This document shows positions 1 to 64,000 of a DNA stretch of 64,000 nt, piece by piece (position 1 is the stretch's first letter; each line of letters begins with the position of its first letter). The notes under the pieces are model-generated. The model was not told where the DNA came from, ran no database searches, and was given only the letters and a program-made list of their open reading frames with translations. The DNA lies in contig JAPDJY010000030.1 in the NCBI GenBank assembly GCA_029258835.1, positions 32,001-96,000 on the forward strand, written 5' to 3'. This DNA is from Thermoproteota archaeon (lineage in GTDB: Archaea; Asgardarchaeota; Jordiarchaeia; Jordiarchaeales; Freyrarchaeaceae). The translations under genes and the position numbers were made by a program.

Positions 1-155
1 TCCTTTTCATCCTTTAACCTTAGCCCCCTTTCCCTTATGGCCCTTACATGCCTTTCTCTGCCGATGAGAACCACGTTAACACCCAATCGTGCAAGCATCC
101 CTCCGAAAAGGCTTCCTATAGACCCTGCGCCTAAAACAACGATCTTCATTTTCAT
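1..155 (-). CDS. panE: Ketopantoate reductase, 5' part only (runs off window)
   Basis: Reverse complement reads MKMKIVVLGAGSIGSLFGGMLARLGVNVVLIGRERH (GxGxxG Rossmann start typical of PanE); next to PPS and PoK. Confidence 0.8.
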   Translation of the reverse strand, partial: MKMKIVVLGAGSIGSLFGGMLARLGVNVVLIGRERHVRAIRERGLRLKDEK

Positions 156-352
156 CCCTTCAGAAGGCGGAAACGCATCCCTTACTGCCTTCTCTTTTTG
201 TTTTTCTAAATATTTTTAGTGAGAGACGGGTTCTTTTTCGAATTGTTATCTAAAAATTTCAGGTTAGTTTTTGTAGAAAACATAACCACTATTTCCCTGC
301 CTCTCACCTTCATGGAAAGAGATGTTTTAATTTTCTGGAAGCATAGATGGGT

Positions 353-1177
353 TTACTTTGAAATTTCATCTTGGCAGACCTCAAGGTAAACTTCTGAAAT
401 TTCAGGTATGGTCCCTCCTGCCTCTGCTATCTGAGTTAATCTATCCCTTATTATTTTCAGCGTCTCTGACAGTACCTCCCTGTTATCATATTCCTTTAGT
501 ATTTTTACAAGTTCTTTTTCAGGTTTTTTCTTGAGTTTTCGTGTTTCCTTTACTAAGAGAGGCATGCACCGAACGATGTTATCGACTATGGTTATGCTTG
601 CAAGCTGAGCTGTTCTGCTGAGCGGGTTTAGGTCTATCGCGATGACCGTTTTCCCCATTTTTCTGAGGGCTTGTGTTCTGTCTCCATCCTCGATTGGCAC
701 AAGGACGGTGTCTGCAATTAATATCCCTCTTCTATCCACAACCCTTCTAACACTTGAAATCTCCGGGATCTCCCCATTCGCCGTCTCTCCTACTCCTAAA
801 ATTTCTTTCGCCCCTGCTTCTTCCAAAACCCTTTTTATTGCTTCGAGCCGTTCGGGTCTCCTATAAAACAGGTTTATTTCTATTTTGGCTCCTACTTCTT
901 CTGCGAGCTCAACGGTCTCCTTTGGTGACAATGCTGCCAAGTTCCCATTAACACTTATTACAGGGTACCTGGCAAGTAAAAGCGCTGCTGCTGCTGCGCG
1001 AATTGCTTTCTTAGCCGGTTCCTGCGTTCTTTCACCGAGTAAGTAATCGAAAGCTTCTCCTCTGCCATGAGCGATAAGTCCTGCTTTCGCAACGATGTCA
1101 TGTTCCATTCCATGTATGATTTTATGCCGTATTCTAAGTGATTCTGCCCTAGGATGCCCTGGCGGGATCTCACTCAT
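353..1177 (-). CDS. Archaeal phosphopantothenate synthetase (4-phosphopantoate--beta-alanine ligase)
   Basis: HPRAESL, AHGRGEAFDYLLGE, EDGDRT, IDLNPLSRT motifs. Confidence 0.95.
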   Translation of the reverse strand: MSEIPPGHPRAESLRIRHKIIHGMEHDIVAKAGLIAHGRGEAFDYLLGERTQEPAKKAIRAAAAALLLARYPVISVNGNLAALSPKETVELAEEVGAKIEINLFYRRPERLEAIKRVLEEAGAKEILGVGETANGEIPEISSVRRVVDRRGILIADTVLVPIEDGDRTQALRKMGKTVIAIDLNPLSRTAQLASITIVDNIVRCMPLLVKETRKLKKKPEKELVKILKEYDNREVLSETLKIIRDRLTQIAEAGGTIPEISEVYLEVCQDEISK

Positions 1178-1201
1178 ATTTGTTTTTCCTCCTTGGGATT
1201 T

Positions 1202-2119
1202 CTATAGGAGTCTGGCGCCTTTGAAGTCTATTTTACATATCTTAATGAATCCTCTGGGCATACAACTTTTAATAATCTTATATGCCTTTTTGGCTTTGTT
1301 AGATGGTGTAATGCAGAAAACGCTTTCTCCCAGCATTACCATGCTACAGTCCTTGAATCCTTCTTTTTCGAGTTTTAAAAGCGTCTTTTTAACTTTCTCA
1401 GAAGCTAATTTAACCTTATGCATAAATTCTCTTGAAAGTTTCATCATTTTTTCAATATGTGCGTCTCTTAGAATCTCATTGATAAGTTGCTCTCCTGACA
1501 AGTTTATTCTCGCCCTTTTTTCCTTATCTGAGAGAACATTCTTCGTTTTTAAAACTCCTTCTGATCCGCAGACTACAACATAGTTCTCTGGAACTGGTAT
1601 GGTGTCTACTACTCCATACCCTGGAGCTCCCTCTTTTACCCTGATCTCTACACCTCCAACGCTTTGAGATATTACATCACCTAGTCCTGTAAGGTTTTCC
1701 ACCTCAATTAAATGTGCTATTTGGCCTACCTTATTCTTCGTTAAACCTAGTTTTAACGCCTCATTTATGGCTAAAGCGGTACTAAATGCAGCTGCTCCGC
1801 TGGCTCCGAATCCTGCATAAACCGGAATTTGCATTTCTTGCCTTATAGTTAAACTATACTTCTCTGAATATTTCTCATTAGCAATTTTCAGCATTTTTTC
1901 AGCCGTATCCTTAGTTACCTTTACATTGTCAACCTTCATGTTAACAAAAATCTTGATCTCATTCTCTTTTGCAGGTTTTGCTTCAACCGTAGTTATTATT
2001 CCTCTATTTAAGCATACTCCGGCGCCGAGAGATCCTATCTTCAAAGGATCTCTCTCTTCGTTGCATACCCGAAAAAAACCCGTTATGTGTGCTGGACAAA
2101 ACGCCCTCGAGTAAGCCAA
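1202..2119 (-). CDS. Pantoate kinase (GHMP family)
   Basis: PAHITGFF, GSLGAG, GFGASGA, TGLGDV motifs; adjacent to PPS. Confidence 0.93.
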   Translation of the reverse strand: MAYSRAFCPAHITGFFRVCNEERDPLKIGSLGAGVCLNRGIITTVEAKPAKENEIKIFVNMKVDNVKVTKDTAEKMLKIANEKYSEKYSLTIRQEMQIPVYAGFGASGAAAFSTALAINEALKLGLTKNKVGQIAHLIEVENLTGLGDVISQSVGGVEIRVKEGAPGYGVVDTIPVPENYVVVCGSEGVLKTKNVLSDKEKRARINLSGEQLINEILRDAHIEKMMKLSREFMHKVKLASEKVKKTLLKLEKEGFKDCSMVMLGESVFCITPSNKAKKAYKIIKSCMPRGFIKICKIDFKGARLL

Positions 2120-2483
2120 CTTTAGTCCATCCTTCCAATGCGATCGCTTGTTTTCTTGTCTTCAAGTCTCTTGCTAACTTACTAAGATATAAGGTTTTTC
2201 TGTCTTAAGTATATAGTATCGGTTATTTCTTGTTATTTTTTAAATTTTTTAATAAAAAATCGTTAGCTGTCTCACTGAACCATCTATTTGTCTCGATAAA
2301 ATTCCCTCTTATTTTTATGTTACTCCTTGTTAATCACCATTCTTCGTTTTGAGCTCTCCTTTCCTTTTTTCCGTTAAAAAGACATTTCTTTTCTGCTAAA
2401 TAGTCCTTCTTTTCCTTTTAATCTTTCATTTTATCCTAGAAAATCATTAATTTAGAAGGGCTACCTCTCCTAAGGGTGTTGAA

Positions 2484-3473
2484 ATGGAATCTTTGAAATG
2501 TCCAGATTGTAAAGTGCGTGTAATTATTCATGCGGGAGAATACGTATGCCCAAATTGCGGCCTCGTAGTTGGATATAATATGACTTCTCCTCTCTACAGA
2601 ATATCTTCAGAGGAGCCTATCAGGGGAATGTGGGTGAACCCTGAGCCCCAGTCAGGAAGCTATATTGGCTATGAGCACTCATTTATTTTCAAGGACTCAA
2701 AGGGCAATCTCATTCCACCCAATAGGCAAGTAATTTATAAGCGTCTAAAGGTTAAAGCCTTTCGAGAAAGGTTAAAAGCACTCAACAGCGCTCACCACCG
2801 TGCCATTTCAGCTCTTAGAAGAGCCTGCGATAACCTTGAACTCCAACCCTTCGTCAGAGAACGTGCAATATACTTATACAAATACATAGTTCGTCATCGG
2901 AAGGTAAGTAATAACATTTTACTTGTAGCAGCCTGCCTCCTTTATGCTATTAGAGAACAGAAAATGCGTGCCCCAGTAACGTTAACAGAACTTTCTAACG
3001 CCTTTAAAATGCTAGGATATAATGTCACTCCAAAAAGATTAACCAAAATGTTCTTCTTGATTCGCAGAATTACAGGGGAACATCATGAACTACGTAAAAG
3101 TGAAGAGTATATTCCAAGAGCAATTAACACCCTCTTAGAATCCGAAGAAGTTATTGTAAGGATCGAGGAGAGAGGCATAAACTTAGAAGAATACAAAAAC
3201 GAGTTATTATCAAAATGTATGACGATTCTCTCTGAAATAAATCTTAAAGAGCGAGGTGGTCGCAGACCGTTCACGCTAGCTGCAGCCGTCATCTACTGTG
3301 CAGATAAATTGATATCACTAAGGAAAGGTACATCACCTGTTTTAACACAGAGACTCGTATCCCACATTCTAGGTGTAGCAGCATATAGTCTAAGAGATCA
3401 CTACAGTACTTTACTTAAATCAAAGTACATTAAAACCATCTCACGACGATTCAAACAAGCCATGCCATTCTAA
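2484..3473 (+). CDS. Divergent TFB/TFIIB-family protein
   Basis: N-terminal Zn ribbon CPDC...YVCPNCGLV followed by two cyclin-like repeats (AACLLYAIR; GRRPFTLAAAVIYCA...TQ). Confidence 0.8.
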   Translation: MESLKCPDCKVRVIIHAGEYVCPNCGLVVGYNMTSPLYRISSEEPIRGMWVNPEPQSGSYIGYEHSFIFKDSKGNLIPPNRQVIYKRLKVKAFRERLKALNSAHHRAISALRRACDNLELQPFVRERAIYLYKYIVRHRKVSNNILLVAACLLYAIREQKMRAPVTLTELSNAFKMLGYNVTPKRLTKMFFLIRRITGEHHELRKSEEYIPRAINTLLESEEVIVRIEERGINLEEYKNELLSKCMTILSEINLKERGGRRPFTLAAAVIYCADKLISLRKGTSPVLTQRLVSHILGVAAYSLRDHYSTLLKSKYIKTISRRFKQAMPF

Positions 3474-3655
3474 TTCCCTTTCTGAATATCCATAGTTTTT
3501 CATTTTCATTCATATTATCTGTTCATACTCGAACAGACTAACTAAAATACTTATTCTTCTTTTTTTGCGTTTAAAAGCTTAAATAGTTTCATCACCTATA
3601 GGTAAAATAGAGTAGTTCTTAATTGTAGATAACAACCTTCTCTGAGGTAGTTGCT

Positions 3656-4957
3656 TTGCCCGCTGAGCACACCTCAAAACAAATTATTGGAACAAAAAGT
3701 CAGATCCTTAGAGGGAAAAAGATCGCCCTCTGTATAACAGGCAGTGTAGCCGCAATAGAATGCCCAATAATAGCTAGGGAGCTAATGAGGCATGGAGCGG
3801 AAGTTTATGCTGTAATGTCTCCTGCGGCCATGAAGTTAATTTCACCTGCTCTCATGGAATGGGCAACAGGTAACCCTGTCATAACAAAGCTTACTGGGAA
3901 AGTTGAACATATCACTCTTGCTGGAGATCACCCTGATGCTGTTTCTTTAGTTTTGGTTGCACCAGCCACAGCCAATACTATAAGTAAGATAGCTTATGGC
4001 ATAGACGACACTCCTGTAACAACAGTTGTCACTACTGCTATCGGTGCCGGAATTCCAATAGTTGTTGTACCTGCTATGCACGAGTCAATGTATCGTCACC
4101 CAATTATACTTGAAAATCTGAAAAGGTTAGAGAAATATGGAATAGAGATCGTTGGCCCTCGCTTTGAAGAAGGAAAGGCCAAAATTGCCCACATCAACAC
4201 GGTAGTTGCAAAAGTAATAGAACGCCTTTCGAAGAAAAAGGATATGGAAGGACTAAAGGTTCTTGTTACTGGTGGGCCAACAAGGGAATACATAGATGCT
4301 ATAAGATACATAAGCAATCCGAGTAGTGGCCGCATGGGCGTCGCCCTAGCAGAGGAAAGTGCTCTCCGCGGCGCAGAAGTAACACTAATTTACGGTGCCG
4401 GTGCCGTTGAACCCCCCTTTACTGTCCAGTTAATTAAGGTTGAAACCACAAGAGAAATGTTAGACGCTGCATTATCTGAGGTAAGTAAAAACTGCTACGA
4501 CATAATAATATGTGCCGCCGCTGTTGCTGATTACGCTCCAAAAACAAGGGTAAATGAAAAAATTTCATCTGGAAAAGAAAACCTAACGATAACTCTCACA
4601 CCATTACCTAAGGTTATTGACGCAATAAGAATCGCCGCACCAAAAGCTTTTCTGGTAGGATTTAAAGCAGAGTACAATGTTTCCAAGGAGGAATTAATTG
4701 CCCGTGCAATAGAGAAGCTTAAAAATGCAAACCTCGACATGGTCGTCGCTAACGACGTGTCTAGGCATGATTCAGGCTTTGCCGCAGAGACGAATGAGGT
4801 CTACATTGTTGACAAGCAAGAAAATGTTTATCACGTACCATTAGCCCCTAAGAAAGTTGTCGCATCAAAGATCCTCGATCTAATCCTCGAAAAACTTCTA
4901 GAAGAAAAGGAGAAACTAGCTGAAGAACAAATAATAAGTCATACAGGTGAAGCATAA
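3656..4957 (+). CDS. coaBC: Bifunctional phosphopantothenoylcysteine decarboxylase/ligase
   Basis: TGSVAA, APATANTI, PAMH, TGGPTRE.ID.IRYISNPSSG, GFKAE, ANDV. Confidence 0.97.
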   Translation: MPAEHTSKQIIGTKSQILRGKKIALCITGSVAAIECPIIARELMRHGAEVYAVMSPAAMKLISPALMEWATGNPVITKLTGKVEHITLAGDHPDAVSLVLVAPATANTISKIAYGIDDTPVTTVVTTAIGAGIPIVVVPAMHESMYRHPIILENLKRLEKYGIEIVGPRFEEGKAKIAHINTVVAKVIERLSKKKDMEGLKVLVTGGPTREYIDAIRYISNPSSGRMGVALAEESALRGAEVTLIYGAGAVEPPFTVQLIKVETTREMLDAALSEVSKNCYDIIICAAAVADYAPKTRVNEKISSGKENLTITLTPLPKVIDAIRIAAPKAFLVGFKAEYNVSKEELIARAIEKLKNANLDMVVANDVSRHDSGFAAETNEVYIVDKQENVYHVPLAPKKVVASKILDLILEKLLEEKEKLAEEQIISHTGEA

Positions 4958-4966
4958 AAGATGTCT

Positions 4967-5251
4967 TCAACTTCCTCTCCCAGCAGCGTCTAATATAACT
5001 TTAACGATTGCATCTTCATCTATTCCAAGAAGCGTAATCTTCCTATCCTTTATAAACTCTAAAATAGTACTTCTCACCTCCTTAATGGTTCGTCCCGCTA
5101 GTACCCTCTCCAACTTCTCCAGTTCCTCCTCTGGATAGAAATAAAAGTCACCAGTTATCTTAACATAATTAATTAATTCTTTTTCTAATTCTATCTCCGC
5201 CTCTATCATTTTCCCTCCAGGAACCTTCAGCCTCGCGCTTCCCCGCATCAT
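4967..5251 (-). CDS. Stand-alone lipoate-protein ligase C-terminal domain (LplB-like)
   Basis: KVPGGKMI, ITGDFYFYPEE motif. Confidence 0.8.
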   Translation of the reverse strand: MMRGSARLKVPGGKMIEAEIELEKELINYVKITGDFYFYPEEELEKLERVLAGRTIKEVRSTILEFIKDRKITLLGIDEDAIVKVILDAAGRGS

Positions 5252-6189
5252 TCCTCCCTTCCCTTCACCTCTAAATTAACTTCTTCACCTACTCTAAAGT
5301 TAGGCTTTCCCCTCTTTAAAGGTATTATCTTTATTAAGCATCTACCTAGACTTATAAATGCGGAGACGCCTCTTATCCTTTCCCCCTTGCACATAATGCT
5401 AAGGGGGCACACTCTGAAGGTGACGCCACTACCCACTTTCCCACAAACTTTACCCATCATTACGCCTTTAAACATGATGGGGGTACCCTGCTCTACCTCA
5501 ACGCCCTCCTTAAGGATCACTCCCCCCCTATTATAATGAGGGAGTCCACAGTCAAGAATACCAAAGTGCCTCCCTACTCTTACACCCACCCCCCTAAATA
5601 ATCCAACCTTCATGATGTACTCGCTGGGAACGCTTGCCAATGCATAATCTTCGCATGCAAAAACAACCTCACACGGTAATACCTCTCCCTCAACTTCTTC
5701 CCTCCAAAAGGGCTTACTAACCCTACTTAAACCTTCCAACTTTATTGGAAACGACTTCTTAGCTCTGAGTGCGTCCTCAGGACGTTTCACCTCTAAATGT
5801 ACATGAAGGCTTGTCCATGGATCAAAAAACCCGCTTCTCAAAGGTCGCCCTACACCATTTCCTAACTCTATCTCGTCTCCAACCTGCACAGAGGGTCTAA
5901 CATGCATCATCCTAACTATCAAATCAGGCCTTTCTACAGCTTTCACCATGATCAAGTAATCATACTCTTCATGAGGAAATTTCCTAGACGGCGTACGAAC
6001 CCTTCTAATATCGACAACCCTGCCAGGAGTTAAGCACGGTACCTCCTCACCCCCCCAAAGAAAGTATACATCCATCGCTCCTCCATAAGTATGTGCATGA
6101 TACGGGCTGTTAAACAAGGAAAAATAGTCGACGCCTCTTACTTTACGTATTGATATCCTCTCACAAATACCTATTACGACCATCATCAA
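5248..6189 (-). CDS. Conserved archaeal protein with M23/LytM-like motifs
   Basis: SPYHAH...AMD, MHVRP, G..LRSGFF..WT.LHVHLEV. Confidence 0.55.
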   Translation of the reverse strand: MMMVVIGICERISIRKVRGVDYFSLFNSPYHAHTYGGAMDVYFLWGGEEVPCLTPGRVVDIRRVRTPSRKFPHEEYDYLIMVKAVERPDLIVRMMHVRPSVQVGDEIELGNGVGRPLRSGFFDPWTSLHVHLEVKRPEDALRAKKSFPIKLEGLSRVSKPFWREEVEGEVLPCEVVFACEDYALASVPSEYIMKVGLFRGVGVRVGRHFGILDCGLPHYNRGGVILKEGVEVEQGTPIMFKGVMMGKVCGKVGSGVTFRVCPLSIMCKGERIRGVSAFISLGRCLIKIIPLKRGKPNFRVGEEVNLEVKGREE

Positions 6190-6259
6190 CCCTCTAACCG
6201 GATAGTTTTTATCTTGTTCTAAACATCTTTAGAATGTAAAAATATCCAACGGTGGCAAA

Positions 6260-7057
6260 ATGTCCTCTGACTTTGAAAGAGCCTTGGAAGAATGCTTAAA
6301 ACCTTTAAAAATATTCGATAACTATGAAGCTTGGCTCGCTTGGTTTAAGGGCGCAGAAGCCAGAGCAAACCTTTACTTATCAAAAATTAAAATGTTCACC
6401 AAGAACTTGTCTGGTCTAAGAGCTCTTGATGTAGGCTGTGGAGTTGGTGGAGTATGCTCTGCCTTAGCAAAACTCTCTAATCATATGGTTGGAGTCGAAA
6501 TAAATGAAGTTCTGCTTCCATTAGCAAAACTTAACGTTGAAAATTCACTTCATGAATCAAGTAGCGTAGACTTTGTTTTAGCTAGTGGATTAAACCTGCC
6601 TTTCAGAGAAAACAGTTTTGACTTAGTCCTCTGTAATGACGTTCTAGAGCATGTAAGCGATAAAGAGAAGCTTATCAAAGAAATCTTTTCGGTTCTTAGG
6701 AAAGATGGCCACCTCTTCCTTACAACACCTAACAGGCTATATCCCATAGAACCGCATACTGGTATGATAGGTGTAACCTTAATACCTAGAAGACTAGCTA
6801 ACAAACTAGCCTCGTATAAGTTTGGCTTTAAAATGGATCTACCGGATCTTATAACATATAAACACTTGGTAGCTTTAATTAAATCAAACGGCTTTAAGTT
6901 CATCATAAACCATCCTAAGTGGCTAACTTATGACAACGTAAAAATAATAAATCATGGCATCATGAAACGTCTTCTAAAATCTAGAGCGTTCACATGGATG
7001 CTTGCCCTATTCTCTCCCCTCTTCACCGCATTATGTAAAAAGCCGACCAATAAATAA
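6260..7057 (+). CDS. Class I SAM-dependent methyltransferase
   Basis: LDVGCGVG, LPF..NSFDLV, VLEH, TTPN. Confidence 0.9.
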   Translation: MSSDFERALEECLKPLKIFDNYEAWLAWFKGAEARANLYLSKIKMFTKNLSGLRALDVGCGVGGVCSALAKLSNHMVGVEINEVLLPLAKLNVENSLHESSSVDFVLASGLNLPFRENSFDLVLCNDVLEHVSDKEKLIKEIFSVLRKDGHLFLTTPNRLYPIEPHTGMIGVTLIPRRLANKLASYKFGFKMDLPDLITYKHLVALIKSNGFKFIINHPKWLTYDNVKIINHGIMKRLLKSRAFTWMLALFSPLFTALCKKPTNK

Positions 7058-7391
7058 AAGAGAAAAAGAAAAGTTGAAAAGTAATCCGAGAACAAGCAAT
7101 CATTTCTTAGCTAATCCGTTATTTTTGACATAAATTGTTCCTTCAAGTAACTGAAAATTTCTTTCTCCCTTACCGGAGGTCTCTCAGGGAAACTGATGTT
7201 CCTGAAAGGATGCTCCTGAAATAACCATCACATCTCCTGAGCTAGAGGCAGCTTCCCATCCAAACTTGAACACTTACATATCGAAGACTTGCCTTATCAG
7301 GCAATTATAACACAAAAGCTACTCTTAAAAAAAGGAAGTTTTTTATCAGAAACCAGCTTGTTCCTTTTTTACGAGAAGCTCCGCTTTCTTT

Positions 7392-7763
7392 CTATATTTC
7401 TCCAACAAATGCCGGTGTTTCTGCAAGGTAAATTATTGGTATAAATCTCGCTTTTGGATCAACTTCCACTGCCTTAACGAATTCTATTTTTTCCTCTTGA
7501 TGGCCAATGTAACGTATAAAATTGCCTTTCGGAGGCTCATCATCCACTACGTATACGAAGAATGGCAACCCTCTAAGCTCGTAATATCCAGGAAAACTTC
7601 CTATTAGTGCACCGTAAACGTGTTTTCCCTCTTTCTCAAAGTAAAACATGTATGTTCCCCTTTCTCTACCCCAAGCGACGAGCAGCCTGATCAAATCCGT
7701 CAGGCTTCTAAGACGTAACGAAACTGCAGGTCTTATTTTCCTCTCAACAATTCCTTCTTCCAA
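7392..7763 (-). CDS. Hypothetical protein (resembles crenarchaeal conserved 'cren protein'); TTG start inferred
   Basis: SLTDLIRLL, Y.LRGLP.F.Y, FIPII.L; purine-rich RBS before TTG at 7763. Confidence 0.55.
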   Translation of the reverse strand: MEEGIVERKIRPAVSLRLRSLTDLIRLLVAWGRERGTYMFYFEKEGKHVYGALIGSFPGYYELRGLPFFVYVVDDEPPKGNFIRYIGHQEEKIEFVKAVEVDPKARFIPIIYLAETPAFVGEI

Positions 7764-7789
7764 GCATCTCCCCCTTCCCCTCTTTAGCG

Positions 7790-8281
7790 TTACCTCTTTA
7801 GCGTTACGGTTTTCACGCATGTTGAATCTGGTGTTGGCGGTTTAACCAGTTTAACATCCACGTTTGGACTCACTTCAAGAGCCATGGCTTTAACCATTGG
7901 GAAACAAATTGTCGAACAGGGGTTGTCCTTTCCTTTGAAAGCCTCGTAGAGTGGGCAGTATATGTGAATAAACCTGTACGTGTTCTCCCCCTCAGCTTCA
8001 CACCTCATTTTCATTCCTGTTAAATTCCCTGCTATTCTCCATGCTTCAGCAACGTCCTTTAAACCGTCGCCGACGCCTAACCGTTCACGCAATACCCTTG
8101 CCTGCTCTTTCCCTTGCCTCTCGAAAACGGCAACTAAAGCCTTCCTTCCCTCTTCCCCAAACCTATCAATTACCTCGTTCGTTAAATCAGCGATAGCATT
8201 CATTAAACTTTCTTGGACGAGCTTCAGCTTCACCCCCCCAGGTAATAAATTGAAGAGTGCCAGCATCTTAGCTACTTTCAT
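7790..8281 (-). CDS. V4R/ATC-hydrolase-like ligand-binding protein
   Basis: Helical N-terminus with G..A, then CPL...C...C...C pattern. Confidence 0.6.
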   Translation of the reverse strand: MKVAKMLALFNLLPGGVKLKLVQESLMNAIADLTNEVIDRFGEEGRKALVAVFERQGKEQARVLRERLGVGDGLKDVAEAWRIAGNLTGMKMRCEAEGENTYRFIHIYCPLYEAFKGKDNPCSTICFPMVKAMALEVSPNVDVKLVKPPTPDSTCVKTVTLKR

Positions 8282-8522
8282 CCTTCTCTCCCCCAGAGCA
8301 GATACAAGTCATAGTCTCCATAACTCCCTCCATCTGCCTAATAACCCCAAAAACGAAATCGTCAAGTTCCTCCACGTTCTTCACACTTACCTTAAGAATT
8401 ATATCATAAATTCCATATACAAGGTCCGCACAGTCCACGTTGTTAAGCTCCCTCAACTTTGAAAGGACTGGCTTTTCGTGTCCAGATGCCACTTTAATCA
8501 ACACATACGCATTCAACACCAC
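8268..8522 (-). CDS. Stand-alone Lrp/AsnC ligand-binding (RAM) domain
   Basis: AYVLI, VYGIYDIILKV, IRQMEGV.ET.T; no HTH; GTG start inferred after GGAGG. Confidence 0.85.
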   Translation of the reverse strand: MVLNAYVLIKVASGHEKPVLSKLRELNNVDCADLVYGIYDIILKVSVKNVEELDDFVFGVIRQMEGVMETMTCICSGGEKDESS

Positions 8523-8689
8523 CCTATCTCCCTCCAAGTACCAATGAAAAGACGGCAATGGTTAGAGGTGCTCCATAAACCATATAAATCTTTTTCAACA
8601 GCTCTTCTACCCACCCAATAAAACAGTCAATCAAATATCTAAAAATCTCCTTTCCTTCATCTTTTCCTTTTTCTTATTAAAGGAAGCTG

Positions 8690-9019
8690 TTAAGATGCTA
8701 ACTTCACAATCGGAATACCTTTCCGCCCCTCTATTTTCTCTTTCTTTTCTTCTTTTTCATGCCCTTTATGTTCCTTCAATTGTTCTTCTTCGATCACCTC
8801 TTCACCATCTCCTTCTTTAACCCTGCAATCATTAATATTACATATTTTTTCCGTTCCCTCCTCTTCCTCGTTTTTTAGTATCTTAAATCCATAAGTCTCT
8901 TGGATCAGTACACTAATTTGTTCCTCCACTCTCTTAAGCCTTCGATCTATGTTCGAGATCTCCTCAATCAAAAGTTTTATAACACCTCCATCCACCTTGC
9001 TTCGCCCTAATTTTACCAT
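8690..9019 (-). CDS. Hypothetical protein (short coiled coil plus acidic tail)
   Basis: 109-aa ORF with GGAGG-type RBS. Confidence 0.55.
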   Translation of the reverse strand: MVKLGRSKVDGGVIKLLIEEISNIDRRLKRVEEQISVLIQETYGFKILKNEEEEGTEKICNINDCRVKEGDGEEVIEEEQLKEHKGHEKEEKKEKIEGRKGIPIVKLAS

Positions 9020-9067
9020 GTGCAGCCCTCCTCAAAGGTGGCTTAGACATGGTTGAAAGATAAAAAT

Positions 9068-10450
9068 TTATGTGATACCTGTATTCCACATTCTCATGTC
9101 TCTCCGTCCCGCCCTAGCAAAACAGTATGTAAAAGTAAGAATCCAGAGTATTGCCGTTACCACCACAGCTAGGCTACTGTAAATTGTTAATTCTTTTATT
9201 TGCTTTATTAGGTAGACAGCTAAAGCAAAAGCTGCTTTCATCCCCGTTCCCCAGTACACGCACAACATCACTCTAGGAAGCTCATAGTAAGGTATGTATA
9301 CGTTCAATATGTAACCAATGTTAGCCATGGTAAATATTAAAGACGGCTTGCTCGCTAGAAATCCCAGAACTACTGGTGTAAGAATTTTAGGTAGTATTGC
9401 AAGCGTCCTCAACTGTCCCCCTGTAACCATGTCAACTCCTAAAAACCCTCCAGCGATTAGAAGTCCTATAAGCGACGGGTTAACCCCCCTCCCCCTCCTA
9501 ACCCCCCTCACCATACATATCAATGTAACCAGCGAAATTATTCCTAGACAGACGTAATTAACATAATCGTAGAGAAACCGTGGGTTGCTACCCCAGACGA
9601 CGTAGTATGGCGGCCAACCGGGAATGTAAATGTATGGCAACCCTACATATGCGAGGAGTAGGAAGGCGGCTGCTTCAAAGAGGGCTATGGCCCTATAGGG
9701 AGGCTTTGTTATAGCTACCCCGAACGTTTTAGCTTCAAACTCTGCTGCTCCCGCAAAGATCAGCCATATGACCGATCCTAAAGCCAACGCGTCCACTATG
9801 CACATGGAAAGCGTGTACGTAACGACCATATTGTTTACCCATGAATCCCAGAGCCAATTTGCGAAAAAAACGTGGATCCCCTCTAAATAGTAAAGGGCAG
9901 CAAGGTAAACTGGTATTCCACATATTAACGTAAAGACGGTTAATGCGGTAATCCCCCGAACAACTCGCCCTTGCCTCCAAAACCATCTACTAGTATTAAG
10001 CGCCCTCCCAGCTAGAATAACCCCCGCCAGAATGCTCAAAACTGGAGATAGGGTTGGAAGCACGAAGAAGCAAAATAAGAGTAACGTGTTAAATCCATAA
10101 AATATCCTATAACGTAAAGGCACTATAGTCGTAGTATTATCTAGTACTTCAAACGTTTTAAGCAGCCTTTCACGGCTTAAAACAATAAACAGAAACCAAG
10201 GGAGCGAAAAGAATAAGGGTATAAGAAAATAATTAACGGTTACCATCCAAGGATTTTCAGCTTCAAAACTCTGCAGGAAAACGTGGAGAACAGGATAATT
10301 GAAAATAACAATGTCGCTAAAGGGATATGGCAGCAACTTTACCGGTGATAAGATAAAAAGAAGTAAAAAGTATAGCGGGATGAAGACAACTAGTAAAAAT
10401 AGGAGTAATCGTGAAAGGAGGACGCCACCAATCCTGAAACTCAATGACAT
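9068..10450 (-). CDS. Multi-pass membrane protein of unknown function
   Basis: About 11-12 hydrophobic segments in 460 aa. Confidence 0.75.
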   Translation of the reverse strand: MSLSFRIGGVLLSRLLLFLLVVFIPLYFLLLFILSPVKLLPYPFSDIVIFNYPVLHVFLQSFEAENPWMVTVNYFLIPLFFSLPWFLFIVLSRERLLKTFEVLDNTTTIVPLRYRIFYGFNTLLLFCFFVLPTLSPVLSILAGVILAGRALNTSRWFWRQGRVVRGITALTVFTLICGIPVYLAALYYLEGIHVFFANWLWDSWVNNMVVTYTLSMCIVDALALGSVIWLIFAGAAEFEAKTFGVAITKPPYRAIALFEAAAFLLLAYVGLPYIYIPGWPPYYVVWGSNPRFLYDYVNYVCLGIISLVTLICMVRGVRRGRGVNPSLIGLLIAGGFLGVDMVTGGQLRTLAILPKILTPVVLGFLASKPSLIFTMANIGYILNVYIPYYELPRVMLCVYWGTGMKAAFALAVYLIKQIKELTIYSSLAVVVTAILWILTFTYCFARAGRRDMRMWNTGIT

Positions 10451-10720
10451 ACCCCCTTAATCAAAACATCACCGTTAACTTTCTCTCCTTTTTTTATCAC
10501 ACTTCGTTTTAATGTACTTATCTCTCTTACATTTTTCTCCTTTCTATTACCTTTAACTTACTTAAAGTCAAAGGGAACGCGCTCACACGCTAAATTTAGT
10601 AAGAAAAGTCAACTCTGATAACTCACAAGGATGACTCATGTTACTTAACTATTCATCTTTCGGTTACAAAAACAAAGAAATAAAAGGAGACAAGGTAAAT
10701 AGTCCTAAAGGGGAGGGTAC

Positions 10721-11203
10721 GTGTTGAATGAATTGAAGGAACAAGTAAAACGCTATTTGAATCTTTGCAAGGAATACATAAAAATGGTTACCATGAAAGA
10801 ACCTGAAATAAAGAATTGGAAAGGCGATCTTATCGACGGATATAATGCACTCTGGGATACGATCCTGTCCTACCTAGATGATTTAAGAGAATACATAGAA
10901 GCACGTAAAAAGGTGATAAGTGAATTTGAGGCTCATCTCTTCTGGATGAAGCAGCTTCTTGAAACAAACAATGTAGGTGACGCTTCCTTTTATCTTAAGC
11001 AGGCAATGGAAGACTTAGTTGACATGAAAAGCGCCGCTACTATAGAGAAGGAGGTTGCAGAGAGGATCGAAGAACAAACTCAATTCATACTGAAGTTGAT
11101 GGAGGGCGTCAAGGCTACTAAGAGGCGCGTAGAGCTATTTGAAAAATATTATCCGCAACTTGAAAAGATGCTTGAAAAAATGATATGCATGCTTAAAGGG
11201 TAA
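10721..11203 (+). CDS. Helical/coiled-coil hypothetical protein
   Basis: 160-aa ORF, heptad-rich, GGGAGG RBS. Confidence 0.65.
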   Translation: MLNELKEQVKRYLNLCKEYIKMVTMKEPEIKNWKGDLIDGYNALWDTILSYLDDLREYIEARKKVISEFEAHLFWMKQLLETNNVGDASFYLKQAMEDLVDMKSAATIEKEVAERIEEQTQFILKLMEGVKATKRRVELFEKYYPQLEKMLEKMICMLKG

Positions 11204-11208
11204 ATATC

Positions 11209-12012
11209 TCATACTCTTCGGAGTGCTTCATTAACTTCCCGCCTAATACGTTCAGCGGCTTTCCTCGGATCCCTCGCCTCATAAATCATCCTGCCAACGA
11301 TCGCGTAATCCGCTCCTGATCTGAACACACGGGCAATTCTCCCTCCCTGAACACCTATTCCCGGGCTGAAGATTAGCTGGTTTCCTCGTAAAACTTCCCT
11401 AACTCTCTCTATTACTTCAGGATTAGTTGCGCCGACGATGACTCCATCGGCCCCCCACTCAACAGCTTTCCTAGCGAAGAGAAAATATTGTGGAACGGCC
11501 TCTTTCTCATTTACAATCACCATCCGTCCATACCCTTCCTTAGCGCCTAAATGTGACATGTATACTAAAAGAATAACTCCTCTCCCTCTTTTTTGAGCCT
11601 CATCGAAAACCCCTTTCAGAGCCCCCTCCCATCCGACGAACGGGTTAACTATAACCGCATCGAATCCCCCATCAAAGAAGTGTCGAGCCGCCCACTTATT
11701 AGTATGTTCAACATCGTTCAGCTTACAATCCATAATTGTCACCAATCCATGTTCCTCAGCATCCTCGATTACCAGTTGTAAAAGGTCAAATAGCCCTAAA
11801 GGAAGAAGCAACTGGTAATTAACCTTCAATGCGGCTATAAAATCTGCAACTTCACGTAAAATGAACCGGGCATCGTTAAGAATTCTTAACCTGTCCTTTT
11901 GCCCTCTAACCTGAACTGAATGGTCCAAGGCAAACACTATACGGCTATCCTTTTCTTCCGAGGCCCTTTTTAGCTTCTCTAGAAATTTCACGCTCAATCC
12001 TTCCCAACCCAC
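11209..12012 (-). CDS. pyrF: Orotidine-5'-phosphate decarboxylase
   Basis: ALD, DCKLNDV..T, VGAT, SPGIG.QGG, IVGR. Confidence 0.95.
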   Translation of the reverse strand: MGWEGLSVKFLEKLKRASEEKDSRIVFALDHSVQVRGQKDRLRILNDARFILREVADFIAALKVNYQLLLPLGLFDLLQLVIEDAEEHGLVTIMDCKLNDVEHTNKWAARHFFDGGFDAVIVNPFVGWEGALKGVFDEAQKRGRGVILLVYMSHLGAKEGYGRMVIVNEKEAVPQYFLFARKAVEWGADGVIVGATNPEVIERVREVLRGNQLIFSPGIGVQGGRIARVFRSGADYAIVGRMIYEARDPRKAAERIRREVNEALRRV

Positions 12013-12028
12013 ACATTAAGATCTTTAG

Positions 12029-12514
12029 CTAGTAAATTAGCTCGAGTATCTTCTCAATAACTTTAGGGAGTGCGGCCTCAACTTCCCTCGAAAGCGAAGT
12101 ACTCATTTTATTGTACTCCTTCGGTTCGACACCTACTACAATTACTTCAGGCAAAATGTTTAGCTCCTCCGCCACCTCCATTAACGTGTAAAGGTTCATC
12201 TCATGTAGAGAAGCTAAAACCCGTACTTCTTCTCTCTCAAGCTGGCTAGGGTTAATAACGTAAACATCACCCGGTTCCCCTCCCCCCAAAGCAGCGTCAA
12301 CCACAATAACTCTATCTGCCTTCTCAAAAAATTCCAGAAGCGCCACTCCACCTGTTCCTCCATCAATCACTTCAACGTCCTCCGGGAGCTTAAGCTCCAT
12401 TAACTTCTTCACGACATGTACACCTACCCCCTCGTCTCCAAAAAGATAGTTTCCAACTCCTATTACGAAGGTCTTACCCAAGTTTCTCCCTCCTCCAACA
12501 TACTTAACTCCCAA
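12029..12514 (-). CDS. Hydrogenase maturation protease
   Basis: GVGNYLFGDEGVG, IDGGT, VVDA, SLH. Confidence 0.93.
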   Translation of the reverse strand: MGVKYVGGGRNLGKTFVIGVGNYLFGDEGVGVHVVKKLMELKLPEDVEVIDGGTGGVALLEFFEKADRVIVVDAALGGGEPGDVYVINPSQLEREEVRVLASLHEMNLYTLMEVAEELNILPEVIVVGVEPKEYNKMSTSLSREVEAALPKVIEKILELIY

Positions 12515-12634
12515 TTAGTTCCCTGCCTTATTTTAGAAATAATAGCTCCATTTACATCATTTCAGACTTTAAAAATAAAAATTCCTCATTATTTCCTTTC
12601 TTTATGCTTGTATTCTACTTCCTCTGACCCCTAC

Positions 12635-13243
12635 CTAGTCTTCTATAGTTTTCCTAAGGAACAGAGCATGGATCCTCGTATCCTCTGCGAGCTCGGGATG
12701 GAACGATGTAGCTATGACCTTTCCCTGACGTGCCCCTACAATGTTTCCCTTCCAGCTACATAGGATCTCCGCTTCTCCATCCACTTCTAGGATCACGGGT
12801 GCCCTGATGAAAACTCCTTTAAACGTACCTCCTATTAACGGTATTTCAATCTCTGCTTCAAACGACTCTCTTTGCCTTCCAAAGAAGTTCCTTTCTACAA
12901 CTGCATTCAGAATTCCCACTCTGGGCTGTTGAACTTCTCCCAACACTCTATCCCTTATTTTTTTGGCTAGCACGATTAAGCCTGCACACGTCCCGAGGAT
13001 AGCTATACTCCTCCATGCTTTCCTTAGAAAACGTGAAATCCCCGTTCTCTCCATCATACTACCTATTACAGTACTTTCCCCTCCGGGAATTATGAGTCCA
13101 TTAACCTCTTCCAATTCTTCCTCTTTCTTGACGATGACCACCTCGCCTCTAATTCCTTCTTTGCTCATAGCCTCCCTTACGGCGTGGACATGTTCCTCAA
13201 TTGCCCCTTGGAACCCTAACACTCCTATGGTAGCCTTCCTCAA
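12635..13243 (-). CDS. pdxT: PLP synthase glutaminase subunit
   Basis: QGAIEEH, PGGEST, GTCAG, FIRAP, FHPEL. Confidence 0.97.
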
Positions 13244-14166
13244 GCCCTAGCCCCTCTCTCCTGCATTCTAAGCTCTAAGGTTTTAATGTCCATTCCAACC
13301 ATAGACTTTTTCTCGTCAATCATTTTCTGTGCCTCTGCTACCGTCTCAGGGTCATCCCAGAAGGTAGTAGCCAAAACGATAGCCCTAGCTCTCTCCATAG
13401 GGTCTTCTGACTTAAATATCCCTGACCCTACAAATATGCCATCGCATCCGAGAGACATCATGAACGCGGCATCTGCGGGAGTAGCTATCCCCCCAGCGGC
13501 AAAGTTGACAACCGGAAGCCTTCCAAGCCTTCCAACTTCGGAGACCAGCTCATAGGACACTTTAAGCTCACGGCTTATCCGGATAATCTCCTGCCAATCT
13601 TCCTCTTCAACTATAGCTTTCAACCGTCTCATTTCAGCCGTCATAAGCCTCATGTGTCTTACCGCCTCAGCAACGTTCCCGGTTCCAGCCTCCCCCTTAG
13701 TCCTTATCATTGAGGCTCCCTCTTCGATCCTTCGTAAAGCTTCTCCAAGATTCCTTGCTCCATTAACAAATGGAACTTTAAAATCCCACTTCCAAATATG
13801 TCTCTCCTCGTCGGCCGGCGTCAATACTTCTGACTCGTCTATAGCATCAACACCTATCGCCTCTAAGATTTTAGCCTCATAAACATGTCCTATCCTACAC
13901 TTAGCCATAACCGGAATCGAAACATGATCCATTATTTCCTCTATAACCTTCAAACTTGCAGTTCTAGCGACTCCTCCAGCCTTCCTTACATCGTAAGGCA
14001 ACTTGTCAAGTGCCATTACCGCTACAGCTCCCGCCTCCTCTGCGATCTGAGCCTGCTCAACATTAGTAACATCCATAATGACCCCGTGCTTCTGCATTTG
14101 CATAAATCCCCTCTTAACGCGAACCGTTCCTTCAACAAATTCCCCTTCCAAAAACTCCACCTCCAA
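13240..14166 (-). CDS. pdxS: PLP synthase lyase subunit
   Basis: [42 protein letters not shown]. Confidence 0.98.
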
Positions 14167-14309
14167 CTCGTGTTAAACCTTACTCAAGATTTAACTTGAA
14201 TATATTTATGTTTTTCCATAGGCATGTACCCTTTCTCTTTAAACGCTAAAGCCTTTTAAGCAACCAGCAAATTTTATTCTTGTAAAGGAGCTGCCGGGAG
14301 AGGGTATAC

Positions 14310-16310
14310 TTGATATCCTCATGTGAGAAACTTTTTGAACCCCTAACTGTAAAAGGGATGACCTTACGTAACAGAGTTGTTATGCCCGCAGTACAACTTG
14401 GGTACTGTGAAAACGGCTTTGTCACCCAGAAGCTAATAGATTTTTATGTTGAACGGGCAAAAAATCAGGTAGCCCTCATAATAGTCGGAGGATGCTACAT
14501 AAACCAAGTCGCTATGGGCGTACCGACAATGGTAGGGATTTCCGATGATAAGTTCATTCCCGGGCTTAAAAAACTTACAAGTGCAGTTAAAGCTCATGGT
14601 GCAAAGATCGCCGCCCAGCTCTACCACTCCGGAAGGTATGCCTTCTCAATGGTGATAGGGACGAGGGCGCTTGCCCCGTCATCAATAAGGTCAAGGCTAA
14701 CCAAGGAAATCCCAAAAAACATGACTCTCGAAGAAATAGAGAAAACCATAGACGACTATGGAGAAGCCGCTAGACGAGCTAAGGAAGCAGGATTTGACGC
14801 AGTTGAAATATTGTCTTCAGCCGGCTACTTAATTGGGCAGTTCCTCTCCCCCCTAACAAACAGAAGACGAGACAAGTACGGTGGAACCCTCAGGCGACGC
14901 ATGAACTTCGCGCTTGAAGTCGTGGAACGAGTAAGAGAAGCCGTCGGCCCAAACTTCCCCATTCTCTTCAGGTTAAGCGGCGACGACTTCATGAAGGGGA
15001 GCAACGACTTCCACGAAGCAAAAGTGGTAGCTGCAAAGCTTGAAGACGCAGGCGTAGACATATTAAATGTTACAGGCGGATGGCATGAAACAATGATCCC
15101 ACAGTTAACAATGAACGTTCCCAGAGGTGCATACGTATACTTAGCTGAAAACGTGAAAGACGCTGTGGACATCCCTGTAATCGCATGTAACAGAATTAAC
15201 GACCCATTATTAGCAGAGAGGATCCTAAGGCGGAAGAGGGCCGACCTCGTTGGAATAGCTCGTGGCCTTATAGCAGACCCTGAATTCGTGGTGAAAGCGG
15301 CTGAGGGGCGCTTCGACGAGATAAGACGGTGCATAGCATGTAACCAAGGATGCTTTGATAGCGTGTTCATGCTGCGCCCGGTAACATGCCTTGTAAACCC
15401 GGCTGCTGGAAGAGAGAAAGAACTTGAACTTAAACCCGCCGAAAAACCGAAGAACATTTTAATAGCTGGAGGTGGGCCTGCCGGAATGCAAGCAGCTATC
15501 ATCCTGAAAAAGCGAGGCCATAACGTTACAATATACGAGAAAACTGATAAGCTAGGAGGACAGCTTATACTGGCTGGAGTTCCGAAAGAAAGAAGGGAAT
15601 TCAGAACATTTGTAGAATACCTCCGCAGGCAAGTCGAACTACTGGGCATAAAGGTCGTGTTCAATACGGAAGTAACACCGGAACTCGTAGAGCAAGTAAA
15701 ACCAGATGTGGTGATCGTGGCCACCGGGGCCAGGCCGTTAAGGCCGAACATACCTGGAATTAACAAGAAAAACGTCGTCTATGCCCATGACGTCCTCGCC
15801 GGGAAGGTGGATGTGGGAGAAAAAGTGGTGATAGTTGGCGGAGGCGGCGTCGGCTGCGAGACAGCGTTGTACCTCACCGAGGAAGGCGTAATAGACGTAG
15901 ACACGATGATATTCCTCCTTGAAAGAGGCGCGATCTCCTGTGATAGGGCGCTGAAACTTCTAAAAAAGGGCAGGGATGTAGTGCTTATTGAAATGATGGA
16001 GAAGATAGGGCGAGACATAGGTTTAACGTCCCGATGGGTTATAAATCAAAGCCTTAATATCCACGGCGTCCGAATAATAACGAATGCTAGGGTTGACGAG
16101 ATAACAGATGACGGGGTTGTAGTTAACAACGGTGAACAATTTTTCGAAGCTGACACCGTAGTCATAGCTGTTGGTGCAGAACCTAACAATGAGCTGATAA
16201 AACAACTTGAAGGGAAAGTTCCTGAAGTCTACGCAATAGGAGACTGCGTAAATCCCAGAAAAGCCCTTGAAGCAGTTCATGAAGCAACGGAGCTGGCGGT
16301 AAAAATTTAA
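14310..16310 (+). CDS. 2,4-dienoyl-CoA reductase-like NADH:flavin oxidoreductase (FadH/Old Yellow Enzyme family)
   Basis: QLYHSGR, GYLIGQFLSP..N.R.D.YGG, GWHE, CIACNQGC Fe-S motif, two GxGxxG. Confidence 0.9.
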   Translation: MISSCEKLFEPLTVKGMTLRNRVVMPAVQLGYCENGFVTQKLIDFYVERAKNQVALIIVGGCYINQVAMGVPTMVGISDDKFIPGLKKLTSAVKAHGAKIAAQLYHSGRYAFSMVIGTRALAPSSIRSRLTKEIPKNMTLEEIEKTIDDYGEAARRAKEAGFDAVEILSSAGYLIGQFLSPLTNRRRDKYGGTLRRRMNFALEVVERVREAVGPNFPILFRLSGDDFMKGSNDFHEAKVVAAKLEDAGVDILNVTGGWHETMIPQLTMNVPRGAYVYLAENVKDAVDIPVIACNRINDPLLAERILRRKRADLVGIARGLIADPEFVVKAAEGRFDEIRRCIACNQGCFDSVFMLRPVTCLVNPAAGREKELELKPAEKPKNILIAGGGPAGMQAAIILKKRGHNVTIYEKTDKLGGQLILAGVPKERREFRTFVEYLRRQVELLGIKVVFNTEVTPELVEQVKPDVVIVATGARPLRPNIPGINKKNVVYAHDVLAGKVDVGEKVVIVGGGGVGCETALYLTEEGVIDVDTMIFLLERGAISCDRALKLLKKGRDVVLIEMMEKIGRDIGLTSRWVINQSLNIHGVRIITNARVDEITDDGVVVNNGEQFFEADTVVIAVGAEPNNELIKQLEGKVPEVYAIGDCVNPRKALEAVHEATELAVKI

Positions 16311-16578
16311 AAAATTTTCCTTTATTTTGCTTTTTAGCTTGTTTTAAGGAACTTCTTTTTAAGTTATAGATTTAATATTTTGGTGGGTTTGAATTTTCGG
16401 TGATTCTGTGAGAAATTCTTCTTTTGCCTTTATCGATTAAGGAGGGAAAAATTTTATTAGATGATTCTGTGAAATTATTAGTGCAGGTTTTTCTGTTTCC
16501 CACAGTTTTTCATTTAAAACAGGTCTTTTACCAGAGTATAACTTTTAAACTAAGAGCTTTCTTGAAGGAGGTGGTATA

Positions 16579-17658
16579 GTGGGGAGAATCAAGGTGGCTA
16601 TTGCAGGCCTTGGCAACTGCGCGTCCGCACTCATTCAAGGAGTATATTATTATAAAGATGCTAAGGAGGGCGACCAGATCCCAGGGTTAATGCACGTAAA
16701 CTTTGGAGGGTATTACCCACGTGACCTAGAATTCGTGTGTGCATTCGATGTTAACAGGAATAAGATAGGACGCGACATAAGCGAAGCTATATTCGCTGAG
16801 CCAAATTGCGTCCCAAAGTTTGCGGATGTTCCAAAGCTAGGTGTCGAGGTGCTGCCAGGGCCGATCTCAGACGGCGTAGCCCCTCACATGGTGGAGCCAT
16901 TCTACACGTACGACCGGAGCAGGATGGAGGCTGTCGACGTGGCGTCAGCACTCCAAGATTCTGGAGCAGAGATCTTAGTAAACTTTATTCCAGTTGGCAG
17001 CTACGAGGCGACTAGAATCTACGCGCAAGCAGCCTTAGATTCTGGTTGCGCTTTCGTCAATTGCATTCCAGAGTTCATAGCGTCAGATCCGGAATGGGCC
17101 AAAAAATTTGAGCAAGCAAACGTTCCAATTGCTGGAGATGACATAAAGAGCCAGATAGGCGCCACGATCCTTCACAGGACCATAGTAGATCTCCTGATAA
17201 GCAGGGGTGTAAAAATCGAAAGCACATACCAGTTGAACATAGGCGGCAACACGGACTTCCTTAACATGACCGTGGAGGAACGATTAAAAACGAAAAGGAT
17301 AAGTAAGACTGAAGCCGTAACAAGCCTCGCACCATACGAATTTCCTGTCAGAATAGGGCCATCCGACTACGTCCCATTCCTAGGCGATAAGAAGGTCTGC
17401 TACATAAGAGTTGAAGGCAAGAAGTTTGGAGACCGACCAGTAACGATCGATGTAAAACTTGTGGTCGACGATTCCCCTAATAGTGCAGGAGTCGTAATAG
17501 ATGTTGTAAGGGCGGTAAAGCTCGCCTTAGACAGAGGCGTGTCAGGACCCCTAACGAGCATATCCGCATACGCATTTAAGCATCCACCAGTACAAGTACC
17601 AGACCATGTAGCCCGCCGGTGGGTTGAAGAATTCATAGAGGGCAAAAGAGAACGCTAA
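16579..17658 (+). CDS. ino1: myo-inositol-1-phosphate synthase
   Basis: GLGNCASA, GDDIKSQIGATI, NIGGNTDF, DSPNSAG. Confidence 0.96.
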   Translation: MGRIKVAIAGLGNCASALIQGVYYYKDAKEGDQIPGLMHVNFGGYYPRDLEFVCAFDVNRNKIGRDISEAIFAEPNCVPKFADVPKLGVEVLPGPISDGVAPHMVEPFYTYDRSRMEAVDVASALQDSGAEILVNFIPVGSYEATRIYAQAALDSGCAFVNCIPEFIASDPEWAKKFEQANVPIAGDDIKSQIGATILHRTIVDLLISRGVKIESTYQLNIGGNTDFLNMTVEERLKTKRISKTEAVTSLAPYEFPVRIGPSDYVPFLGDKKVCYIRVEGKKFGDRPVTIDVKLVVDDSPNSAGVVIDVVRAVKLALDRGVSGPLTSISAYAFKHPPVQVPDHVARRWVEEFIEGKRER

Positions 17659-18845
17659 AACCCCATTCCACCGCATTTTTTATTATATTCGTCTATTTTA
17701 GAGTAAACTTCCACAACTACCTTCTTTGCCCTTCTGATGCATTCTTCAAGCTTTAAACATGCAAGCTGAACACTGCAGATAGGCTCCCCTTCCTCAACTA
17801 GGCTTCCAGGCTGCGTGATATCGAATAGAAATGGTATTCCATGTAAGTCCGGTATAACATAATTCTCTTTCGCAAAAACGATGTTCTTAACCGCGAATCC
17901 CTTCACGCTTATTTTACTTGGCACCCTCCCTTGGCAAGCGTTAATGTGTTCCCTTACAATGTTCATCCCAGTCACCATTGAGACGCACTCTAGCGTACCC
18001 TGAAACCTAGGGTTAACCTCCATGAAGACCGGCTGTCCGCCTCTAACTACAAAGTCCACCCCGTTGCATCCTAGAACACTTAAACTTCTGCAAATTTTCT
18101 CGGCTGCCTCGCTCACTCTCCTCCGGATCTCCTCTTTTTCATGCGGCACTATGTTTCCGCAGTAAACGAACTCTCTTCCTCCAAGCCATGAAACCCCTAT
18201 AAGTTGCCTATTTACGGTAACCGTAACAGCCTTCTTACCGGTGCAAAGCACTGATGCGCTAACATCATCACCGGCAATGTACTCTTGAACCAACACTCTA
18301 CCTTTCCCTTTAAGCTGGCTGAATTTCTGTTCAACCTCTCTTTCATTACAAGCCAAATGTATTCCAAGCCCTCCCCCTCCAGCTTCCCTCCTCACGATAA
18401 CCGGAAACCCTATTTCCCGCGAGGCCCTAACAGCTTCCTTACGGCTCTCCACGAGAAACGTTTCAGGCACCATAATACCTTCTCTCTTAACCTTCTCATA
18501 GACCTCGAGTTTTGACCTAACCTCCCTCACTTTAGATGGCTTGTTACCTATAATTGGTGCCACTCTCTCAAGCCTGCTTAAACATTCCCACCGATCATCT
18601 AATCCGCTCCCAACTAAAACGCCGTCAACACCATGCTTACGAGCCATCTGCTCGGAAAACTTAACGGTTAACTCTGCTAAGTCGCTCCCGGCTTTAACGT
18701 AGTCCTTCAAGACAACTATGTCGTCAACCCATCCATAAATGTCAACGTCACCCCAGTAGTCAACAGCGAAAACCTTAAAGCCGCACTTCTTCGCTTGAAC
18801 AGCTATCGGCCTAGCATTAAAGCCGATAACTAAAACCCTCTCCAA
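17655..18845 (-). CDS. ATP-grasp ligase of the family often linked to C1-cofactor biosynthesis
   Basis: DYWGDVD N-terminus, GGGG.G, QEYI.G, YCGN, G.NGVDF, EVNPRFQGT. Confidence 0.85.
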   Translation of the reverse strand: MERVLVIGFNARPIAVQAKKCGFKVFAVDYWGDVDIYGWVDDIVVLKDYVKAGSDLAELTVKFSEQMARKHGVDGVLVGSGLDDRWECLSRLERVAPIIGNKPSKVREVRSKLEVYEKVKREGIMVPETFLVESRKEAVRASREIGFPVIVRREAGGGGLGIHLACNEREVEQKFSQLKGKGRVLVQEYIAGDDVSASVLCTGKKAVTVTVNRQLIGVSWLGGREFVYCGNIVPHEKEEIRRRVSEAAEKICRSLSVLGCNGVDFVVRGGQPVFMEVNPRFQGTLECVSMVTGMNIVREHINACQGRVPSKISVKGFAVKNIVFAKENYVIPDLHGIPFLFDITQPGSLVEEGEPICSVQLACLKLEECIRRAKKVVVEVYSKIDEYNKKCGGMGF

Positions 18846-18848
18846 AGG

Positions 18849-19559
18849 TCACGTCTCCCCTTTCACCTTGGCTACAACCTCTCTGACCTTCAAAAGGTAC
18901 TCACTTATACTACCCTTCTTATCAACAGCAATAGCTAAGATCCTCTCTCGGGGGAGCTTATGTAAAACCACAAGGAACTCTTCACCACCTATAACAGAGT
19001 ATTCGCTTCCATCCCTACTTATCCTATCACATACCGTGATTACGGCACTTAGCATACCAGAAGTCGTAACATAGTCTAGTGACGGGTAAGCGTCAAGAGG
19101 CATACCTTCAGCTGTCAAGACAGCTACCATAATAGCTTCAGGCATCACCTTCTTAACCACTGGTATAATTCCTTTCTCAGCATAACTTTTAGCTTCATCA
19201 ACAGCAGCTATTTGGATAGCTGCCGCTTTAACCCGGGAAACGACCCTGTCTATTCCTTCCAACTCCACGAGGTCCCTTTCAAGGAGAACCGCTAGGTTCA
19301 TCCGCGGCTTAACCGGCACACTAACCACAAAGTTCTCCCCAGAACGTGTAATAACATAATCCAACTCTTTCTTAGCTAAACCCTGAAGCACCTGGGACGA
19401 AATAGACGTTAAAGATGCTATTAAGGGTGCAGCCCCCTCCTCCATTTCCCCAATAATCACCCTAGAAAAGCCTTCCCTAGTCGCCAAAATAACCCCCTTA
19501 ACTCCTGGAGTCTCGCTTAAATCCTTAAGCAGCATCTTAACTTCCCTTTTAACATCCAT
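18849..19559 (-). CDS. Tandem (double) Roadblock/LC7-domain protein
   Basis: Two repeats: GVKGVILATREGF and AIMVAVLTAEGMP, each followed by a helix and three strands. Confidence 0.75.
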   Translation of the reverse strand: MDVKREVKMLLKDLSETPGVKGVILATREGFSRVIIGEMEEGAAPLIASLTSISSQVLQGLAKKELDYVITRSGENFVVSVPVKPRMNLAVLLERDLVELEGIDRVVSRVKAAAIQIAAVDEAKSYAEKGIIPVVKKVMPEAIMVAVLTAEGMPLDAYPSLDYVTTSGMLSAVITVCDRISRDGSEYSVIGGEEFLVVLHKLPRERILAIAVDKKGSISEYLLKVREVVAKVKGET

Positions 19560-19642
19560 GCCTCTACCTCCCTCATACCATCGCTTTTTAACGCACATTC
19601 TCCGAGAAACCGTTAAAGCTCTCTCCCTTTATAACTTAACGG

Positions 19643-20380
19643 GTGAAATCTAAAATGAAGATCACATTTCTCGGGACGGCTGCAAGCATACCAACTCCAA
19701 CCAGAGGGTTACCAGCAATCCTCTTCGACGAAGACTTACTAGTTGACTGTGGAGAAGGAACATCTCAAAAACTTTTAATGACTGATTCTCTGGAAAACAT
19801 AAAGCAAGTGGTAATAACCCACAGTCACCTAGATCACTCGGCCGGGATAGGAAGTCTAATTTGGTCTATGTGGCTCCATGGGCGAGAAGAAAACCTTCTA
19901 GTAAGCGGACCACCTTACATTGAGGACTTCATTATGTCCTTATTAAACTTGGTGAAAACTCCCTTAAAACAATTAACATTTAAGATAGAGTATGTGGCTA
20001 CCCTTAAAAACATAGAATTTGCACTTACAGAGCATCATCCCGAAACGTACGCTTTAAAAATTGAACGGAACGGCGTCTCTGTTTGCTACTCAAGCGATAC
20101 TGCTCCCTGCCCATCAGTCATCCACTTGGCACGTGGTTGCGACGTACTAATACATGAAGCCACGTTTCCAGAAGAAGAGGCAAAGCTCGCCCACGCTCTT
20201 AGACATAGCACCCCGAGAGATGCGGGACTAACAGCCTCCCAGGCTAAAGTCAAAAAACTAGTACTATTCCATTGGTCTTGGCACATGGAGGGAAAGGAAA
20301 AATCCCTAATCCGTCAAGCCGAACAATATTTCGACGGTGAAGTAATCTTGGCCTATGATATGCAATCACTTTCACTATGA
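19643..20380 (+). CDS. RNase Z-like metallo-beta-lactamase
   Basis: FLGTAASIP, DCGEG, THSHLDH, SSDT, HEAT, HST. Confidence 0.85.
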   Translation: MKSKMKITFLGTAASIPTPTRGLPAILFDEDLLVDCGEGTSQKLLMTDSLENIKQVVITHSHLDHSAGIGSLIWSMWLHGREENLLVSGPPYIEDFIMSLLNLVKTPLKQLTFKIEYVATLKNIEFALTEHHPETYALKIERNGVSVCYSSDTAPCPSVIHLARGCDVLIHEATFPEEEAKLAHALRHSTPRDAGLTASQAKVKKLVLFHWSWHMEGKEKSLIRQAEQYFDGEVILAYDMQSLSL

Positions 20381-20685
20381 CTTCTTACTTTAGGCACCTA
20401 CCAGCGATTTTCTTATAAAAAATTTTAAATATTCTTCCTTATTTTTCTTTCTTTTAGAAAAATTAAACAACTTTATGATATATGTAACATTATATGGAGG
20501 TGATTCTGCAAAATTATTGCAAATTAACCAAAAACAAAGATAAATTTTTAAGAATATTACAATTATAAGGATGCTTTTGCCAGAAAAAATTTTAATAAAA
20601 AATTTAACAAGTGATGTGAAAAATCAAGTAAGCAGTCCAAAATTTAAGATGACTTTTATATAAGTGAAGGGGGAACAAGCGAAAT

Positions 20686-21168
20686 TTGAGAAGAAATAGA
20701 TTGAAGCTTGATGTTTTAGATAAGCAAATTCTTGAATCGATATGTAAAGATGCCCGTAAGCCGTTAAGGAAGGTAGCCGAGGAACTCGGCGTTTCTGAAC
20801 CTACTCTCTACAGTAGGGTTAGAAGCCTTCAACGGAGAGGAATTATAAAACGTTTTACTGTAAAGCTTGACATGGAACTTTTAGGTTACATGACGAAGGG
20901 CTTCGTGCTGATGAATGTTAACCCCGCAAAAGAAGAAAAGATTGTCAGCGTCTTAAGTGAAATCCCTGAAGTAGTTGAAATTCACAGGCTCTTAGGAGAC
21001 AACGACTTAATGGTTAAAGTTATTTGCAGGGATGTGGCCGAAATGCGTAGGCTTGTTCTCGAAAAAATTAGAGATCTTGAAGGCGTCGAACTTGTTAAAG
21101 GGTTTCTAACAATAAAAACAGATAAAGATTCCTATGAAAATCTGATTTCAAAACTTAAAAGCGAATGA
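20686..21168 (+). CDS. Lrp/AsnC transcriptional regulator
   Basis: LD.LD..IL...D.R, HTH, GIIKRF, RAM domain. Confidence 0.93.
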   Translation: MRRNRLKLDVLDKQILESICKDARKPLRKVAEELGVSEPTLYSRVRSLQRRGIIKRFTVKLDMELLGYMTKGFVLMNVNPAKEEKIVSVLSEIPEVVEIHRLLGDNDLMVKVICRDVAEMRRLVLEKIRDLEGVELVKGFLTIKTDKDSYENLISKLKSE

Positions 21169-21303
21169 ATAATAATATTTTACCTCTGCGTGAATAGCAT
21201 TCGGTTACCAATGTTGAAAAGCTAAGTTTATATTACTAAATTAAATTTCTTGAGTATCGCTGAAACTTTAAGTGTTGAATAAAAGTTAGGTGGAGGTTGC
21301 TAT

Positions 21304-21726
21304 ATGTCTTTTTCTAAGGATGAAATGCTGGAGGCTCTGAAAGCTTTTACTCTAGATTTCATCGTTAAAACATATGACTTCCTTAAAAATGTGGGTAAGG
21401 AAGGGGAGTATGCAGAACTGCTGGGAAGAGAACTAGCAGTCCGTGTTCAAAGAGCATTTGGGAAGGACAAGAAGCATGCAATAACATACCTAAACTTGAT
21501 TTTAACGTCCCTTGAGCTTCCCCAGTTTCATCAAGAAGGCAAGAAGTACGTGTTTGAATGCAACTCTGATGAATGTTCCCTCATGAGAACGTCGATCGTG
21601 ACGAAAACAGATTTTAGTCACGTCTTCTGCGAAAAATTCCTTGGAAGATTCCTTAAGGAATCGGGTTTTTCCACAAAGATCCAGCTTCCATTAGAAGGGA
21701 GAAACGGAAGGATAGAAGCAAAATAA
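21304..21726 (+). CDS. Hypothetical protein, possibly V4R-like
   Basis: 140 aa; G..LA helix and C..C...C pattern; GGAGG RBS. Confidence 0.5.
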   Translation: MSFSKDEMLEALKAFTLDFIVKTYDFLKNVGKEGEYAELLGRELAVRVQRAFGKDKKHAITYLNLILTSLELPQFHQEGKKYVFECNSDECSLMRTSIVTKTDFSHVFCEKFLGRFLKESGFSTKIQLPLEGRNGRIEAK

Positions 21727-21904
21727 CTGAACTGCTTGAAGTATGGGCGTCTGCCACCTAAAAGTAAGGGTTTCTGTTCGAAACATTTTAAGCTCCTCCG
21801 CCAACTATTTTTCTTAAAAATGAAAGACTTTTTATTTCTGACTTTTCATTTCTCTTGTGGCACCTGTTTATGTTATCTTTCTGTCTCGCTTTTGGGTGGT
21901 GTTT

Positions 21905-22690
21905 ATGGCTAAAAGTAGTGTTTTCAACTATTTGCTGAAGGTTCGCTCTGAGGACGGGGTGGTACACTTAACTTTAATAGATCCTGACCCCCTTAAACAG
22001 ACACCTGAAGTCGCCGGGCAAATGGCTAAGTACGCTTATGAAGCTGGCACAGATGCCATAATGGTGGGTGGCTCAACAGCCTTCGGAATACTGGATGAAA
22101 CCGTAAAGAACATAAAGGATGCAACAGGTCTTCCTGTAATCCTCTTCCCGGGGAACGTTTCAGGGATTTCTAAACATGCCGACGCGGTCTTCTTCATGAG
22201 CGTCCTCAACTCAAGGAATCCCTATTTCATCTCGAAAGCCCAAGCTTTAAGTTCGTTTGCAGTTAAACTCTATGGGTTAGAGCCGATAGGGATGGCCTAC
22301 CTCATAGTGGAGCCAGGTGGAACAGCAGGTTACATCGGAGAAGCAGCCCTCCTTCCTCGGAGTAAGCCTGCAGTAGCCGCCGCGTATGCGCTTGCCGCCC
22401 AGTACATGGGCTTCAAACTAGTATACCTTGAAGCCGGTTCTGGTGCGGACAAACACGTTCCCAGCGAAATGATTTCTCTCGTCTCGGATGTCCTCGATAT
22501 TCCATTAATAGTTGGCGGCGGAATTAGAACCGAGGAAGACGCTGTAAACGTGGTGAGTGCGGGAGCCGACATGATAGTTCAGGGGACAATGATTGAAAAA
22601 ACCATCCTGAAAGATAAGGGTGGCTATCTCTCTAAGGTGATTAAGGCAGCAAAGAATGTGGGGAAAGAAAGAAAAACGAAAAATGCATAA
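21905..22690 (+). CDS. Geranylgeranylglyceryl phosphate synthase
   Basis: LIDPD, MVGGS, FPG, SRNP, YLEAGSGA, VGGGIR. Confidence 0.96.
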   Translation: MAKSSVFNYLLKVRSEDGVVHLTLIDPDPLKQTPEVAGQMAKYAYEAGTDAIMVGGSTAFGILDETVKNIKDATGLPVILFPGNVSGISKHADAVFFMSVLNSRNPYFISKAQALSSFAVKLYGLEPIGMAYLIVEPGGTAGYIGEAALLPRSKPAVAAAYALAAQYMGFKLVYLEAGSGADKHVPSEMISLVSDVLDIPLIVGGGIRTEEDAVNVVSAGADMIVQGTMIEKTILKDKGGYLSKVIKAAKNVGKERKTKNA

Positions 22691-22808
22691 ACTTTCTGTT
22701 CCCTTCTTCCGCATCTTCTGCCGCCCGTTTGTCAAGCGTTCCTCCTCGGAAAGGTTTAAAACACACCTTTCTCCTAACTCGTGTTCGAGGCTTCCACGGG
22801 GGAAGGCA

Positions 22809-23942
22809 ATGTCTAATGAAAAACTTCTGAGAGAACTCAGAAGTAAAGTAGACGAGCTTGACAGAGAGCTCATCGGGATACTCGCTGAAAGATTCAAAAT
22901 CGTCAAAGAGATAGCCAAAGTCAAGTCTCAGCTTAAACTTAGCGTGAAGGATCTGCAAAGGAAAGCCGAAGTAATGTATAACGTCGAAAAAGCCGCTAAG
23001 GAAAAAGGAGTTGACCGGAACTTCGCCCACGAATTATTCCTAAGCGTAATCAGGAAGGAGTGGGAAATTGAAAAGGAAGCTAGAGGTGAACTTTTAAAGG
23101 TTGCGTATCTTGGACCGAGAGGGACTTTTGCGGAGGAAGCCGCTAGGACGTACTTTAGCGAGGTAGAAGCTGAGTTAATACCGGTAACGACCATTTCGGG
23201 GATAATTTCGATGGTTGAAAAGGGACATGCAGACATGGGGGTTCTACCCATTGAGAACTCGGTTGAAGGCTCTGTAACCACAACACTCGACCTACTTGCA
23301 AGAAGCAACGTTAAGATATGCGGCGAAGTGATCCTCCCTGTAAACCACAGCTTAATAGCGAAGACTAAAGTTGATTTTAATGAAATAACAGCCGTTTACT
23401 CACACCCTCAAGCCATAGCACAATGTAGAGGTTTCCTATCTAAGAACCTCCCCCATGCACGGCTTTACGAAACCAGCAGCACAGCCGAAGCGGTTAAGCG
23501 TGTCGCCGTCGAAGACGCACATGACGTAGCTGCAATAGGCAGCCCTGCAGCAGCAGAACTCTACGGGTTAATCGTCCTCGCAGATGGGATACAGGACGAG
23601 CAAACAAACGAAACACGATTCGCAGTCATAGGAACAGATATTATGCCGTTTACGGGCGACGATAAGACCTCAATAGCCATTTTCCTCCTTCAAGACAGGC
23701 CAGGAGCCCTATGTGAAGTGCTTGAGGAATTTAAGGTTCGGAACATTAACTTGACGAGGATCGAGTCGAGACCCAGTAAGAAAACGCTGGGAGACTACAT
23801 CTTCTTCATAGACTTGGAAGGACATGTAAATCAGCTGGAAGTTAAGAAGGCAATTGAAAGAATAGGTGCGAAGGCAGGCTACGTAAAACTCTTAGGCTCC
23901 TTCCCTAAGGCTAGGAGGCGAGGGAGCGTTGGGGAAGTGTGA
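22809..23942 (+). CDS. pheA: Chorismate mutase/prephenate dehydratase with ACT domain
   Basis: LR..VD.LD chorismate mutase domain, LGP.GT, PIENS.EG, SHPQA, TRF, IESRP. Confidence 0.95.
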   Translation: MSNEKLLRELRSKVDELDRELIGILAERFKIVKEIAKVKSQLKLSVKDLQRKAEVMYNVEKAAKEKGVDRNFAHELFLSVIRKEWEIEKEARGELLKVAYLGPRGTFAEEAARTYFSEVEAELIPVTTISGIISMVEKGHADMGVLPIENSVEGSVTTTLDLLARSNVKICGEVILPVNHSLIAKTKVDFNEITAVYSHPQAIAQCRGFLSKNLPHARLYETSSTAEAVKRVAVEDAHDVAAIGSPAAAELYGLIVLADGIQDEQTNETRFAVIGTDIMPFTGDDKTSIAIFLLQDRPGALCEVLEEFKVRNINLTRIESRPSKKTLGDYIFFIDLEGHVNQLEVKKAIERIGAKAGYVKLLGSFPKARRRGSVGEV

Positions 23943-25023
23943 GGTAGTGTGGCTAAGTGGACTTTACCGTTTAGCAGATGCAATTAGAGAAAGGTTTTTT
24001 GGTGAAACCGTAACCTTCTCAAGAAACGTTTTTATCCCTCTCGTAAACCTCTGCCGAAACAGGTGTGCTTACTGCGGCTTCAGAAAGAACCCATGGGATA
24101 ACGATGCAAAGCTTCTTCTCCCTGAGGAAGTTAAATTATTACTGAGGAAGGGAAAGGATGCAGGCTGCTCGGAAGCCCTCTTCACGTTCGGGGAAAGACC
24201 GGAGGAAAAATATCCTTCAATACGGGACAAACTAAACCGTTTAGGTTACGAGTCAACCCTAGACTACCTGTACGATATGTGCTCCGAAGCGTTAAAGCTC
24301 GGGCTTCTCCCCCACAGCAACCCCGGCGTCCTTCATAAAAAAGAAGTTAAAATGCTTAAAGAGGTAAACGCCAGTATGGGGCTAATGCTAGAAAACGTAA
24401 GTGATCGTCTCTGCATGGATGGTGGACCACACGCGTGCAGTCCCGGCAAGAAACCCGAGCTACGCCTCAAAACTTTAGCTTACGCGGGGGAGTGTAAGGT
24501 TCCGTTCACAACGGGAATCCTGGTTGGGATAGGAGAGACTTTAGATGAAATTGTTGCAAGCCTCTACGCTATAAAGCAAATACATGAAAGGTATGGCCAC
24601 ATACAAGAGGTTATTATTCAAAATTTCGTTCCGAAACCTGGTACACCCATGGAGAACCATCCACCACCAACCTTAAATTACTACTCAACGGTAGTTGCTT
24701 TAGCTAGGGTGATCCTCCCGGGGGATGTGAGCGTGCAGGTTCCACCAAACCTTAACTTGGGAAACATAGGGTTCCTGCTCAGCATCGGTGCCAACGATCT
24801 AGGCGGAATTTCCCCCATAACACCTGATTACATTAATCCTTCTGAGGCGTGGCCTGAAATAGAAGAAGTTAAATGTCTTGTTAGCGAGATGGGTAGGTTC
24901 TTAAGGGAGAGATTGCCCGTTTATCCGAAATATCTTAAAGAGGACGATTTCCTATCAGAAAAAGTGGCTGAGGTTGCCAGAATACTCTCAGATGAAAACG
25001 GTTTTAGGAGGTCCACTTCTTGA
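23929..25023 (+). CDS. cofG: FO synthase subunit 1 (radical SAM)
   Basis: FIPL..LCRNRCAYCGF, LPHSNPG, SMGLMLE, QVPPNL. Confidence 0.96.
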   Translation: MGKCEVVWLSGLYRLADAIRERFFGETVTFSRNVFIPLVNLCRNRCAYCGFRKNPWDNDAKLLLPEEVKLLLRKGKDAGCSEALFTFGERPEEKYPSIRDKLNRLGYESTLDYLYDMCSEALKLGLLPHSNPGVLHKKEVKMLKEVNASMGLMLENVSDRLCMDGGPHACSPGKKPELRLKTLAYAGECKVPFTTGILVGIGETLDEIVASLYAIKQIHERYGHIQEVIIQNFVPKPGTPMENHPPPTLNYYSTVVALARVILPGDVSVQVPPNLNLGNIGFLLSIGANDLGGISPITPDYINPSEAWPEIEEVKCLVSEMGRFLRERLPVYPKYLKEDDFLSEKVAEVARILSDENGFRRSTS

Positions 25024-26138
25024 TACTGGACTCCGTTGACGGCGAGGTGGCGTATGTACTTGACCGTGCCCTTGACGGGCACCCCCCTACGGTCAATGAA
25101 GCCGAGAAACTATTTAAGGTAAAAGGAAGAGAGTTTCTCGCACTGATCTGCGTCGCTGACGAGCTAAGAAGACGCATAGTTGGAGACATAGTAACTTATG
25201 TCATCAATAGAAACATAAATTTTACAAATATATGCGTTAACAAATGCTTGTTTTGCGCTTTCAGCAGGCCAATGAGGTCTCCTGAAGGCTACATGATTTC
25301 CAAAGACGAGTTAAAGAGAAAGGTAGCAGAAGCAGTCAAGGCCGGGGCAACGGAGGTCTGCATCCAAGGAGGTCTGCATCCCTACGCTGACTTAGAAACC
25401 TACATGGAGATATTAAGGTCTGTCAGGGAGGTTTCCCCTGAGATACATATTCACGCTTTCAGCCCTATGGAAGTTAAGCACATATCGGTTAACTCTAACA
25501 TGTCTGTAAGGGAAGTTCTGCGTGCTCTTAAAGAGGAAGGGTTAAATTCTATGCCTGGAACCGCCGCAGAGATCTTAGTAGACGAAGTTAGAAGGATTAT
25601 TTGTCCCGACAAGGTGAAGACCGCAGAGTGGGTGCAGATCATCAAAGAAGCTCATAAACTCGGGATACCAACCTCCAGCACTATGATGTATGGACATGTC
25701 GAAAGCGAAAGGGACAGAGCAATTCACATAGATATACTTAGAAGGGTTCAGATGGAGACTGGCGGCTTCACCGAGTTTGTACCATTAAGCTTCGTCCACG
25801 AAAAAACCCCACTATACAGGATGGGTTTAACACGTCCCGGTGCAACGGGAATGGACGACGTTAAAGTTTATGCGGTTTCTAGGCTTATGCTTAGCGGACT
25901 AATAAGGAACATACAAGTGTCATGGGTCAAGCTCGGAGTTAAGTTCGCCCAGTTCTGCTTAAATGCGGGTGCCAACGACTTTGGCGGAACGTTAATGGAA
26001 GAGAACATTTCAAGGATCGCCGGCTCAACGAGCGGCGAGTTTCTCCCCCCATCCGAAATAGAGAGAGTGATAAGGGATTGCGGGCGGATTCCAGCGCAGA
26101 GGACGACAACATATGAAATAATAAAAATCAGTAGTTAA
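25020..26138 (+). CDS. cofH: FO synthase subunit 2 (radical SAM)
   Basis: NRNINFTNIC...C.FCAF, MPGTAAEIL, IQVSWVK, GGTLMEENI; coupled to cofG. Confidence 0.95.
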   Translation: MILDSVDGEVAYVLDRALDGHPPTVNEAEKLFKVKGREFLALICVADELRRRIVGDIVTYVINRNINFTNICVNKCLFCAFSRPMRSPEGYMISKDELKRKVAEAVKAGATEVCIQGGLHPYADLETYMEILRSVREVSPEIHIHAFSPMEVKHISVNSNMSVREVLRALKEEGLNSMPGTAAEILVDEVRRIICPDKVKTAEWVQIIKEAHKLGIPTSSTMMYGHVESERDRAIHIDILRRVQMETGGFTEFVPLSFVHEKTPLYRMGLTRPGATGMDDVKVYAVSRLMLSGLIRNIQVSWVKLGVKFAQFCLNAGANDFGGTLMEENISRIAGSTSGEFLPPSEIERVIRDCGRIPAQRTTTYEIIKISS

Positions 26139-28153
26139 GCCCTTTTTATCTCGCTAAAAAGCTCTATAGCATTAGCTTTAACACTGGAGAAATCCTTCTT
26201 TGAAATATAATTGTTCTTTAAGAGGAAGTTCAGCCCATCATATAGCTTTAACTCCACCTCTTTCTGACTCAAAATGTTCATCATATCCAAAATATCTCTT
26301 ATGCCCTTAGCGAACTCCGGATTTTTCAGGTGTTCTTCGAACCGTTCCTTTAAAAAGCTGGCTACCGGCGTAATGTTAATCGGTAATGCCCCCCTCTTTA
26401 AACCCAAACTAGGCTTAGGCTCACCTCTTCTAGAGAGTACCATAGGTGGAATGACGATTATACGTGACTTGCCATCCTCCGCCATCTCAGCAATGTAAAT
26501 GCTCAAGTACACCGGCTGCACCTCTTCAACATCAAAAATCCTAACCATCAACTTCACCAGTTTTGCCTCGTCTTCCTCCTGAACCTTCAAAAGCCTCTCC
26601 AAATACTCGTAAAGTGCCCTCAGCTTTTTACGGTACGTTTCCTTAACCTTCTCCACTTCCAATATGCGCCTTCTCATTTCCCTCTCCACGACACTTACCC
26701 TCTCCTGTTCTTTCAACATTAATTCCCGAAACGTCTTCTCCATCAGTTGCCTCTCTCTCCGCACCTCCTTCAGCACATTCTCCACTCTCTTCTTAGCATC
26801 CCTCAACATACTCTGAGATAACTCCATGTACTTCCTCAGTCCATCAATGCGTTCCACAGCCTGCCTTAAAAGGCCTATACTTTCCTCCAGCATTACCTCC
26901 TTACAAGCCTCCCCCCCAATGTTAGACGTGAATTTTAAGAATCCATTTAGTAATGAAGTAAGTGAGCCAATTTTCTCCTCAACGTCCAAAAATGCCTTCC
27001 TTGCTTCTTCATGAAGCCAAGCATTTAGCTCCTTAACCTTCTGAAACTTTTCGCCCTCAAGCCTTACCTTGTTATCTTCAACTTCCCTCCTAACCTTCTC
27101 AAGCTTCTCTGAGTACTCCCTCTCAACGTTCTCCCTTTCCCTCTTCAACATTTCAAAGTACGCCTCTGCAACCCCTACAACCCCCCCACTCAGCCTTTTC
27201 AGCCTCTCAGCGTTCTCCCTTACATCCTCCAGTATTCTCATAAAATCTCCTCTTATCCTTTCAAGCGCCTCCCTCCTTAAAGTCGGCCTCAAAACAGCCG
27301 CACCCTTAACCCTAACCATCCGCGCACTACTAAGTAACGACGCCAGCTCCTCAGCATACTCATAACCTACAAGGCTGTTAATCGAGAAAGATCTCCTTTC
27401 CCCTCCTTTCCTAAGAAACGACATAATCCTCTCTATAACTTCGAGAGGATCTCCCTCCTTATCTAGGCTTGCCTCAATATGCTCAAAACTTGGAGGTGAA
27501 AAAAAGTCTATAGTCATCGGGTCCTCAAATATCCCATCTACAATCAAATTTCCTCCCTCTCCACACGGGACAATCCAGAAAGGCCAGAGAAAATTAGCTA
27601 CAGCAGTAATACGCATTTCCTTCCTCCGCAACAGCTTCAATCCCTGAGACCTAATAGCCTCCAAAAACAAGAACACCCCAGCAAGCTCAACATCAAAAGA
27701 GGCAGCTTCACCACCCTCCACAGTCAAAAAGGGAGTAGAGAAAACCTCCTTAACCATCAAACGAGAATTATACTCCTTAACCAGCGAGTCCAAAACGCTG
27801 TTAAAAAAGTCTGAAGGAAGGGGCTTAACATGTTCTCCACCAATCTCCCCCTCAAACTTCCTAAAAAATTCCTCTGCAACCTGAGCAAGAAAACCCCTAG
27901 CGACCTCTTCATCGTCTCCCACGTCGACAGCGACAGCGAAAATAAGATCTCCCGATATCTTATACACGAAAACGGTATCCTCCATAGCCATAGTTTGAAT
28001 CCCGCCATGCCCTATCTCCTTCGCGAAGGAGAAAACTGCCGCGAGAAAACCCGAAAGAAGAGCCTCGTCAACCTCACCACCCCCATAACTCCTATGGAAA
28101 ACAGGACTACCCGACCTCTGAAAAACATAAAATTCCCGGATCATACTCCCCAC
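26135..28153 (-). CDS. Longin-domain protein with long coiled coil
   Basis: N-terminus FYVFQRSGSPVFHRSY...LLSGFL.A..SFA (longin); about 240-aa E/R/K-rich coil. Confidence 0.7.
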   Translation of the reverse strand: MGSMIREFYVFQRSGSPVFHRSYGGGEVDEALLSGFLAAVFSFAKEIGHGGIQTMAMEDTVFVYKISGDLIFAVAVDVGDDEEVARGFLAQVAEEFFRKFEGEIGGEHVKPLPSDFFNSVLDSLVKEYNSRLMVKEVFSTPFLTVEGGEAASFDVELAGVFLFLEAIRSQGLKLLRRKEMRITAVANFLWPFWIVPCGEGGNLIVDGIFEDPMTIDFFSPPSFEHIEASLDKEGDPLEVIERIMSFLRKGGERRSFSINSLVGYEYAEELASLLSSARMVRVKGAAVLRPTLRREALERIRGDFMRILEDVRENAERLKRLSGGVVGVAEAYFEMLKRERENVEREYSEKLEKVRREVEDNKVRLEGEKFQKVKELNAWLHEEARKAFLDVEEKIGSLTSLLNGFLKFTSNIGGEACKEVMLEESIGLLRQAVERIDGLRKYMELSQSMLRDAKKRVENVLKEVRRERQLMEKTFRELMLKEQERVSVVEREMRRRILEVEKVKETYRKKLRALYEYLERLLKVQEEDEAKLVKLMVRIFDVEEVQPVYLSIYIAEMAEDGKSRIIVIPPMVLSRRGEPKPSLGLKRGALPINITPVASFLKERFEEHLKNPEFAKGIRDILDMMNILSQKEVELKLYDGLNFLLKNNYISKKDFSSVKANAIELFSEIKRA

Positions 28154-28574
28154 CAGAAACCAAATCAGCCATTAACTTCCAGCTAAAACACCCCCTCTTA
28201 AGAAAAACCTCCACTAAAACACAGAAACTTAATCATCCCTCCTAACTCCTTCAACCTTAGATCAAATATAAAAATGTCATAGCTCTCAAATATGAGTTTT
28301 ACGTGTTCCCTATCTTCAACTCCTCCCTCCCCCCTTTAGAATTTAAAGCAGAAATGTTAACGGAACAACCTCCCTAAAAAAAGAAAATTCTACTGAAAGT
28401 ATTCTACTGAAAACCCTTAAGCTATAAACCGCTTTTAAATATTTAAAGGTTTAAACCCATTAAACGATTAACCTTTTCGATCAAACCACCCGAAAACTTT
28501 TTATTTACAATAGAATTATATCCAACAACCAAACCACCAAAGAAGCTAATCTCAACATGCCAGGAGGATGGAAA

Positions 28575-28850
28575 ATGTCCGAAGAAAACAGCATATACGT
28601 AGGTTCAAAGCCAGTCATGAACTATGTCCTAGCCTGCATTACCCTATTCCACAATGGAAAGGACGAGGTTACTATTAAGGCAAGAGGCAGATCTATCAGT
28701 AGGGCGGTGGATGTAGCTGAAATAGTTAGGAACCGTTTCATGAGCGATGTTTACCCGAAGGAGATCAGAATCGGCACTGAGACGATAAACACGGAGACCG
28801 GTAACCCTATCAACGTTTCAACTATTGAAATAGTGCTTGCCAAGAAGTAA
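28575..28850 (+). CDS. albA: DNA/RNA-binding protein Alba
   Basis: [32 protein letters not shown]. Confidence 0.98.
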
Positions 28851-29008
28851 ATTCTATAGAAGGCCTTTCTTAAGGAACCTTTCTCTTTTTCTTACTTAAA
28901 TCCTTTACAGGAATTTTTCAGTAAAAATTAATTTTGCCTGAAAGTAATACTCCTTTCGGTGTTAGCATATTAAAATGAAATCTAATGTGGCTGGATTGAT
29001 GTGAAGTA

Positions 29009-30364
29009 TTGGTGATGGCTTTGAGCGTTCATCCGTGTGAATACAGGTATTATACTCCTGAGATGAAGGAGATATTTACCGAGGAAAGTAAGCTTCAGAA
29101 GTGGTTGGAGGTTGAGGCTGCGCTTGCAAGAGCTCATGCAAGGCTGGGTAGGATTCCCGTTGAGGCGGCGGAGGAAATTTCGCGGAAGGCCTCGGTTAAG
29201 TACGTTCGGCTCGAACGCGTTAAGGAGATCGAGAGGGAGATAAGTCATGACGTGATGGCTATGGTTAGGGCTCTCTCGGAGGTTTGTGAGGGCGACGCGG
29301 GAAAGTACGTTCACTTGGGAGCTACGAGCTACGATATAGTTGATACGGCATGGGCCTTAATCCTTAAAGATGCCATCTCTATTGTGGAAGGGCGGCTTGA
29401 GGAGTTGAAGGACACTCTCTTAGATTTGGCTCTAGAGCATAAGGAGACTGTTTGTGTGGGGCGTACCCATGGACAGCATGCCTTACCTTTCACTTACGGC
29501 ATGAAGTTCGCCATATGGGCTAGTGAGGTGAACAGGCACATAGAACGTCTCAGGGAATGCGCTAGAAGGGTTATAGTTGGGAAGATGAGCGGTGCCGTTG
29601 GGACGATGGCCGGTTTCGGCAAGGATGGCTTTGAAATTCAAAGGCTGGTTATGGAGGAGCTGGGGATAGGTGAGGTGGAAATAGCAAATCAGATAGTTCC
29701 CCGGGACGGTTATGCAGAACTGATCCTTTTAAATGCCCTTATAGCTGCAACCCTAACCAGGATTGCCAAAGAAATTAGGAACCTCCAAAGGACGGAGATT
29801 GGGGAGGTTTTCGAGCCCTTTGGAGCCAAGCAGGTTGGCTCCTCAACGATGAGCCATAAGAGGAACCCTCACAAATCCGAGAGGGTGTGCGGCATTTCGA
29901 GGGTGATAATGTCTCACGTTTTCCCCGCCTTAGAGAATGCCGCTCTCATAGAACATGAGCGAGACCTGACAAATTCGTCTGCTGAGCGCATAATCCTCCC
30001 TGAATCCTTCATCCTTTTGGACTACGTTCTAACCCAACTGATCCAGATACTTAGGGGTCTAGAGTTCAACTATGAAAACATAGAGCGAAACCTGAACTTG
30101 ACCGGCGGCCTCTTGATGAGCGAGAATGTAATGCTAAACTTGGTTAGGAAGGGGATGGGAAGGCAGGAGGCACACGAAATACTTAGGGAGATAGCGGTTA
30201 AATGTGTTAGGGAGAAGGTACCCTTTAAAAAGGCGATTTTAAGCCACGAGGTTCTCGGGAAAATGGTCACCGAGAAGGAGCTCGACGAATGGCTTAACCC
30301 TCGAAACTACATAGGTACAGCGGTTGAGCAGGTTGAAAAGCTGGCTAAACAGCTTAGAAGCTAA
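29009..30364 (+). CDS. purB: Adenylosuccinate lyase
   Basis: HDVMA, HLGATS, GRTHGQHA, GSSTMSHKRNP. Confidence 0.97.
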   Translation: MVMALSVHPCEYRYYTPEMKEIFTEESKLQKWLEVEAALARAHARLGRIPVEAAEEISRKASVKYVRLERVKEIEREISHDVMAMVRALSEVCEGDAGKYVHLGATSYDIVDTAWALILKDAISIVEGRLEELKDTLLDLALEHKETVCVGRTHGQHALPFTYGMKFAIWASEVNRHIERLRECARRVIVGKMSGAVGTMAGFGKDGFEIQRLVMEELGIGEVEIANQIVPRDGYAELILLNALIAATLTRIAKEIRNLQRTEIGEVFEPFGAKQVGSSTMSHKRNPHKSERVCGISRVIMSHVFPALENAALIEHERDLTNSSAERIILPESFILLDYVLTQLIQILRGLEFNYENIERNLNLTGGLLMSENVMLNLVRKGMGRQEAHEILREIAVKCVREKVPFKKAILSHEVLGKMVTEKELDEWLNPRNYIGTAVEQVEKLAKQLRS

Positions 30365-31614
30365 ACAGCAGAAAACTCCTTAAGAGTTTTCTGCTTTAAA
30401 AGGACGTCTAGTAGTTTGCTCTTACTCTCCCAATACTTCCATTCAACCTTAAGGTTCGACTTAACGAAGCTAAGTGCTTCACTCAACGTTTCGAAAACGA
30501 ATGGCTTCCTCCTTAGAGCATTCCTAACGGTTTCCCTTATCACCCAAACCCCTAAGGGCATGATGTAGCCTGGCCTAACCTCACGAAAAACGATGGTTAA
30601 AGCCTGCCTTCTAACCCTAGCCAGATACTCTGCTACAGCTAATCGTGCCGCATAATATGCTCCGGCGACGTTACTTGCATACCTCTTACGGCCCCTGTGA
30701 TCCTCATAATCCCCAACGACGACAGGTGCGACATTTCTCATAAGCCAAGCCGTGCCAGGGTACCATGCCTCAAGCTGTTCAAACCCCCAGGAATGGGGCA
30801 CCATAACTATTAGGAAGTGATTGTCAAGGTATGATTCTCTGAAAACAAGTATCTTATCTATCTCTGGGTAAAGCTTGACCTTGGCTATTATTCTACGTGA
30901 AATAACGTCGTCCGTAGCGGTTATCGCCCACCTAGTTGGAACAAGCCTCCTACCTCTACCAGTTCCAAGTAAAGCTGCCGAAAGTAAACGTGAAACATAA
31001 CTTACGGGAATCCCTTCAAAGTACAGGTAAGCTATCGCCTCTTCCGCTTTAAGATCCTCATCATAAATGGCCTTGTCGACTTGCCGTGGAACCAGCGGCT
31101 CCTCGGCAATCTTAAACTCCCTTAAGGGTGCCATGGGACCCATAGGCTGCGAGTGGCTGTCAAACTCCACCTTAAAACGAGGCGTTCTCTCCAGTGAAAC
31201 CTCGACATCGACAGGCCTAGCACTCATAGCCGCCTCCCGTGCCTCTGAAAGAATCCTCCCACCACCCCGTTCTCCCTTTACGTCAACTTTAACGGAAGCC
31301 CTTATAAGAACACTCCTATACCTTAGAATCTCATCTATACTCTTACCAAACCAGTCTTCAACCTTGTCAAAGACCTCGACGTTTCTCCCAGTAATCGGTG
31401 GAACCATGGGTCCCGCCGAAACCATTGGATAACCGTAATGCCCCACGAAAAAGGATGGAGGTGATGAGCCGAAAAACTCCCGCTTTAAAGTGGCCTTTTT
31501 AACCGGCATGAAGGATGCCACTTTCACGAGGATCGGGCAACGAGGCTTACCACATAGCAACCTTGAACCCTTACATACAACACATATATCCCGTGGGAGT
31601 CGCGGTTTAACCAT
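30361..31614 (-). CDS. nreA: Nre-family DNA repair protein
   Basis: CxxCKG..LCG..C, SPPS.FVG, LVPTRWAITA.D, C-terminal PIP box QKTLKEF. Confidence 0.93.
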   Translation of the reverse strand: MVKPRLPRDICVVCKGSRLLCGKPRCPILVKVASFMPVKKATLKREFFGSSPPSFFVGHYGYPMVSAGPMVPPITGRNVEVFDKVEDWFGKSIDEILRYRSVLIRASVKVDVKGERGGGRILSEAREAAMSARPVDVEVSLERTPRFKVEFDSHSQPMGPMAPLREFKIAEEPLVPRQVDKAIYDEDLKAEEAIAYLYFEGIPVSYVSRLLSAALLGTGRGRRLVPTRWAITATDDVISRRIIAKVKLYPEIDKILVFRESYLDNHFLIVMVPHSWGFEQLEAWYPGTAWLMRNVAPVVVGDYEDHRGRKRYASNVAGAYYAARLAVAEYLARVRRQALTIVFREVRPGYIMPLGVWVIRETVRNALRRKPFVFETLSEALSFVKSNLKVEWKYWESKSKLLDVLLKQKTLKEFSAV

Positions 31615-31841
31615 GGTAATCCTACCAGAAGGCCTCTAAATTCCTCAGCACTAATTTATGAAAAAAGGAAAAACAATGCAAAAATCTTTCTCTAAATTTA
31701 GGCTGTTATACGTGCACCTTTATTCAACCTGCTGAAAGGCTGAGTATGGAAGCTGTAGGCAAAACCTAGCAAAAAACAGGAAAGATTTGTAATAAAAATT
31801 TGTAATAAAAAAGTGTTTTTGTGTTAACTCTGTTTTCCTGT

Positions 31842-32183
31842 TTATGCGAAGGCGCCTTCTACTAGGATTGCTACAGCTGCACCGATTATCGCAATGATGC
31901 CGCCAAGGACTGCTAGGAGTGCCATGCCTAAAGTACCCATTGTCGCTGCTCCAAGGATCAACTCTATGATTCCTAAGATCAACACAATAGCAGTGCTTGC
32001 CTTAAGTAGCTTCTCTGCGGCCAACACTAGACCAAAGATTAGCACTATCAGGCTGACGATTGCAAGCACCCATCCCATTGCCCCTGCTCCTCCAGTTAAA
32101 GTCGCCTGTAACGTGCTTCCTAGGAAAGGCGCTATTAGCCCTAGTATACCCCCTATGAACCCAATTATGCCACCTATCTTCAT
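31842..32183 (-). CDS. Small Gly/Ala-rich four-TM membrane protein
   Basis: Four hydrophobic helices in 113 aa; RBS present. Confidence 0.7.
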   Translation of the reverse strand: MKIGGIIGFIGGILGLIAPFLGSTLQATLTGGAGAMGWVLAIVSLIVLIFGLVLAAEKLLKASTAIVLILGIIELILGAATMGTLGMALLAVLGGIIAIIGAAVAILVEGAFA

Positions 32184-32419
32184 TTTTCATCTCTCCACTT
32201 TTCTTTTTTCAGTCAGGAGCTGGAGAGCCTACCCCTCTTTTTAAACCTTTTTATGCCTCTCATCGAGGTTTACGTTAAACGTCGAACGAACAGAGTCTTT
32301 TTTAAAAAAAGAATACGACTAAAGTACGTCTACGGGGGACAAAATAAGGTGAAATATTAAAAAACACCGTTACTTAACTTGACTGGGAGTCGAAATATTT
32401 AAGGGAGCCTTCATGAGGT

Positions 32420-33184
32420 GTGCCTAGATTGATCGATCCGCATGTTCACTCTGTTTTCAGGTCGTTCGAAGACTTCACAGCACTAGGTATTTCAGGAGTT
32501 ACAGGTATTATTTCAGTGGCGTTCTACCCTGTTACTCCATCGAGCCCTATGACGCTTATAGACCATTTTAGGCATATTCTCGAAGCTGAGCCGTCAAGAT
32601 TTAAAAGCTCATACATTTCCTTTTATCCTTCCATAGGCGTTCATCCAAGGTGCATTCCCCCAAACGTAGAAGTTGCATTCAACTACTTAGAAGAGCATGC
32701 TGGAGAGTACGTAGCTATTGGAGAGGTAGGGCTTGAAGCGGCTTCCGAGAAGGAGGTTGACGTGCTTAAAGCCCAGCTTACTATCGCTAAGAAAATGGAT
32801 GTTCCTGCAATAATTCACACCCCAAGACGGGGGAAAGAGGCGACTACGAAAAAGATCCTTAACCTACTGGATGAAGTCGGCTACTATAACGTTGTAGTAG
32901 ACCATGTAAACATTGAAAACATAGGTCTTCTTGAAAACGTTGAAGTGTACGTGGGATTGACTGTTCAGCATGGAAAGCTGGACTTAAACTCTTTACTTAG
33001 AATAGTCGAAATGTACGTGTCTCATAACCCTGAAAAATTCCTCCTTGACACCGACCTTGGAAGGGACGCCTCTGACCTATTCTCTCTTCCAAAAGCCGTC
33101 CAGCACCTGCGCGTAAACGACGTAGACCCCCAAGTAATTGACTTGTTATCCAGAGGGAACGCAGCAAGACTCTTTAAAATTTAA
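32420..33184 (+). CDS. TatD-related metal-dependent hydrolase
   Basis: DPHVH, GVHP, IGEVGL, IHTP, VDH, DTD. Confidence 0.88.
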   Translation: MPRLIDPHVHSVFRSFEDFTALGISGVTGIISVAFYPVTPSSPMTLIDHFRHILEAEPSRFKSSYISFYPSIGVHPRCIPPNVEVAFNYLEEHAGEYVAIGEVGLEAASEKEVDVLKAQLTIAKKMDVPAIIHTPRRGKEATTKKILNLLDEVGYYNVVVDHVNIENIGLLENVEVYVGLTVQHGKLDLNSLLRIVEMYVSHNPEKFLLDTDLGRDASDLFSLPKAVQHLRVNDVDPQVIDLLSRGNAARLFKI

Positions 33185-33211
33185 GAGAAAAATTATTTAT
33201 GGGGGTTAGCA

Positions 33212-34501
33212 TTGGACATCGTAAACTGCAAAATCAGGGAGTTAGGCTCCCATGTTGGCGAGCAAGTAACCGTTAAAGGCTGGATCCACTTGAAGAGACA
33301 GCACGGCAAAAAACTTGTTTTCTTAACTTTAAGGGATGGAACTGGATTTACTCAGGTGGTTGTGAGAAGCAGCGCATCCGGTTACGGTGAGCTTCTGAAC
33401 GCTTACAGGGAGGCAGCCGTACGTGTAGTTGGAACGGTGACTAGAGATGAAAGATCACCTTACGGGTACGAGATCAGGGCTGAAAGTGTGGATGTTATAT
33501 CTCCCTCAAGCCCAACTATAGAGGAAGAATATCAGCCTGACTCGTCTCCTGACGTTCTCCTCAGTAAAAGACATCTAGTTATTAGGGGCGAGAAAACCTC
33601 GGCCATCCTAAAATATACTGCGAAGCTACTAAAGTACTTCAGGGAGTTCTGTGAGGAAAGAGGGCTGGTTGAGGTGCTTCCACCACTGATAACACGTGCC
33701 GCCTGTGAAGGGGGTGCAACCCTCTTTCCCATAAAGTACTTCGACGAGGTAGCCTACTTAACTCAGTCATCCCAGCTCTACTTAGAAGCGGCGCTACCTG
33801 CTCTGGGGGACGTTTACTGCATTCAAAAATCGTTTAGGGCGGAGAAGTCTAGGACAAGGCGCCACTTAACAGAGTACACGCACGCAGAAGTGGAGCTCGC
33901 CTTCATAGACTTCGACGACCTCGTCTCCTTCACCGAGGATCTCATAGTGCATATTGTGGAGAGGACGCTGGAGGAGGACGAGCCCATCCTTAAGACGTTG
34001 AATGTGGACGACCTTAAAGCCCCCAAGAAACCATTTAAGCGCCTCACGTATAGGGAAGCGGTTAGAGAGCTGAAAAAGAGGGGTGTAGAAATCGGTGAAG
34101 GCGGCGAAATAGAAGAGGCGATGGAGAGGATGCTGGTCGACCAGCTAGGCGAACCACTCTTCCTAACCGAGTTCCCTGCAAGCCAGAAAGCATTTTATTT
34201 TAAGAGGAAGGAGGGCGAGGAGGAGATTACCCTCTCAATGGACTTGCTCGTGCCAGGTGTAGGCGAAATAATAGGCGGAGGGATGAGGGAAGACGACTAC
34301 GAGACGCTCCTTACAAGACTGAAAGAGATCAAAGCAAACCTTGACGACTACAAGTGGTACCTCGACCTAAGAAGGTATGGCTCGATCCCACACGGCGGCT
34401 TCGGGTTAGGAGTAGAACGCACGGTAGAATGGATCCTAAAGCTTCCTCATATAAGAGAAGCCTGCTTATTCCCCCGGCTAATAAACAGGCTAATTCCATA
34501 A
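33212..34501 (+). CDS. asnS: Asparagine--tRNA ligase
   Basis: OB fold (GW...LRDGTG), EGGATLF, LTQSSQLYLE, FRAEKSRTRRHL.EY, EIIGG.MR, PHGGFGLG.ER. Confidence 0.88.
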   Translation: MDIVNCKIRELGSHVGEQVTVKGWIHLKRQHGKKLVFLTLRDGTGFTQVVVRSSASGYGELLNAYREAAVRVVGTVTRDERSPYGYEIRAESVDVISPSSPTIEEEYQPDSSPDVLLSKRHLVIRGEKTSAILKYTAKLLKYFREFCEERGLVEVLPPLITRAACEGGATLFPIKYFDEVAYLTQSSQLYLEAALPALGDVYCIQKSFRAEKSRTRRHLTEYTHAEVELAFIDFDDLVSFTEDLIVHIVERTLEEDEPILKTLNVDDLKAPKKPFKRLTYREAVRELKKRGVEIGEGGEIEEAMERMLVDQLGEPLFLTEFPASQKAFYFKRKEGEEEITLSMDLLVPGVGEIIGGGMREDDYETLLTRLKEIKANLDDYKWYLDLRRYGSIPHGGFGLGVERTVEWILKLPHIREACLFPRLINRLIP

Positions 34502-34504
34502 GTT

Positions 34505-34585
34505 AAGAGGGTTACTTCTAATAGCCTCTGGGCGATCCTCTTTCAATGAGGACTCCTTCGTAGGACGGGCGAAGTCAACCCCTTT
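34505..34585. ncRNA. Putative structured RNA (four-way junction/cloverleaf)
   Basis: GGGTT-ACTTC pairs with GAAGT(C)AACCC and encloses three hairpins. Confidence 0.35.
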
Positions 34586-34675
34586 CTTTAAAGTTACAGA
34601 AATCTAAGGGTTTAAGTATCATGTTATAGCATGTTAGCGGATTTTAAGTAACATGTTCCTGTTTTCCTGTTTAGC

Positions 34676-35497
34676 TCACCTTTCCTTTACCATTTTAAAG
34701 TAGCATCCTGTTCCTTCCACATCGTCTGGAATAAGCATGAAGTCTATTTTCGCCATGGGGAAGAGGAAGGGGAACAGCAAGTAATCTGGAACCTTATACC
34801 TTCTAAGAACCTCCCTTACCTCCTCGGCGAACTCACTGAAAACCTGATTGTAATACCCGATTTTTTCAAGTTTCATCCCTGCCTCCCTAGCTAAGCGCAT
34901 TATCATCCTCCGGTTGTATCTCCTATGGTGGCCAAGCTCTACATCATCCCTAGTCATCCTACTCTCCCCCTCTCCCCTCAGGAAGAACCGCCTTCCCTCA
35001 GAGGTTGGAACGGTACCAACCAGAACCCCTTTCCTAGTTAGAACGCGTTTAGCCTCCTTAACCGTCTTTAAGTCATCTGGTATGTGCTCGAAGACATCCA
35101 ACCCTAGAATCAAGTCAAAACATTCCTCTCTGAAGGGAAGGCTTTGCCCATCGCCTAAGACGAAATCCACCGGGATCTTATTTATCCTTGCAGACTTGCA
35201 AGCCTCCCAGAAGTCCTCGTTTGGCAAGTCGAGGGCGACCATCCTCACCCCATCAGCCATTAGGGCTACACTCCACACAGCCCATCCGCAGCCCACGTCT
35301 AAAGCGGTTATCCCTGGCTTCACCTCCAAGTGCGGTAAAACCCTAGCAGCCCTCACAGCGTCAAGAAGGTAAGGGTGCCCAAGGATCCTATAAAAAACCT
35401 CCCTAAACTTAACTATCCAAGGACTAGGTCTCTCATGCCTATGATAAGACAGGTATCGCCCAATTACTGGCTTCTTAAACATAAAAACCCCCTTCAT
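34676..35497 (-). CDS. Class I SAM-dependent methyltransferase
   Basis: LDVGCG, LPF...FD, VFEHI.DD, GH.RRY. Confidence 0.9.
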   Translation of the reverse strand: MKGVFMFKKPVIGRYLSYHRHERPSPWIVKFREVFYRILGHPYLLDAVRAARVLPHLEVKPGITALDVGCGWAVWSVALMADGVRMVALDLPNEDFWEACKSARINKIPVDFVLGDGQSLPFREECFDLILGLDVFEHIPDDLKTVKEAKRVLTRKGVLVGTVPTSEGRRFFLRGEGESRMTRDDVELGHHRRYNRRMIMRLAREAGMKLEKIGYYNQVFSEFAEEVREVLRRYKVPDYLLFPFLFPMAKIDFMLIPDDVEGTGCYFKMVKER

Positions 35498-36291
35498 CTA
35501 AATCCTGCATCATCCTTCTTAGATGTTTCCCAGAGAAAATTAAAGTAACCACTAGCTATCATCGCTAAACCTATATGATCAGACCATATCCCCATGGAAA
35601 ACCTAAATCCTCCCTCAGCTTGGTCTAGAAGGACGATCATCGCTTCCCTTCCATCGACTATGACTCCTCCACCATACATGATATCCCTAGCGGTGACGTT
35701 CTCCTTTCCCACCATCCTAGAAAGCCTCTCTAATACCTTTTCATCCAGAACACTAGCCATAATTTTCACGGTGACGTTGCCTGAACGCAGCCTTCTAAGA
35801 ATCTCCTCAACAGGCTCGATAACACCCTCAACAACGACGGGCAAAGCTATGAGAACTTCCCTTCTAGCCTTTTCAATCATCTCCTTAAACTTAGACAAAA
35901 TATTCTGCTCTCCATGAATTATCCAAATATTCGGCTGCTCAGCCCCCTCCGTCCTTTCATAAATCGGTTGCAAGATCTCTACAATTTTCCTCTCGTTCTC
36001 CTCGATATCCCTCTGAAACCTGAGCTTAACCACATGCATAGCCTCCCTTGGAGGCATAGCAGCGTAAAGTTTCGGCCTACCGCCATGAACCTGAATCCAG
36101 CCTTTCTCTTCGAGCCGCTCCAAAACATCATAGATCCTAGAGTATGGAACCCCGCTTCTTCTGCTTACCTCCCTAGCAGTTAGAGCTCCCCCCTCCACCA
36201 AGGTAAGGTAAACCTCAGCCTCATAACCCGTCAAACCCACCCTTTCAAGTGCCCGCCTAACATCACCCCCCCTATGAAGCATAGCGATCAA
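35494..36291 (-). CDS. TrmB-family transcriptional regulator
   Basis: GLT.YEA.VY.TL, VP..RIYDVL..L..KG, PK.Y, IVDG. Confidence 0.93.
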   Translation of the reverse strand: MIAMLHRGGDVRRALERVGLTGYEAEVYLTLVEGGALTAREVSRRSGVPYSRIYDVLERLEEKGWIQVHGGRPKLYAAMPPREAMHVVKLRFQRDIEENERKIVEILQPIYERTEGAEQPNIWIIHGEQNILSKFKEMIEKARREVLIALPVVVEGVIEPVEEILRRLRSGNVTVKIMASVLDEKVLERLSRMVGKENVTARDIMYGGGVIVDGREAMIVLLDQAEGGFRFSMGIWSDHIGLAMIASGYFNFLWETSKKDDAGFR

Positions 36292-36621
36292 ACCTCCCCG
36301 TAGAATTTCCTTCCATCTGCCAAGGCATCTACACGTTCCTATACTCCTCTCCTAAATTTTTCCTATTATCTTTTTGTTCCTTTAGTTAAAGCATTGCTTT
36401 AGAAGTATCCCGTATTTTTCAGTTTTAATCGTTGCAAATTATACCTTCTTCTCATTAATTTCATAATTATTTAGTAAATTTTTGCAATTAACTTTAAAGA
36501 TATCTCCCTTCCCTCCCAATTTTTCTTGGTTTTTAAATGTAAAAGGAAAAATTTATATCCCCCTACGCCTTCATCCTTCCCCTGAAGGAATATACCCCCA
36601 GGGTTGCAGGTTGGGGGATCC

Positions 36622-37134
36622 GTGATACTAGACGTCTATGTAATGGATAAGAGTGGGATCTGCCTATGCCGACGGACATATAAAAAAATTGGTGATATAG
36701 AAGGTATGGACAGTCTTCTTCTCACAGGCTTCATGAGTGCGGTTATGTCCTTCACCGAAAATTTGGCAAGCGCAAAACTCGAAGTGATACGAACCGACAA
36801 ATATGTTCTTCTTTGCAACTTAAGCGATCCGCTTGCAACAATAATTTTAGCAGACAAGGAAGACGAAGATATCCTGAAGGAGGTGGCAGAAGAGATACTA
36901 AAGCGATTCAAAGAGAAATATCGTAATAAGCTAGAAAACTGGGATAAGAATGTTGACCACTTCCAGCAATTCTGCAAAGAAATAGATCAAATAGTCCAGT
37001 CTAAAGCTAAATACCCCGAAAAAGTAAGAGAGCTAATATTAAGCGGGAAATTAAATGCAAAAGAAGCCGCAGACCTCATCCTCGCAGAAATCAATCAAAT
37101 GGTTAAAGAAATAATGAAAAAAGATAAGGTGTAG
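36622..37134 (+). CDS. Longin-domain protein
   Basis: VYVMDKSGICL, LLTGFMSA..SF, F...Y...L..W....F..F pattern; GTG start inferred. Confidence 0.8.
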   Translation: MILDVYVMDKSGICLCRRTYKKIGDIEGMDSLLLTGFMSAVMSFTENLASAKLEVIRTDKYVLLCNLSDPLATIILADKEDEDILKEVAEEILKRFKEKYRNKLENWDKNVDHFQQFCKEIDQIVQSKAKYPEKVRELILSGKLNAKEAADLILAEINQMVKEIMKKDKV

Positions 37135-37138
37135 ACGT

Positions 37139-37432
37139 TCATAGCGACTTCACGTCACAACCAGCTTCTTTCAAGATCTCCTTCCTAATACTTGGAAACT
37201 CTTCCCTTATAATACGAATTATCCTTTCAACGTGCTTCCTTTCACCTGGCCGAAGAAGAATAAACATGTAACCCCACTCGGGGAACAACGTTGCCACACA
37301 GATAAACCTATCATCATACCTAACATAATACTCGTAGTAATGTCTCCTAATTTTGTACCCTTCCCTTTCAAGTTTTAGCATGATCCTATTAAGCTTATTA
37401 GCAAGAATCAACATCCACATCCATCCCCTCAA
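37139..37432 (-). CDS. Hypothetical protein
   Basis: 97-aa ORF co-oriented with V4R and Roadblock genes. Confidence 0.55.
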   Translation of the reverse strand: MRGWMWMLILANKLNRIMLKLEREGYKIRRHYYEYYVRYDDRFICVATLFPEWGYMFILLRPGERKHVERIIRIIREEFPSIRKEILKEAGCDVKSL

Positions 37433-37458
37433 AAAATAAGAATGTAGGTTGGAAAACT

Positions 37459-37953
37459 TTATTTATCGACGAGCTTACTTTGCTTCTTTATCTTGAAACT
37501 GCATCGGTCAGCCCCTTCGCTCTTCAAGCTTTCAGCTTCCACTTTAACTTCTTCTCCGAAAGCCCTGCGTGCTGCCTCCTCTATTAAACCATGAGTGTAC
37601 GTACAGTAAAACTTGGTTGTAATGTCTAAGTCCAACTTTTCAAAAGGACACGCAGTAAATGTTATTCTTGCCTCCTCCTCGTTTCCCTCGTAAGAAACAC
37701 ATCTGTCACCGACGACAGGAGCGATAACGTCTTTGGCTACAAGCTCGGCGAACTTTTCAGGGTTCCAAGATGCTACATTGTACTTCTCCCTCAATCTCTT
37801 CTCAACACGCTCACCTACAGTTTCTCCAACTAGCCTAAACACAGCCCTTATAGTGTCTCTACCAGCTACGGCATCAAGTCGATTCATCAGCAAGACAAAC
37901 ACGCGAGTGATAAACCTGTGCAACCTTTCTAAGTTCTCGGACAAACCGTCCAC
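37459..37953 (-). CDS. V4R (TRAPP/Bet3-related fold) domain protein
   Basis: G...G helix, CPF, CTYTHGLI, G..RC.F. Confidence 0.75.
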   Translation of the reverse strand: MDGLSENLERLHRFITRVFVLLMNRLDAVAGRDTIRAVFRLVGETVGERVEKRLREKYNVASWNPEKFAELVAKDVIAPVVGDRCVSYEGNEEEARITFTACPFEKLDLDITTKFYCTYTHGLIEEAARRAFGEEVKVEAESLKSEGADRCSFKIKKQSKLVDK

Positions 37954-37961
37954 CTCCCAAA

Positions 37962-38351
37962 CTAGTAAAGAACTTTTTTGACCTCCTCTACCGTTTTAAG
38001 CATCTCCCAGAATACAAGTCCTAAATTCGCGTCGTGCCTCACCAAGACTGTTAGAAGATGCGCATCACCTATACTCATAATAACAGTCTGCCCATCCTTG
38101 CCTGTTATGAGAACCCGTTGAAGCTCACCCTGCCCCAGCTCAGCTACAGTCCTTTTGCCAATTCCCAGAGCCGCTACGGACATTGCTGCTACGAGCCTAG
38201 GATCAGCAATGTCTGAAGGGAGAACAGAGGCGACAAGCATACCCTCATTAGTCACAACAGTACTACCCAAAACGTCAGGAACCCTTCTCTCCAAGTCCTT
38301 CAAAACATCAACAAGTTTCCTCTTAACATCCTTCTCTACCATCCTAATCAC
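37962..38351 (-). CDS. Roadblock/LC7 (MglB-like) protein
   Basis: VV..EG.LVAS, VAAMS.A....G, G..G, ANLGL. Confidence 0.93.
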   Translation of the reverse strand: MIRMVEKDVKRKLVDVLKDLERRVPDVLGSTVVTNEGMLVASVLPSDIADPRLVAAMSVAALGIGKRTVAELGQGELQRVLITGKDGQTVIMSIGDAHLLTVLVRHDANLGLVFWEMLKTVEEVKKVLY

Positions 38352-38501
38352 CCTTCAAACTTTAGGTGAAAAATTAGAAATTAACATGGCACCTTCGCTT
38401 GCAACCAAAAAATAAAATTTATGATCAAAATACTCACAAACATAAAACTGGCAAAACTATATGTCGTATTCTTCAAAGTAGGAACGAATTGAAGAAATAG
38501 T

Positions 38502-38616
38502 TGGTGGGCCCGGCGAGATTTGAATTCACGCTTTCTATAGCCTCGCGACCTTCCGGTTATCAGCTTCGCCCCACATTTCGTGGTCGGACGCTCTAACCAG
38601 GCTGAGCCACGGGCCC
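38502..38616 (-). tRNA. tRNA-Ile(GAU) with two introns (38565-38584 at 30/31; 38525-38541 at 53/54), CCA encoded
   Basis: GGGCCCG acceptor stem, D arm, TCCGG-CTGATAA-CCGGA anticodon arm and GCGAG-TTCAAAT-CTCGC T arm after removing two BHB-bounded inserts. Confidence 0.93.
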
Positions 38617-39128
38617 ACATCCTCCGTTTAAACCATTTTTAATACGTCTTTTTTATGGTTTTCGGATCAAAACCAACCCAAAGAAAATGGAGGTGCATTC
38701 CTCACGTATAAAATGGATTAGGTCAAGTGGACCCGTGCGCCTAGGAAAAACCCGAGTTTCTAACGGTCTGCTTCGTGGGCACTCTTCCCCCTCAGCTGTG
38801 CTAAGGCCAAAACTTAGACCGTCAATGCCAAGTGAATGCCACTTAAATTTTCCTTTGTCCATCCCCCGAGTTCCCGTCCGGGCTTCCACCATTTACGGAA
38901 GACCACCCATCCAATTAACCAGCCTGTCATATGACATGCACCGAGCCCTCTGTTATCAAGCAGGAGGAAAACTTATGTAGTATAAGTAGGTGGGCTCTCA
39001 CCCTTCAAGAGAACGAAAAGGAAACACCCGTGTTGTAATAGGAGGGCGTGAAGGATAAATTTTATAACGCTATATACTTCGTAAGTTTGTTGTCCTAGAA
39101 CGGGTTAAAAGAAAAATGGAGGGTTTTT

Positions 39129-40658
39129 ATGGATACTTTTCCCTGGTGGACTGATGAGCAGAAGGCATACCAAGATGAGCTATGTGAGTATGTGAATAAA
39201 CTTATGCCTAGGGCTGAGGAGGCATACTGGGAACGCCGCTTCCCATGGGACATCGTGAAGGAGGTTGGTGAGAAAGGCTACTTCGGCGCCGGCGTCCCCA
39301 AGGAGTATGGCGGAATGGGCCTCGGCGTCACCGGGTGCTGCATAACGGCTGAGCAATTAGGCAGACTCTACTGCATAGGACACATATTCGTGGTTTCCCA
39401 TATAGGAGGATACCACCAGATCCTACATCACGGAACGGAGGAACAAAAGAAGAAATGGCTTTCACAACTCGCTAAGGGCGTCATAGGAGCCGTCTGCATA
39501 ACTGAACCGTATTATGGCTCGGACGCTGCCGGGATCGAGACCGTGGCTGTGCGCGACGGAGACGAGTACATTTTAAATGGTAAGAAAAGGTTTATTACGG
39601 GAGGCGGCGTCGCCGATAGATACATAGTGTACGCTAGAACGAGCGATGATCCCGAGGATAGAAGGCGCTACAGGCATCTCTCAGCCTTCGTCGTCGAGAA
39701 GGGCATGGACGGCTTCACCCTTGAAAAAATAAACGAACTCATAGGCTTCGAGAACGTCCCTAACGCCTATCTAGACTTTGACAATGTGCGCGTTCCAGTG
39801 GAGAACAGGATAGGCAATGAAGGAGACGGCTGGGCGATCATGATGGGCGGCTTAAACTTCGAGAGGACAATAGCAGCCGCCGTCACCTTAGGAGGGATGA
39901 TTGAAGGTTTAAGATGCGTCTACAACTACGTTCAGAGAAGAGTTCAGTTCAGGATGAGGACAACAGACTTCGTAAATAACCAGTTTGCCATAGCAGACAT
40001 GATCGCCGACTACAAGCTAGCTCGGCTAATGACCTACTACGCGGCTTATGCCATGGACATCGGAATGAACATACCGGTTGAAGCATCGATAGCGAAAATG
40101 TTTGCAACGGATGCCTCCCTCAGGATGGGGGTAAACGGCGTCCAGATAGTCGGTGGAGACGGGCTAACCAAATTTTACCCGATTGAAAGAATGGTAAGGG
40201 AATCAAAAATAGGGCAAATAGTCGCTGGCACGAACGAGATAATGAAGGTAATCATCTACAGAATGGGGCCACTAGCAATGTACGAGGACCTGAAGTATCC
40301 ATGGCGCTACACTCTGCATCCACGCCTCCAGGTACCAATGCCAACCTTTGAGAAATCCGAGTTCGCTGGGAAAGAACCAAACGAGGAAAACATGCTCAAG
40401 CTATTCGCACTAAACTACAGGGTCAATCCTGGACTCCACATGACAATAGAAGACATCGCAAACGAGTTCGAAGCACCACAAGAAAAAGTGCTGGAAACGC
40501 TTCAAGCCATGGAAAGCAAGGGCCTCGCCTCCCTTTACAGAGACAGGAAAGGTAGAATACTCCTAGCAAGACCAACCTATGAAGGGTTAAAGCAGGCAGC
40601 ACCCAAGGAATACTACAAATGGTTCCCCTCATGGTACAGAGATGAAGATAAGTTCTAA
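39129..40658 (+). CDS. Acyl-CoA dehydrogenase with C-terminal winged-helix-like extension
   Basis: ITEP..GSD, NG.K.FITG, R.QF, GG.G, I..GTNEI; about 120 extra C-terminal residues. Confidence 0.9.
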   Translation: MDTFPWWTDEQKAYQDELCEYVNKLMPRAEEAYWERRFPWDIVKEVGEKGYFGAGVPKEYGGMGLGVTGCCITAEQLGRLYCIGHIFVVSHIGGYHQILHHGTEEQKKKWLSQLAKGVIGAVCITEPYYGSDAAGIETVAVRDGDEYILNGKKRFITGGGVADRYIVYARTSDDPEDRRRYRHLSAFVVEKGMDGFTLEKINELIGFENVPNAYLDFDNVRVPVENRIGNEGDGWAIMMGGLNFERTIAAAVTLGGMIEGLRCVYNYVQRRVQFRMRTTDFVNNQFAIADMIADYKLARLMTYYAAYAMDIGMNIPVEASIAKMFATDASLRMGVNGVQIVGGDGLTKFYPIERMVRESKIGQIVAGTNEIMKVIIYRMGPLAMYEDLKYPWRYTLHPRLQVPMPTFEKSEFAGKEPNEENMLKLFALNYRVNPGLHMTIEDIANEFEAPQEKVLETLQAMESKGLASLYRDRKGRILLARPTYEGLKQAAPKEYYKWFPSWYRDEDKF

Positions 40659-40711
40659 GCCCCTTACTCTTTATTTTAACTTTTAACTATTCCTTCAAAC
40701 CTGAAAAGGGC

Positions 40712-41524
40712 TTGTTGATGCTTCCTTCCAAGATTATCCGCTTCACAAATTCCTTTGTAAACTCATATCCTTCTATCCGTCACACCGTAACTACGTGGAG
40801 AAGCCCATTAATCGGCTTTGCTAGTGCAAGCGATCCCCTCTTTGAAAGGCTACCATACGTAGTAAAGGGTCATCTTCACCCATCAGACCTCATCGACGAC
40901 GCTGAAACAGTAATTGCTTTCTTCATACCCTTTACATATAAGACTGTTTACTCTAACGTTAATGGGCGCTACGCATCAAAACTATGGGCTATAGCTTATG
41001 TTGAGACAAACAAGCTTCTCACGGACTTAGCAGCTGGAATAGTAGACCTCCTTAGAAGTGAAGGGTTCAGAGCTGAGGCTCCACCCCCAACTCACGTTTT
41101 CAACGAGGAAACCTTAACCAGTAACTGGTCTCATAAGCATGTAGCCTACATTGCTGGACTAGGAACGTTCGGAGTCCACCACATGATAATTACAGAGAAA
41201 GGGTGCTGTGGACGGCTGACAAGCATCGTAACAAACGCAAAAATAAAGCCAACTCCAAGGCCAGAAAACGAATTTTGCCTCCATAAGTCAGGGGTGAAGT
41301 GCCTAAAATGCGTAGAGAAATGCATCTTCAAAGCGTTAACAGAAAACAAACTTAACAAGCATAAGTGCTACAAAGTATGTCTTGAAAACGCGAAGCACTA
41401 TGAGAAGCTAGGAGTCGCTGACGTGTGCGGAAAATGCGTAGCAGCAACACCATGCAGCCTAGAAAACCCGGTTAAAAACCGAAATAAACCCTTCCCTCGT
41501 AAACGTGTAAGCATAAAAAGTTAA
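40712..41524 (+). CDS. Epoxyqueuosine-reductase-like 4Fe-4S/cobalamin protein
   Basis: WSHKH.AY.AGLG.FG, C..C..C...C and C..C...CGKC clusters. Confidence 0.75.
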   Translation: MLMLPSKIIRFTNSFVNSYPSIRHTVTTWRSPLIGFASASDPLFERLPYVVKGHLHPSDLIDDAETVIAFFIPFTYKTVYSNVNGRYASKLWAIAYVETNKLLTDLAAGIVDLLRSEGFRAEAPPPTHVFNEETLTSNWSHKHVAYIAGLGTFGVHHMIITEKGCCGRLTSIVTNAKIKPTPRPENEFCLHKSGVKCLKCVEKCIFKALTENKLNKHKCYKVCLENAKHYEKLGVADVCGKCVAATPCSLENPVKNRNKPFPRKRVSIKS

Positions 41525-41534
41525 AGCTTTCAGC

Positions 41535-42440
41535 TTGAAAAGTATCTTTAAAATCAGAAAGGCGGCGGAAAAATTGCTGAAGTTTATAGACGCCCATATA
41601 CACCTTCTTCCTAAGAAAATGCTCAGCAACCAAGTTTTAACACTCATGAAAAGTTTCTTCCAAGTTGACCCCAACTTTTACCTTCAAATCTCTCAAAGCC
41701 CCGACAACCTGATAAAATACTTAGATCAACACAACGTAGAGGCTGTAGCAATAATGTCGTATCCAGCCCCAGACGTCATGGGGTGGGGAGACGAGCTAGT
41801 CGACTCAGTGGCAGAATACACGAAGCACCACCCAGACAGGCTCTTATTCTTCTGCTCGGTGCACCCCCGCCTCGAAGAAAAACCGGTGGAAAGGCTGGAA
41901 CACCTCTACAGCAAGTACGAGGTAAAAGGGATAAAGCTCCACCCAGTACACCAGCTGTTCAAGCCAAACGCTTACCGCCCAGAAGAGCAAAACATGAAAA
42001 CACTAGACCAAATATACCAGTTCGCAGTCGACCACAACCTCCCAGTGCTTTTCCACACAGGAACAAGCATATTCCCAAAAGCACGAAACAAGTACGGAGA
42101 CCCACTCTTCCTAGACGACGTAGCAACAGACTACCCAAAAATGAAGATAATCATGAGCCATGGAGGACGCCCCATCTGGATGAAAACAGCAACATTCCTC
42201 CTAAGAAGACACCCAAACATAATCCTAGACATCTCAAGCATACCACCCCAAAAAATAACACATTACTTCCCCAACATAGAAAAACTAGCCGACAAAGCAA
42301 TATTCGGCTCAGACTGGCCCGGACCAGGAGTATCCACAATACACGGCAACATACAACAACTCCTAAACACCAACCTCACCCAACCAGCAAAAAAGAAGAT
42401 ACTCTACGAAAACGCAGCAAAACTCCTCCTAAAAACCTAA
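41535..42440 (+). CDS. Amidohydrolase_2-family metal hydrolase (true start probably about 13 codons downstream)
   Basis: DAHIH, GIKLHP, FHTG, SHGG.P, FGSDWP. Confidence 0.9.
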   Translation: MKSIFKIRKAAEKLLKFIDAHIHLLPKKMLSNQVLTLMKSFFQVDPNFYLQISQSPDNLIKYLDQHNVEAVAIMSYPAPDVMGWGDELVDSVAEYTKHHPDRLLFFCSVHPRLEEKPVERLEHLYSKYEVKGIKLHPVHQLFKPNAYRPEEQNMKTLDQIYQFAVDHNLPVLFHTGTSIFPKARNKYGDPLFLDDVATDYPKMKIIMSHGGRPIWMKTATFLLRRHPNIILDISSIPPQKITHYFPNIEKLADKAIFGSDWPGPGVSTIHGNIQQLLNTNLTQPAKKKILYENAAKLLLKT

Positions 42441-42656
42441 GAGAAAACACCCTCAAAAACTCAGCACACACCCCTCAACACCAGCAACCTCCAGCCTAAT
42501 CATCCCATTCAACCAAAACATTCCATCAAAACACAATAAGCAGCCAAAGAAGACAACGAAAACCCAACCAAGAAACCGCCATGTTGGTAAGATTTTTAAA
42601 TGTTTATTCCAAATGGTGAACCTGAAGCTCAACCCTACCACATACCATGTGAGCGT

Positions 42657-42734
42657 AGCGGGGTGGGGTAGTCAGGAGATCCCGCGGGGCTCATAACCCC
42701 GAGATCGGTGGTTCAAATCCACCCCCCGCTACCA
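42657..42734 (+). tRNA. Initiator tRNA-Met(CAU), CCA encoded
   Basis: A1-U72, GGG/CCC anticodon stem around CTCATAA, GGTTCAAATCC, ACCA end. Confidence 0.97.
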
Positions 42735-42758
42735 ACAGCTCCTTCTCCCGCAAAAAGA

Positions 42759-42812
42759 GGGCTGTCGGTGGGTTCGAACCCGCAGCCAGCGGGTTACAAC
42801 TGCGGGGTTCAC
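42759..42812. pseudogene. Degenerate tRNA-like fragment
   Basis: Minus strand TTGTAA-CCCGC-TGGCT-GCGGG-TTCGAA-CCC resembles an anticodon-variable-T-arm segment; no D arm or acceptor stem. Confidence 0.35.
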
Positions 42813-43206
42813 GCTTGGTAGGTTTTTATGGGTGGATGTGGTTTTGGTCTGTCAGGTGTTTCCCCGTCATCGAAGCATAAGCCTCTGATGGGGCTTTCGG
42901 GGTAACCCCGGAGCCACGCGTCCGAAGACTCCACCCATAAGCCACCCCGTGGCCAAACCAGCACCCCAAACACTCACCGAGTATTTAACTGCTTCGCAAG
43001 GCGCATCACGCATCCGTTGCTCCACCGCTAAGTTACGCCGGCATTTTAACGTTTTAATGTTTCAGCTACACTGTCCTCCGCCATGACGACTAATTTCAGC
43101 AGCCATAACAGTATTTGTATTATTGCGTCCCAGACTGGCCTGTTACCTCTCCTTTTCGCCCCGCCCTCCAACCTTAGTGTGTCTCAAGGGCTTTAAGGAG
43201 CTGCCA

Positions 43207-43396
43207 AGGGCTGCCCGCCAACTCTTTTCACGGCTTCTAGGATGCGGAAGAATTGGTAAAATTAGTGAGAACGGTGGTAGCGGGGGGTGGATTTGAACCA
43301 CCGATCCACCCATCCCAACAAACGATTACACACAAATCTTACCAACCCTCCACGTCCTAGAAGCCGCGAAAAAGGTTGGTAAGACGTGGCAGCCCT
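43207..43396. repeat. Imperfect inverted repeats of about 55-60 bp (43207-43263 / 43334-43396) flanking the att-like core
   Basis: ccaactcttttcacggcttctaggatgcggaagaattggtaaaatt versus reverse complement ccaacctttttcgcggcttctaggacgtggagggttggtaagattt; shared agggctgcc outside. Confidence 0.8.
43275..43306 (-). repeat. Perfect 32-bp inverted copy of tRNA-iMet 3' end (att-core-like)
   Basis: Reverse complement GATCGGTGGTTCAAATCCACCCCCCGCTACCA is identical to 42703-42734. Confidence 0.95.
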
Positions 43397-43472
43397 CCCT
43401 CTGCAAGCGGCTCCGAGGCTCCTGCTACAGCCCCTGAGGAGCCCTGAGGCTCCGAGCAGGGCTTCCCGGCGG

Positions 43473-43991
43473 TCAGCGTTTCCTCCCCTTGCAGCCCGTG
43501 GATGCGGCTGCCTCCCGGCTGCTGCCTGCAGGAGCAGCGTCCGCGGACGCCGCAGGGCCAGCCAGCCCCCCCTCCCTGACCAGCTCAACCAGCTCCCCCA
43601 ACCTCCTATCCAAACGCTCCAAAACCTCCAGACGCTCCAGGGCCTCCAGCTTCCGGTCCATGCTGTCCAGCTTCTTCAGCTGTTTTAGTTGCTTCAGCTG
43701 TTTGTCCATTTTTTCTAGCTGCTGGGTCATTCTGGCCGTGTGTCTTGCTGTGGCTACTTCTGCTCCTGCCTCTATTGCTCCTGCTGCGGCGTCCACTCCT
43801 GCCGCCGCGGCCCCCAGGGGGCTGGGGGACGCTGCACCCTTCAGGAGGCCTCCGGCAGCCCTGAGCAGGCCCGCCGCAGCCCCCAGGACACCCGGCCTGC
43901 CAAGAAGCCCACCCCTGCCCTTACCCCTCTTCCTGCTTTCAGCCTTCCTCCTGCCTCCGGGCTTCTTCCTGGATTTTGGCAACGTGGACAC
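43473..43991 (-). CDS. Orphan GC-rich protein (basic N-terminus, Gly/Ala region, coiled coil), probably from a mobile element
   Basis: 172-aa ORF with atypical GC content and heptad LEKMDKQLKQL...LERL. Confidence 0.55.
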   Translation of the reverse strand: MSTLPKSRKKPGGRRKAESRKRGKGRGGLLGRPGVLGAAAGLLRAAGGLLKGAASPSPLGAAAAGVDAAAGAIEAGAEVATARHTARMTQQLEKMDKQLKQLKQLKKLDSMDRKLEALERLEVLERLDRRLGELVELVREGGLAGPAASADAAPAGSSREAAASTGCKGRKR

Positions 43992-44298
43992 CGTTTAACA
44001 CTTTGCAGCCGCGGAATATAACTGTACTGTTTGTTGTGGTTGAGGTTGGTGGTTTAAACTATTTGTGTTACTGATGGCTTTTTCTTATCTTCTTAGGGGC
44101 TGGGATCAGATTGAGGGTTATGGTGTTAAACTGGGTTGTTTCTTTGCTTGTATTAGGGGTGTTGTGTTTGGCTTTCTGGGTGTGGGGGTCGTCATTGTTA
44201 ATGTTTTTGTTTGGGTTTGAGAGGTTTTGTTGGTTTTCATCTGTTTGTTTGTCGTTGTGTTTCTCCGTTGTTGTCGTTAAGTTTATTTTTTTGTCTTT

Positions 44299-45543
44299 TT
44301 GATTGGTTGTGGGGGTGTCTGCTTGTTTAGGGAGCGTATTGGTTATTATGGTATTCTCTTGTTTGGTCTTGTTAGTCTTTTTGCGGATGTTGTGTATGAA
44401 GGTGCGAGGAGTGTTATTCCTGACTTTTTGAAGGTTCTTGGTGCTTCGGCTACGGTTGTGGGTTTTGTTATTGGTTTGGGGGAGTTTGTCGGGTATGTTG
44501 TTAGGCTTCCTAGTGGCTTCTTGGCTGATGCGAGTGGTAAGTACTGGCGTTTCATTTTCTTCGGGTATTGCTTGACGCTTTTTTCTGTTCCGGCTCTTGC
44601 CTTGGTTGGACGCTGGGAGCTTGCCGCGTTGCTAATCTTTGTTGAGCGGTTTGGAAAAGCCTTTAGAACTCCCTCTAGGGATGCGGCTCTGTCGATTGTT
44701 ACGCGTGATGTTGGTGCTGGTAAAGCCTTTGGCCTCCATGAGCTTATGGATCAGGTGGGGGCGGTTGCAGGGCCCTTAATTGTCTCTATGGCGCTGGCTT
44801 TCTCGCTTGGTAGCATGCACTTTTCCTTCTCCGTTCTTATACTTCCTGCTCTAGCTTCTCTGGCCTTCCTCTACCTGGCGTATGTTAAGCTTCGCGGTTA
44901 CGTTGGTGGTGAGCCACGGCCGAGAAAAGCTAGGATATCGGTTAAGAATCTTGATAGGCGATTTTGGATTTATAATGTTGCAGCCGTGTTGAGCGTAACC
45001 GGGTTCCTGCACTATAGCCTTATAGCCTACAGGATGGCTGGCTTAACTCCTTCATGGGTCATACCCGTTGTCTTCGCTGCGGCTATGGGTGTGGATGCGG
45101 TGGCTGCCGTGGCGCTGGGCTTCGCCTACGACCGCTTCGGATTAAAGGTTTTCTGGTTCATTCTGGCCGTCTCGGCGCTACCTGCCATTTTAGCGATTAA
45201 AGCAGATGTTCTTCTCCTGTCGGTTGCCATCCTGCTTTTCGGCGTTGGTATGGGGGCTCAGGAGTCTGTTTATAGGTCTGCGGTAGCCGACCTGTCTCCG
45301 CTGGAAATGCGTGGGACAGCCTATGGCTTCTTTAACACGTTCTATGGTTTAGCTTGGCTGATAGGCGGCTTCACCATGGGGTTCATGTACGACTTGAGTG
45401 CGGCTGTCGGCCCCCTCCTCGTAGCCGCATTTTCAATCGCATGCCAGTTGTCGGCAGCCATCCTGTTGGCACTCCTCCTAGTATCTCTAAGGAGAAGCGG
45501 CGTAGAGGAGGGTGTGAAGAGCAGTGCCTCCCCCTCAGCCTAA
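44299..45543 (+). CDS. MFS transporter
   Basis: VSLFADVVYEGARS, G.LAD..G, ERFGKA.R.P.RD, about 12 TM, RGTAYG. Confidence 0.93.
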   Translation: MIGCGGVCLFRERIGYYGILLFGLVSLFADVVYEGARSVIPDFLKVLGASATVVGFVIGLGEFVGYVVRLPSGFLADASGKYWRFIFFGYCLTLFSVPALALVGRWELAALLIFVERFGKAFRTPSRDAALSIVTRDVGAGKAFGLHELMDQVGAVAGPLIVSMALAFSLGSMHFSFSVLILPALASLAFLYLAYVKLRGYVGGEPRPRKARISVKNLDRRFWIYNVAAVLSVTGFLHYSLIAYRMAGLTPSWVIPVVFAAAMGVDAVAAVALGFAYDRFGLKVFWFILAVSALPAILAIKADVLLLSVAILLFGVGMGAQESVYRSAVADLSPLEMRGTAYGFFNTFYGLAWLIGGFTMGFMYDLSAAVGPLLVAAFSIACQLSAAILLALLLVSLRRSGVEEGVKSSASPSA

Positions 45544-46580
45544 GAAATTTTTTCAGGGAGGTACTTCTCAGTGACATAGGAGAGCCCGTGGGCGCTTAAC
45601 GCCTGCTGCTCCGCTTTCCTTCCGGTTTCCTCGAATTTCCTAAGTTGCTCCCTCCAGAAAGGTGACTGGTATCGTGGATCCGCCGTCAGCTCTCCCAGTC
45701 GCTTCCAGTCCTTCTCGTTAAACTTTTCTGAGGGAAGCCTGTACTCTTCTATGTCTGCAGGTAGTATCCCTATCCACCTGGCGCCGGGTATGGCGACATC
45801 GTCTATGTGGGCTGCGTTGGCTGATCCGCTGATCACCACCATAGCAATGTGCGCCCCCCACGGGTCTCCATCAGTGAAAATGTACACTGGAAGGTTTAGC
45901 TCCCTGTTTAGCCTGTAAGCGAATTGCCTAGCCGAGCGGGGGGCCTGCCCGGCGGTGTGTATTAGTATCGCCTTAAACTTCTCGTGTGCCTTCTCCTCGA
46001 TTAGCCGCGTAAACATTCCCCCACTCTCCACCATGACCACCTTCTCAGCCCCGCAGTCTTCGAAGGTGGCATTCGTCAGGGCTGGCCCTATCGCCACGCC
46101 GTCGGGGCTGGCTGTTAGCTTCAGCGTGTGCTCCTCGTATCCAGGCATGTTATACCTTATGGTTAGATCCCCGTACACGGTAGCCCTTTCCTCGGGAAAT
46201 ATTCCGAGTTTCTCTCTTGGAACCCCGAGTAGTGCTTCGAGGTCTGCGACTATGCTGTCCGACTCCTGCTGATCCTTAAATTTAACCTTGTAAGACTCAG
46301 CTAGGTAGTATATGTCCCTAAGTGTGGCTGTTTTTCCTTCTTCTACTAGGCGCTTAGCAATCCATGCCACCCAGACGGTTTGGGTGAACGAGCGTAGATG
46401 TTTCAAGTTGGAGGTGCTCCTTCTAATCTTCGTTTCTCCAAGAGTAAACCTTCCCCTCTCGGGGTCGTAAACGATGTTGTTGGTGGTTCTGCTTGGCAGA
46501 TCGAGGAAGGGGTACTCACCCCTTTCTATCTGAGTGCAGATCTCCTCACCTAACTTCTTCAGCTTCTCAACTACCTCCAT
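45540..46580 (-). CDS. top6A: DNA topoisomerase VI subunit A
   Basis: TLRDIYY catalytic Tyr, F.DQ.ESD, E.GGMF, TDGDPWG Toprim, KAEQQ. Confidence 0.95.
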   Translation of the reverse strand: MEVVEKLKKLGEEICTQIERGEYPFLDLPSRTTNNIVYDPERGRFTLGETKIRRSTSNLKHLRSFTQTVWVAWIAKRLVEEGKTATLRDIYYLAESYKVKFKDQQESDSIVADLEALLGVPREKLGIFPEERATVYGDLTIRYNMPGYEEHTLKLTASPDGVAIGPALTNATFEDCGAEKVVMVESGGMFTRLIEEKAHEKFKAILIHTAGQAPRSARQFAYRLNRELNLPVYIFTDGDPWGAHIAMVVISGSANAAHIDDVAIPGARWIGILPADIEEYRLPSEKFNEKDWKRLGELTADPRYQSPFWREQLRKFEETGRKAEQQALSAHGLSYVTEKYLPEKIS

Positions 46581-48061
46581 GCCCCTCCCTCCTCTATCAG
46601 GTCAGCTACGCTTGGAGGTTTATCCCTTCCAGCCAACTCCGCAGCTAACCTTGCTATTTCAGGAAGATACCTCCTGTAGGCTTTCATCCTCCTCCCGTGT
46701 TCTTCAACCTCAATCTTGCCTGTGAGGAACGTTTTAAGCCTTCGGCAGCACTCCCTCAGTCCCATTTCTATCTCTCTTTCAACCTCTGGAGGGTCTGCGA
46801 CGCACTCCTTGCCAGCCGTCTTAAACGGAACCCTAGTTGAGCATATGTGAGTGAAAACAGCTATTGCAGCTGGGCGGCTTACGTAGCTGCTCCAGTTAAA
46901 CCTCTTAACCACCTTCATCGAAACGTCGCTATATGCGTCGTAAACCAGTGGTATCTTGTTGGCGAACCTGTAAAGCGACACCCCGTTCCCTGCTTCAACA
47001 TTCTTGCATCCGTAAGCGACTGCTACCTCAACTATGAAGGGATGCCCACGGTAAACCGACGGCGGCCTCTGGCAGACGTAGAGAAAGTCGGGATCAAACA
47101 TCTTCCTGATAGCAGCCTCTAGGGCATCCCTCCCTATGGGTGAAAGGCACTTTGCGTCCGGCGGAGGAAACTTGTAATTTCTCATTGCGTCTAGGAGGTC
47201 TAGGATATCCCTGTCGGAAAGGCTTGAAACAGGCTGGTAAGGGCTAAACCCTGCTTCCTCTAGGAACCTTTTCGCTGTGGCCAATCCAACTCTCTGAAAA
47301 CTCTTAACCATGAAGGAAAGCAGGCTTTTCGACCCATGCCTCCTAACCAGCCTCCTAAGCATTTCCACGTCTAACCCGTGAGGGTGGGGAAGAACTTCGA
47401 CTGGAGGGATAGGAGCCTCCTCTACGCTTCTCCCGAACACACGCTGTCGACCTGCCGGGTCTATGAACTCCACCTCTGCGTGGGGTGATGCTATAACGGT
47501 CTGCTGAAGGTACTGGATTATCTTCCCCTCAGCCTTCGGATAGTCCCCTTTAAAGAACATTTCAACGAATGTTCCATGCCACCCGTTAACGTTCTTCCTC
47601 CTCTTCCTCCCCTCAACCAATGGCTCATTCCTTTCAACGTCTATTCTAAGTTTGAACTCGAATATGTCCCCTCCATCACTTACGGCTACCCTAGCAGGCA
47701 TGCCAGAAGTCACCTGACCGTAAAGCAAGGCCATAGCCCCTCCGAGACCGAAAACCCCTCTGCTCTGCTTAAGGCGAAACTTTGACCCGTAAAGAAACTT
47801 CCCGAAAGCGTAGGGGACCTCCTCCACAGGGACCCCGAAGCCGTTATCCTTAACGGTAAGCCGGTAAACTTTGCCCTCAACCGTGCTTAGGGAAACCTTA
47901 ACGTTTGGAAGCACTCCAGCCTCTTCGCAAGCATCTAAGCTGTTCTCTAAAACCTCACGGATAACCATGTATGTTGCCCGGGAAGGGCTAGAGAAGCCAG
48001 CTAACTCCCTGTTCCTATAGAAGAAGTCGGAGACACTTATCTCTTCAAAAATGGCTTGCAT
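46571..48061 (-). CDS. top6B: DNA topoisomerase VI subunit B
   Basis: FF.RN..AGF, E..ENSLDA, DNG.G, QSRG..GLG, PHP.G, RFANKIP. Confidence 0.95.
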   Translation of the reverse strand: MQAIFEEISVSDFFYRNRELAGFSSPSRATYMVIREVLENSLDACEEAGVLPNVKVSLSTVEGKVYRLTVKDNGFGVPVEEVPYAFGKFLYGSKFRLKQSRGVFGLGGAMALLYGQVTSGMPARVAVSDGGDIFEFKLRIDVERNEPLVEGRKRRKNVNGWHGTFVEMFFKGDYPKAEGKIIQYLQQTVIASPHAEVEFIDPAGRQRVFGRSVEEAPIPPVEVLPHPHGLDVEMLRRLVRRHGSKSLLSFMVKSFQRVGLATAKRFLEEAGFSPYQPVSSLSDRDILDLLDAMRNYKFPPPDAKCLSPIGRDALEAAIRKMFDPDFLYVCQRPPSVYRGHPFIVEVAVAYGCKNVEAGNGVSLYRFANKIPLVYDAYSDVSMKVVKRFNWSSYVSRPAAIAVFTHICSTRVPFKTAGKECVADPPEVEREIEMGLRECCRRLKTFLTGKIEVEEHGRRMKAYRRYLPEIARLAAELAGRDKPPSVADLIEEGGAWR

Positions 48062-48497
48062 GCCCTAAAACAATCCTCCCTCATTTTTAACGTCTAGTAA
48101 TATCACGAAATTACCGTCGCCAGCCATCTGATGCCTCACCGGATACTTAACGGTTAAACGTTCACTGCAGGGTTAGTAACGGCACCCGGCACTATTCCTC
48201 TTAAGCGACCCCTTAGCTTGCTAGCGTTAACCCTCATCCCCTTCTGGACGCATCGATCAGGCTTAGATGCCATAATAAAATTGCATTAGAGCCACCGCGT
48301 TTTTCCTAGGTGGAAATCCTCCACTAAACGCTTCAAATTACAGTTCAAGTTTGACTTTTGTCCGTCTTAGCTGGAGCAGGAGGGCTTCTTGCCGAGGTCT
48401 TGAAGCCTTGTAGCCTTCTACTATTCAAAAGAAACTTATAAGGTTATTTTCTGAAACGTTTAGGGGGTTCCCTCACGTGGTTTAAGGAGGATAAAGA

Positions 48498-49751
48498 ATG
48501 GGTAAGCTGGCTAGAGGTGTAGCGATTATAGGTGCCGGGATGAGCAAGTTTGGAGCCTTTAAGGATAAGACGACGAGGGAGCTTTTCGTAGAGGCCTTCC
48601 TAGAAGCCAAAAACAGCGTGGACAATGGGATAGATGTTAAGGACATTGAAGCCTTATTCCTCGGAAACTTCTCGAATGACATATTCGAGGGCCAAGTCCA
48701 CACTGGACCACTAATGGCAAACATGGTAGGAATAACGCCTGCTCCGGCAATGAAGATAGAGGATGCATGTGCAAGCAGCGGGGTCGCACTGCGCCTCGGC
48801 ATACTAGCGATCGCCTCGGGGGTGCATGACATAGTATGTGTTGGTGGAGTGGAGAAGATGACCAACCTCGAAACAGCCAGGGTAACCGACGTCCTCGCAT
48901 CCGCAGCCGACGCGTTCTACGAGTTCCCAGCAGGGGCAACTTTTCCCGGGCTATACGCGGAAATGGCCAATGCACACATGAAAAGGTATGGTACGACCAT
49001 TGAGCAGTTAAGGCTGGTGGGAATCAAAAATCATGAAAATGGCGCTTTAAACCCTAAAGCCCAGTTTCAAGCGTCCATAAGAGACATCATGAAGTCGAGG
49101 ATGGAGAAAGCTAAGGCTAAAGGCTTGCCTGTGCCGACGTGGAAGGACGAAATGGAGTTCCTAGAGGACCCTGCGGCAAACCCCATCATAGCGTGGCCCC
49201 TCAGGCTGTTTGATTGTAGCCCGATAACAGACGGAGCGGCAGTGGTGATTTTGGCAGCGGAAGAAATTGCGAGAAAGTTCACCGACACGCCGATATATGT
49301 GGCTGGAACGGGTCAGGGCAGCGACGCCCTCGCCCTCCATGATAGAGAAGATTTAACCTCCCTCAGGGCTGCTAGGGTCGCGGCGAGGGAGGCGTACCGC
49401 ATGGCTGGTGTAGAACCAAAGGACATTCAGCTAGCGGAGGTGCACGACTGCTTCACGATAGCTGAAATAGTCGCGACAGAAGACCTTGGCTTCTTCAAGC
49501 CCGGGGAAGGCGGGAAGGCGGTTGAGGAAGGCGTTACTAAAAGAGACGGCGAGAAGCCGATAAATACTTCAGGAGGGCTAAAGGCTAAAGGGCATCCCGT
49601 AGGAGCAAGCGGGGCGGCGCAGGTCGTTGAAATATGGCATCAGCTAAGGGGCTCAGCAGGACCAAGACAAGTTTCCGGAGTCGAACTTGCTCTAACCCAT
49701 AACGTTGGAGGGTCAGGGGCTAGCTGCGCCGTCCACATCTTCAGGAGGTGA
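48498..49751 (+). CDS. Thiolase (archaeal/SCP2-like acetyl-CoA acetyltransferase)
   Basis: EDACASS, GVEKM, DCSPITDGAA, EVHDCF, GGLKAKGHPVGASG, HNVGG. Confidence 0.95.
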   Translation: MGKLARGVAIIGAGMSKFGAFKDKTTRELFVEAFLEAKNSVDNGIDVKDIEALFLGNFSNDIFEGQVHTGPLMANMVGITPAPAMKIEDACASSGVALRLGILAIASGVHDIVCVGGVEKMTNLETARVTDVLASAADAFYEFPAGATFPGLYAEMANAHMKRYGTTIEQLRLVGIKNHENGALNPKAQFQASIRDIMKSRMEKAKAKGLPVPTWKDEMEFLEDPAANPIIAWPLRLFDCSPITDGAAVVILAAEEIARKFTDTPIYVAGTGQGSDALALHDREDLTSLRAARVAAREAYRMAGVEPKDIQLAEVHDCFTIAEIVATEDLGFFKPGEGGKAVEEGVTKRDGEKPINTSGGLKAKGHPVGASGAAQVVEIWHQLRGSAGPRQVSGVELALTHNVGGSGASCAVHIFRR

Positions 49752-49757
49752 AAATCT

Positions 49758-50162
49758 ATGAGTTCCTCCGGCTTCACCGTTAAAGCGTTTAAAGATTTCC
49801 TGAAAGAGAGGAAACTTATGGGTGCTAAGTGCAGGAGCTGCGGGATGGTTAATTTCCCTCCTCGCCCATTATGTAAGAGTTGTCATGGAAGCGAGCTCGA
49901 ATGGGTGGAACTGGAAGGCAAAGGCACATTGGTAACGTTCTCGGTTGTATATGTGGCTCCAACACCACTAGTTGCCGAAGGATACGGGCGAGATAACCCT
50001 TACGTGTTCGGCGTAGTGGACCTTGGACAGGGGGCGAAGGTAACAGCGCGGATAGTTGAAGTAGACGCCAAGAAGCCGGAAACTATAAAGATAGGAATGA
50101 ACATGGAAGCCGTTTTCATAGAAAGGAACGGGGAAACCGTTCTGGCTTTTAAACCAGCCTAA
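49758..50162 (+). CDS. DUF35 Zn-ribbon/OB-fold thiolase partner
   Basis: CRSCG...PP...C..C, PY..G.V.L. Confidence 0.92.
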   Translation: MSSSGFTVKAFKDFLKERKLMGAKCRSCGMVNFPPRPLCKSCHGSELEWVELEGKGTLVTFSVVYVAPTPLVAEGYGRDNPYVFGVVDLGQGAKVTARIVEVDAKKPETIKIGMNMEAVFIERNGETVLAFKPA

Positions 50163-50235
50163 CGCCACCCTTCTTTCCTTATTTATTATTTACTGCCTTA
50201 CAGCTCCTCCATCGAAAAGAAAAAAGGAGAGTTGG

Positions 50236-50676
50236 TTAGTAGAGGACGCGGTCGGCTACGAGAAGAGCTGCCTCTCCCTCGACGCACACTTCCCCCCTCT
50301 GATTCTTGATTTCATATTTGAACCTGACAACTCCTCCTGGATATTTTGACGTTGGCTTTTTCTCGACTACCTCTCCCTCCGTGTGAATAGTATCCCCTAC
50401 TTTTACGGGTGCTAAAAACTTGTATCTCGCCTCTAGGAATGCTATAGCCGTGCCTGCAACAAGCATTCCCATAAACCCTGACATGAGCGTTATGGTTAGA
50501 AGTCCATGCGCTATTCTTGCTCCGAAGGGTGTTTTCTTCGCGAATTCGTCGTTTACGTGGAGTGGGTTGAAGTCTCCTGAGAGCCCTGCAAAAAGCGTGA
50601 TGTGTGCGTCTGTCACCGTTATCGCTGGCGAGACGAACTTTTCCCCTACTTCAAACTCGTTGAATGTTTTAGGCAT
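50236..50676 (-). CDS. MaoC-family (R)-enoyl-CoA hydratase
   Basis: FA.LSGDFNPLH, IAHG, F.APV..GDT. Confidence 0.93.
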   Translation of the reverse strand: MPKTFNEFEVGEKFVSPAITVTDAHITLFAGLSGDFNPLHVNDEFAKKTPFGARIAHGLLTITLMSGFMGMLVAGTAIAFLEARYKFLAPVKVGDTIHTEGEVVEKKPTSKYPGGVVRFKYEIKNQRGEVCVEGEAALLVADRVLY

Positions 50677-50729
50677 TCTCTCTCCTCCGCACTTATCTGC
50701 TTCTTACCTGTTTATTTATTTACCATTTA

Positions 50730-50862
50730 TTTTATGTATGTATATGTTTACATATGTTTATACATGTTTTTTGTGTTTTACATATAGTGAACATATGTAC
50801 ACTTGTTTTTTATGTAAAAAATTCTTATTTTATTCAATAATCATTTATACATATATACATAA
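50730..50862. promoter_or_regulatory. AT-rich divergent promoter with repeated TGT-N-ACA/ACATATGT palindromic units
   Basis: tgtttaca, acatatgt (x2), tgtttataca, tgttttaca, tgtaca, tacata repeats. Confidence 0.5.
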
Positions 50863-50871
50863 ATTCCGTGG

Positions 50872-51132
50872 GTGATGCTTATGGCCGTAGCAACCCAAAT
50901 GGTCAAATTCCAAGAAGAAGTTAAAGGCGAGGAACTACCCCCCTCAGCGCTAGAGGTCATAAACATCCTAAGAAGGGAGGGTCCTCTAACGCCAAAGGAA
51001 CTTTTCGAGAAGACCACATTCGCCCCTAGAACGGTCAGGTACGCCTTAAAGATCCTGCTAGACAGGAAGCTGGTGAAAAAAGTTCCAAACCTCAATGACC
51101 TGCGTCAGAACAAGTACGTAGCGCTAGGGTAA
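50872..51132 (+). CDS. Small winged-helix (MarR-like) regulator
   Basis: LPPSA..V...L, PLT.KEL, RTVRYAL..L, NL.D.RQ..Y. Confidence 0.88.
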   Translation: MMLMAVATQMVKFQEEVKGEELPPSALEVINILRREGPLTPKELFEKTTFAPRTVRYALKILLDRKLVKKVPNLNDLRQNKYVALG

Positions 51133-51252
51133 ACGTTGAGTGTTCTCCATGAAATACGCTAGTGCTTTCAAGAAGTCTTGGAGAAAACACTCACCTCTAA
51201 AGGGAAGCTGGGTTTTTAAGAGGAACTAGGGCTTCACAAGGGGGCTCAATGG

Positions 51253-51828
51253 TTGAAGCTGGTTGCTTCTCTTGAAGGTGTGCATGGATGCGGGAAAACA
51301 ACGGTGTTCACCTACCTTCGCTCAAAAAGGCCTGAGTGGGTGTTTTTTCCAGAGTTCCTTGAAGAACCAATGTACCCCTTCGGCTCCAAGGATAAGCAGG
51401 TTGCTTTCAGAGCTGAACTGTGGGTTTTCCAGCAAATGCTAAAAAGAAACGAGTTGATAAGTCGCATTAAGGAAGGAGTCATAGTTTGCGATAGGAGTCC
51501 GATCTGTGTCATAGCATATTCGCATGCCTTATGTTCTAGGGACGACTACATCCTGCTAGAGAATCTTTATAGATCCGTTAACTGGCATGAAGACCTAATT
51601 TTTTACTTTGATGAAAGCTTGGAGGACGCCCTTTTTAAAATAAAGAAAAGGAGAGGGCGGCCGGAAGAATGGAACGAGGATGATCCAGAATACGTTGCGA
51701 AGGTGCTTGAAGGATACGAGAAAGCCTTCAGGAACTTCACCCTTAACGTCGTCAAAGTGAGAAACAGCGACATTGAAAAGCTGGGCGCAAAAATACTAAG
51801 TAAAATCGAAGAATACCTTGAACACTAA
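51253..51828 (+). CDS. Thymidylate/deoxynucleoside kinase-like P-loop protein
   Basis: EG..GCGKTT, EP, DRS, RRGR..E. Confidence 0.8.
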   Translation: MKLVASLEGVHGCGKTTVFTYLRSKRPEWVFFPEFLEEPMYPFGSKDKQVAFRAELWVFQQMLKRNELISRIKEGVIVCDRSPICVIAYSHALCSRDDYILLENLYRSVNWHEDLIFYFDESLEDALFKIKKRRGRPEEWNEDDPEYVAKVLEGYEKAFRNFTLNVVKVRNSDIEKLGAKILSKIEEYLEH

Positions 51829-52085
51829 AGAGGAACACTGACATCCTCAAGTTTAACTAAAGGGCACCTCCCCCTTCTTCACGCTATTTTCCATTACATG
51901 TAGAACTGTTTGGAGCATTACGTTGGTTTGAACGTCCTCCTCTACCGGCATGTTTAGGTGGAATCGTTAATGTTGGAACGCCTTCTGCCTAGGTGTGAAT
52001 CATGGCTCCTTCCGGCCCGAAAATCGGGTTTTGGGCGTTTGCTCCTCTTAGATAACTGTTTTTAAGTTTTCCTGATTTTTTCCTA

Positions 52086-53042
52086 ATGGAGGGGGTTAAG
52101 TTAAAGGTTGCAGAGTATGTTATGCAATGTGCCATTCTCGCCATACTGCTCGAGGTTAGCGGCTACCCTAAGCCGGGTAACGTCCACCGTGTCCGCGACA
52201 GCCCCGAAACAAGGTTTGAGCACTTCTTGGCCGGCGCCGTCGCCATCGGACCCGCTATGGGCAAACTTGCCGAAAACGGCTTCAAGGCAGAAACGGGGGA
52301 AATAAGTTTAAGGGATATTTCGGTGGGCCGCTTCATCCTCGAAGCAGTGGACGCTACTGCTAAATGGCAGAGGGGGGGTAACACGAACCTTGGAACAGTT
52401 CTCCTGTTCTCACCCTTGTCTGCTGCCGCTGGTATGTGCATCGCCTCCTCTGGCGGCGTGTCCGTTGACGAGCTTAGAGGAAACGTTGTGAAGGTTATAG
52501 ATGGCACTACGGTTGACGATGCCGTAAAGGTTTATGATGCCATTCAGCTCGCTAAACCAGGAGGAATGGGGAAGGTAAGCGTGCTTGACGTGAACGACCC
52601 GGAGTCGAAGAGGAAGATCGCCTCGGCCGGCCTCACCTTGAAGGACGTCTTCGCCGTCAGCGCAGGGTGGGATGGGATTAGTGAGGAATGGGTTAACGGT
52701 ATGAGGACTGTTTTTACCATAGGATACCCTGCATTCAAGAAGCATTATGCCGCCACCGGAGACGTGAACGTGGCTACGGTGAACACTTTCCTAACGATTC
52801 TCTCAGAAAAGCCGGATACGTTAATAGCTAGGAAGGCTGGAGCCGATGCGGCACGTTACGTAAGCTCCAAGGCGGAGGCTATTTTGAATGCAGGAGGAAT
52901 CGAGACACCCGGCGGAAGAAGGCTTTGCTGGATGCTAGACGAAGAACTTCATAAAGCGAAGGGAAAGCTCAATCCGGGAACCACCGCAGACCTGACAGCT
53001 GCATCGATCTTCGTCTGCCTGCTGGAGGGCCTCCGGTACTAG
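52086..53042 (+). CDS. citG: CitG-family triphosphoribosyl transferase (archaeal type)
   Basis: LEV...PKPGNV, NTNLG, DTLI.RK.G, NPGTTADL. Confidence 0.92.
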   Translation: MEGVKLKVAEYVMQCAILAILLEVSGYPKPGNVHRVRDSPETRFEHFLAGAVAIGPAMGKLAENGFKAETGEISLRDISVGRFILEAVDATAKWQRGGNTNLGTVLLFSPLSAAAGMCIASSGGVSVDELRGNVVKVIDGTTVDDAVKVYDAIQLAKPGGMGKVSVLDVNDPESKRKIASAGLTLKDVFAVSAGWDGISEEWVNGMRTVFTIGYPAFKKHYAATGDVNVATVNTFLTILSEKPDTLIARKAGADAARYVSSKAEAILNAGGIETPGGRRLCWMLDEELHKAKGKLNPGTTADLTAASIFVCLLEGLRY

Positions 53043-53136
53043 CGTTACACCCCTACTAGGGCTTATTCTATTCCTCGTTGAAGCAGAAAACTTTTCAACC
53101 GTCGCTTACGCTTTTTTATATAAGTAGCGTCTAAGG

Positions 53137-54189
53137 ATGATAATGATGCCCCTAGGTGTTTTTGTAATCCGCTTCTCCGCTAACGCTGTTTCCTTGGAAA
53201 GCTCCTTCCTCCACGACTCCGCGCTGTCAGAAGACGTCCTCGTCTCCTTCTTCTCTAACTACGATCTCAGAGTGGGAAAGGTTGAACGCGTCGAGGTGGA
53301 CCATGAAGAAGTTCTTTTCGGTGTTGTGGGTAAGGGTGAAAGCCTTCTTCTGCTAGGGGTGATCTTAGAGAGCGAGTTGGAGGAGGCCTTCTTTAAACGT
53401 TACGTGTTGGATGAGGCAGCGTTCTTACTGGAACAGTCAGGCGGAAACCTTTTCCTACTTCTAGCTGAAAGCTATAGTAACATGTTAACTAGGGTTTCCC
53501 ACGACGTGGAACGGCATTTGTCGGAGGCTGAGAACCGTGAGCTTTCCATAGGCGACCAGCAGAAAAAAATCGAGTCCGTGCTGGAGTCAAAGTACGATGA
53601 GGAGTTAAAAGTTGCAGAAGAGCTGGAGGTGCTAAAGGAAGGCGAAGACCCTGAGAGCCTCTTCAGGAGGCTTGAAAGCCTTTTCGGCGAAGAAAAAGAG
53701 TTGGAGGAAAAGCTGAAGAACATAGTGGAAGAAAAGGAGCGAGCCCATGAAGAAGCCTCCTCGCTGCAAGCTACACTTAACAAGCTGGGTGAAGTGCTCT
53801 CCCAGCTTCAAACAGTGCTCCTTCAAGCTAGAGCTGCTATGGTAGAGGCCAAACAAGAGGAAAAGGTTGAAGAGGAGTTTTACACGGTGTTTGACGTGCT
53901 TAAGAGCAAGTATGGGGAAGAGAATGCGGTCATATTGGAGTACTTGTACATTATAAGAACTCCTCAGAGCCTTGACGAAATAGTTAACCATCTTAACATG
54001 GATCCTAACACGTTAAGGGAAAAGTTAAAGGAGCTTGTAGCAAGAGGGTACGTGTGCACACTTAGAAAGAAAAAAGCTGAAGATCTTTTCTACACTGTTT
54101 GCCCTTCATGCCCCCTTAACACTAAGTGCATGAAGGAGAGGAAGATGAACTGGGCTGAAATTCTTTCGATGGTGAAAGTTGAAGGCTGA
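53137..54189 (+). CDS. Hypothetical protein: alpha/beta N-domain, coiled coil, winged helix, Cys cluster
   Basis: E-rich coil about aa 120-245; ILEYL..SLDEI..L...L..LV.RGYV; CPSCPL..C. Confidence 0.65.
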   Translation: MIMMPLGVFVIRFSANAVSLESSFLHDSALSEDVLVSFFSNYDLRVGKVERVEVDHEEVLFGVVGKGESLLLLGVILESELEEAFFKRYVLDEAAFLLEQSGGNLFLLLAESYSNMLTRVSHDVERHLSEAENRELSIGDQQKKIESVLESKYDEELKVAEELEVLKEGEDPESLFRRLESLFGEEKELEEKLKNIVEEKERAHEEASSLQATLNKLGEVLSQLQTVLLQARAAMVEAKQEEKVEEEFYTVFDVLKSKYGEENAVILEYLYIIRTPQSLDEIVNHLNMDPNTLREKLKELVARGYVCTLRKKKAEDLFYTVCPSCPLNTKCMKERKMNWAEILSMVKVEG

Positions 54190-55318
54190 AGCAGGATGGG
54201 GTCGTTTGTCGAAGGTTCTCAGGAGAAGAGCCCTCTGCCTAGGCTTGGTTAAAGAGCTGACTTTAAGGCAAGGCACGTTCACCATCCAGGACGTGGTGAA
54301 CGAAACAGGTCTCCCTAGGACCACGGTGCAGGACTGGATTCACCGCCTCGTAGATGAAGGGTTCATTAGAATAATCGAGGAATCTGTTGGACGTAAACCC
54401 GCCAGGTACGCTTACGTTAGAGACGAAGCATTCCCCTACTTGGCATGTAAACGTATTTTTACGGCGGTAGACTTAGACGCAGGCATAGCGGAAATCTACC
54501 ATGAATGTAGCAGTGAAGGCGCAGTTATATTCTGCGCGTTCGAGCACTTTAAGGCTAAAGGGGCGATAATAGAAGCTAGGTATGAGGGAAAATTCCTTAG
54601 AGAGCTAACCATCCTTGGAAGAGAGAGAGAAGTTGCTTCGGGGGCTTCGATGGCTGTAGAGCGGGTGGACGTGGTAGGCGACAAGGTTATTCAAAAGATT
54701 AGGGCTGTCGGCGGACCCGCACACTCACTGACCGAAACCATGAGGTTCGCTCGAGGGCTGAGGGAGCTTAAAGTTAAGCCCATGCAGGGGTATGTTGAGG
54801 GCATCGTTGTCACGGACATGCTCGAGCACGTCACTATAGGCGTAGATGACACCGACAGTCCCGACTCAGGGGCAACCTGGGCGTTAACCTTAGCTTTGCT
54901 TAACAGCCTTAAGGGGCTAGTCGAGGAGATAAGCCATAAGGTTGTCCACTTGAACCCCAATGTGAAGTATAAAACCGTTGGTAACGCTGCAAGCTTCATA
55001 GAGGTTGCGGTAGCACCCAACAAGCTTAATGCATTAATCAGCCACTCGGTGAACTTTCTAGAGAAAGAAACCTACTCGGATAACACGGCTGTAGCGTTTC
55101 TGAAGGGCTTAACGATTCCTGATCCGCTCAAGTCCTTCGCTAACAGGGCGCGACGCATGGAAGTCACGGTGAGCGAGGCTGAAAGGGTAGCTAAGAAGGC
55201 TGGTGTCAGCGTTTACGAGGTTACTGGAAGAAGAGGGATGATAGGGGCTGTAGCTAGCCTAGCCTTCTTTAGAGCTCCTCCCGAAGTCCTTGTGAACTCG
55301 GAAGCCCTCCTGGCCTAA
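54179..55318 (+). CDS. HTH fused to methanogenesis-marker-11/TiaS-like domain
   Basis: FT..DV...GLPRTTVQDW..RL HTH; GVDDTD...GATW, L.P.V..KT..N, G.IGA.A. Confidence 0.75.
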   Translation: MKAEAGWGRLSKVLRRRALCLGLVKELTLRQGTFTIQDVVNETGLPRTTVQDWIHRLVDEGFIRIIEESVGRKPARYAYVRDEAFPYLACKRIFTAVDLDAGIAEIYHECSSEGAVIFCAFEHFKAKGAIIEARYEGKFLRELTILGREREVASGASMAVERVDVVGDKVIQKIRAVGGPAHSLTETMRFARGLRELKVKPMQGYVEGIVVTDMLEHVTIGVDDTDSPDSGATWALTLALLNSLKGLVEEISHKVVHLNPNVKYKTVGNAASFIEVAVAPNKLNALISHSVNFLEKETYSDNTAVAFLKGLTIPDPLKSFANRARRMEVTVSEAERVAKKAGVSVYEVTGRRGMIGAVASLAFFRAPPEVLVNSEALLA

Positions 55319-55320
55319 GA

Positions 55321-55992
55321 CTAGCTTCTTTCAACCCTCCTTACCCTCCTCCGCTTATACTTCGTTCTCAGCTTTTTCTCTTTCTCTCTAATTAGTGCTG
55401 GGCTTACAGCTCTCTTCTTCTCCATTTTCAGGTATTCTCTCAGCCATTCCACGTCCGGGTAGTCTGGAGGCTTCTCCGGCAAGGTTTTCCCGCAGTTGGG
55501 ACACACGGTATTGCCAAAGAGAACTTTTCCGCAGCTCGGGCAGAAGCCATGCCTCAACAGGTTCTGCCTCGTCTTACGGGTTCCAAGTACGTCTATCACC
55601 GCGAAAGCTACGAACCCGCCCATCGCCGCGAAGGCCATGTAAACCATTTCTATCGGCGTTCTCCCCTGAGTGTACCATTGATAGAATATGAAGAATGAAA
55701 GGTTTGGCGCCATGACCATCTGAAGAATGGGAGGGTACTGCGTCTGAAGCCCATTCATAACTATCGCGACGCTTGCCGCAAAGCCTGCTATGTAAAGGGC
55801 TAGCATCCTCTTTATACCCGTCCTCTTAGAGAGCTCTTCATGGGTTAGACATTCTATACATCGTTCCCCGACGAGGCCCTTCACTTTTTCAAGGCATATG
55901 TTGCAAAAGGGTCGTCCGCACTTTACACATCTACCGGTTGCAGCGTACATCGGATGGAACGTACAACTCTGCACCTGCTTCTTTTCCGGCAT
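55321..55992 (-). CDS. Membrane protein with B-box-like Zn finger and double Zn ribbon
   Basis: C.FHP..A...C..C.RP.C..C...C..C, two TM segments, CPSCG...CPNCG. Confidence 0.7.
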   Translation of the reverse strand: MPEKKQVQSCTFHPMYAATGRCVKCGRPFCNICLEKVKGLVGERCIECLTHEELSKRTGIKRMLALYIAGFAASVAIVMNGLQTQYPPILQMVMAPNLSFFIFYQWYTQGRTPIEMVYMAFAAMGGFVAFAVIDVLGTRKTRQNLLRHGFCPSCGKVLFGNTVCPNCGKTLPEKPPDYPDVEWLREYLKMEKKRAVSPALIREKEKKLRTKYKRRRVRRVERS

Positions 55993-56109
55993 GTCCGTTC
56001 CTCCTTTCCAGCTCTTACAACCTATTAAAAGTTGTTTTTGCCATTTAAAAAGACTTTTTAGCAGTCTACCTCTAATCTCTCCTAAGAGAAAATTGGAGGT
56101 ACAGAACTA

Positions 56110-56421
56110 ATGTGCGAGTTTAGGGTGAAGGTTACGGGTTTAAGCGGCGAGAGGCAAGTTGCAGACGAAATAGTTTATGTTAAAGTAGGAGGAGACGGGG
56201 TAGTCCTAAGGGATATTCTCGGATCAGCCGTGCAGGTAAACTCCGCCATTGTAAGCTACGTTAGCGTGACATCAGAAGAAATACATTTAGTGGAGCATCC
56301 CCTAGTAGGGGCATTCTTAACCTTACTCTCCAAGCTGGAGAATTCGAAAAACAAGGAAGATGTGAAGGCTGCATGGGAATCGTTCGTCAAGGAAGGTGAC
56401 AAAATAATTTCAGAGTGCTAA
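56110..56421 (+). CDS. CooT-family nickel-binding protein with C-terminal extension
   Basis: MCE start, L.DILG motif. Confidence 0.75.
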   Translation: MCEFRVKVTGLSGERQVADEIVYVKVGGDGVVLRDILGSAVQVNSAIVSYVSVTSEEIHLVEHPLVGAFLTLLSKLENSKNKEDVKAAWESFVKEGDKIISEC

Positions 56422-56460
56422 AAGCCAGCACCCTTAAACCTATTAGACATAGAACTTCTC

Positions 56461-57498
56461 TCACGTCGCATCTTCTAAATGTATGTAGTCTCTCGCATTA
56501 GCTTCCTGTGACCCGACCACCACCCGGTAATATTCTTCTCCCCTTCCTTTTACTTTTTCTAGTTTGCCATGCACCCTTACACGCTCCCCCTCCCCAGCTA
56601 TGTCGCAGAAGAGCCCTTCATAGGAGACCACCTCTTTTATCTCTCCAGGACAGTCCCCTTCCAGAATTGTTACGTCTTCGACCTCGTATTTGCATGGTAG
56701 GAAGATCGCGTCCTTACTTGATGAAATTGTTGCTTTGATAGTGCACATACCTACCTTTCGGAAAACCCTGTCTCCGTATTTCTCATCTATTTCTTCGTCG
56801 ATCCTTACAGGATGTATTGAAAACCTCGTCCCCCTATAGAAACCTATGTTCCATTTCCTTTCAAGAATTTTCCGTGCCTGCTTCTTGGAAAGCTGGAACA
56901 CTCCCTCCTTCTTTCTAACCCACTCTTCAGCCGCCCTTCCCGTGAACGTCTTAACATCCCTTCCTCTAAGGGAAAGGATAGCCTCCTTAACCCTTACCGC
57001 GTACCTTCTTCCATAAACTGTTAAGTCAACGTCGGAGAACGAGGGATTATGGATGTCTATTAGAATGGACCCGGTCACTCCGAACCTCCGCAGGGGGACC
57101 CCGCTTTCACGTGAGAGAAGTGAAATCAGGGATAAAGCCTTCTCCTGAAGCGGGTCAACTCTCTTCTCCTCTAAAAGCTTCGCAACTTTCACCTCAGGGT
57201 AGTATCGGGACTCGATCTCGCTTCCGGGAACCGCCGAGAAAACTATCCCGTAAACATCCGAGTAGTACAAGTACTTCGGGTATTTTCTCAGGAATTTGAA
57301 GGTGTCTGCTACTGCGGCGGCATCATATCTTGAGAGTATCCTGTGAAACTTTCCTCTTTTCCCCCACCGGCCAGCACTGCTTGGAACATATTTCAAGTAA
57401 GCCAAGACTCTCCCTGGTGGGTGGGCGTAACCTACAACACAGAAGAAAAAGTTTTCACGTGTTCTCAGAAAGTCCCTGTCACGTTCCATTCTAACCAA
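56461..57498 (-). CDS. Pol-beta-superfamily nucleotidyltransferase (COG1665-like), paralogue 2
   Basis: F.V.G..HPP.RV.AYLKY, GVTGS...SDVDL.VYG, F.P..Y, GE...V.G.LE. Confidence 0.85.
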   Translation of the reverse strand: MVRMERDRDFLRTRENFFFCVVGYAHPPGRVLAYLKYVPSSAGRWGKRGKFHRILSRYDAAAVADTFKFLRKYPKYLYYSDVYGIVFSAVPGSEIESRYYPEVKVAKLLEEKRVDPLQEKALSLISLLSRESGVPLRRFGVTGSILIDIHNPSFSDVDLTVYGRRYAVRVKEAILSLRGRDVKTFTGRAAEEWVRKKEGVFQLSKKQARKILERKWNIGFYRGTRFSIHPVRIDEEIDEKYGDRVFRKVGMCTIKATISSSKDAIFLPCKYEVEDVTILEGDCPGEIKEVVSYEGLFCDIAGEGERVRVHGKLEKVKGRGEEYYRVVVGSQEANARDYIHLEDAT

Positions 57499-57513
57499 GG
57501 TGAACCACCTAAA

Positions 57514-58515
57514 TCACCACTTAACTATTAAGAAATCCTCTCGTCTCCCCCCCACAACAAGCCTAAACCACTCTTCACCCTCAGACTTCACCCTTTCAAC
57601 CTTCCCCCTTGCCATAACTTTTTCCCCCTCCCTTGCTTGGTCGCTGAAGCGCCCCCTGAAAGAGACAACCTCCCTTACAGGAAACCTCGCTCCCTCCAGA
57701 ACCTTCACGTCATCCAAAATGTAACTGCAAGGCGTGAAAATTGCATCTGAGGCATCCGCCACCACCCCTTCAACTAGAGCATAGCCTACATGCCTGTACA
57801 ATCTCTCCCCGTAAACTTCACCGTACTCGTCAGGGTACTTCACAAAGCGAAGAAAGAAGTCGCAGCTTTTAACCACCCCTGACATATACTTCCTCCTCTC
57901 ACACCTGGCAAAGTCCTCGTACCCTATCAAAGTATCCTTAGACCTGAACTCGTAGAGCCTTCTCAATTCCTCCTCACCATAAACTCGTATGTCTCCTTCA
58001 CTGCAAACCAGGTTCTTCATCGCCTCGTAGGCCCTCCAACAGTTTCTCTTTCCAAAGACGACGATGTCCACGTCTGAACTCGGCCTCTCCATGCTTACAA
58101 GTAGAGATCCCGAGACTCCAATGCTGCCTATAGGAACCCCCGCCTCCTCCGCTATCCTCGTGGACAAGAAGGCTGCCGCCTCCTCCAGCCTGCTCCTCTC
58201 CCCTCTTACGAGAAGCCGTGAAAGCCTTTCACGTGGATCGTAGACCTTAGCTATGTCGCCCTTCGGGACACCCTCAACCTCCATTCCGAAGACGTGGTCA
58301 AAGTACAGGTAGTCCGGCTTCCTATTCCTAAGTATTCTTTCCCTTTCCTCGAGAGAATACACCTTGCGGAACCTCACCCCCCCTCTCTCACGTTCACCCC
58401 TAGGATCCGGAAAATACCGCAGGTACGCTATAACCCTGTCTGGAGGGTGAACAACCCCCTTCACGTCAAATATGAATCCTTCAATGGTCTCTAGGAAGAA
58501 TCCCTCTATTATCAA
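57514..58515 (-). CDS. Pol-beta-superfamily nucleotidyltransferase (COG1665-like), paralogue 1
   Basis: FDVKG..HPP.RV.AYLRY, GVSGS...SDVDI.VFG, FTP..Y, GE....GK.E. Confidence 0.85.
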   Translation of the reverse strand: MIIEGFFLETIEGFIFDVKGVVHPPDRVIAYLRYFPDPRGERERGGVRFRKVYSLEERERILRNRKPDYLYFDHVFGMEVEGVPKGDIAKVYDPRERLSRLLVRGERSRLEEAAAFLSTRIAEEAGVPIGSIGVSGSLLVSMERPSSDVDIVVFGKRNCWRAYEAMKNLVCSEGDIRVYGEEELRRLYEFRSKDTLIGYEDFARCERRKYMSGVVKSCDFFLRFVKYPDEYGEVYGERLYRHVGYALVEGVVADASDAIFTPCSYILDDVKVLEGARFPVREVVSFRGRFSDQAREGEKVMARGKVERVKSEGEEWFRLVVGGRREDFLIVKW

Positions 58516-59463
58516 CTAATCACCGCTGGATGCAAGCTCTCTCTTCAACTCCTTCACGGTAGCTTTCCTATATGCCACCGTGTTGTAGGAGTGAACTGAC
58601 TCCATGCTTTCCACCCTGACCTCCACTATGGATTCGTCTGGAAGCCACTTCAGCCTTCGCAGAGTATTAAAAATTATCAGTCGTGCAACATCCTCGACAA
58701 AAAGGGGGTTTAAATGTGCTAGGCGGATAAGTCGCGCCTCCTCATGCCTCTTAAGAACATCCTGTATACTTCCACTCATCGAACTTTCTACAACCTCAAC
58801 CAGATCCGTTAAGTCTATGCCTCCATTCCCAACCTCGACTATTAAGGTGCCCCGGCAGCGCTGACTATGAGAGGCAAGTGGAACCACGTCAAGTATTTTA
58901 CCTATGACCTCCTTGCTAAGTGAAAGCTCTTCAGCTCTCTTGGCGAGTATTGCCTCAGCGTAGCTTCTCACCATTTCCTGAGCGCATGGGCAAGCCGTCA
59001 TGCCATCCACGCTAACACCTACGAAAACTCTAGCTTCAATTTCTTCGCCCCTCTTGGCTTCGCCTCTAACGTGTAGCCTACACGCCTTCTGTCTTTTAAC
59101 CTCCTCTTCCCCCGCTCTAACATCCAATATCAGCGGACTTTCAAATACGACGACAGCTCTATCAGAGTATTCATGTTTTTCAAGAAGACGCTCCAGCAGC
59201 TTTCTGCAGAGCTCCTCGACGCCCTCAACAGGCTTATACGCTACGTCCTCTACAATGCTCTCTATCGTTTCGCTGCTCCTTGACATGTGCACCCCCCTCT
59301 GCTCCCTAGGCAAGTTTATGTACGCGGAAAACTCGGGTATGAGCGTCGTCTCTTTTCCATCCCTAACTACTTTAACCTTCTTGACGAGTCCTGAAACTCC
59401 GACCATGTCAAGTGCTACAGGTATCTGGGCGCGCTCGCCTTGAACGTCTGGGAGGTCACTCAT
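58516..59463 (-). CDS. mptA: GTP cyclohydrolase IV (MptA/FolE2 family)
   Basis: LPDVQ, RGVHMSR, MTACPCAQ, HSQR, LKR..E, FVED..R, ESVH. Confidence 0.95.
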   Translation of the reverse strand: MSDLPDVQGERAQIPVALDMVGVSGLVKKVKVVRDGKETTLIPEFSAYINLPREQRGVHMSRSSETIESIVEDVAYKPVEGVEELCRKLLERLLEKHEYSDRAVVVFESPLILDVRAGEEEVKRQKACRLHVRGEAKRGEEIEARVFVGVSVDGMTACPCAQEMVRSYAEAILAKRAEELSLSKEVIGKILDVVPLASHSQRCRGTLIVEVGNGGIDLTDLVEVVESSMSGSIQDVLKRHEEARLIRLAHLNPLFVEDVARLIIFNTLRRLKWLPDESIVEVRVESMESVHSYNTVAYRKATVKELKRELASSGD

Positions 59464-61006
59464 AGTCACCACCAAACACGTCTGCATCCTGAACATAGCT
59501 TTTACCTAGCTTAAGGCAGCATTCAGCTTTCCCAAGCTCCCTGCCAAGGTAAACGGCATGTTCAAGGGACCCAACTAACCCCTCTGAGAGAATAGTTTTC
59601 CCTAAGTGTTCAGCGTTTTCCCCGACGAAAAGCCTTTCGCCCCCGCCCCCCCTATGCAGAACGAAAATTCTACCAGTGTCATGGTTAACCCATATGGTGA
59701 AGTAGCCTAATGGGTCGGGCGTGTACTCCTTTCTTTCTCTCTCAAACACGGCTTCGACTCCCTCGACGTTTGGCGCCTCGAAGAACTCCCTCTTACTCTT
59801 CGCCCTAAGCAAACTTACCCCTAAATCCTTTGGAGGAGAGGAAAGGGCCTTGGCTATCGCAGCCATCCTCCTCGCGGTAGCAACCTCCCTCACGCTCCCC
59901 CTGGTCTTAACGCTGTTCTCCGTTGTAAGAATTAATGGAGCACCAACCTCCTGGGCAATGATCGCCAACATTGCGTTAATGCCAACGCTGTCAGCGTCTA
60001 CAAACTCGGATACGTTCCCGGCTCCAAACATGAGAGGGGTCTCCCTGTCCAAGTCTCTGAAGATGAGGTAAGACCTGAGAGATCTCGTGAACCCGGGATT
60101 TATCGGCGGCTCGAGCAGTAGGTCAGCTATGATCCTCCTAAACCCCTTCCTCCTAGCTTTCTCAACGATCCTAAACGCTTTCTCCGCTCTTCCCTCAGGG
60201 TCTCCAGGCAAGTCTCCCGTCCTAACGTTGGTTGGTAGGAGAACTACAGCCACGTCCATGGGGATTTTCACCTCGTCTATGTTCCCGTAGTCCAAGCTGA
60301 GAACCATGTCCGCTCCGGCCTCCACAGCGGCCTCGATCTCCGACGGGTTTAAGCTGTCAACGCTGACAGGAACCTTAAACCTTTCGCGGATCTCGTAAAC
60401 TAGCTCAGCTATTCTTTGAGCGTTGTCTTCTCCCACCACCGCTCCAATATCGATCATGTCCGCACCCGATTTCAAATAGTATTCCGCTCTGGACAGAACC
60501 CTGTCCGTAGGCAACGTCGGAGCATCCACCACCTCAGCCAGAATCCTCACTACGCCGTCCAGTCCAACGTAAACTCCTTTCACACCATCCCTACCAACGG
60601 TAAAGCCAACCCTTGCTTCCTTCCCCTCCTCATATCCCTCAATCTCCCTCCACAGCATAGCCCTCTCCCTTGCAACAATCACGTCAAGCGGCTCCTCCTT
60701 AGATAACTCCTCCAGTTTTTCAAAGACTAATGGAATGTCACATGCATACCTTGAACCCTTGAAGACAGGCACTCCCAAGGCCTTCTCTATAGGCTTGGTG
60801 CTTCCTCTCATCAATCCTGGCACGATTATCATGTCATACTTCTTTCTCGCGACAGCTCCTCTGAGCTCCTCAACTACCATTTGCGGCGTGATGAGGGCTG
60901 CAACGGAGACAGGGAGGCATGCCACGTCAACTTCAGCCTCCACATCGCCAGCGTACTTTCTGACTAATGGCTCGGCAAGCCTCCCTGTAACCAGCAGAAC
61001 CCTCAA
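59456..61006 (-). CDS. Dihydropteroate-synthase-like protein (MJ0107/Orf20 family, DUF4346-type C-terminus)
   Basis: LLVTG.LA, AEVVDA, GAD.IDIG, SVDS, G.GNV.E..DADS.G.NA, DP.GYF, HA.YLG.EL.KA; TTG start overlapping the dmrX stop. Confidence 0.9.
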   Translation of the reverse strand: MRVLLVTGRLAEPLVRKYAGDVEAEVDVACLPVSVAALITPQMVVEELRGAVARKKYDMIIVPGLMRGSTKPIEKALGVPVFKGSRYACDIPLVFEKLEELSKEEPLDVIVARERAMLWREIEGYEEGKEARVGFTVGRDGVKGVYVGLDGVVRILAEVVDAPTLPTDRVLSRAEYYLKSGADMIDIGAVVGEDNAQRIAELVYEIRERFKVPVSVDSLNPSEIEAAVEAGADMVLSLDYGNIDEVKIPMDVAVVLLPTNVRTGDLPGDPEGRAEKAFRIVEKARRKGFRRIIADLLLEPPINPGFTRSLRSYLIFRDLDRETPLMFGAGNVSEFVDADSVGINAMLAIIAQEVGAPLILTTENSVKTRGSVREVATARRMAAIAKALSSPPKDLGVSLLRAKSKREFFEAPNVEGVEAVFERERKEYTPDPLGYFTIWVNHDTGRIFVLHRGGGGERLFVGENAEHLGKTILSEGLVGSLEHAVYLGRELGKAECCLKLGKSYVQDADVFGGDYE

Positions 61007-61734
61007 ATGCTGAGAACCTCCTTCATGCAAGGTATTATTTCCTCAGGCCTTTTTAAAACACGGACTCCTTCAAAACCCGTAAGCCTCCTCACGTTTTCAG
61101 CGTCCACCCTCCTCACAATAGCCTTAACCTTCCTCCCGAACGTTACCGCTCCATAAGGACACTCTCCCACGCAAACCTTACACCCATTACACCTGAGAAG
61201 GTTCACCGAAGGTTTCCCGTCAACTCTCACAATCGCGTTCTCAGGACATCTCTCCTCCGGGGGGCAAGGCGTGCATCCCAAGCACATTTCCCTATCAACA
61301 ACTATGGGTAGCGTAGTCACGACTTCCCCCTCACTATAATCCGTTGGAACAATTAGGACTGGAACCCTGCTTTTCACCGCCTGGGCAAAGGCAGCAGTTA
61401 CCAGCGTGTCACATATTCCAAGGGCCATCTTTGCCACCGTATTTGAGGAAGCGGGTGATATGATGAAAACGCTATATCTGCCTGACGCGAACCTTCCAGC
61501 CTTAGGGAAGCTAAATCCCTCCTCCCTCTCGAGAAATATTTCTTGGTAGTATCCTCCAGGGGCAACCTTCCTCAGCCTTCTGAAGACACCATACATTTTA
61601 GCTACCTCCTCCCCAGCTCTTGAAAGGTACACCGTGACGGCTACGTCTAACTCCTTTTTCATCCTCAAGAAAACCTCTAGAGTCTCCTCCATGAAGTGTC
61701 CTGCACCGGTTATCCCCCATGCAACATTAAACAC
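61003..61734 (-). CDS. dmrX: Dihydromethanopterin reductase (AfpA-type flavoprotein with two 4Fe-4S motifs)
   Basis: AWGITGAG, SPA..NTVAK...GI.DTL, C..C..C.....CP and C..C..C...CP. Confidence 0.9.
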   Translation of the reverse strand: MFNVAWGITGAGHFMEETLEVFLRMKKELDVAVTVYLSRAGEEVAKMYGVFRRLRKVAPGGYYQEIFLEREEGFSFPKAGRFASGRYSVFIISPASSNTVAKMALGICDTLVTAAFAQAVKSRVPVLIVPTDYSEGEVVTTLPIVVDREMCLGCTPCPPEERCPENAIVRVDGKPSVNLLRCNGCKVCVGECPYGAVTFGRKVKAIVRRVDAENVRRLTGFEGVRVLKRPEEIIPCMKEVLSI

Positions 61735-62830
61735 CGAGATTCCTCCTCAATTCCCTGATTCTCTCAAAGAAAATGTAGTCGAGAACCGTCCCCTTGGCCT
61801 CCTTTATCCTAAGGCTTTCCACAAGTGCCTCGCAGCTTCCACCAGCCAGCCCGTTTGCTATGAGGGCGGCTCCTTGGGCTGCCTCCTTAGCTATCCTTGT
61901 GAACCCCTTCACCCTACGGGTTTGAGCGAAGAACGAAAGTCTCCTCTCTAGCTCTTTCCATATGCTTTCAACCCGTGCCAATCTGCCTGAAAGAAGAATG
62001 CAGTCTACACCGTCTAAAGAAACCATCACCGATGCTACATCTTTAACAGTTCCTTCCATGAGAGCGTCCCATGCGATCCTAAACCTCTCATCCCGACCAG
62101 TCATAAGAGAAAATTCGCTGGGGGTTATATCCTCATACCCTGCAATGTAGGTTGCCCCACCAGTGTATATGAGCCTCTTATCGAACTCACCGAGCAAGTA
62201 TGCCACCTCAGCATCTAATCCTCCACAAGCCATGAATCCAATGCATCCCTCAGCCCCTCCTATAGCGTCCACTATTTCTCCCTTCTGAACTCCTAGAACA
62301 GCCGTGAATCCGCCCCCCATCTCCACTAGTATGAACGACACGTCACCGTACCCTACGTTTCTTTCCCGTGCGGTCTCCCAGAGGGCCAACGCCACACTAC
62401 ATAGCTTATCAGCGGTTCCCATGTCAACCTTGTTAACTTTCCTATGGGGTGGTATGGATGGAAGATGCTTAACACCCGGGATGACGTAACCTTCAACCCC
62501 CTCCTCCCTCAGCAGGGTAACCACCTGCTCGAGCCCTATTACTTGAGCCTCCTTTTCCCTTTTTAACGTTAAAAGGAAAAGCTGGCTTTCATCCAGCTCG
62601 TCAAGCCTCACTAAGGGTAGCCCATACCCGCTTGGAGCCACAACCAAGTCAAGGTCGCCCATAGACTTAACAATGTTAACTATCCGTGACGGCTTCTCAA
62701 CAACTTCTCTCGTAGGTATGGAAGTATCTAAGACAACCTTTTCGTCATCTAATCCTACAATGTCCCATGAACCAGTTCCCGGATCTATACCGCAGACTCT
62801 AACCAAAGAGGCCCCTCCAAGAGGGTTCAC
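61727..62830 (-). CDS. DUF1464 family ASKHA-fold (butyrate-kinase-like) protein
   Basis: GIDPGT, PSGYG, HRK.NK.DMGTADK, E.G..FTA, K.AAQGAA..A.G..GG. Confidence 0.85.
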   Translation of the reverse strand: MNPLGGASLVRVCGIDPGTGSWDIVGLDDEKVVLDTSIPTREVVEKPSRIVNIVKSMGDLDLVVAPSGYGLPLVRLDELDESQLFLLTLKREKEAQVIGLEQVVTLLREEGVEGYVIPGVKHLPSIPPHRKVNKVDMGTADKLCSVALALWETARERNVGYGDVSFILVEMGGGFTAVLGVQKGEIVDAIGGAEGCIGFMACGGLDAEVAYLLGEFDKRLIYTGGATYIAGYEDITPSEFSLMTGRDERFRIAWDALMEGTVKDVASVMVSLDGVDCILLSGRLARVESIWKELERRLSFFAQTRRVKGFTRIAKEAAQGAALIANGLAGGSCEALVESLRIKEAKGTVLDYIFFERIRELRRNLGV

Positions 62831-62838
62831 GAACTCCT

Positions 62839-63834
62839 CTAACTTTCAAGGGATACAATGGACTCCTTGAGAACCTGAGCACCTGAATTATTAACCTTAG
62901 CGATAAACGCCTCTCCCCTACCCGAAAGGAACGCCTCAACATTTGATAGGAGCGAAGAAGCACTCCTCCACCCATCGATAACCCCGAATACCGCCGGGCC
63001 GAATGAGCTCATACCAGCTCCAGCAGCCCCGCACTTCAACATTAAATCCATCAACTCTTTAACGTCCGGCGGCTGAAGCGAAACCTCGATCCTCTTGAAT
63101 CCGACATTCTGGATTTCCGTTAATCCCTCTCCAAAGGACGATATGTCACCCTCCACCACAGCTGGGATGATCTTCATGAGAATAATGTGGCATAACCTCT
63201 CAACTTCCCTTCTAGGAATAGGACAGTATTCCTCGAAAATGCGCACCTCCCCCGGACCGTGGGCTCCTCTCCCAATATCCGGTATGCCAACAACAAAAAA
63301 CCAGTTACTTGGAAGCTCATGTCTGAAAAGCAATGGTGCAGGCGGGGCAGGAGATGCTGAAGATGGCAGGAAATGCTCTTTGTCCTTTCCCACTCCGAAG
63401 CTATGTCCCCCATCAAGTATAAATCCTCCAACCTCGAAGGCCGCCACCCCAATCCCTGAGGTCCCTCCCCGCCTAGTTATCCTCGCAAGTCTTCTTGTGT
63501 CAATGTCCACCCCAAGAACAGATGAAGCAGCCGTAGCCACCGCCAGCGAAAGCTGTGTTTTAGAACCTAAACCCACATGTTCGGGAATTGTTTCTAGCAC
63601 CTCTAACTTAACGCCTGCTCCTCCTATCTCACCAATAACCTTCCTTAGTATTTCCTCGGCGACACTCCTCATTTTTCCACGTACTTCTATCGTATCTGAA
63701 AGTGTAGCTTTCACGATCACATTAGGCCTATCCAATGCTACCCCTATTCCTCCATCTACCCTGCCAATTTCCCCGTTTAAGTCTATTAGCGTGAAATGGA
63801 GTCGGGACGGTGTCTTAACCGATACTGTATACAT
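62839..63834 (-). CDS. mptG: beta-RFAP synthase (4-(beta-D-ribofuranosyl)aminobenzene-5'-phosphate synthase)
   Basis: TPSRLH..LID, H.GLGS.TQ, RGGTSGIG, GGF..DGGH, SSFGP. Confidence 0.95.
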   Translation of the reverse strand: MYTVSVKTPSRLHFTLIDLNGEIGRVDGGIGVALDRPNVIVKATLSDTIEVRGKMRSVAEEILRKVIGEIGGAGVKLEVLETIPEHVGLGSKTQLSLAVATAASSVLGVDIDTRRLARITRRGGTSGIGVAAFEVGGFILDGGHSFGVGKDKEHFLPSSASPAPPAPLLFRHELPSNWFFVVGIPDIGRGAHGPGEVRIFEEYCPIPRREVERLCHIILMKIIPAVVEGDISSFGEGLTEIQNVGFKRIEVSLQPPDVKELMDLMLKCGAAGAGMSSFGPAVFGVIDGWRSASSLLSNVEAFLSGRGEAFIAKVNNSGAQVLKESIVSLES

Positions 63835-64000
63835 TTCCTCACCTTCAAGTGTAATAAATTACACCACACTGTTAAAAATTACATATTAATAGTCCAGATC
63901 AAAGAGAAACTTCAACCTATATAAAGCTTCCCTTAAAGAAGAGCGAACCAGATCAAAACGAGAAGCACCACTACACCCAAGAAAACAAAAGTATCAGTAG

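Follow-up and report, generated by a model that had tools for sequence, protein, structure and literature searches.

An inverted, attP-like copy of a tRNA 3′ end facing a tRNA-Met gene in an uncultured archaeon: a probable relic of integrase-type mobile elements

The window analysed here is the whole stretch of 64,000 nucleotides taken from contig JAPDJY010000030.1 of an archaeal MAG (assembly GCA_029258835.1). In this window a tRNA-Met gene lies opposite an inverted copy of its own 3′ end, and a tRNA-like gene, a MITE, an orphan gene and a degraded direct copy of the tRNA end are located nearby. The features are given below. U denotes a 47–49-bp bipartite palindromic unit of the form TCTTACCAAC-N27-29-GTTGGTAAGA, U′ denotes its degenerate form, L113 is a metagenome contig from a sister strain, and L164 comes from another JGI sample.

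42583–42602, + strand: lone GTTGGTAAGA half-site abutting a TATA-like stretch, TTTTTAAAT, 55 nt upstream of the tRNA gene; also present in L164
42657–42734, + strand: tRNA-Met(CAT), of initiator type (tRNA-iMet) according to the initial annotation, with encoded CCA; attB-like target (ARAGORN; Rfam tRNA, 62.5 bits)
42703–42734, + strand: core copy 1, the last 32 nt of the tRNA gene (inverted-repeat search, I1)
42735–42759, + strand: tRNA trailer beginning ACAGCTCCTTCT, resembling the (A/G)TAGCTTTTTCT trailers that follow two degraded relics
42760–43042, − strand: tRNA-like gene, split by the MITE in the window strain and uninterrupted in L113 (5839–5927)
42804–43003, − strand: 200-bp MITE, derivative of a tnpB-only IS200/IS605-family element; dispersed repeat with an empty site in L113
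43213–43261: left arm, degenerate unit U′ (GCCCGCCAAC-N29-ATTGGTAAAA), 14 nt past the CCA end of the inverted core
43275–43306, − strand: core copy 2, inverted and identical to core copy 1 over all 32 nt (inverted-repeat search, I1)
43337–43384: right arm, unit U in intact form (TCTTACCAACC-N26-GGTTGGTAAGA), separated by 30 nt from the 5′ side of the inverted core
43473–43991, − strand: orphan gene of 172 aa, 64% GC, with a basic N-terminus and a coiled coil
44047–44098, + strand: degraded direct copy of the tRNA T-arm and acceptor end (44047–44075) with its trailer, GGCTTTTTCTTATCTTCTTAGGGG; older attR-like scar

The two core copies are complementary over 32 of 32 nt (100%) and are separated by 540 nt. 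No third copy with up to three mismatches is present in the MAG (2.72 Mb, 91 contigs). The perfect inverted tRNA end described by the initial annotation is borne out. The core is part of the tRNA gene itself, as in attachment sites within tRNA genes. The inverted copy sits within a larger imperfect palindrome, of which the flanking, inverted arms are about 57 nt long. The arms are detected as a second repeat (I2, 43218–43248 and 43349–43379), the region 43218–43379 matches its own reverse complement with 70% identity over 165 nt in a self-BLAST (E = 1e-10), and the region 43195–43400 is predicted to form a single DNA hairpin of −48.3 kcal/mol (z = −7.5; shuffled sequences, −26 ± 3). These three results agree with the earlier description of inverted arms on either side of the second core. 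The repeat, the arms and the motif they carry are real and not due to chance. Rfam yields nothing at the locus beyond tRNAs, the matches to MIR844 and HgcC being at noise level.

The GTTGGTAAGA motif occurs exactly at 42583 (+), 43337 (−) and 43375 (+), as had been noted; the 64-kb window, in which chance would yield about 0.1 exact copies, has no others. The genome contains 15 copies: nine fall in two loci of contig C2, and several of those outside these loci are P-loop codons. The two degenerate copies that had been added to the motif set fare differently. The one at 42815 belongs to the 200-bp dispersed repeat, which has about 30 genome copies, and is not specific to the locus; the one at 43253 stands, as the inner half-site of the degenerate left-arm unit and not as a separate site. 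The left arm is a degenerate inverted copy of the right arm, spacer included, at about 80% identity, and the right-arm spacer is related to unit spacers in the metagenome contigs L082, L055 and L114. Read in sense orientation, the inverted copy has the layout U, 30 nt, core, 14 nt, U′. This layout supports assignment of the inverted copy as an attP-type site, and the tRNA gene with its native-looking trailer as an attB-type site, in agreement with the earlier proposal of an intact-type attP facing the tRNA. However, the sharing of the whole spacer by the two arms counts against a native attP, since paired units in other contigs mostly have unrelated spacers. It had also been proposed that a flip of 42735–43274 would leave the tRNA intact, and this is correct. 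On paper, one flip product is 'tRNA, 14 nt, U′', the canonical junction of tRNA, short spacer and unit that other contigs have as attL; the other is 'U, 30 nt, core, trailer', which corresponds to attR.

The 540-bp interval between the cores carries nothing for a switch to regulate. There is no outward-facing promoter or gene end in it, no ORF crosses either boundary, and neither an orientation-dependent promoter nor alternative gene ends of the kind that invertible switches control are present. Its tRNA-like gene is self-contained and is preceded by a TATA-like stretch of its own; in L113, where the gene is uninterrupted, it scores 32.6 bits against the Rfam tRNA model (gathering score, 29) and has a 25-nt insert in the anticodon loop. 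A BLAST search with the interval detects about 24 full-length and 7 partial matches to the 200-bp repeat in the MAG (81–93% identity). The partial matches are the ends of elements of about 1.42 kb that encode a 394-aa TnpB (Pfam OrfB_IS605 and Cas12f1-like_TNB). Because the repeat shares its ends with these tnpB elements, it is a MITE of a tnpB-only IS200/IS605-family element. Sharing ends with an autonomous tnpB element, being multi-copy and having an empty site in a relative, it is an ordinary example of the MITEs of this family (tnpB-only, IS1341-like) and is unrelated to the att-like sites.

Outside the palindrome, the locus preserves older remains. The initial annotation contrasted the inverted copy with the direct repeats left by normal integration. 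The inverted copy is confirmed, but a degraded direct copy at 44047–44075 was missed; it is heavily degraded and is the sole direct copy of the core at the locus, whereas the well-preserved copy is inverted. A sensitive comparison detects a second, better preserved tRNA-end relic at G000:C2:141284–141313, followed by ATAGCTTTTTCTTATCTTCTAGAGGG. The 44047 relic matches G000:C2:141280–141336, and the trailers of the two relics are alike. The tRNA-iMet trailer (ACAGCTCCTTCT in the window, ATAGCTCTTTCT in the sister strain) resembles both. Between the palindrome and the 44047 relic there is a patch of 64% GC, compared with a genome average of 48.8%, and the 172-aa ORF lies there. Because its frame is kept across a 7-codon indel relative to L113, and because synonymous codon differences (17) exceed non-synonymous ones (9), this ORF is a real gene. 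Its product has no Pfam match and no homologue at E ≤ 0.001. The gene is probably mobile-element cargo.

The same locus is found in L113 (6355 bp) with 96.5% identity, that is, at 3.5% divergence. The source of L113 is a JGI metagenome in which the Guaymas Basin contig B82_Guay16_scaffold_28128 (L104; GenBank L037 is identical) was also assembled. It contains both junctions in the same orientation as in the window. L113 lacks the MITE, with a precise empty site, has a 20-nt insertion near 43170, and has lost 22 nt (43258–43279), a deletion that runs from the inner end of the left arm through the 14-nt spacer into the CCA end of the inverted core. To the left of about 42608, a 245-nt element, 98% identical to G000:C15:55748–55992, displaces the 42583 half-site and the TATA-like stretch. 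The outer half-site of the left arm is kept as TCTCACCAACC in L113 and has decayed to GCCCGCCAAC in the window strain, while the half-sites of the right arm are identical in the two strains. The strain comparison that had been suggested thus speaks against a switch, the left arm decaying differently in the two strains. The 32/32 identity of the cores and the unchanged right-arm unit could reflect function rather than youth. However, the core identity is weak evidence either way because we estimate the probability of zero changes in 32 nt at 3.5% strain divergence to be about 0.5.

The evidence on orientation consists of assembled contigs. Runs X2, X3 and X5 contain the window-type strain, and run X1 the L113-type strain. 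The left junction, into the MITE, is also present in L164 (99.97% identity). In run X1, one contig (6353 nt, depth 44) comprises 43003–43167, 110 replaced letters and 43280–44797, an exact match to the L113-type indels, and contains the right junction. The junctions are thus reproduced by the independent L113, L164 and X1 contigs, which disposes of the assembly artefact that had been named as a danger. The reference orientation is found in each junction-crossing assembly: at both junctions in the MAG and L113, at the left one in L164 and at the right one in the X1 contig. A second orientation is hinted at by one ambiguous contig alone, from run X5 (depth 6.9), in which 42735 is connected to 43307 on opposite strands, the joint expected from a flip. 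The shorter side of this joint is 31 letters, which equals the assembler word size, and lies at the 32-bp repeat, of which the words reach depths in the thousands because this tRNA end is common to many organisms. The X5 contig may reflect rare flipping. In the family-level relatives G001–G004, the sole counterparts are the tRNA and, about 9 kb away, a thiolase-like gene; because their flanks are not conserved, no ancestral state can be derived from them. Metagenome contigs recovered with Topo VI-A are short, and none of them reaches the locus. The MAG carries Topo VI A and B genes and intron-bearing tRNAs, which identify the organism as an archaeon, and its reads occur in marine and hydrothermal sediment runs.

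The initial annotation correctly placed no recombinase in the window, none being encoded at the locus. The search was extended to the genome. Neither an integrase gene nor a fragment of one is detected at either U locus by tblastn with 11 U-associated integrases and the zinc-ribbon family described below, and PF00589 and PF16795 have no match on contig C2. A six-frame search of the MAG yields one intact tyrosine recombinase of 423 aa on contig C50 and one pseudogene on C44. Contig C50 has 58% GC and carries neither a U unit nor a tRNA scar. The C50 recombinase is 24–31% identical to the U-associated integrases, the upper value being that with the integrase of contig L093, and it is the only hit in the MAG when the 11 U-associated integrases are used as tblastn queries. 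The proposed search for a cognate tyrosine recombinase beside the exact core and arms thus gave none: a free or integrated element with the exact P-core-P′ arrangement was not found, and viral contigs have no match to the core or to the P-core or core-P′ junctions. The MAG has a completeness of 94.7%, which leaves room for an integrase in the unassembled remainder. The 12 Resolvase-domain matches in the MAG are unrelated to the locus and were taken as IS607-like serine recombinases; the only one near a U locus is truncated (C2:132017) and lies 9 kb from the second U locus. A GC-rich island at C2:132.5–140.5 kb, considered as a viral region, contains housekeeping-like genes together with PIN and nucleotidyltransferase genes and is not recognisably viral.

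Unit U is not confined to this genome. An exact-pattern scan finds it in 107 JGI metagenome contigs. Among 96 units from 80 fetched loci, the spacer is 28 nt long in 42, 27 nt in 15 and 29 nt in 11; under uniform lengths, about 6 of the 96 would have a 28-nt spacer. Many of these contigs carry two units 410–460 bp apart, with a small coiled-coil zinc-ribbon gene between them that has its start codon inside a unit; this gene family is represented at 19 loci. Phage_integrase is the commonest Pfam family among the 150 ORFs nearest to U (10 of 150), and ParB, PAPS reductase, DUF5906 primase and HK97 gp10-like proteins also occur there. In 11 loci, local profile searches detect an integrase no more than 1.3 kb from a unit; no such integrase is present at the window locus. 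These integrases are generic Xer-like proteins, far under the NCBIfam XerA cut-off. The arrangement 'tRNA 3′ end, 14–40 nt, U' recurs in L082, in L109, at G000:C2:141284 and in the left arm of the window. In L082, an integrase is followed by tRNA-Thr(CGU), 24 nt and U; the spacer of this U is related to that of the window, and L082 has two units with related spacers. In the MAG, U occurs three more times at C2:141349–143949, beside the second tRNA-iMet relic and mini-ORFs of the HTH_17 (excisionase-type) and HTH_7 families.

A search of 399 other genomes from this phylum found no U, which argues that it is borne by elements and is not a host motif. The matches in IMG/VR (2) and in non-archaeal GTDB genomes (6) are at about chance level; beyond these, the two databases contain matches in two archaeal contigs, one being a duplicate of a Guaymas metagenome contig. 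The GTTGGTAAGA motif singled out by the initial annotation, which likened it to recombinase arm-binding sites or iterons, is a genuine, non-random site: it belongs to the palindromic unit, which is present in 107 contigs and often lies near integrases and tRNA ends. The half-sites are most likely putative binding sites for an element protein, either the arm-binding domain of an integrase or a small accessory protein. The integron was also considered as a model and rejected: the U-associated integrases score 28–52 bits against TIGR02249 (cut-off, 265) and are thus not of the IntI type, and U contigs carry just 1–3 units per 6–14 kb, at syntenic positions, unlike an integron cassette array. No published description of U was found, a full-text motif search giving primers and unrelated sequences only, and U is possibly the one new item at the locus.

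Taken together, these results do not support the 540-bp invertible switch that had been proposed: a single orientation is seen, no cognate recombinase is found, the interval holds nothing for a switch to control, and the left arm is decaying. Of the four features that define an invertible switch, the locus has the inverted repeat, which brackets a 540-nt segment; it lacks the other three, namely a dedicated or demonstrably cognate recombinase, regulated cargo and a demonstrated second orientation. Because a single orientation without a cognate recombinase was what the initial annotation itself took to mark a mere relic, the locus is a relic by that standard. We consider it about two-thirds probable that the tRNA-iMet gene is an integration hotspot carrying the decaying remains of at least one integrase-type archaeal element, with an attP-like relic facing a restored attB. 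The simplest course of events would begin with the ordinary integration of a U-bearing element into tRNA-iMet, after which an inversion would have reversed the attR end. The integrase may then have carried out its attL × attR exchange between sites that were now inverted, flipping the interval without excision; attB and attP would thereby have been restored and the element trapped. The integrase and most of the cargo would have been lost later. During subsequent drift, the TnpB-family MITE landed in the interval and split the tRNA-like gene, the window strain lost the outer left half-site, and the 22-nt deletion into the core arose in the sister strain. The interval would now be fixed in one orientation because no cognate integrase is found in the genome; it would regulate nothing and would flip only if a related element supplied an integrase in trans.

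Two other explanations invoke the same sites with a different history. One is that the palindrome is not an attP at all and arose by secondary inverted duplication, for example when a scar of attR type (U, 30 nt, core) underwent template switching or hairpin repair that placed a second unit across the core. That the arms share their entire 28-nt spacer at about 80%, when paired units elsewhere usually have unrelated ones, is what such a duplication would leave; the whole 160 bp also folds as one predicted hairpin, and the P-type arrangement with the unit upstream of the core is seen here only. However, the symmetry centre (about 43298) does not coincide with the T-arm palindrome, and the intervals from unit to core are unequal, at 30 and 14 nt, and dissimilar in sequence. 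Moreover, the left arm is oriented as in the recurrent 'core, spacer, U' arrangement and agrees with the spacer of L082, and L082 shows that two units with related spacers also occur elsewhere. We regard this duplication as unlikely. The other explanation is that inversion is active, if rare, with a tyrosine integrase supplied in trans (by C50, by an unbinned element or by a superinfecting one) flipping 42735–43274 between the attB/attP and attL/attR states. Archaeal integrases are known to catalyse inversions (PMC8371274), the cores are perfect, the arms have attP-like geometry, the flipped state would be the canonical 'tRNA, 14 nt, U' junction of other contigs, one X5 contig has the corresponding joint of 42735 to 43307, and the C50 integrase is a distant relative (31% identity) of the L093 integrase associated with U. 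Against these points, all junction-crossing assemblies from two strains have one orientation, the 31-letter side of the X5 joint is no longer than the word size at a repeat common to many organisms, the left arm is degenerate in the window and partly deleted in L113, a flip of this interval would alter no expression, and C50 has neither a U unit nor a tRNA scar. Ongoing inversion is thus quite improbable.

A third explanation dispenses with mobile elements. The hairpin could be a functional host RNA or DNA structure, for example a terminator, a cruciform related to replication or a minihelix RNA resembling a tRNA, with the tRNA-derived tip being incidental. The strong predicted fold (z = −7.5), the good conservation of the right half between strains and the switch in strand composition around the locus are compatible with such a role. 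However, no Rfam family rises above noise, indels in the left half break the hairpin in L113, and U is absent from the 399 related genomes searched (0/399). The flanks with mirrored composition share no sequence similarity, and a host function for the hairpin is very unlikely. A replication-origin or mirror-repeat arrangement, with a CA-rich left flank and a GT-rich right flank, was rejected: the flanks score 27 against a shuffled mean of 29 and are alike in composition alone.

The preferred reading, a decaying integration hotspot, places the locus among known archaeal systems. It is most probably a tRNA-gene integration scar of an archaeal tyrosine-integrase element. As in scars of the SSV, pNOB8 and Thermococcales TKV/pTN3 types (PMC8371274), the core is identical in sequence to the 3′ portion of a tRNA gene, several decayed copies point to a hotspot, orphan cargo of foreign GC is present, and relatives with the same arm motif adjoin tyrosine integrases. 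Unlike in those scars, the best copy here is inverted and has both arms, in place of a direct attR repeat; neither an integrase nor a split int(N)/int(C) remnant is found at the locus, and the arms are 47–49-bp bipartite palindromes. Archaeal integrases catalyse inversion between inverted sites (PMC8371274), and the same review cites large inversions, driven by integrase or by homology, between oppositely integrated Thermococcales elements, namely TKV2/TKV3 of T. kodakarensis, and by Int-pTN3 in T. nautili. The window locus resembles these cases in having inverted element-derived sequences on one chromosome and inversion instead of excision. However, the Thermococcales inversions span hundreds of kilobases and were directly observed, whereas the interval here is 540 bp with a single demonstrated orientation; Int-pTN3 needed at least 104 bp, whereas the repeat here is 32 bp.

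Other systems offer looser parallels. The bacterial switches Hin/Gin, FimB/FimE and the Bacteroides invertons likewise have short inverted repeats around a segment of a few hundred base pairs, but theirs carry promoters or alternative gene ends, usually adjoin an invertase and coexist in both orientations, none of which is found here. A lambda-type heterobivalent attP also has repeated motifs of 10–11 nt on either side of the core, tens of base pairs away; in contrast to it, the half-sites here are always convergent pairs 27–29 nt apart, and U also flanks the small zinc-ribbon gene and overlaps its start codon. A small coiled-coil helper is known for Int-SNJ2 (SNJ2 Orf2/Orf3; PMC8371274), and the U contigs similarly have a gene for a small coiled-coil protein between two units beside an integrase.

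As a switch, the locus would be a rare programmed inversion in an uncultured archaeon; as a relic, it is of small direct importance. A more speculative view, which we hold to be improbable, is that U is a signature site, for recombination or control, of archaeal elements from marine and hydrothermal sediments that integrate into tRNA genes and form an undescribed family, and that the pair in the window still flips or captures elements when a cognate integrase enters; if this were true, inversion at the tRNA-iMet locus would be conditional and driven by superinfection. The locus offers a clean natural record of the trapping and decay of an element, and the sister strain dates its steps. Unit U could serve as a handle to find and delimit the mobile elements of poorly known archaea.

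One Logan contig in sequencing run X5 joins 42735 to 43307 on opposite strands, linking the unique flanks of both copies of the 32-nt core, namely the 3' end of tRNA-iMet and its inverted repeat. This is the junction expected if the interval between the cores (42735-43274) were inverted, and it is indistinguishable from a word-size artefact of the assembly graph.

The following features lie beside tRNA-iMet in the window or at the same locus of the sister strain (metagenome contig L113).
42760-43042, reverse strand: tRNA-like gene (5839-5927 in L113)
42804-43003: MITE, 200 bp
43473-43991, reverse strand: orphan gene of 172 aa within a 64%-GC patch
L113:6115-6355 (in the MAG on another contig, G000:C15:55748-55992): GC-rich, hairpin-rich element of 245 nt

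The tRNA-like gene is convergent with tRNA-iMet, with about 25 nt between their 3' ends. It is split by the MITE in the window but uninterrupted in L113, where it scores above the Rfam tRNA threshold and has a 25-nt insert in the anticodon loop and two acceptor mismatches. The precise empty site in the sister strain gives the boundaries of the MITE insertion. The MITE family has about 30 copies in the host MAG (G000), and its source is a 1.42-kb tnpB-only element of the IS200/IS605 type, of which seven tnpB-bearing copies are present in the MAG, with frames broken in several (full-length example, L049:497-1681). In the L113 strain the 245-nt element lies upstream of tRNA-iMet at a distance of 49 nt, but in the MAG it is found on contig C15, with partial copies on C2, C29 and C3. 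It gives a weak HgcC-like match in Rfam (24 bits) and may represent either an RNA gene or a small mobile element.

The tRNA-iMet gene of G004, a genome of the same family, carries in its T-arm region a 19-nt intron-like insert between GAGAT and CGGTGG (contig C42, L013), 3 nt from the point where the 32-bp core of the window starts. Introns have been proposed to be ferried into tRNA genes by the attP sites of elements, and the position of this insert recalls such proposals.

The 172-aa protein has a basic N-terminus, a middle part rich in Ala and Gly, and a coiled coil; a search for homologues gave none at E<=0.001. Judged from the sequences of the two strains, its gene is under purifying selection, and the indel between them is a 7-codon repeat located in the coiled coil.

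The arms of the inverted core are formed by a bipartite palindromic unit of 47-49 bp (U), which also flanks a conserved small gene and occurs at a second locus on contig C2 of the MAG.
L074:6002-6388, L080:640-1026, L052:438-995 and 16 other metagenome loci: small protein gene flanked by U
G000:C2:141284-143950 (L027:7284-9950): second U locus
G000:C2:132500-140500: GC-rich island, 8 kb, 56-60% GC
G000:C2:147000-155000: low-GC island, 35% GC, with RAMP and Cas10-like genes

The small gene, with a U unit on either side, encodes a protein of about 125 aa with a coiled coil and a C-terminal zinc ribbon (CGKxCxGCPHGPY), and within the upstream unit lie the start codon of this gene and the codons for EVGKK. 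A tyrosine integrase usually lies within about 1 kb, and candidate roles for the protein are to assist the integrase or to bind U.

The second U locus, found again on metagenome contig L071 with 99.6% protein identity, carries a decayed 3' fragment of tRNA-iMet, after which come three U units and a single isolated half-site. Also present are two mini-ORFs, one of the excisionase-like HTH_17 type (L027:8527-8694) and one of the HTH_7 type, and an uncharacterised gene of 250 aa. The adjoining GC-rich island, bordered on the left by a truncated resolvase, contains genes for nucleoside hydrolase, phosphoribosyltransferase, PIN and nucleotidyltransferase proteins. The RAMP and Cas10-like genes of the low-GC island are a type III CRISPR-Cas module.

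Open frames with a Resolvase domain (190-225 aa) occur at 12 places in the MAG and are interpreted as serine recombinases of the IS607 type. Combined with the presence of the tnpB elements, this points to a heavy burden of insertion sequences in the MAG.

Follow-up and report, generated by a model that had tools for sequence, protein, structure and literature searches.

A CitG-like gene and a nucleotidyltransferase family associated with methanopterin genes in archaea

In methanogens, anaerobic methane oxidisers, many other archaea, and methylotrophs, methanopterin is the central carrier of one-carbon units. To our knowledge, the full structure of its tail is known solely from classical methanogens. 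In the cell-extract scheme of R. H. White, the tail is reportedly made by ribosylation from PRPP, and ligation of hydroxyglutarate with ATP. In our searches of the literature, the steps that make the ribose-phosphate-hydroxyglutarate tail had no assigned enzyme, as had been supposed in the original prediction for the locus described here.

The closest described systems are the enzyme pairs that supply prosthetic groups, MdcB and MdcG for malonate decarboxylase, and CitG and CitX for citrate lyase; CitG and MdcB are triphosphoribosyl-dephospho-CoA synthases (EC 2.4.2.52). MdcG is the natural partner of MdcB, which is a homologue of CitG. In both pairs a CitG-family gene goes together with a Pol-β-type nucleotidyltransferase (NTase) that bears an extra N-terminal domain and carries GS and DxD motifs, and the acceptor of MdcG or CitX is a serine of the apo-acyl-carrier protein. 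The other system of interest is Orf7 of methylotrophs, for which we know of no demonstrated activity. Methylotrophs make dephospho-H4MPT, which differs from methanopterin in having no phosphate-hydroxyglutarate end. When combined, two studies place a triphosphoribosyl-dephospho-CoA synthase annotation at the orf7 position of the methanotroph mch-orf5-orf7-fae cluster (PMC3615186, PMC11533326). A CitG homologue therefore occurs in methylotroph H4MPT clusters, as the original prediction said. It sits beside mch there, an arrangement also found in some of the genomes compared here.

The locus and its CitG-like gene

The sequence analysed (the window) is a stretch of 64,000 nucleotides from the Jordiarchaeales contig JAPDJY010000030.1 (assembly GCA_029258835.1), from a genome that is 94.7% complete. 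The relevant features, in window coordinates, are as follows.

52086..53042, plus strand: CitG-family gene, triphosphoribosyl transferase-like, 318 residues (PF01874)
53137-54189, plus strand: HTH-like protein (Pfam/NCBIfam search)
54179-55318, plus strand: wHTH plus TiaS-TCKD / methanogenesis-marker-11-like protein
55321-55992, minus strand: zinc-ribbon protein
56110-56421, plus strand: CooT-like protein
56461..57498, minus strand: NTase-B (clade B), 345 residues, a paralogue of NTase-A, GVTGS...SDVD
57514..58515, minus strand: NTase-A (clade A), 333 residues, GVSGS...SDVD
58516..59496, minus strand: mptA, GTP cyclohydrolase MptA (TIGR00294, 292 bits, over cut-off)
59456..61030, minus strand: mptH, DHPS-like (TIGR00284, 367 bits; Pfam domains DUF6513, pterin-binding and PterinBD-DUF4346)
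61003..61734, minus strand: dmrX, dihydromethanopterin reductase, flavoprotein plus 4Fe-4S (TIGR02700, 292 bits)
61727..62830, minus strand: DUF1464 protein, ASKHA fold (PF07318, 337 bits)
62839..63834, minus strand: mptG, beta-RFA-P synthase (NF040726, 378 bits, over cut-off)

The minus-strand operon thus runs mptG, DUF1464, dmrX, mptH, mptA, NTase-A, NTase-B. The original prediction had two Pol-β-type NTases ending the mpt operon, the first abutting the mptA stop, and a CitG gene 3.4 kb away. All of this is borne out: both reading frames and their motifs are present, the TTG start of NTase-A (58515) follows the mptA TAG stop (58516-58518) with no gap, and the CitG-like gene lies 3419 bp from NTase-B. 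The four genes that separate CitG from the NTases (53137..56421) keep their order in five loci from Jordarchaeia and Freyarchaeia, and this block may be a part of the module.

The CitG-like protein matches PF01874 over its full length (269 bits, cut-off 27, E 5.9e-80, profile positions 2-283 of 284). It falls well under the NCBIfam equivalog cut-offs (NF002315, 80/280 bits; TIGR03132, 75/282; TIGR03125, 57/272), and is a PF01874 family member, not a CitG or MdcB equivalog. Among solved structures, the putative triphosphoribosyl-dephospho-CoA synthase 3h9p is the closest (E 1.7e-15). A genome-wide profile search of this 94.7%-complete genome gave no over-cut-off match to CitX (PF03802), MdcG (PF10620), MdcG_N (PF20866) or the CitD/MdcC-type acyl-carrier protein (PF06857). 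In this the locus differs from the described pairs, since no carrier protein, lyase or decarboxylase was found here, and the context is instead methanopterin biosynthesis and the H4MPT-dependent C1 enzymes.

Fold, motifs and clades of the nucleotidyltransferases

NTase-A and NTase-B are 35% identical (E 1e-58). The family is not covered by any Pfam or NCBIfam model, and database hits carry only names such as nucleotidyltransferase domain-containing or hypothetical protein. At 50% identity it numbers 1531 representatives (E up to 0.001). Against PF01909 / PF18765, NTase-A and NTase-B score 14.7 and 14.5 bits, under the cut-off of 21, and PF10620, PF20866 and PF03802 are not listed for either protein even at E <=10; the genome-wide profile search likewise placed no such match in the NTase genes. 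Two further paralogues, C and D, are encoded as a pair elsewhere in the genome, and score 21.1 and 20.7 bits against the Pol-β NTase Pfam (cut-off 21). The original prediction counted two NTases. Both are there, but the family comprises four old paralogue clades, A to D, all of them present in this genome; clade A is monophyletic with a support of 0.94, and clade B has a support of 0.99.

Every clade has G133, G136, S137, S147, D148 and D150 at 100% conservation, and position 230 is always E or D. The proteins carry the motifs of the Pol-β superfamily, namely hG[GS] ... DxD and a third carboxylate on the core sheet, and all the clades are catalytically intact, with G-x-GS, S-DxD and E230 invariant or almost so. 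The invariant charged residues differ between clades: clade A has R33, R223, R287 and R289, and clade D has E33, E221, E223, E288 and E289. Residues invariant specifically in NTase-B include H at 223 and E-G at 287-288.

In the AF2 model of NTase-A (pLDDT 94), an N-terminal β domain precedes a Pol-β nucleotidyltransferase core and a C-terminal OB fold. When the model was used for a shape search of the ESM Atlas, the first named family was the MdcG cluster (PF10620 plus MdcG_N), with a TM of 0.57 when scaled to the target and of 0.40 when scaled to the query, over 162 residues (rmsd 3.7). Searches of the PDB gave no solved MdcG or CitX among the matches. In these the core aligned with Trf4, TUTases and Pol X at a Z of about 7.4, and the OB fold was closest to SSB, MCM N-terminal domains, editosome OB proteins and aaRS anticodon-binding domains (Z 7-8.8). 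The model suggests a likeness to MdcG in shape only, with no sequence-profile match to MdcG, MdcG_N or CitX; the OB fold and the four clades are further differences from the described NTases.

Distribution and gene neighbourhoods

The NTase family was profiled in 201 Asgard genomes, 151 Thermoproteota and 137 genomes of one bacterial class, the counts being of related genomes and not of independent events. Among the Asgard genomes, the NTase is found in 135 and Mch in 134; by family, Mch occurs in 16/16 families with the NTase, and in 2/11 without it (f3 and f6). In Thermoproteota, 65 of the 73 genomes with Mch or MptG have the NTase, compared to 3 of the 78 without, and CitG and the NTase co-occur in 58 of the 151. 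In the bacterial class the NTase is present in 19 of the 22 genomes with MptG and in none of the other 115. The profiling suggested by the original prediction thus finds, in each of three phyla, that the NTase and CitG co-occur with Mch or MptG, and the NTase is almost confined to Mch- or MptG-bearing genomes in all three sets.

Some genomes depart from this pattern, which counts against the tail-building proposal made below. Family f3 has Mch in 4/4 genomes, CitG in 3/4 and the NTase in 0/4. CitG is commoner among Asgard archaea than the methanopterin pathway, and in families f5 and f14 it is found with no over-cut-off match to the NTase, Mch or MptG. Five Asgard families (f7, f15, f16, f20 and f26) and 24 Thermoproteota are NTase-positive with no TIGR00144-type MptG. 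Mch is an imperfect marker, because some archaea may use Mch homologues with folate, as has been argued for haloarchaea (PMC8305020).

Neighbourhoods were compared for 79 loci with an NTase. CitG is present in 50 of these, within 3 kb in 45, and within 150 bp in 22, which is the same partnership as that of MdcG and CitX with a CitG-family gene. An H4MPT-dependent C1 enzyme or an mpt biosynthesis gene is found in 39/79 loci, and a membrane protein resembling an ECF S-component adjoins NTase-A in 34/79. The order mptG-DUF1464-dmrX-mptH-mptA-NTase recurs in Jordarchaeia, Freyarchaeia and Baldrarchaeia. Some Bathyarchaeia have mptH-mptG-DUF1464-dmrX-DUF447-citG-NTase, and in Bathyarchaeia citG-fwdDBAC-mch is also found divergent from the NTase genes. 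In Baldrarchaeia and Thermofilaceae the NTases are flanked by Ftr and a Mer-like gene, and CitG is next to mch in Asgard families f15 and f26 as well as in the bacterial class.

Two arrangements deserve particular mention. All five Sulfolobaceae genomes have a DUF1464-NTase-CitG-phosphoesterase operon, headed by the same DUF1464 family that occurs in the mpt operon described here; the NTase is a very distant member (69 bits), and yet it overlaps the adjacent CitG. In three bacterial assemblies, a protein of 505 residues (P0150) consists of HPPK (PF01288, 3e-40) fused to this NTase, and the genes after it encode a DmrX/AfpA-like flavoprotein and an MptH-like protein.

Possible function of the module

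The adjacency, the co-occurrence, the HPPK fusion and the MdcG-like shape give strong support to the proposal that CitG and the NTases cooperate on a methanopterin-type cofactor. The original prediction went on to a two-step route to the tail; comparative genomics bears out the link between CitG, the NTases and methanopterin, and the specific chemistry is kept here as a proposal. We consider that, with a probability of about 0.5, the CitG-like gene, NTase-A and -B and the C/D pair build the sugar-phosphate tail of such a cofactor.

The scheme would resemble that of MdcB and MdcG, or CitG and CitX, where a triphosphoribosyl group is taken from ATP and a hydroxyl then displaces pyrophosphate, with the acceptors being small molecules rather than a carrier protein. 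We infer the substrates, the order of the steps and the roles of the four clades. In the first step, the CitG-like enzyme would take the ribosyl group from ATP, releasing adenine, and transfer it to the terminal hydroxyl of ribitol in the pterin-aminophenyl-ribitol intermediate, which would gain a 5-triphospho-α-D-ribosyl group. Inversion at C1 of ATP would give, and so explain, the α linkage found in methanopterin. In the second step, this product would serve an MdcG-like NTase as its "NTP". Hydroxyglutarate, or a different alcohol in other lineages, would attack the α-phosphate (hydroxyglutarate through its 2-hydroxyl), releasing pyrophosphate and making a ribose-5-phosphodiester. Four old clades with intact catalytic motifs are more than one phosphodiester needs, and this counts against the two-step scheme, as does the use of PRPP and ATP reported in White's cell-extract scheme.

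A possible, if tentative, alternative is that the module belongs to methanopterin-type cofactor metabolism with a different chemistry. The NTases may activate a phosphate or carboxylate, by adenylylation or in some other way, may attach lineage-specific head groups, or may use a salvaged precursor that the neighbouring ECF-type membrane protein takes up, and CitG may ribosylate another hydroxyl. The genomic ties fit this equally well, and the divergent charged residues of the clades, the frequent ECF neighbour, and the absence of canonical MptG from many module-bearing genomes all favour it. The single argument against it is that the partnership with CitG and the likeness to MdcG in shape are most simply read as a reaction in which pyrophosphate is displaced from a triphosphoribosyl group.

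It is improbable that CitG and the NTases make a phosphoribosyl-dephospho-CoA-type group for a carrier protein of the C1 pathway. Both reference families are established to work in this way, and operons are often shared with fwd, mch and ftr, but the genome search gave no CitD/MdcC-type carrier, CitX or MdcG, the CitG score is far under the equivalog cut-offs, and the genes lie within biosynthetic operons (mptA, mptH, mptG, dmrX), one member being fused to HPPK. We know of no such prosthetic group in the solved structures of Fwd, Ftr and Mch. Action of the NTases on RNA or DNA (for example tRNA modification or tailing), with synteny but no shared function, is most improbable: it would suit the OB fold and core likenesses, and the position of the C/D pair after a KTI12/AAA_33-type kinase in this genome, but those Z-scores fall in the "common" range of the search tool, a KTI12-like neighbour is found in 0/80 other loci, the NTases adjoin CitG and methanopterin genes in three phyla and also in bacteria, genomes lacking Mch or MptG have almost no members of the family, and the HPPK fusion indicates pterins.

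The two-step tail route can be extended, more speculatively. The α-ribosyl-phosphate tail would come from ATP via the CitG-type enzyme and not from PRPP, four MdcG-like transferases would install different alcohols or act in a fixed series, and in lineages that lack MptG the adjacent ECF-type membrane protein would import a precursor for the module to complete. We regard this extension as rather unlikely; if it were true, the radiation of four transferases would account for the diversity of archaeal modified folates.

The module supplies named candidate genes for the tail-building steps. Sulfolobus acidocaldarius, one of its carriers, is genetically tractable, and together with the bacteria carrying the HPPK fusion it gives a route to test them. 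If the tail-building proposal is true, a gap in the pathway would be closed, and the prosthetic-group chemistry of CitG and MdcG would have been reused for the assembly of a small-molecule cofactor.

The operon and the nucleotidyltransferase family

The minus strand of the window carries a tight operon that ends in two paralogous Pol-beta-type nucleotidyltransferases (NTase-A and NTase-B). The genes are listed in operon order, followed by the nearby CitG-family gene:

62839-63834, minus strand: mptG
61727-62830, minus strand: DUF1464
61003-61734, minus strand: dmrX
59456-61030, minus strand: DHPS-like mptH
58516-59496, minus strand: mptA
57514-58515, minus strand: NTase-A (GVSGS...SDVD), without a Pfam or NCBIfam family
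56461-57498, minus strand: NTase-B (GVTGS...SDVD), without a Pfam or NCBIfam family
52086-53042, plus strand: CitG-family gene (PF01874, 269 bits)

NTase-A begins with TTG immediately after the mptA stop codon, and CitG lies 3419 bp from NTase-B, as the original prediction had described the locus. The two NTases are 35% identical, and the CitG protein scores well under the cut-offs of the equivalog models for CitG and MdcB.

Between the NTases and CitG is a block of four genes: HTH-like (53137-54189), a winged-helix and TiaS-TCKD protein resembling methanogenesis marker protein 11 (54179-55318, plus strand; TIGR03280, E 3e-41, under the cut-off), zinc-ribbon (55321-55992) and CooT-like (56110-56421). 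The block is retained at this position in Jordarchaeia and Freyarchaeia loci, and may be an additional part of the CitG/NTase module or its regulator. Just upstream of the whole region, at 48498-50676, are genes for a thiolase, a DUF35/BbsA-like OB/zinc-ribbon protein and a MaoC-type dehydratase.

The NTase-A and NTase-B sequences gave no match over threshold in Pfam, NCBIfam or the PDB. A word-indexed search found 2327 relatives, chiefly in Asgard archaea, Bathyarchaeia and other Thermoproteota, the best name among them being 'nucleotidyltransferase domain-containing protein'. An exhaustive profile search gave 1531 representatives at 50% identity, and the source names in a sample of 20 representative clusters were Asgard, Bathyarchaeia, Korarchaeota and Vulcanisaeta only.

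An AlphaFold model built from 24 sequences (mean pLDDT 94) predicts an N-terminal β-rich domain, a Pol-beta nucleotidyltransferase core and a C-terminal OB fold. A structural comparison with MdcG and CitX had been proposed. Foldseek returned zero matches in the PDB at E ≤ 0.001; in a shape search of the ESM Atlas the first named family beyond the NTase's own clusters was MdcG (PF10620 with MdcG_N), with 162 residues aligned across the N-terminal domain and the core (TM 0.57 by target, rmsd 3.7). The modelled NTase resembles MdcG in shape only, a likeness invisible to sequence profiles. A predicted complex of NTase-A with NTase-B scored 0.04, which is not informative for or against an interaction.

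In the malonate decarboxylase system MdcG works with a CitG homologue, MdcB, and the module could on this parallel be read as a prosthetic-group system for a carrier protein. We give that reading little weight; no CitX, MdcG or CitD/MdcC-type carrier was found in the window's genome, which is 94.7% complete and falls in the Jordarchaeales by its related loci. Little weight is likewise given to the NTases being nucleic-acid enzymes. VIA-align against the PDB produced generic matches only, of the OB fold to SSB, MCM and editosome proteins (Z up to 8.8) and of the core to Trf4, TUTases and Pol X (Z about 7.4). The OB fold and a nearby TCKD gene had suggested a TiaS-like tRNA enzyme, a reading rejected in view of the gene context.

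Paralogue clades and gene neighbourhoods

The window's genome contains a second tandem NTase pair, NTase-C and NTase-D, on another contig (G000:C20:24646-26632; L006:10578-12645, minus strand). A tree built with 160 sequences, taken from 80 named loci and the window's genome, resolves four monophyletic clades, A, B, C and D, with 78, 39, 21 and 22 members and supports of 0.94 to 1.0. The G-x-GS and S-DxD motifs are present in 100% of all four clades and position 230 is always E or D, and because these residues are retained the catalytic apparatus looks intact throughout. The charged residues that are invariant within a clade differ from one clade to the next: clade A is basic at positions 33, 223, 287 and 289, and clade D acidic at 33, 221, 223, 288 and 289. 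Upstream of the C/D pair is the gene of a KTI12/AAA_33-type P-loop kinase, with a LarA-like gene and ThiDN nearby; such a kinase was not seen as an NTase neighbour in 80 other loci.

For the neighbourhood analysis, 80 loci were drawn from the family profile, the window proteins were mapped on and all ORFs were clustered; 79 loci contain an NTase. CitG is present in 50 of the 79, within 3 kb in 45 and within 150 bp in 22. H4MPT-dependent C1 enzymes (Mch, Ftr, Mer-like, FwdABCD) occur in 27 and methanopterin biosynthesis genes in 12, with one or the other in 39. An ECF S-component-like membrane protein, with weak matches to PF07155 / PF12822, is encoded directly upstream of NTase-A in 34 of the 79 loci (e.g. 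L063:9040-9864, L054:2904-4100); the window's own genome gave no homologue. The most frequent Bathyarchaeia layout has citG-fwdDBAC-mch in one direction and, diverging from it, the membrane-protein gene and NTase-A, beyond which come NTase-D, NTase-C, a winged-helix regulator and MobB. The window-type arrangement is common to Jordarchaeia, Freyarchaeia and Baldrarchaeia loci. In four Baldrarchaeia and Thermofilaceae loci (L061:13017-13916, L044, L025, L071) the NTase pair is followed by Ftr and a CofE-like gene (F420-0:gamma-glutamyl ligase family), which may encode a tail glutamyl ligase.

Co-occurrence with methanopterin genes

Among 201 Asgard genomes the NTase was found in 135, Mch in 134, CitG in 159 and a TIGR00144-type MptG over the cut-off in 81. 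Mch is present in every one of the 16 Asgard families that have the NTase, and in only 2 of the 11 families that lack it (f3, f6). Across 151 Thermoproteota genomes the NTase occurs in 65 of the 73 with Mch or an MptG-like gene, against 3 of the 78 that have neither. Of the 63 genomes with CitG, 58 contain the NTase and 61 contain Mch or MptG. In one bacterial class (137 genomes) the counts are NTase 19, MptG 22, Mch 23 and CitG 21, with all 19 NTase-positive genomes having MptG and none of 115 MptG-negative genomes having the NTase. The bacterial positives all fall in one consecutive run of sampled genomes, probably a single acquisition. Such counts overstate independence because the sampled genomes are related; the pattern nevertheless recurs in three phyla.

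A TIGR00144-type MptG is missing from many genomes that have Mch, CitG and the NTase (Asgard families f7, f15, f16, f20 and f26, and 26 of 38 Mch-positive Thermoproteota), which weighs against the role proposed below. These genomes may have a replaced first enzyme, salvage a precursor, or have an Mch that uses another pterin.

The family is tied to pterin cofactor synthesis, independently of the neighbourhood counts, by a fusion. The bacterial protein P0150 (505 aa) consists of a pterin pyrophosphokinase, HPPK (PF01288, E 3e-40), joined to an NTase, and was called alike in one NCBI assembly and two independent run assemblies (L089:5626-9086, L090, L091). Its gene is followed by those of a DmrX/AfpA-like flavoprotein and an MptH-like protein, and Mch, MptG and CitG lie close together on contig C6 of the same genome. 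In three genomes of the bacterial class the NTase match falls in an open frame of 517 to 569 residues, consistent with the same fusion. Longer fused forms were not found among proteins of 637-2000 aa, which is weak evidence.

It is worth adding that five Sulfolobaceae genomes (G314, at L092:77-3167, G306, G290, G243 and G235) have an overlapping four-gene operon, DUF1464-NTase-CitG-metallophosphoesterase. The NTase here is a very distant family member (69 bits), with relatives named from Sulfolobus acidocaldarius, Acidianus, Metallosphaera and Sulfurisphaera. DUF1464 is a frequent third partner of the module; among the control genomes it matched S. acidocaldarius, which is genetically tractable, and gave no match in M. 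jannaschii or M. acetivorans, which we count against the role proposed below.

A proposed role in the cofactor tail

On the basis of these observations, the module most likely functions in building the tail of a methanopterin-type cofactor, and we put the probability that it serves such a cofactor at about 0.8. The full tail structure is known from classical methanogens, and White's published scheme for its synthesis is reportedly PRPP/ATP.

The mechanism we favour is the one in the original prediction, with chemistry modelled on the reaction mechanisms of CitG and MdcG. The CitG-like enzyme would transfer a triphosphoribosyl group from ATP onto a ribitol hydroxyl, where inversion would yield the alpha linkage that methanopterin carries; the hydroxyl of 2-hydroxyglutarate would then displace pyrophosphate, via the MdcG-like transferase, to give a phosphodiester. 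We consider the chances of this two-step route to be even. Four intact NTase clades are more than one bond needs, and two Asgard families have CitG alone; both count against it. So does the Odin-like Asgard family, which has Mch and CitG but in which the NTase was not found. Mch homologues in some archaea possibly use folate (PMC8305020), which also weighs against the scheme.

The original prediction also cited a CitG homologue (Orf7) in methylotroph H4MPT clusters, and the orf7 position of the methanotroph mch-orf5-orf7-fae cluster is indeed occupied by a gene annotated as triphosphoribosyl-dephospho-CoA synthase (PMC3615186; PMC11533326). Our literature search found no paper linking methanopterin with CitG or the NTase family, and no enzyme assignment for the tail steps. 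The module makes this old gap in the methanopterin pathway directly testable.
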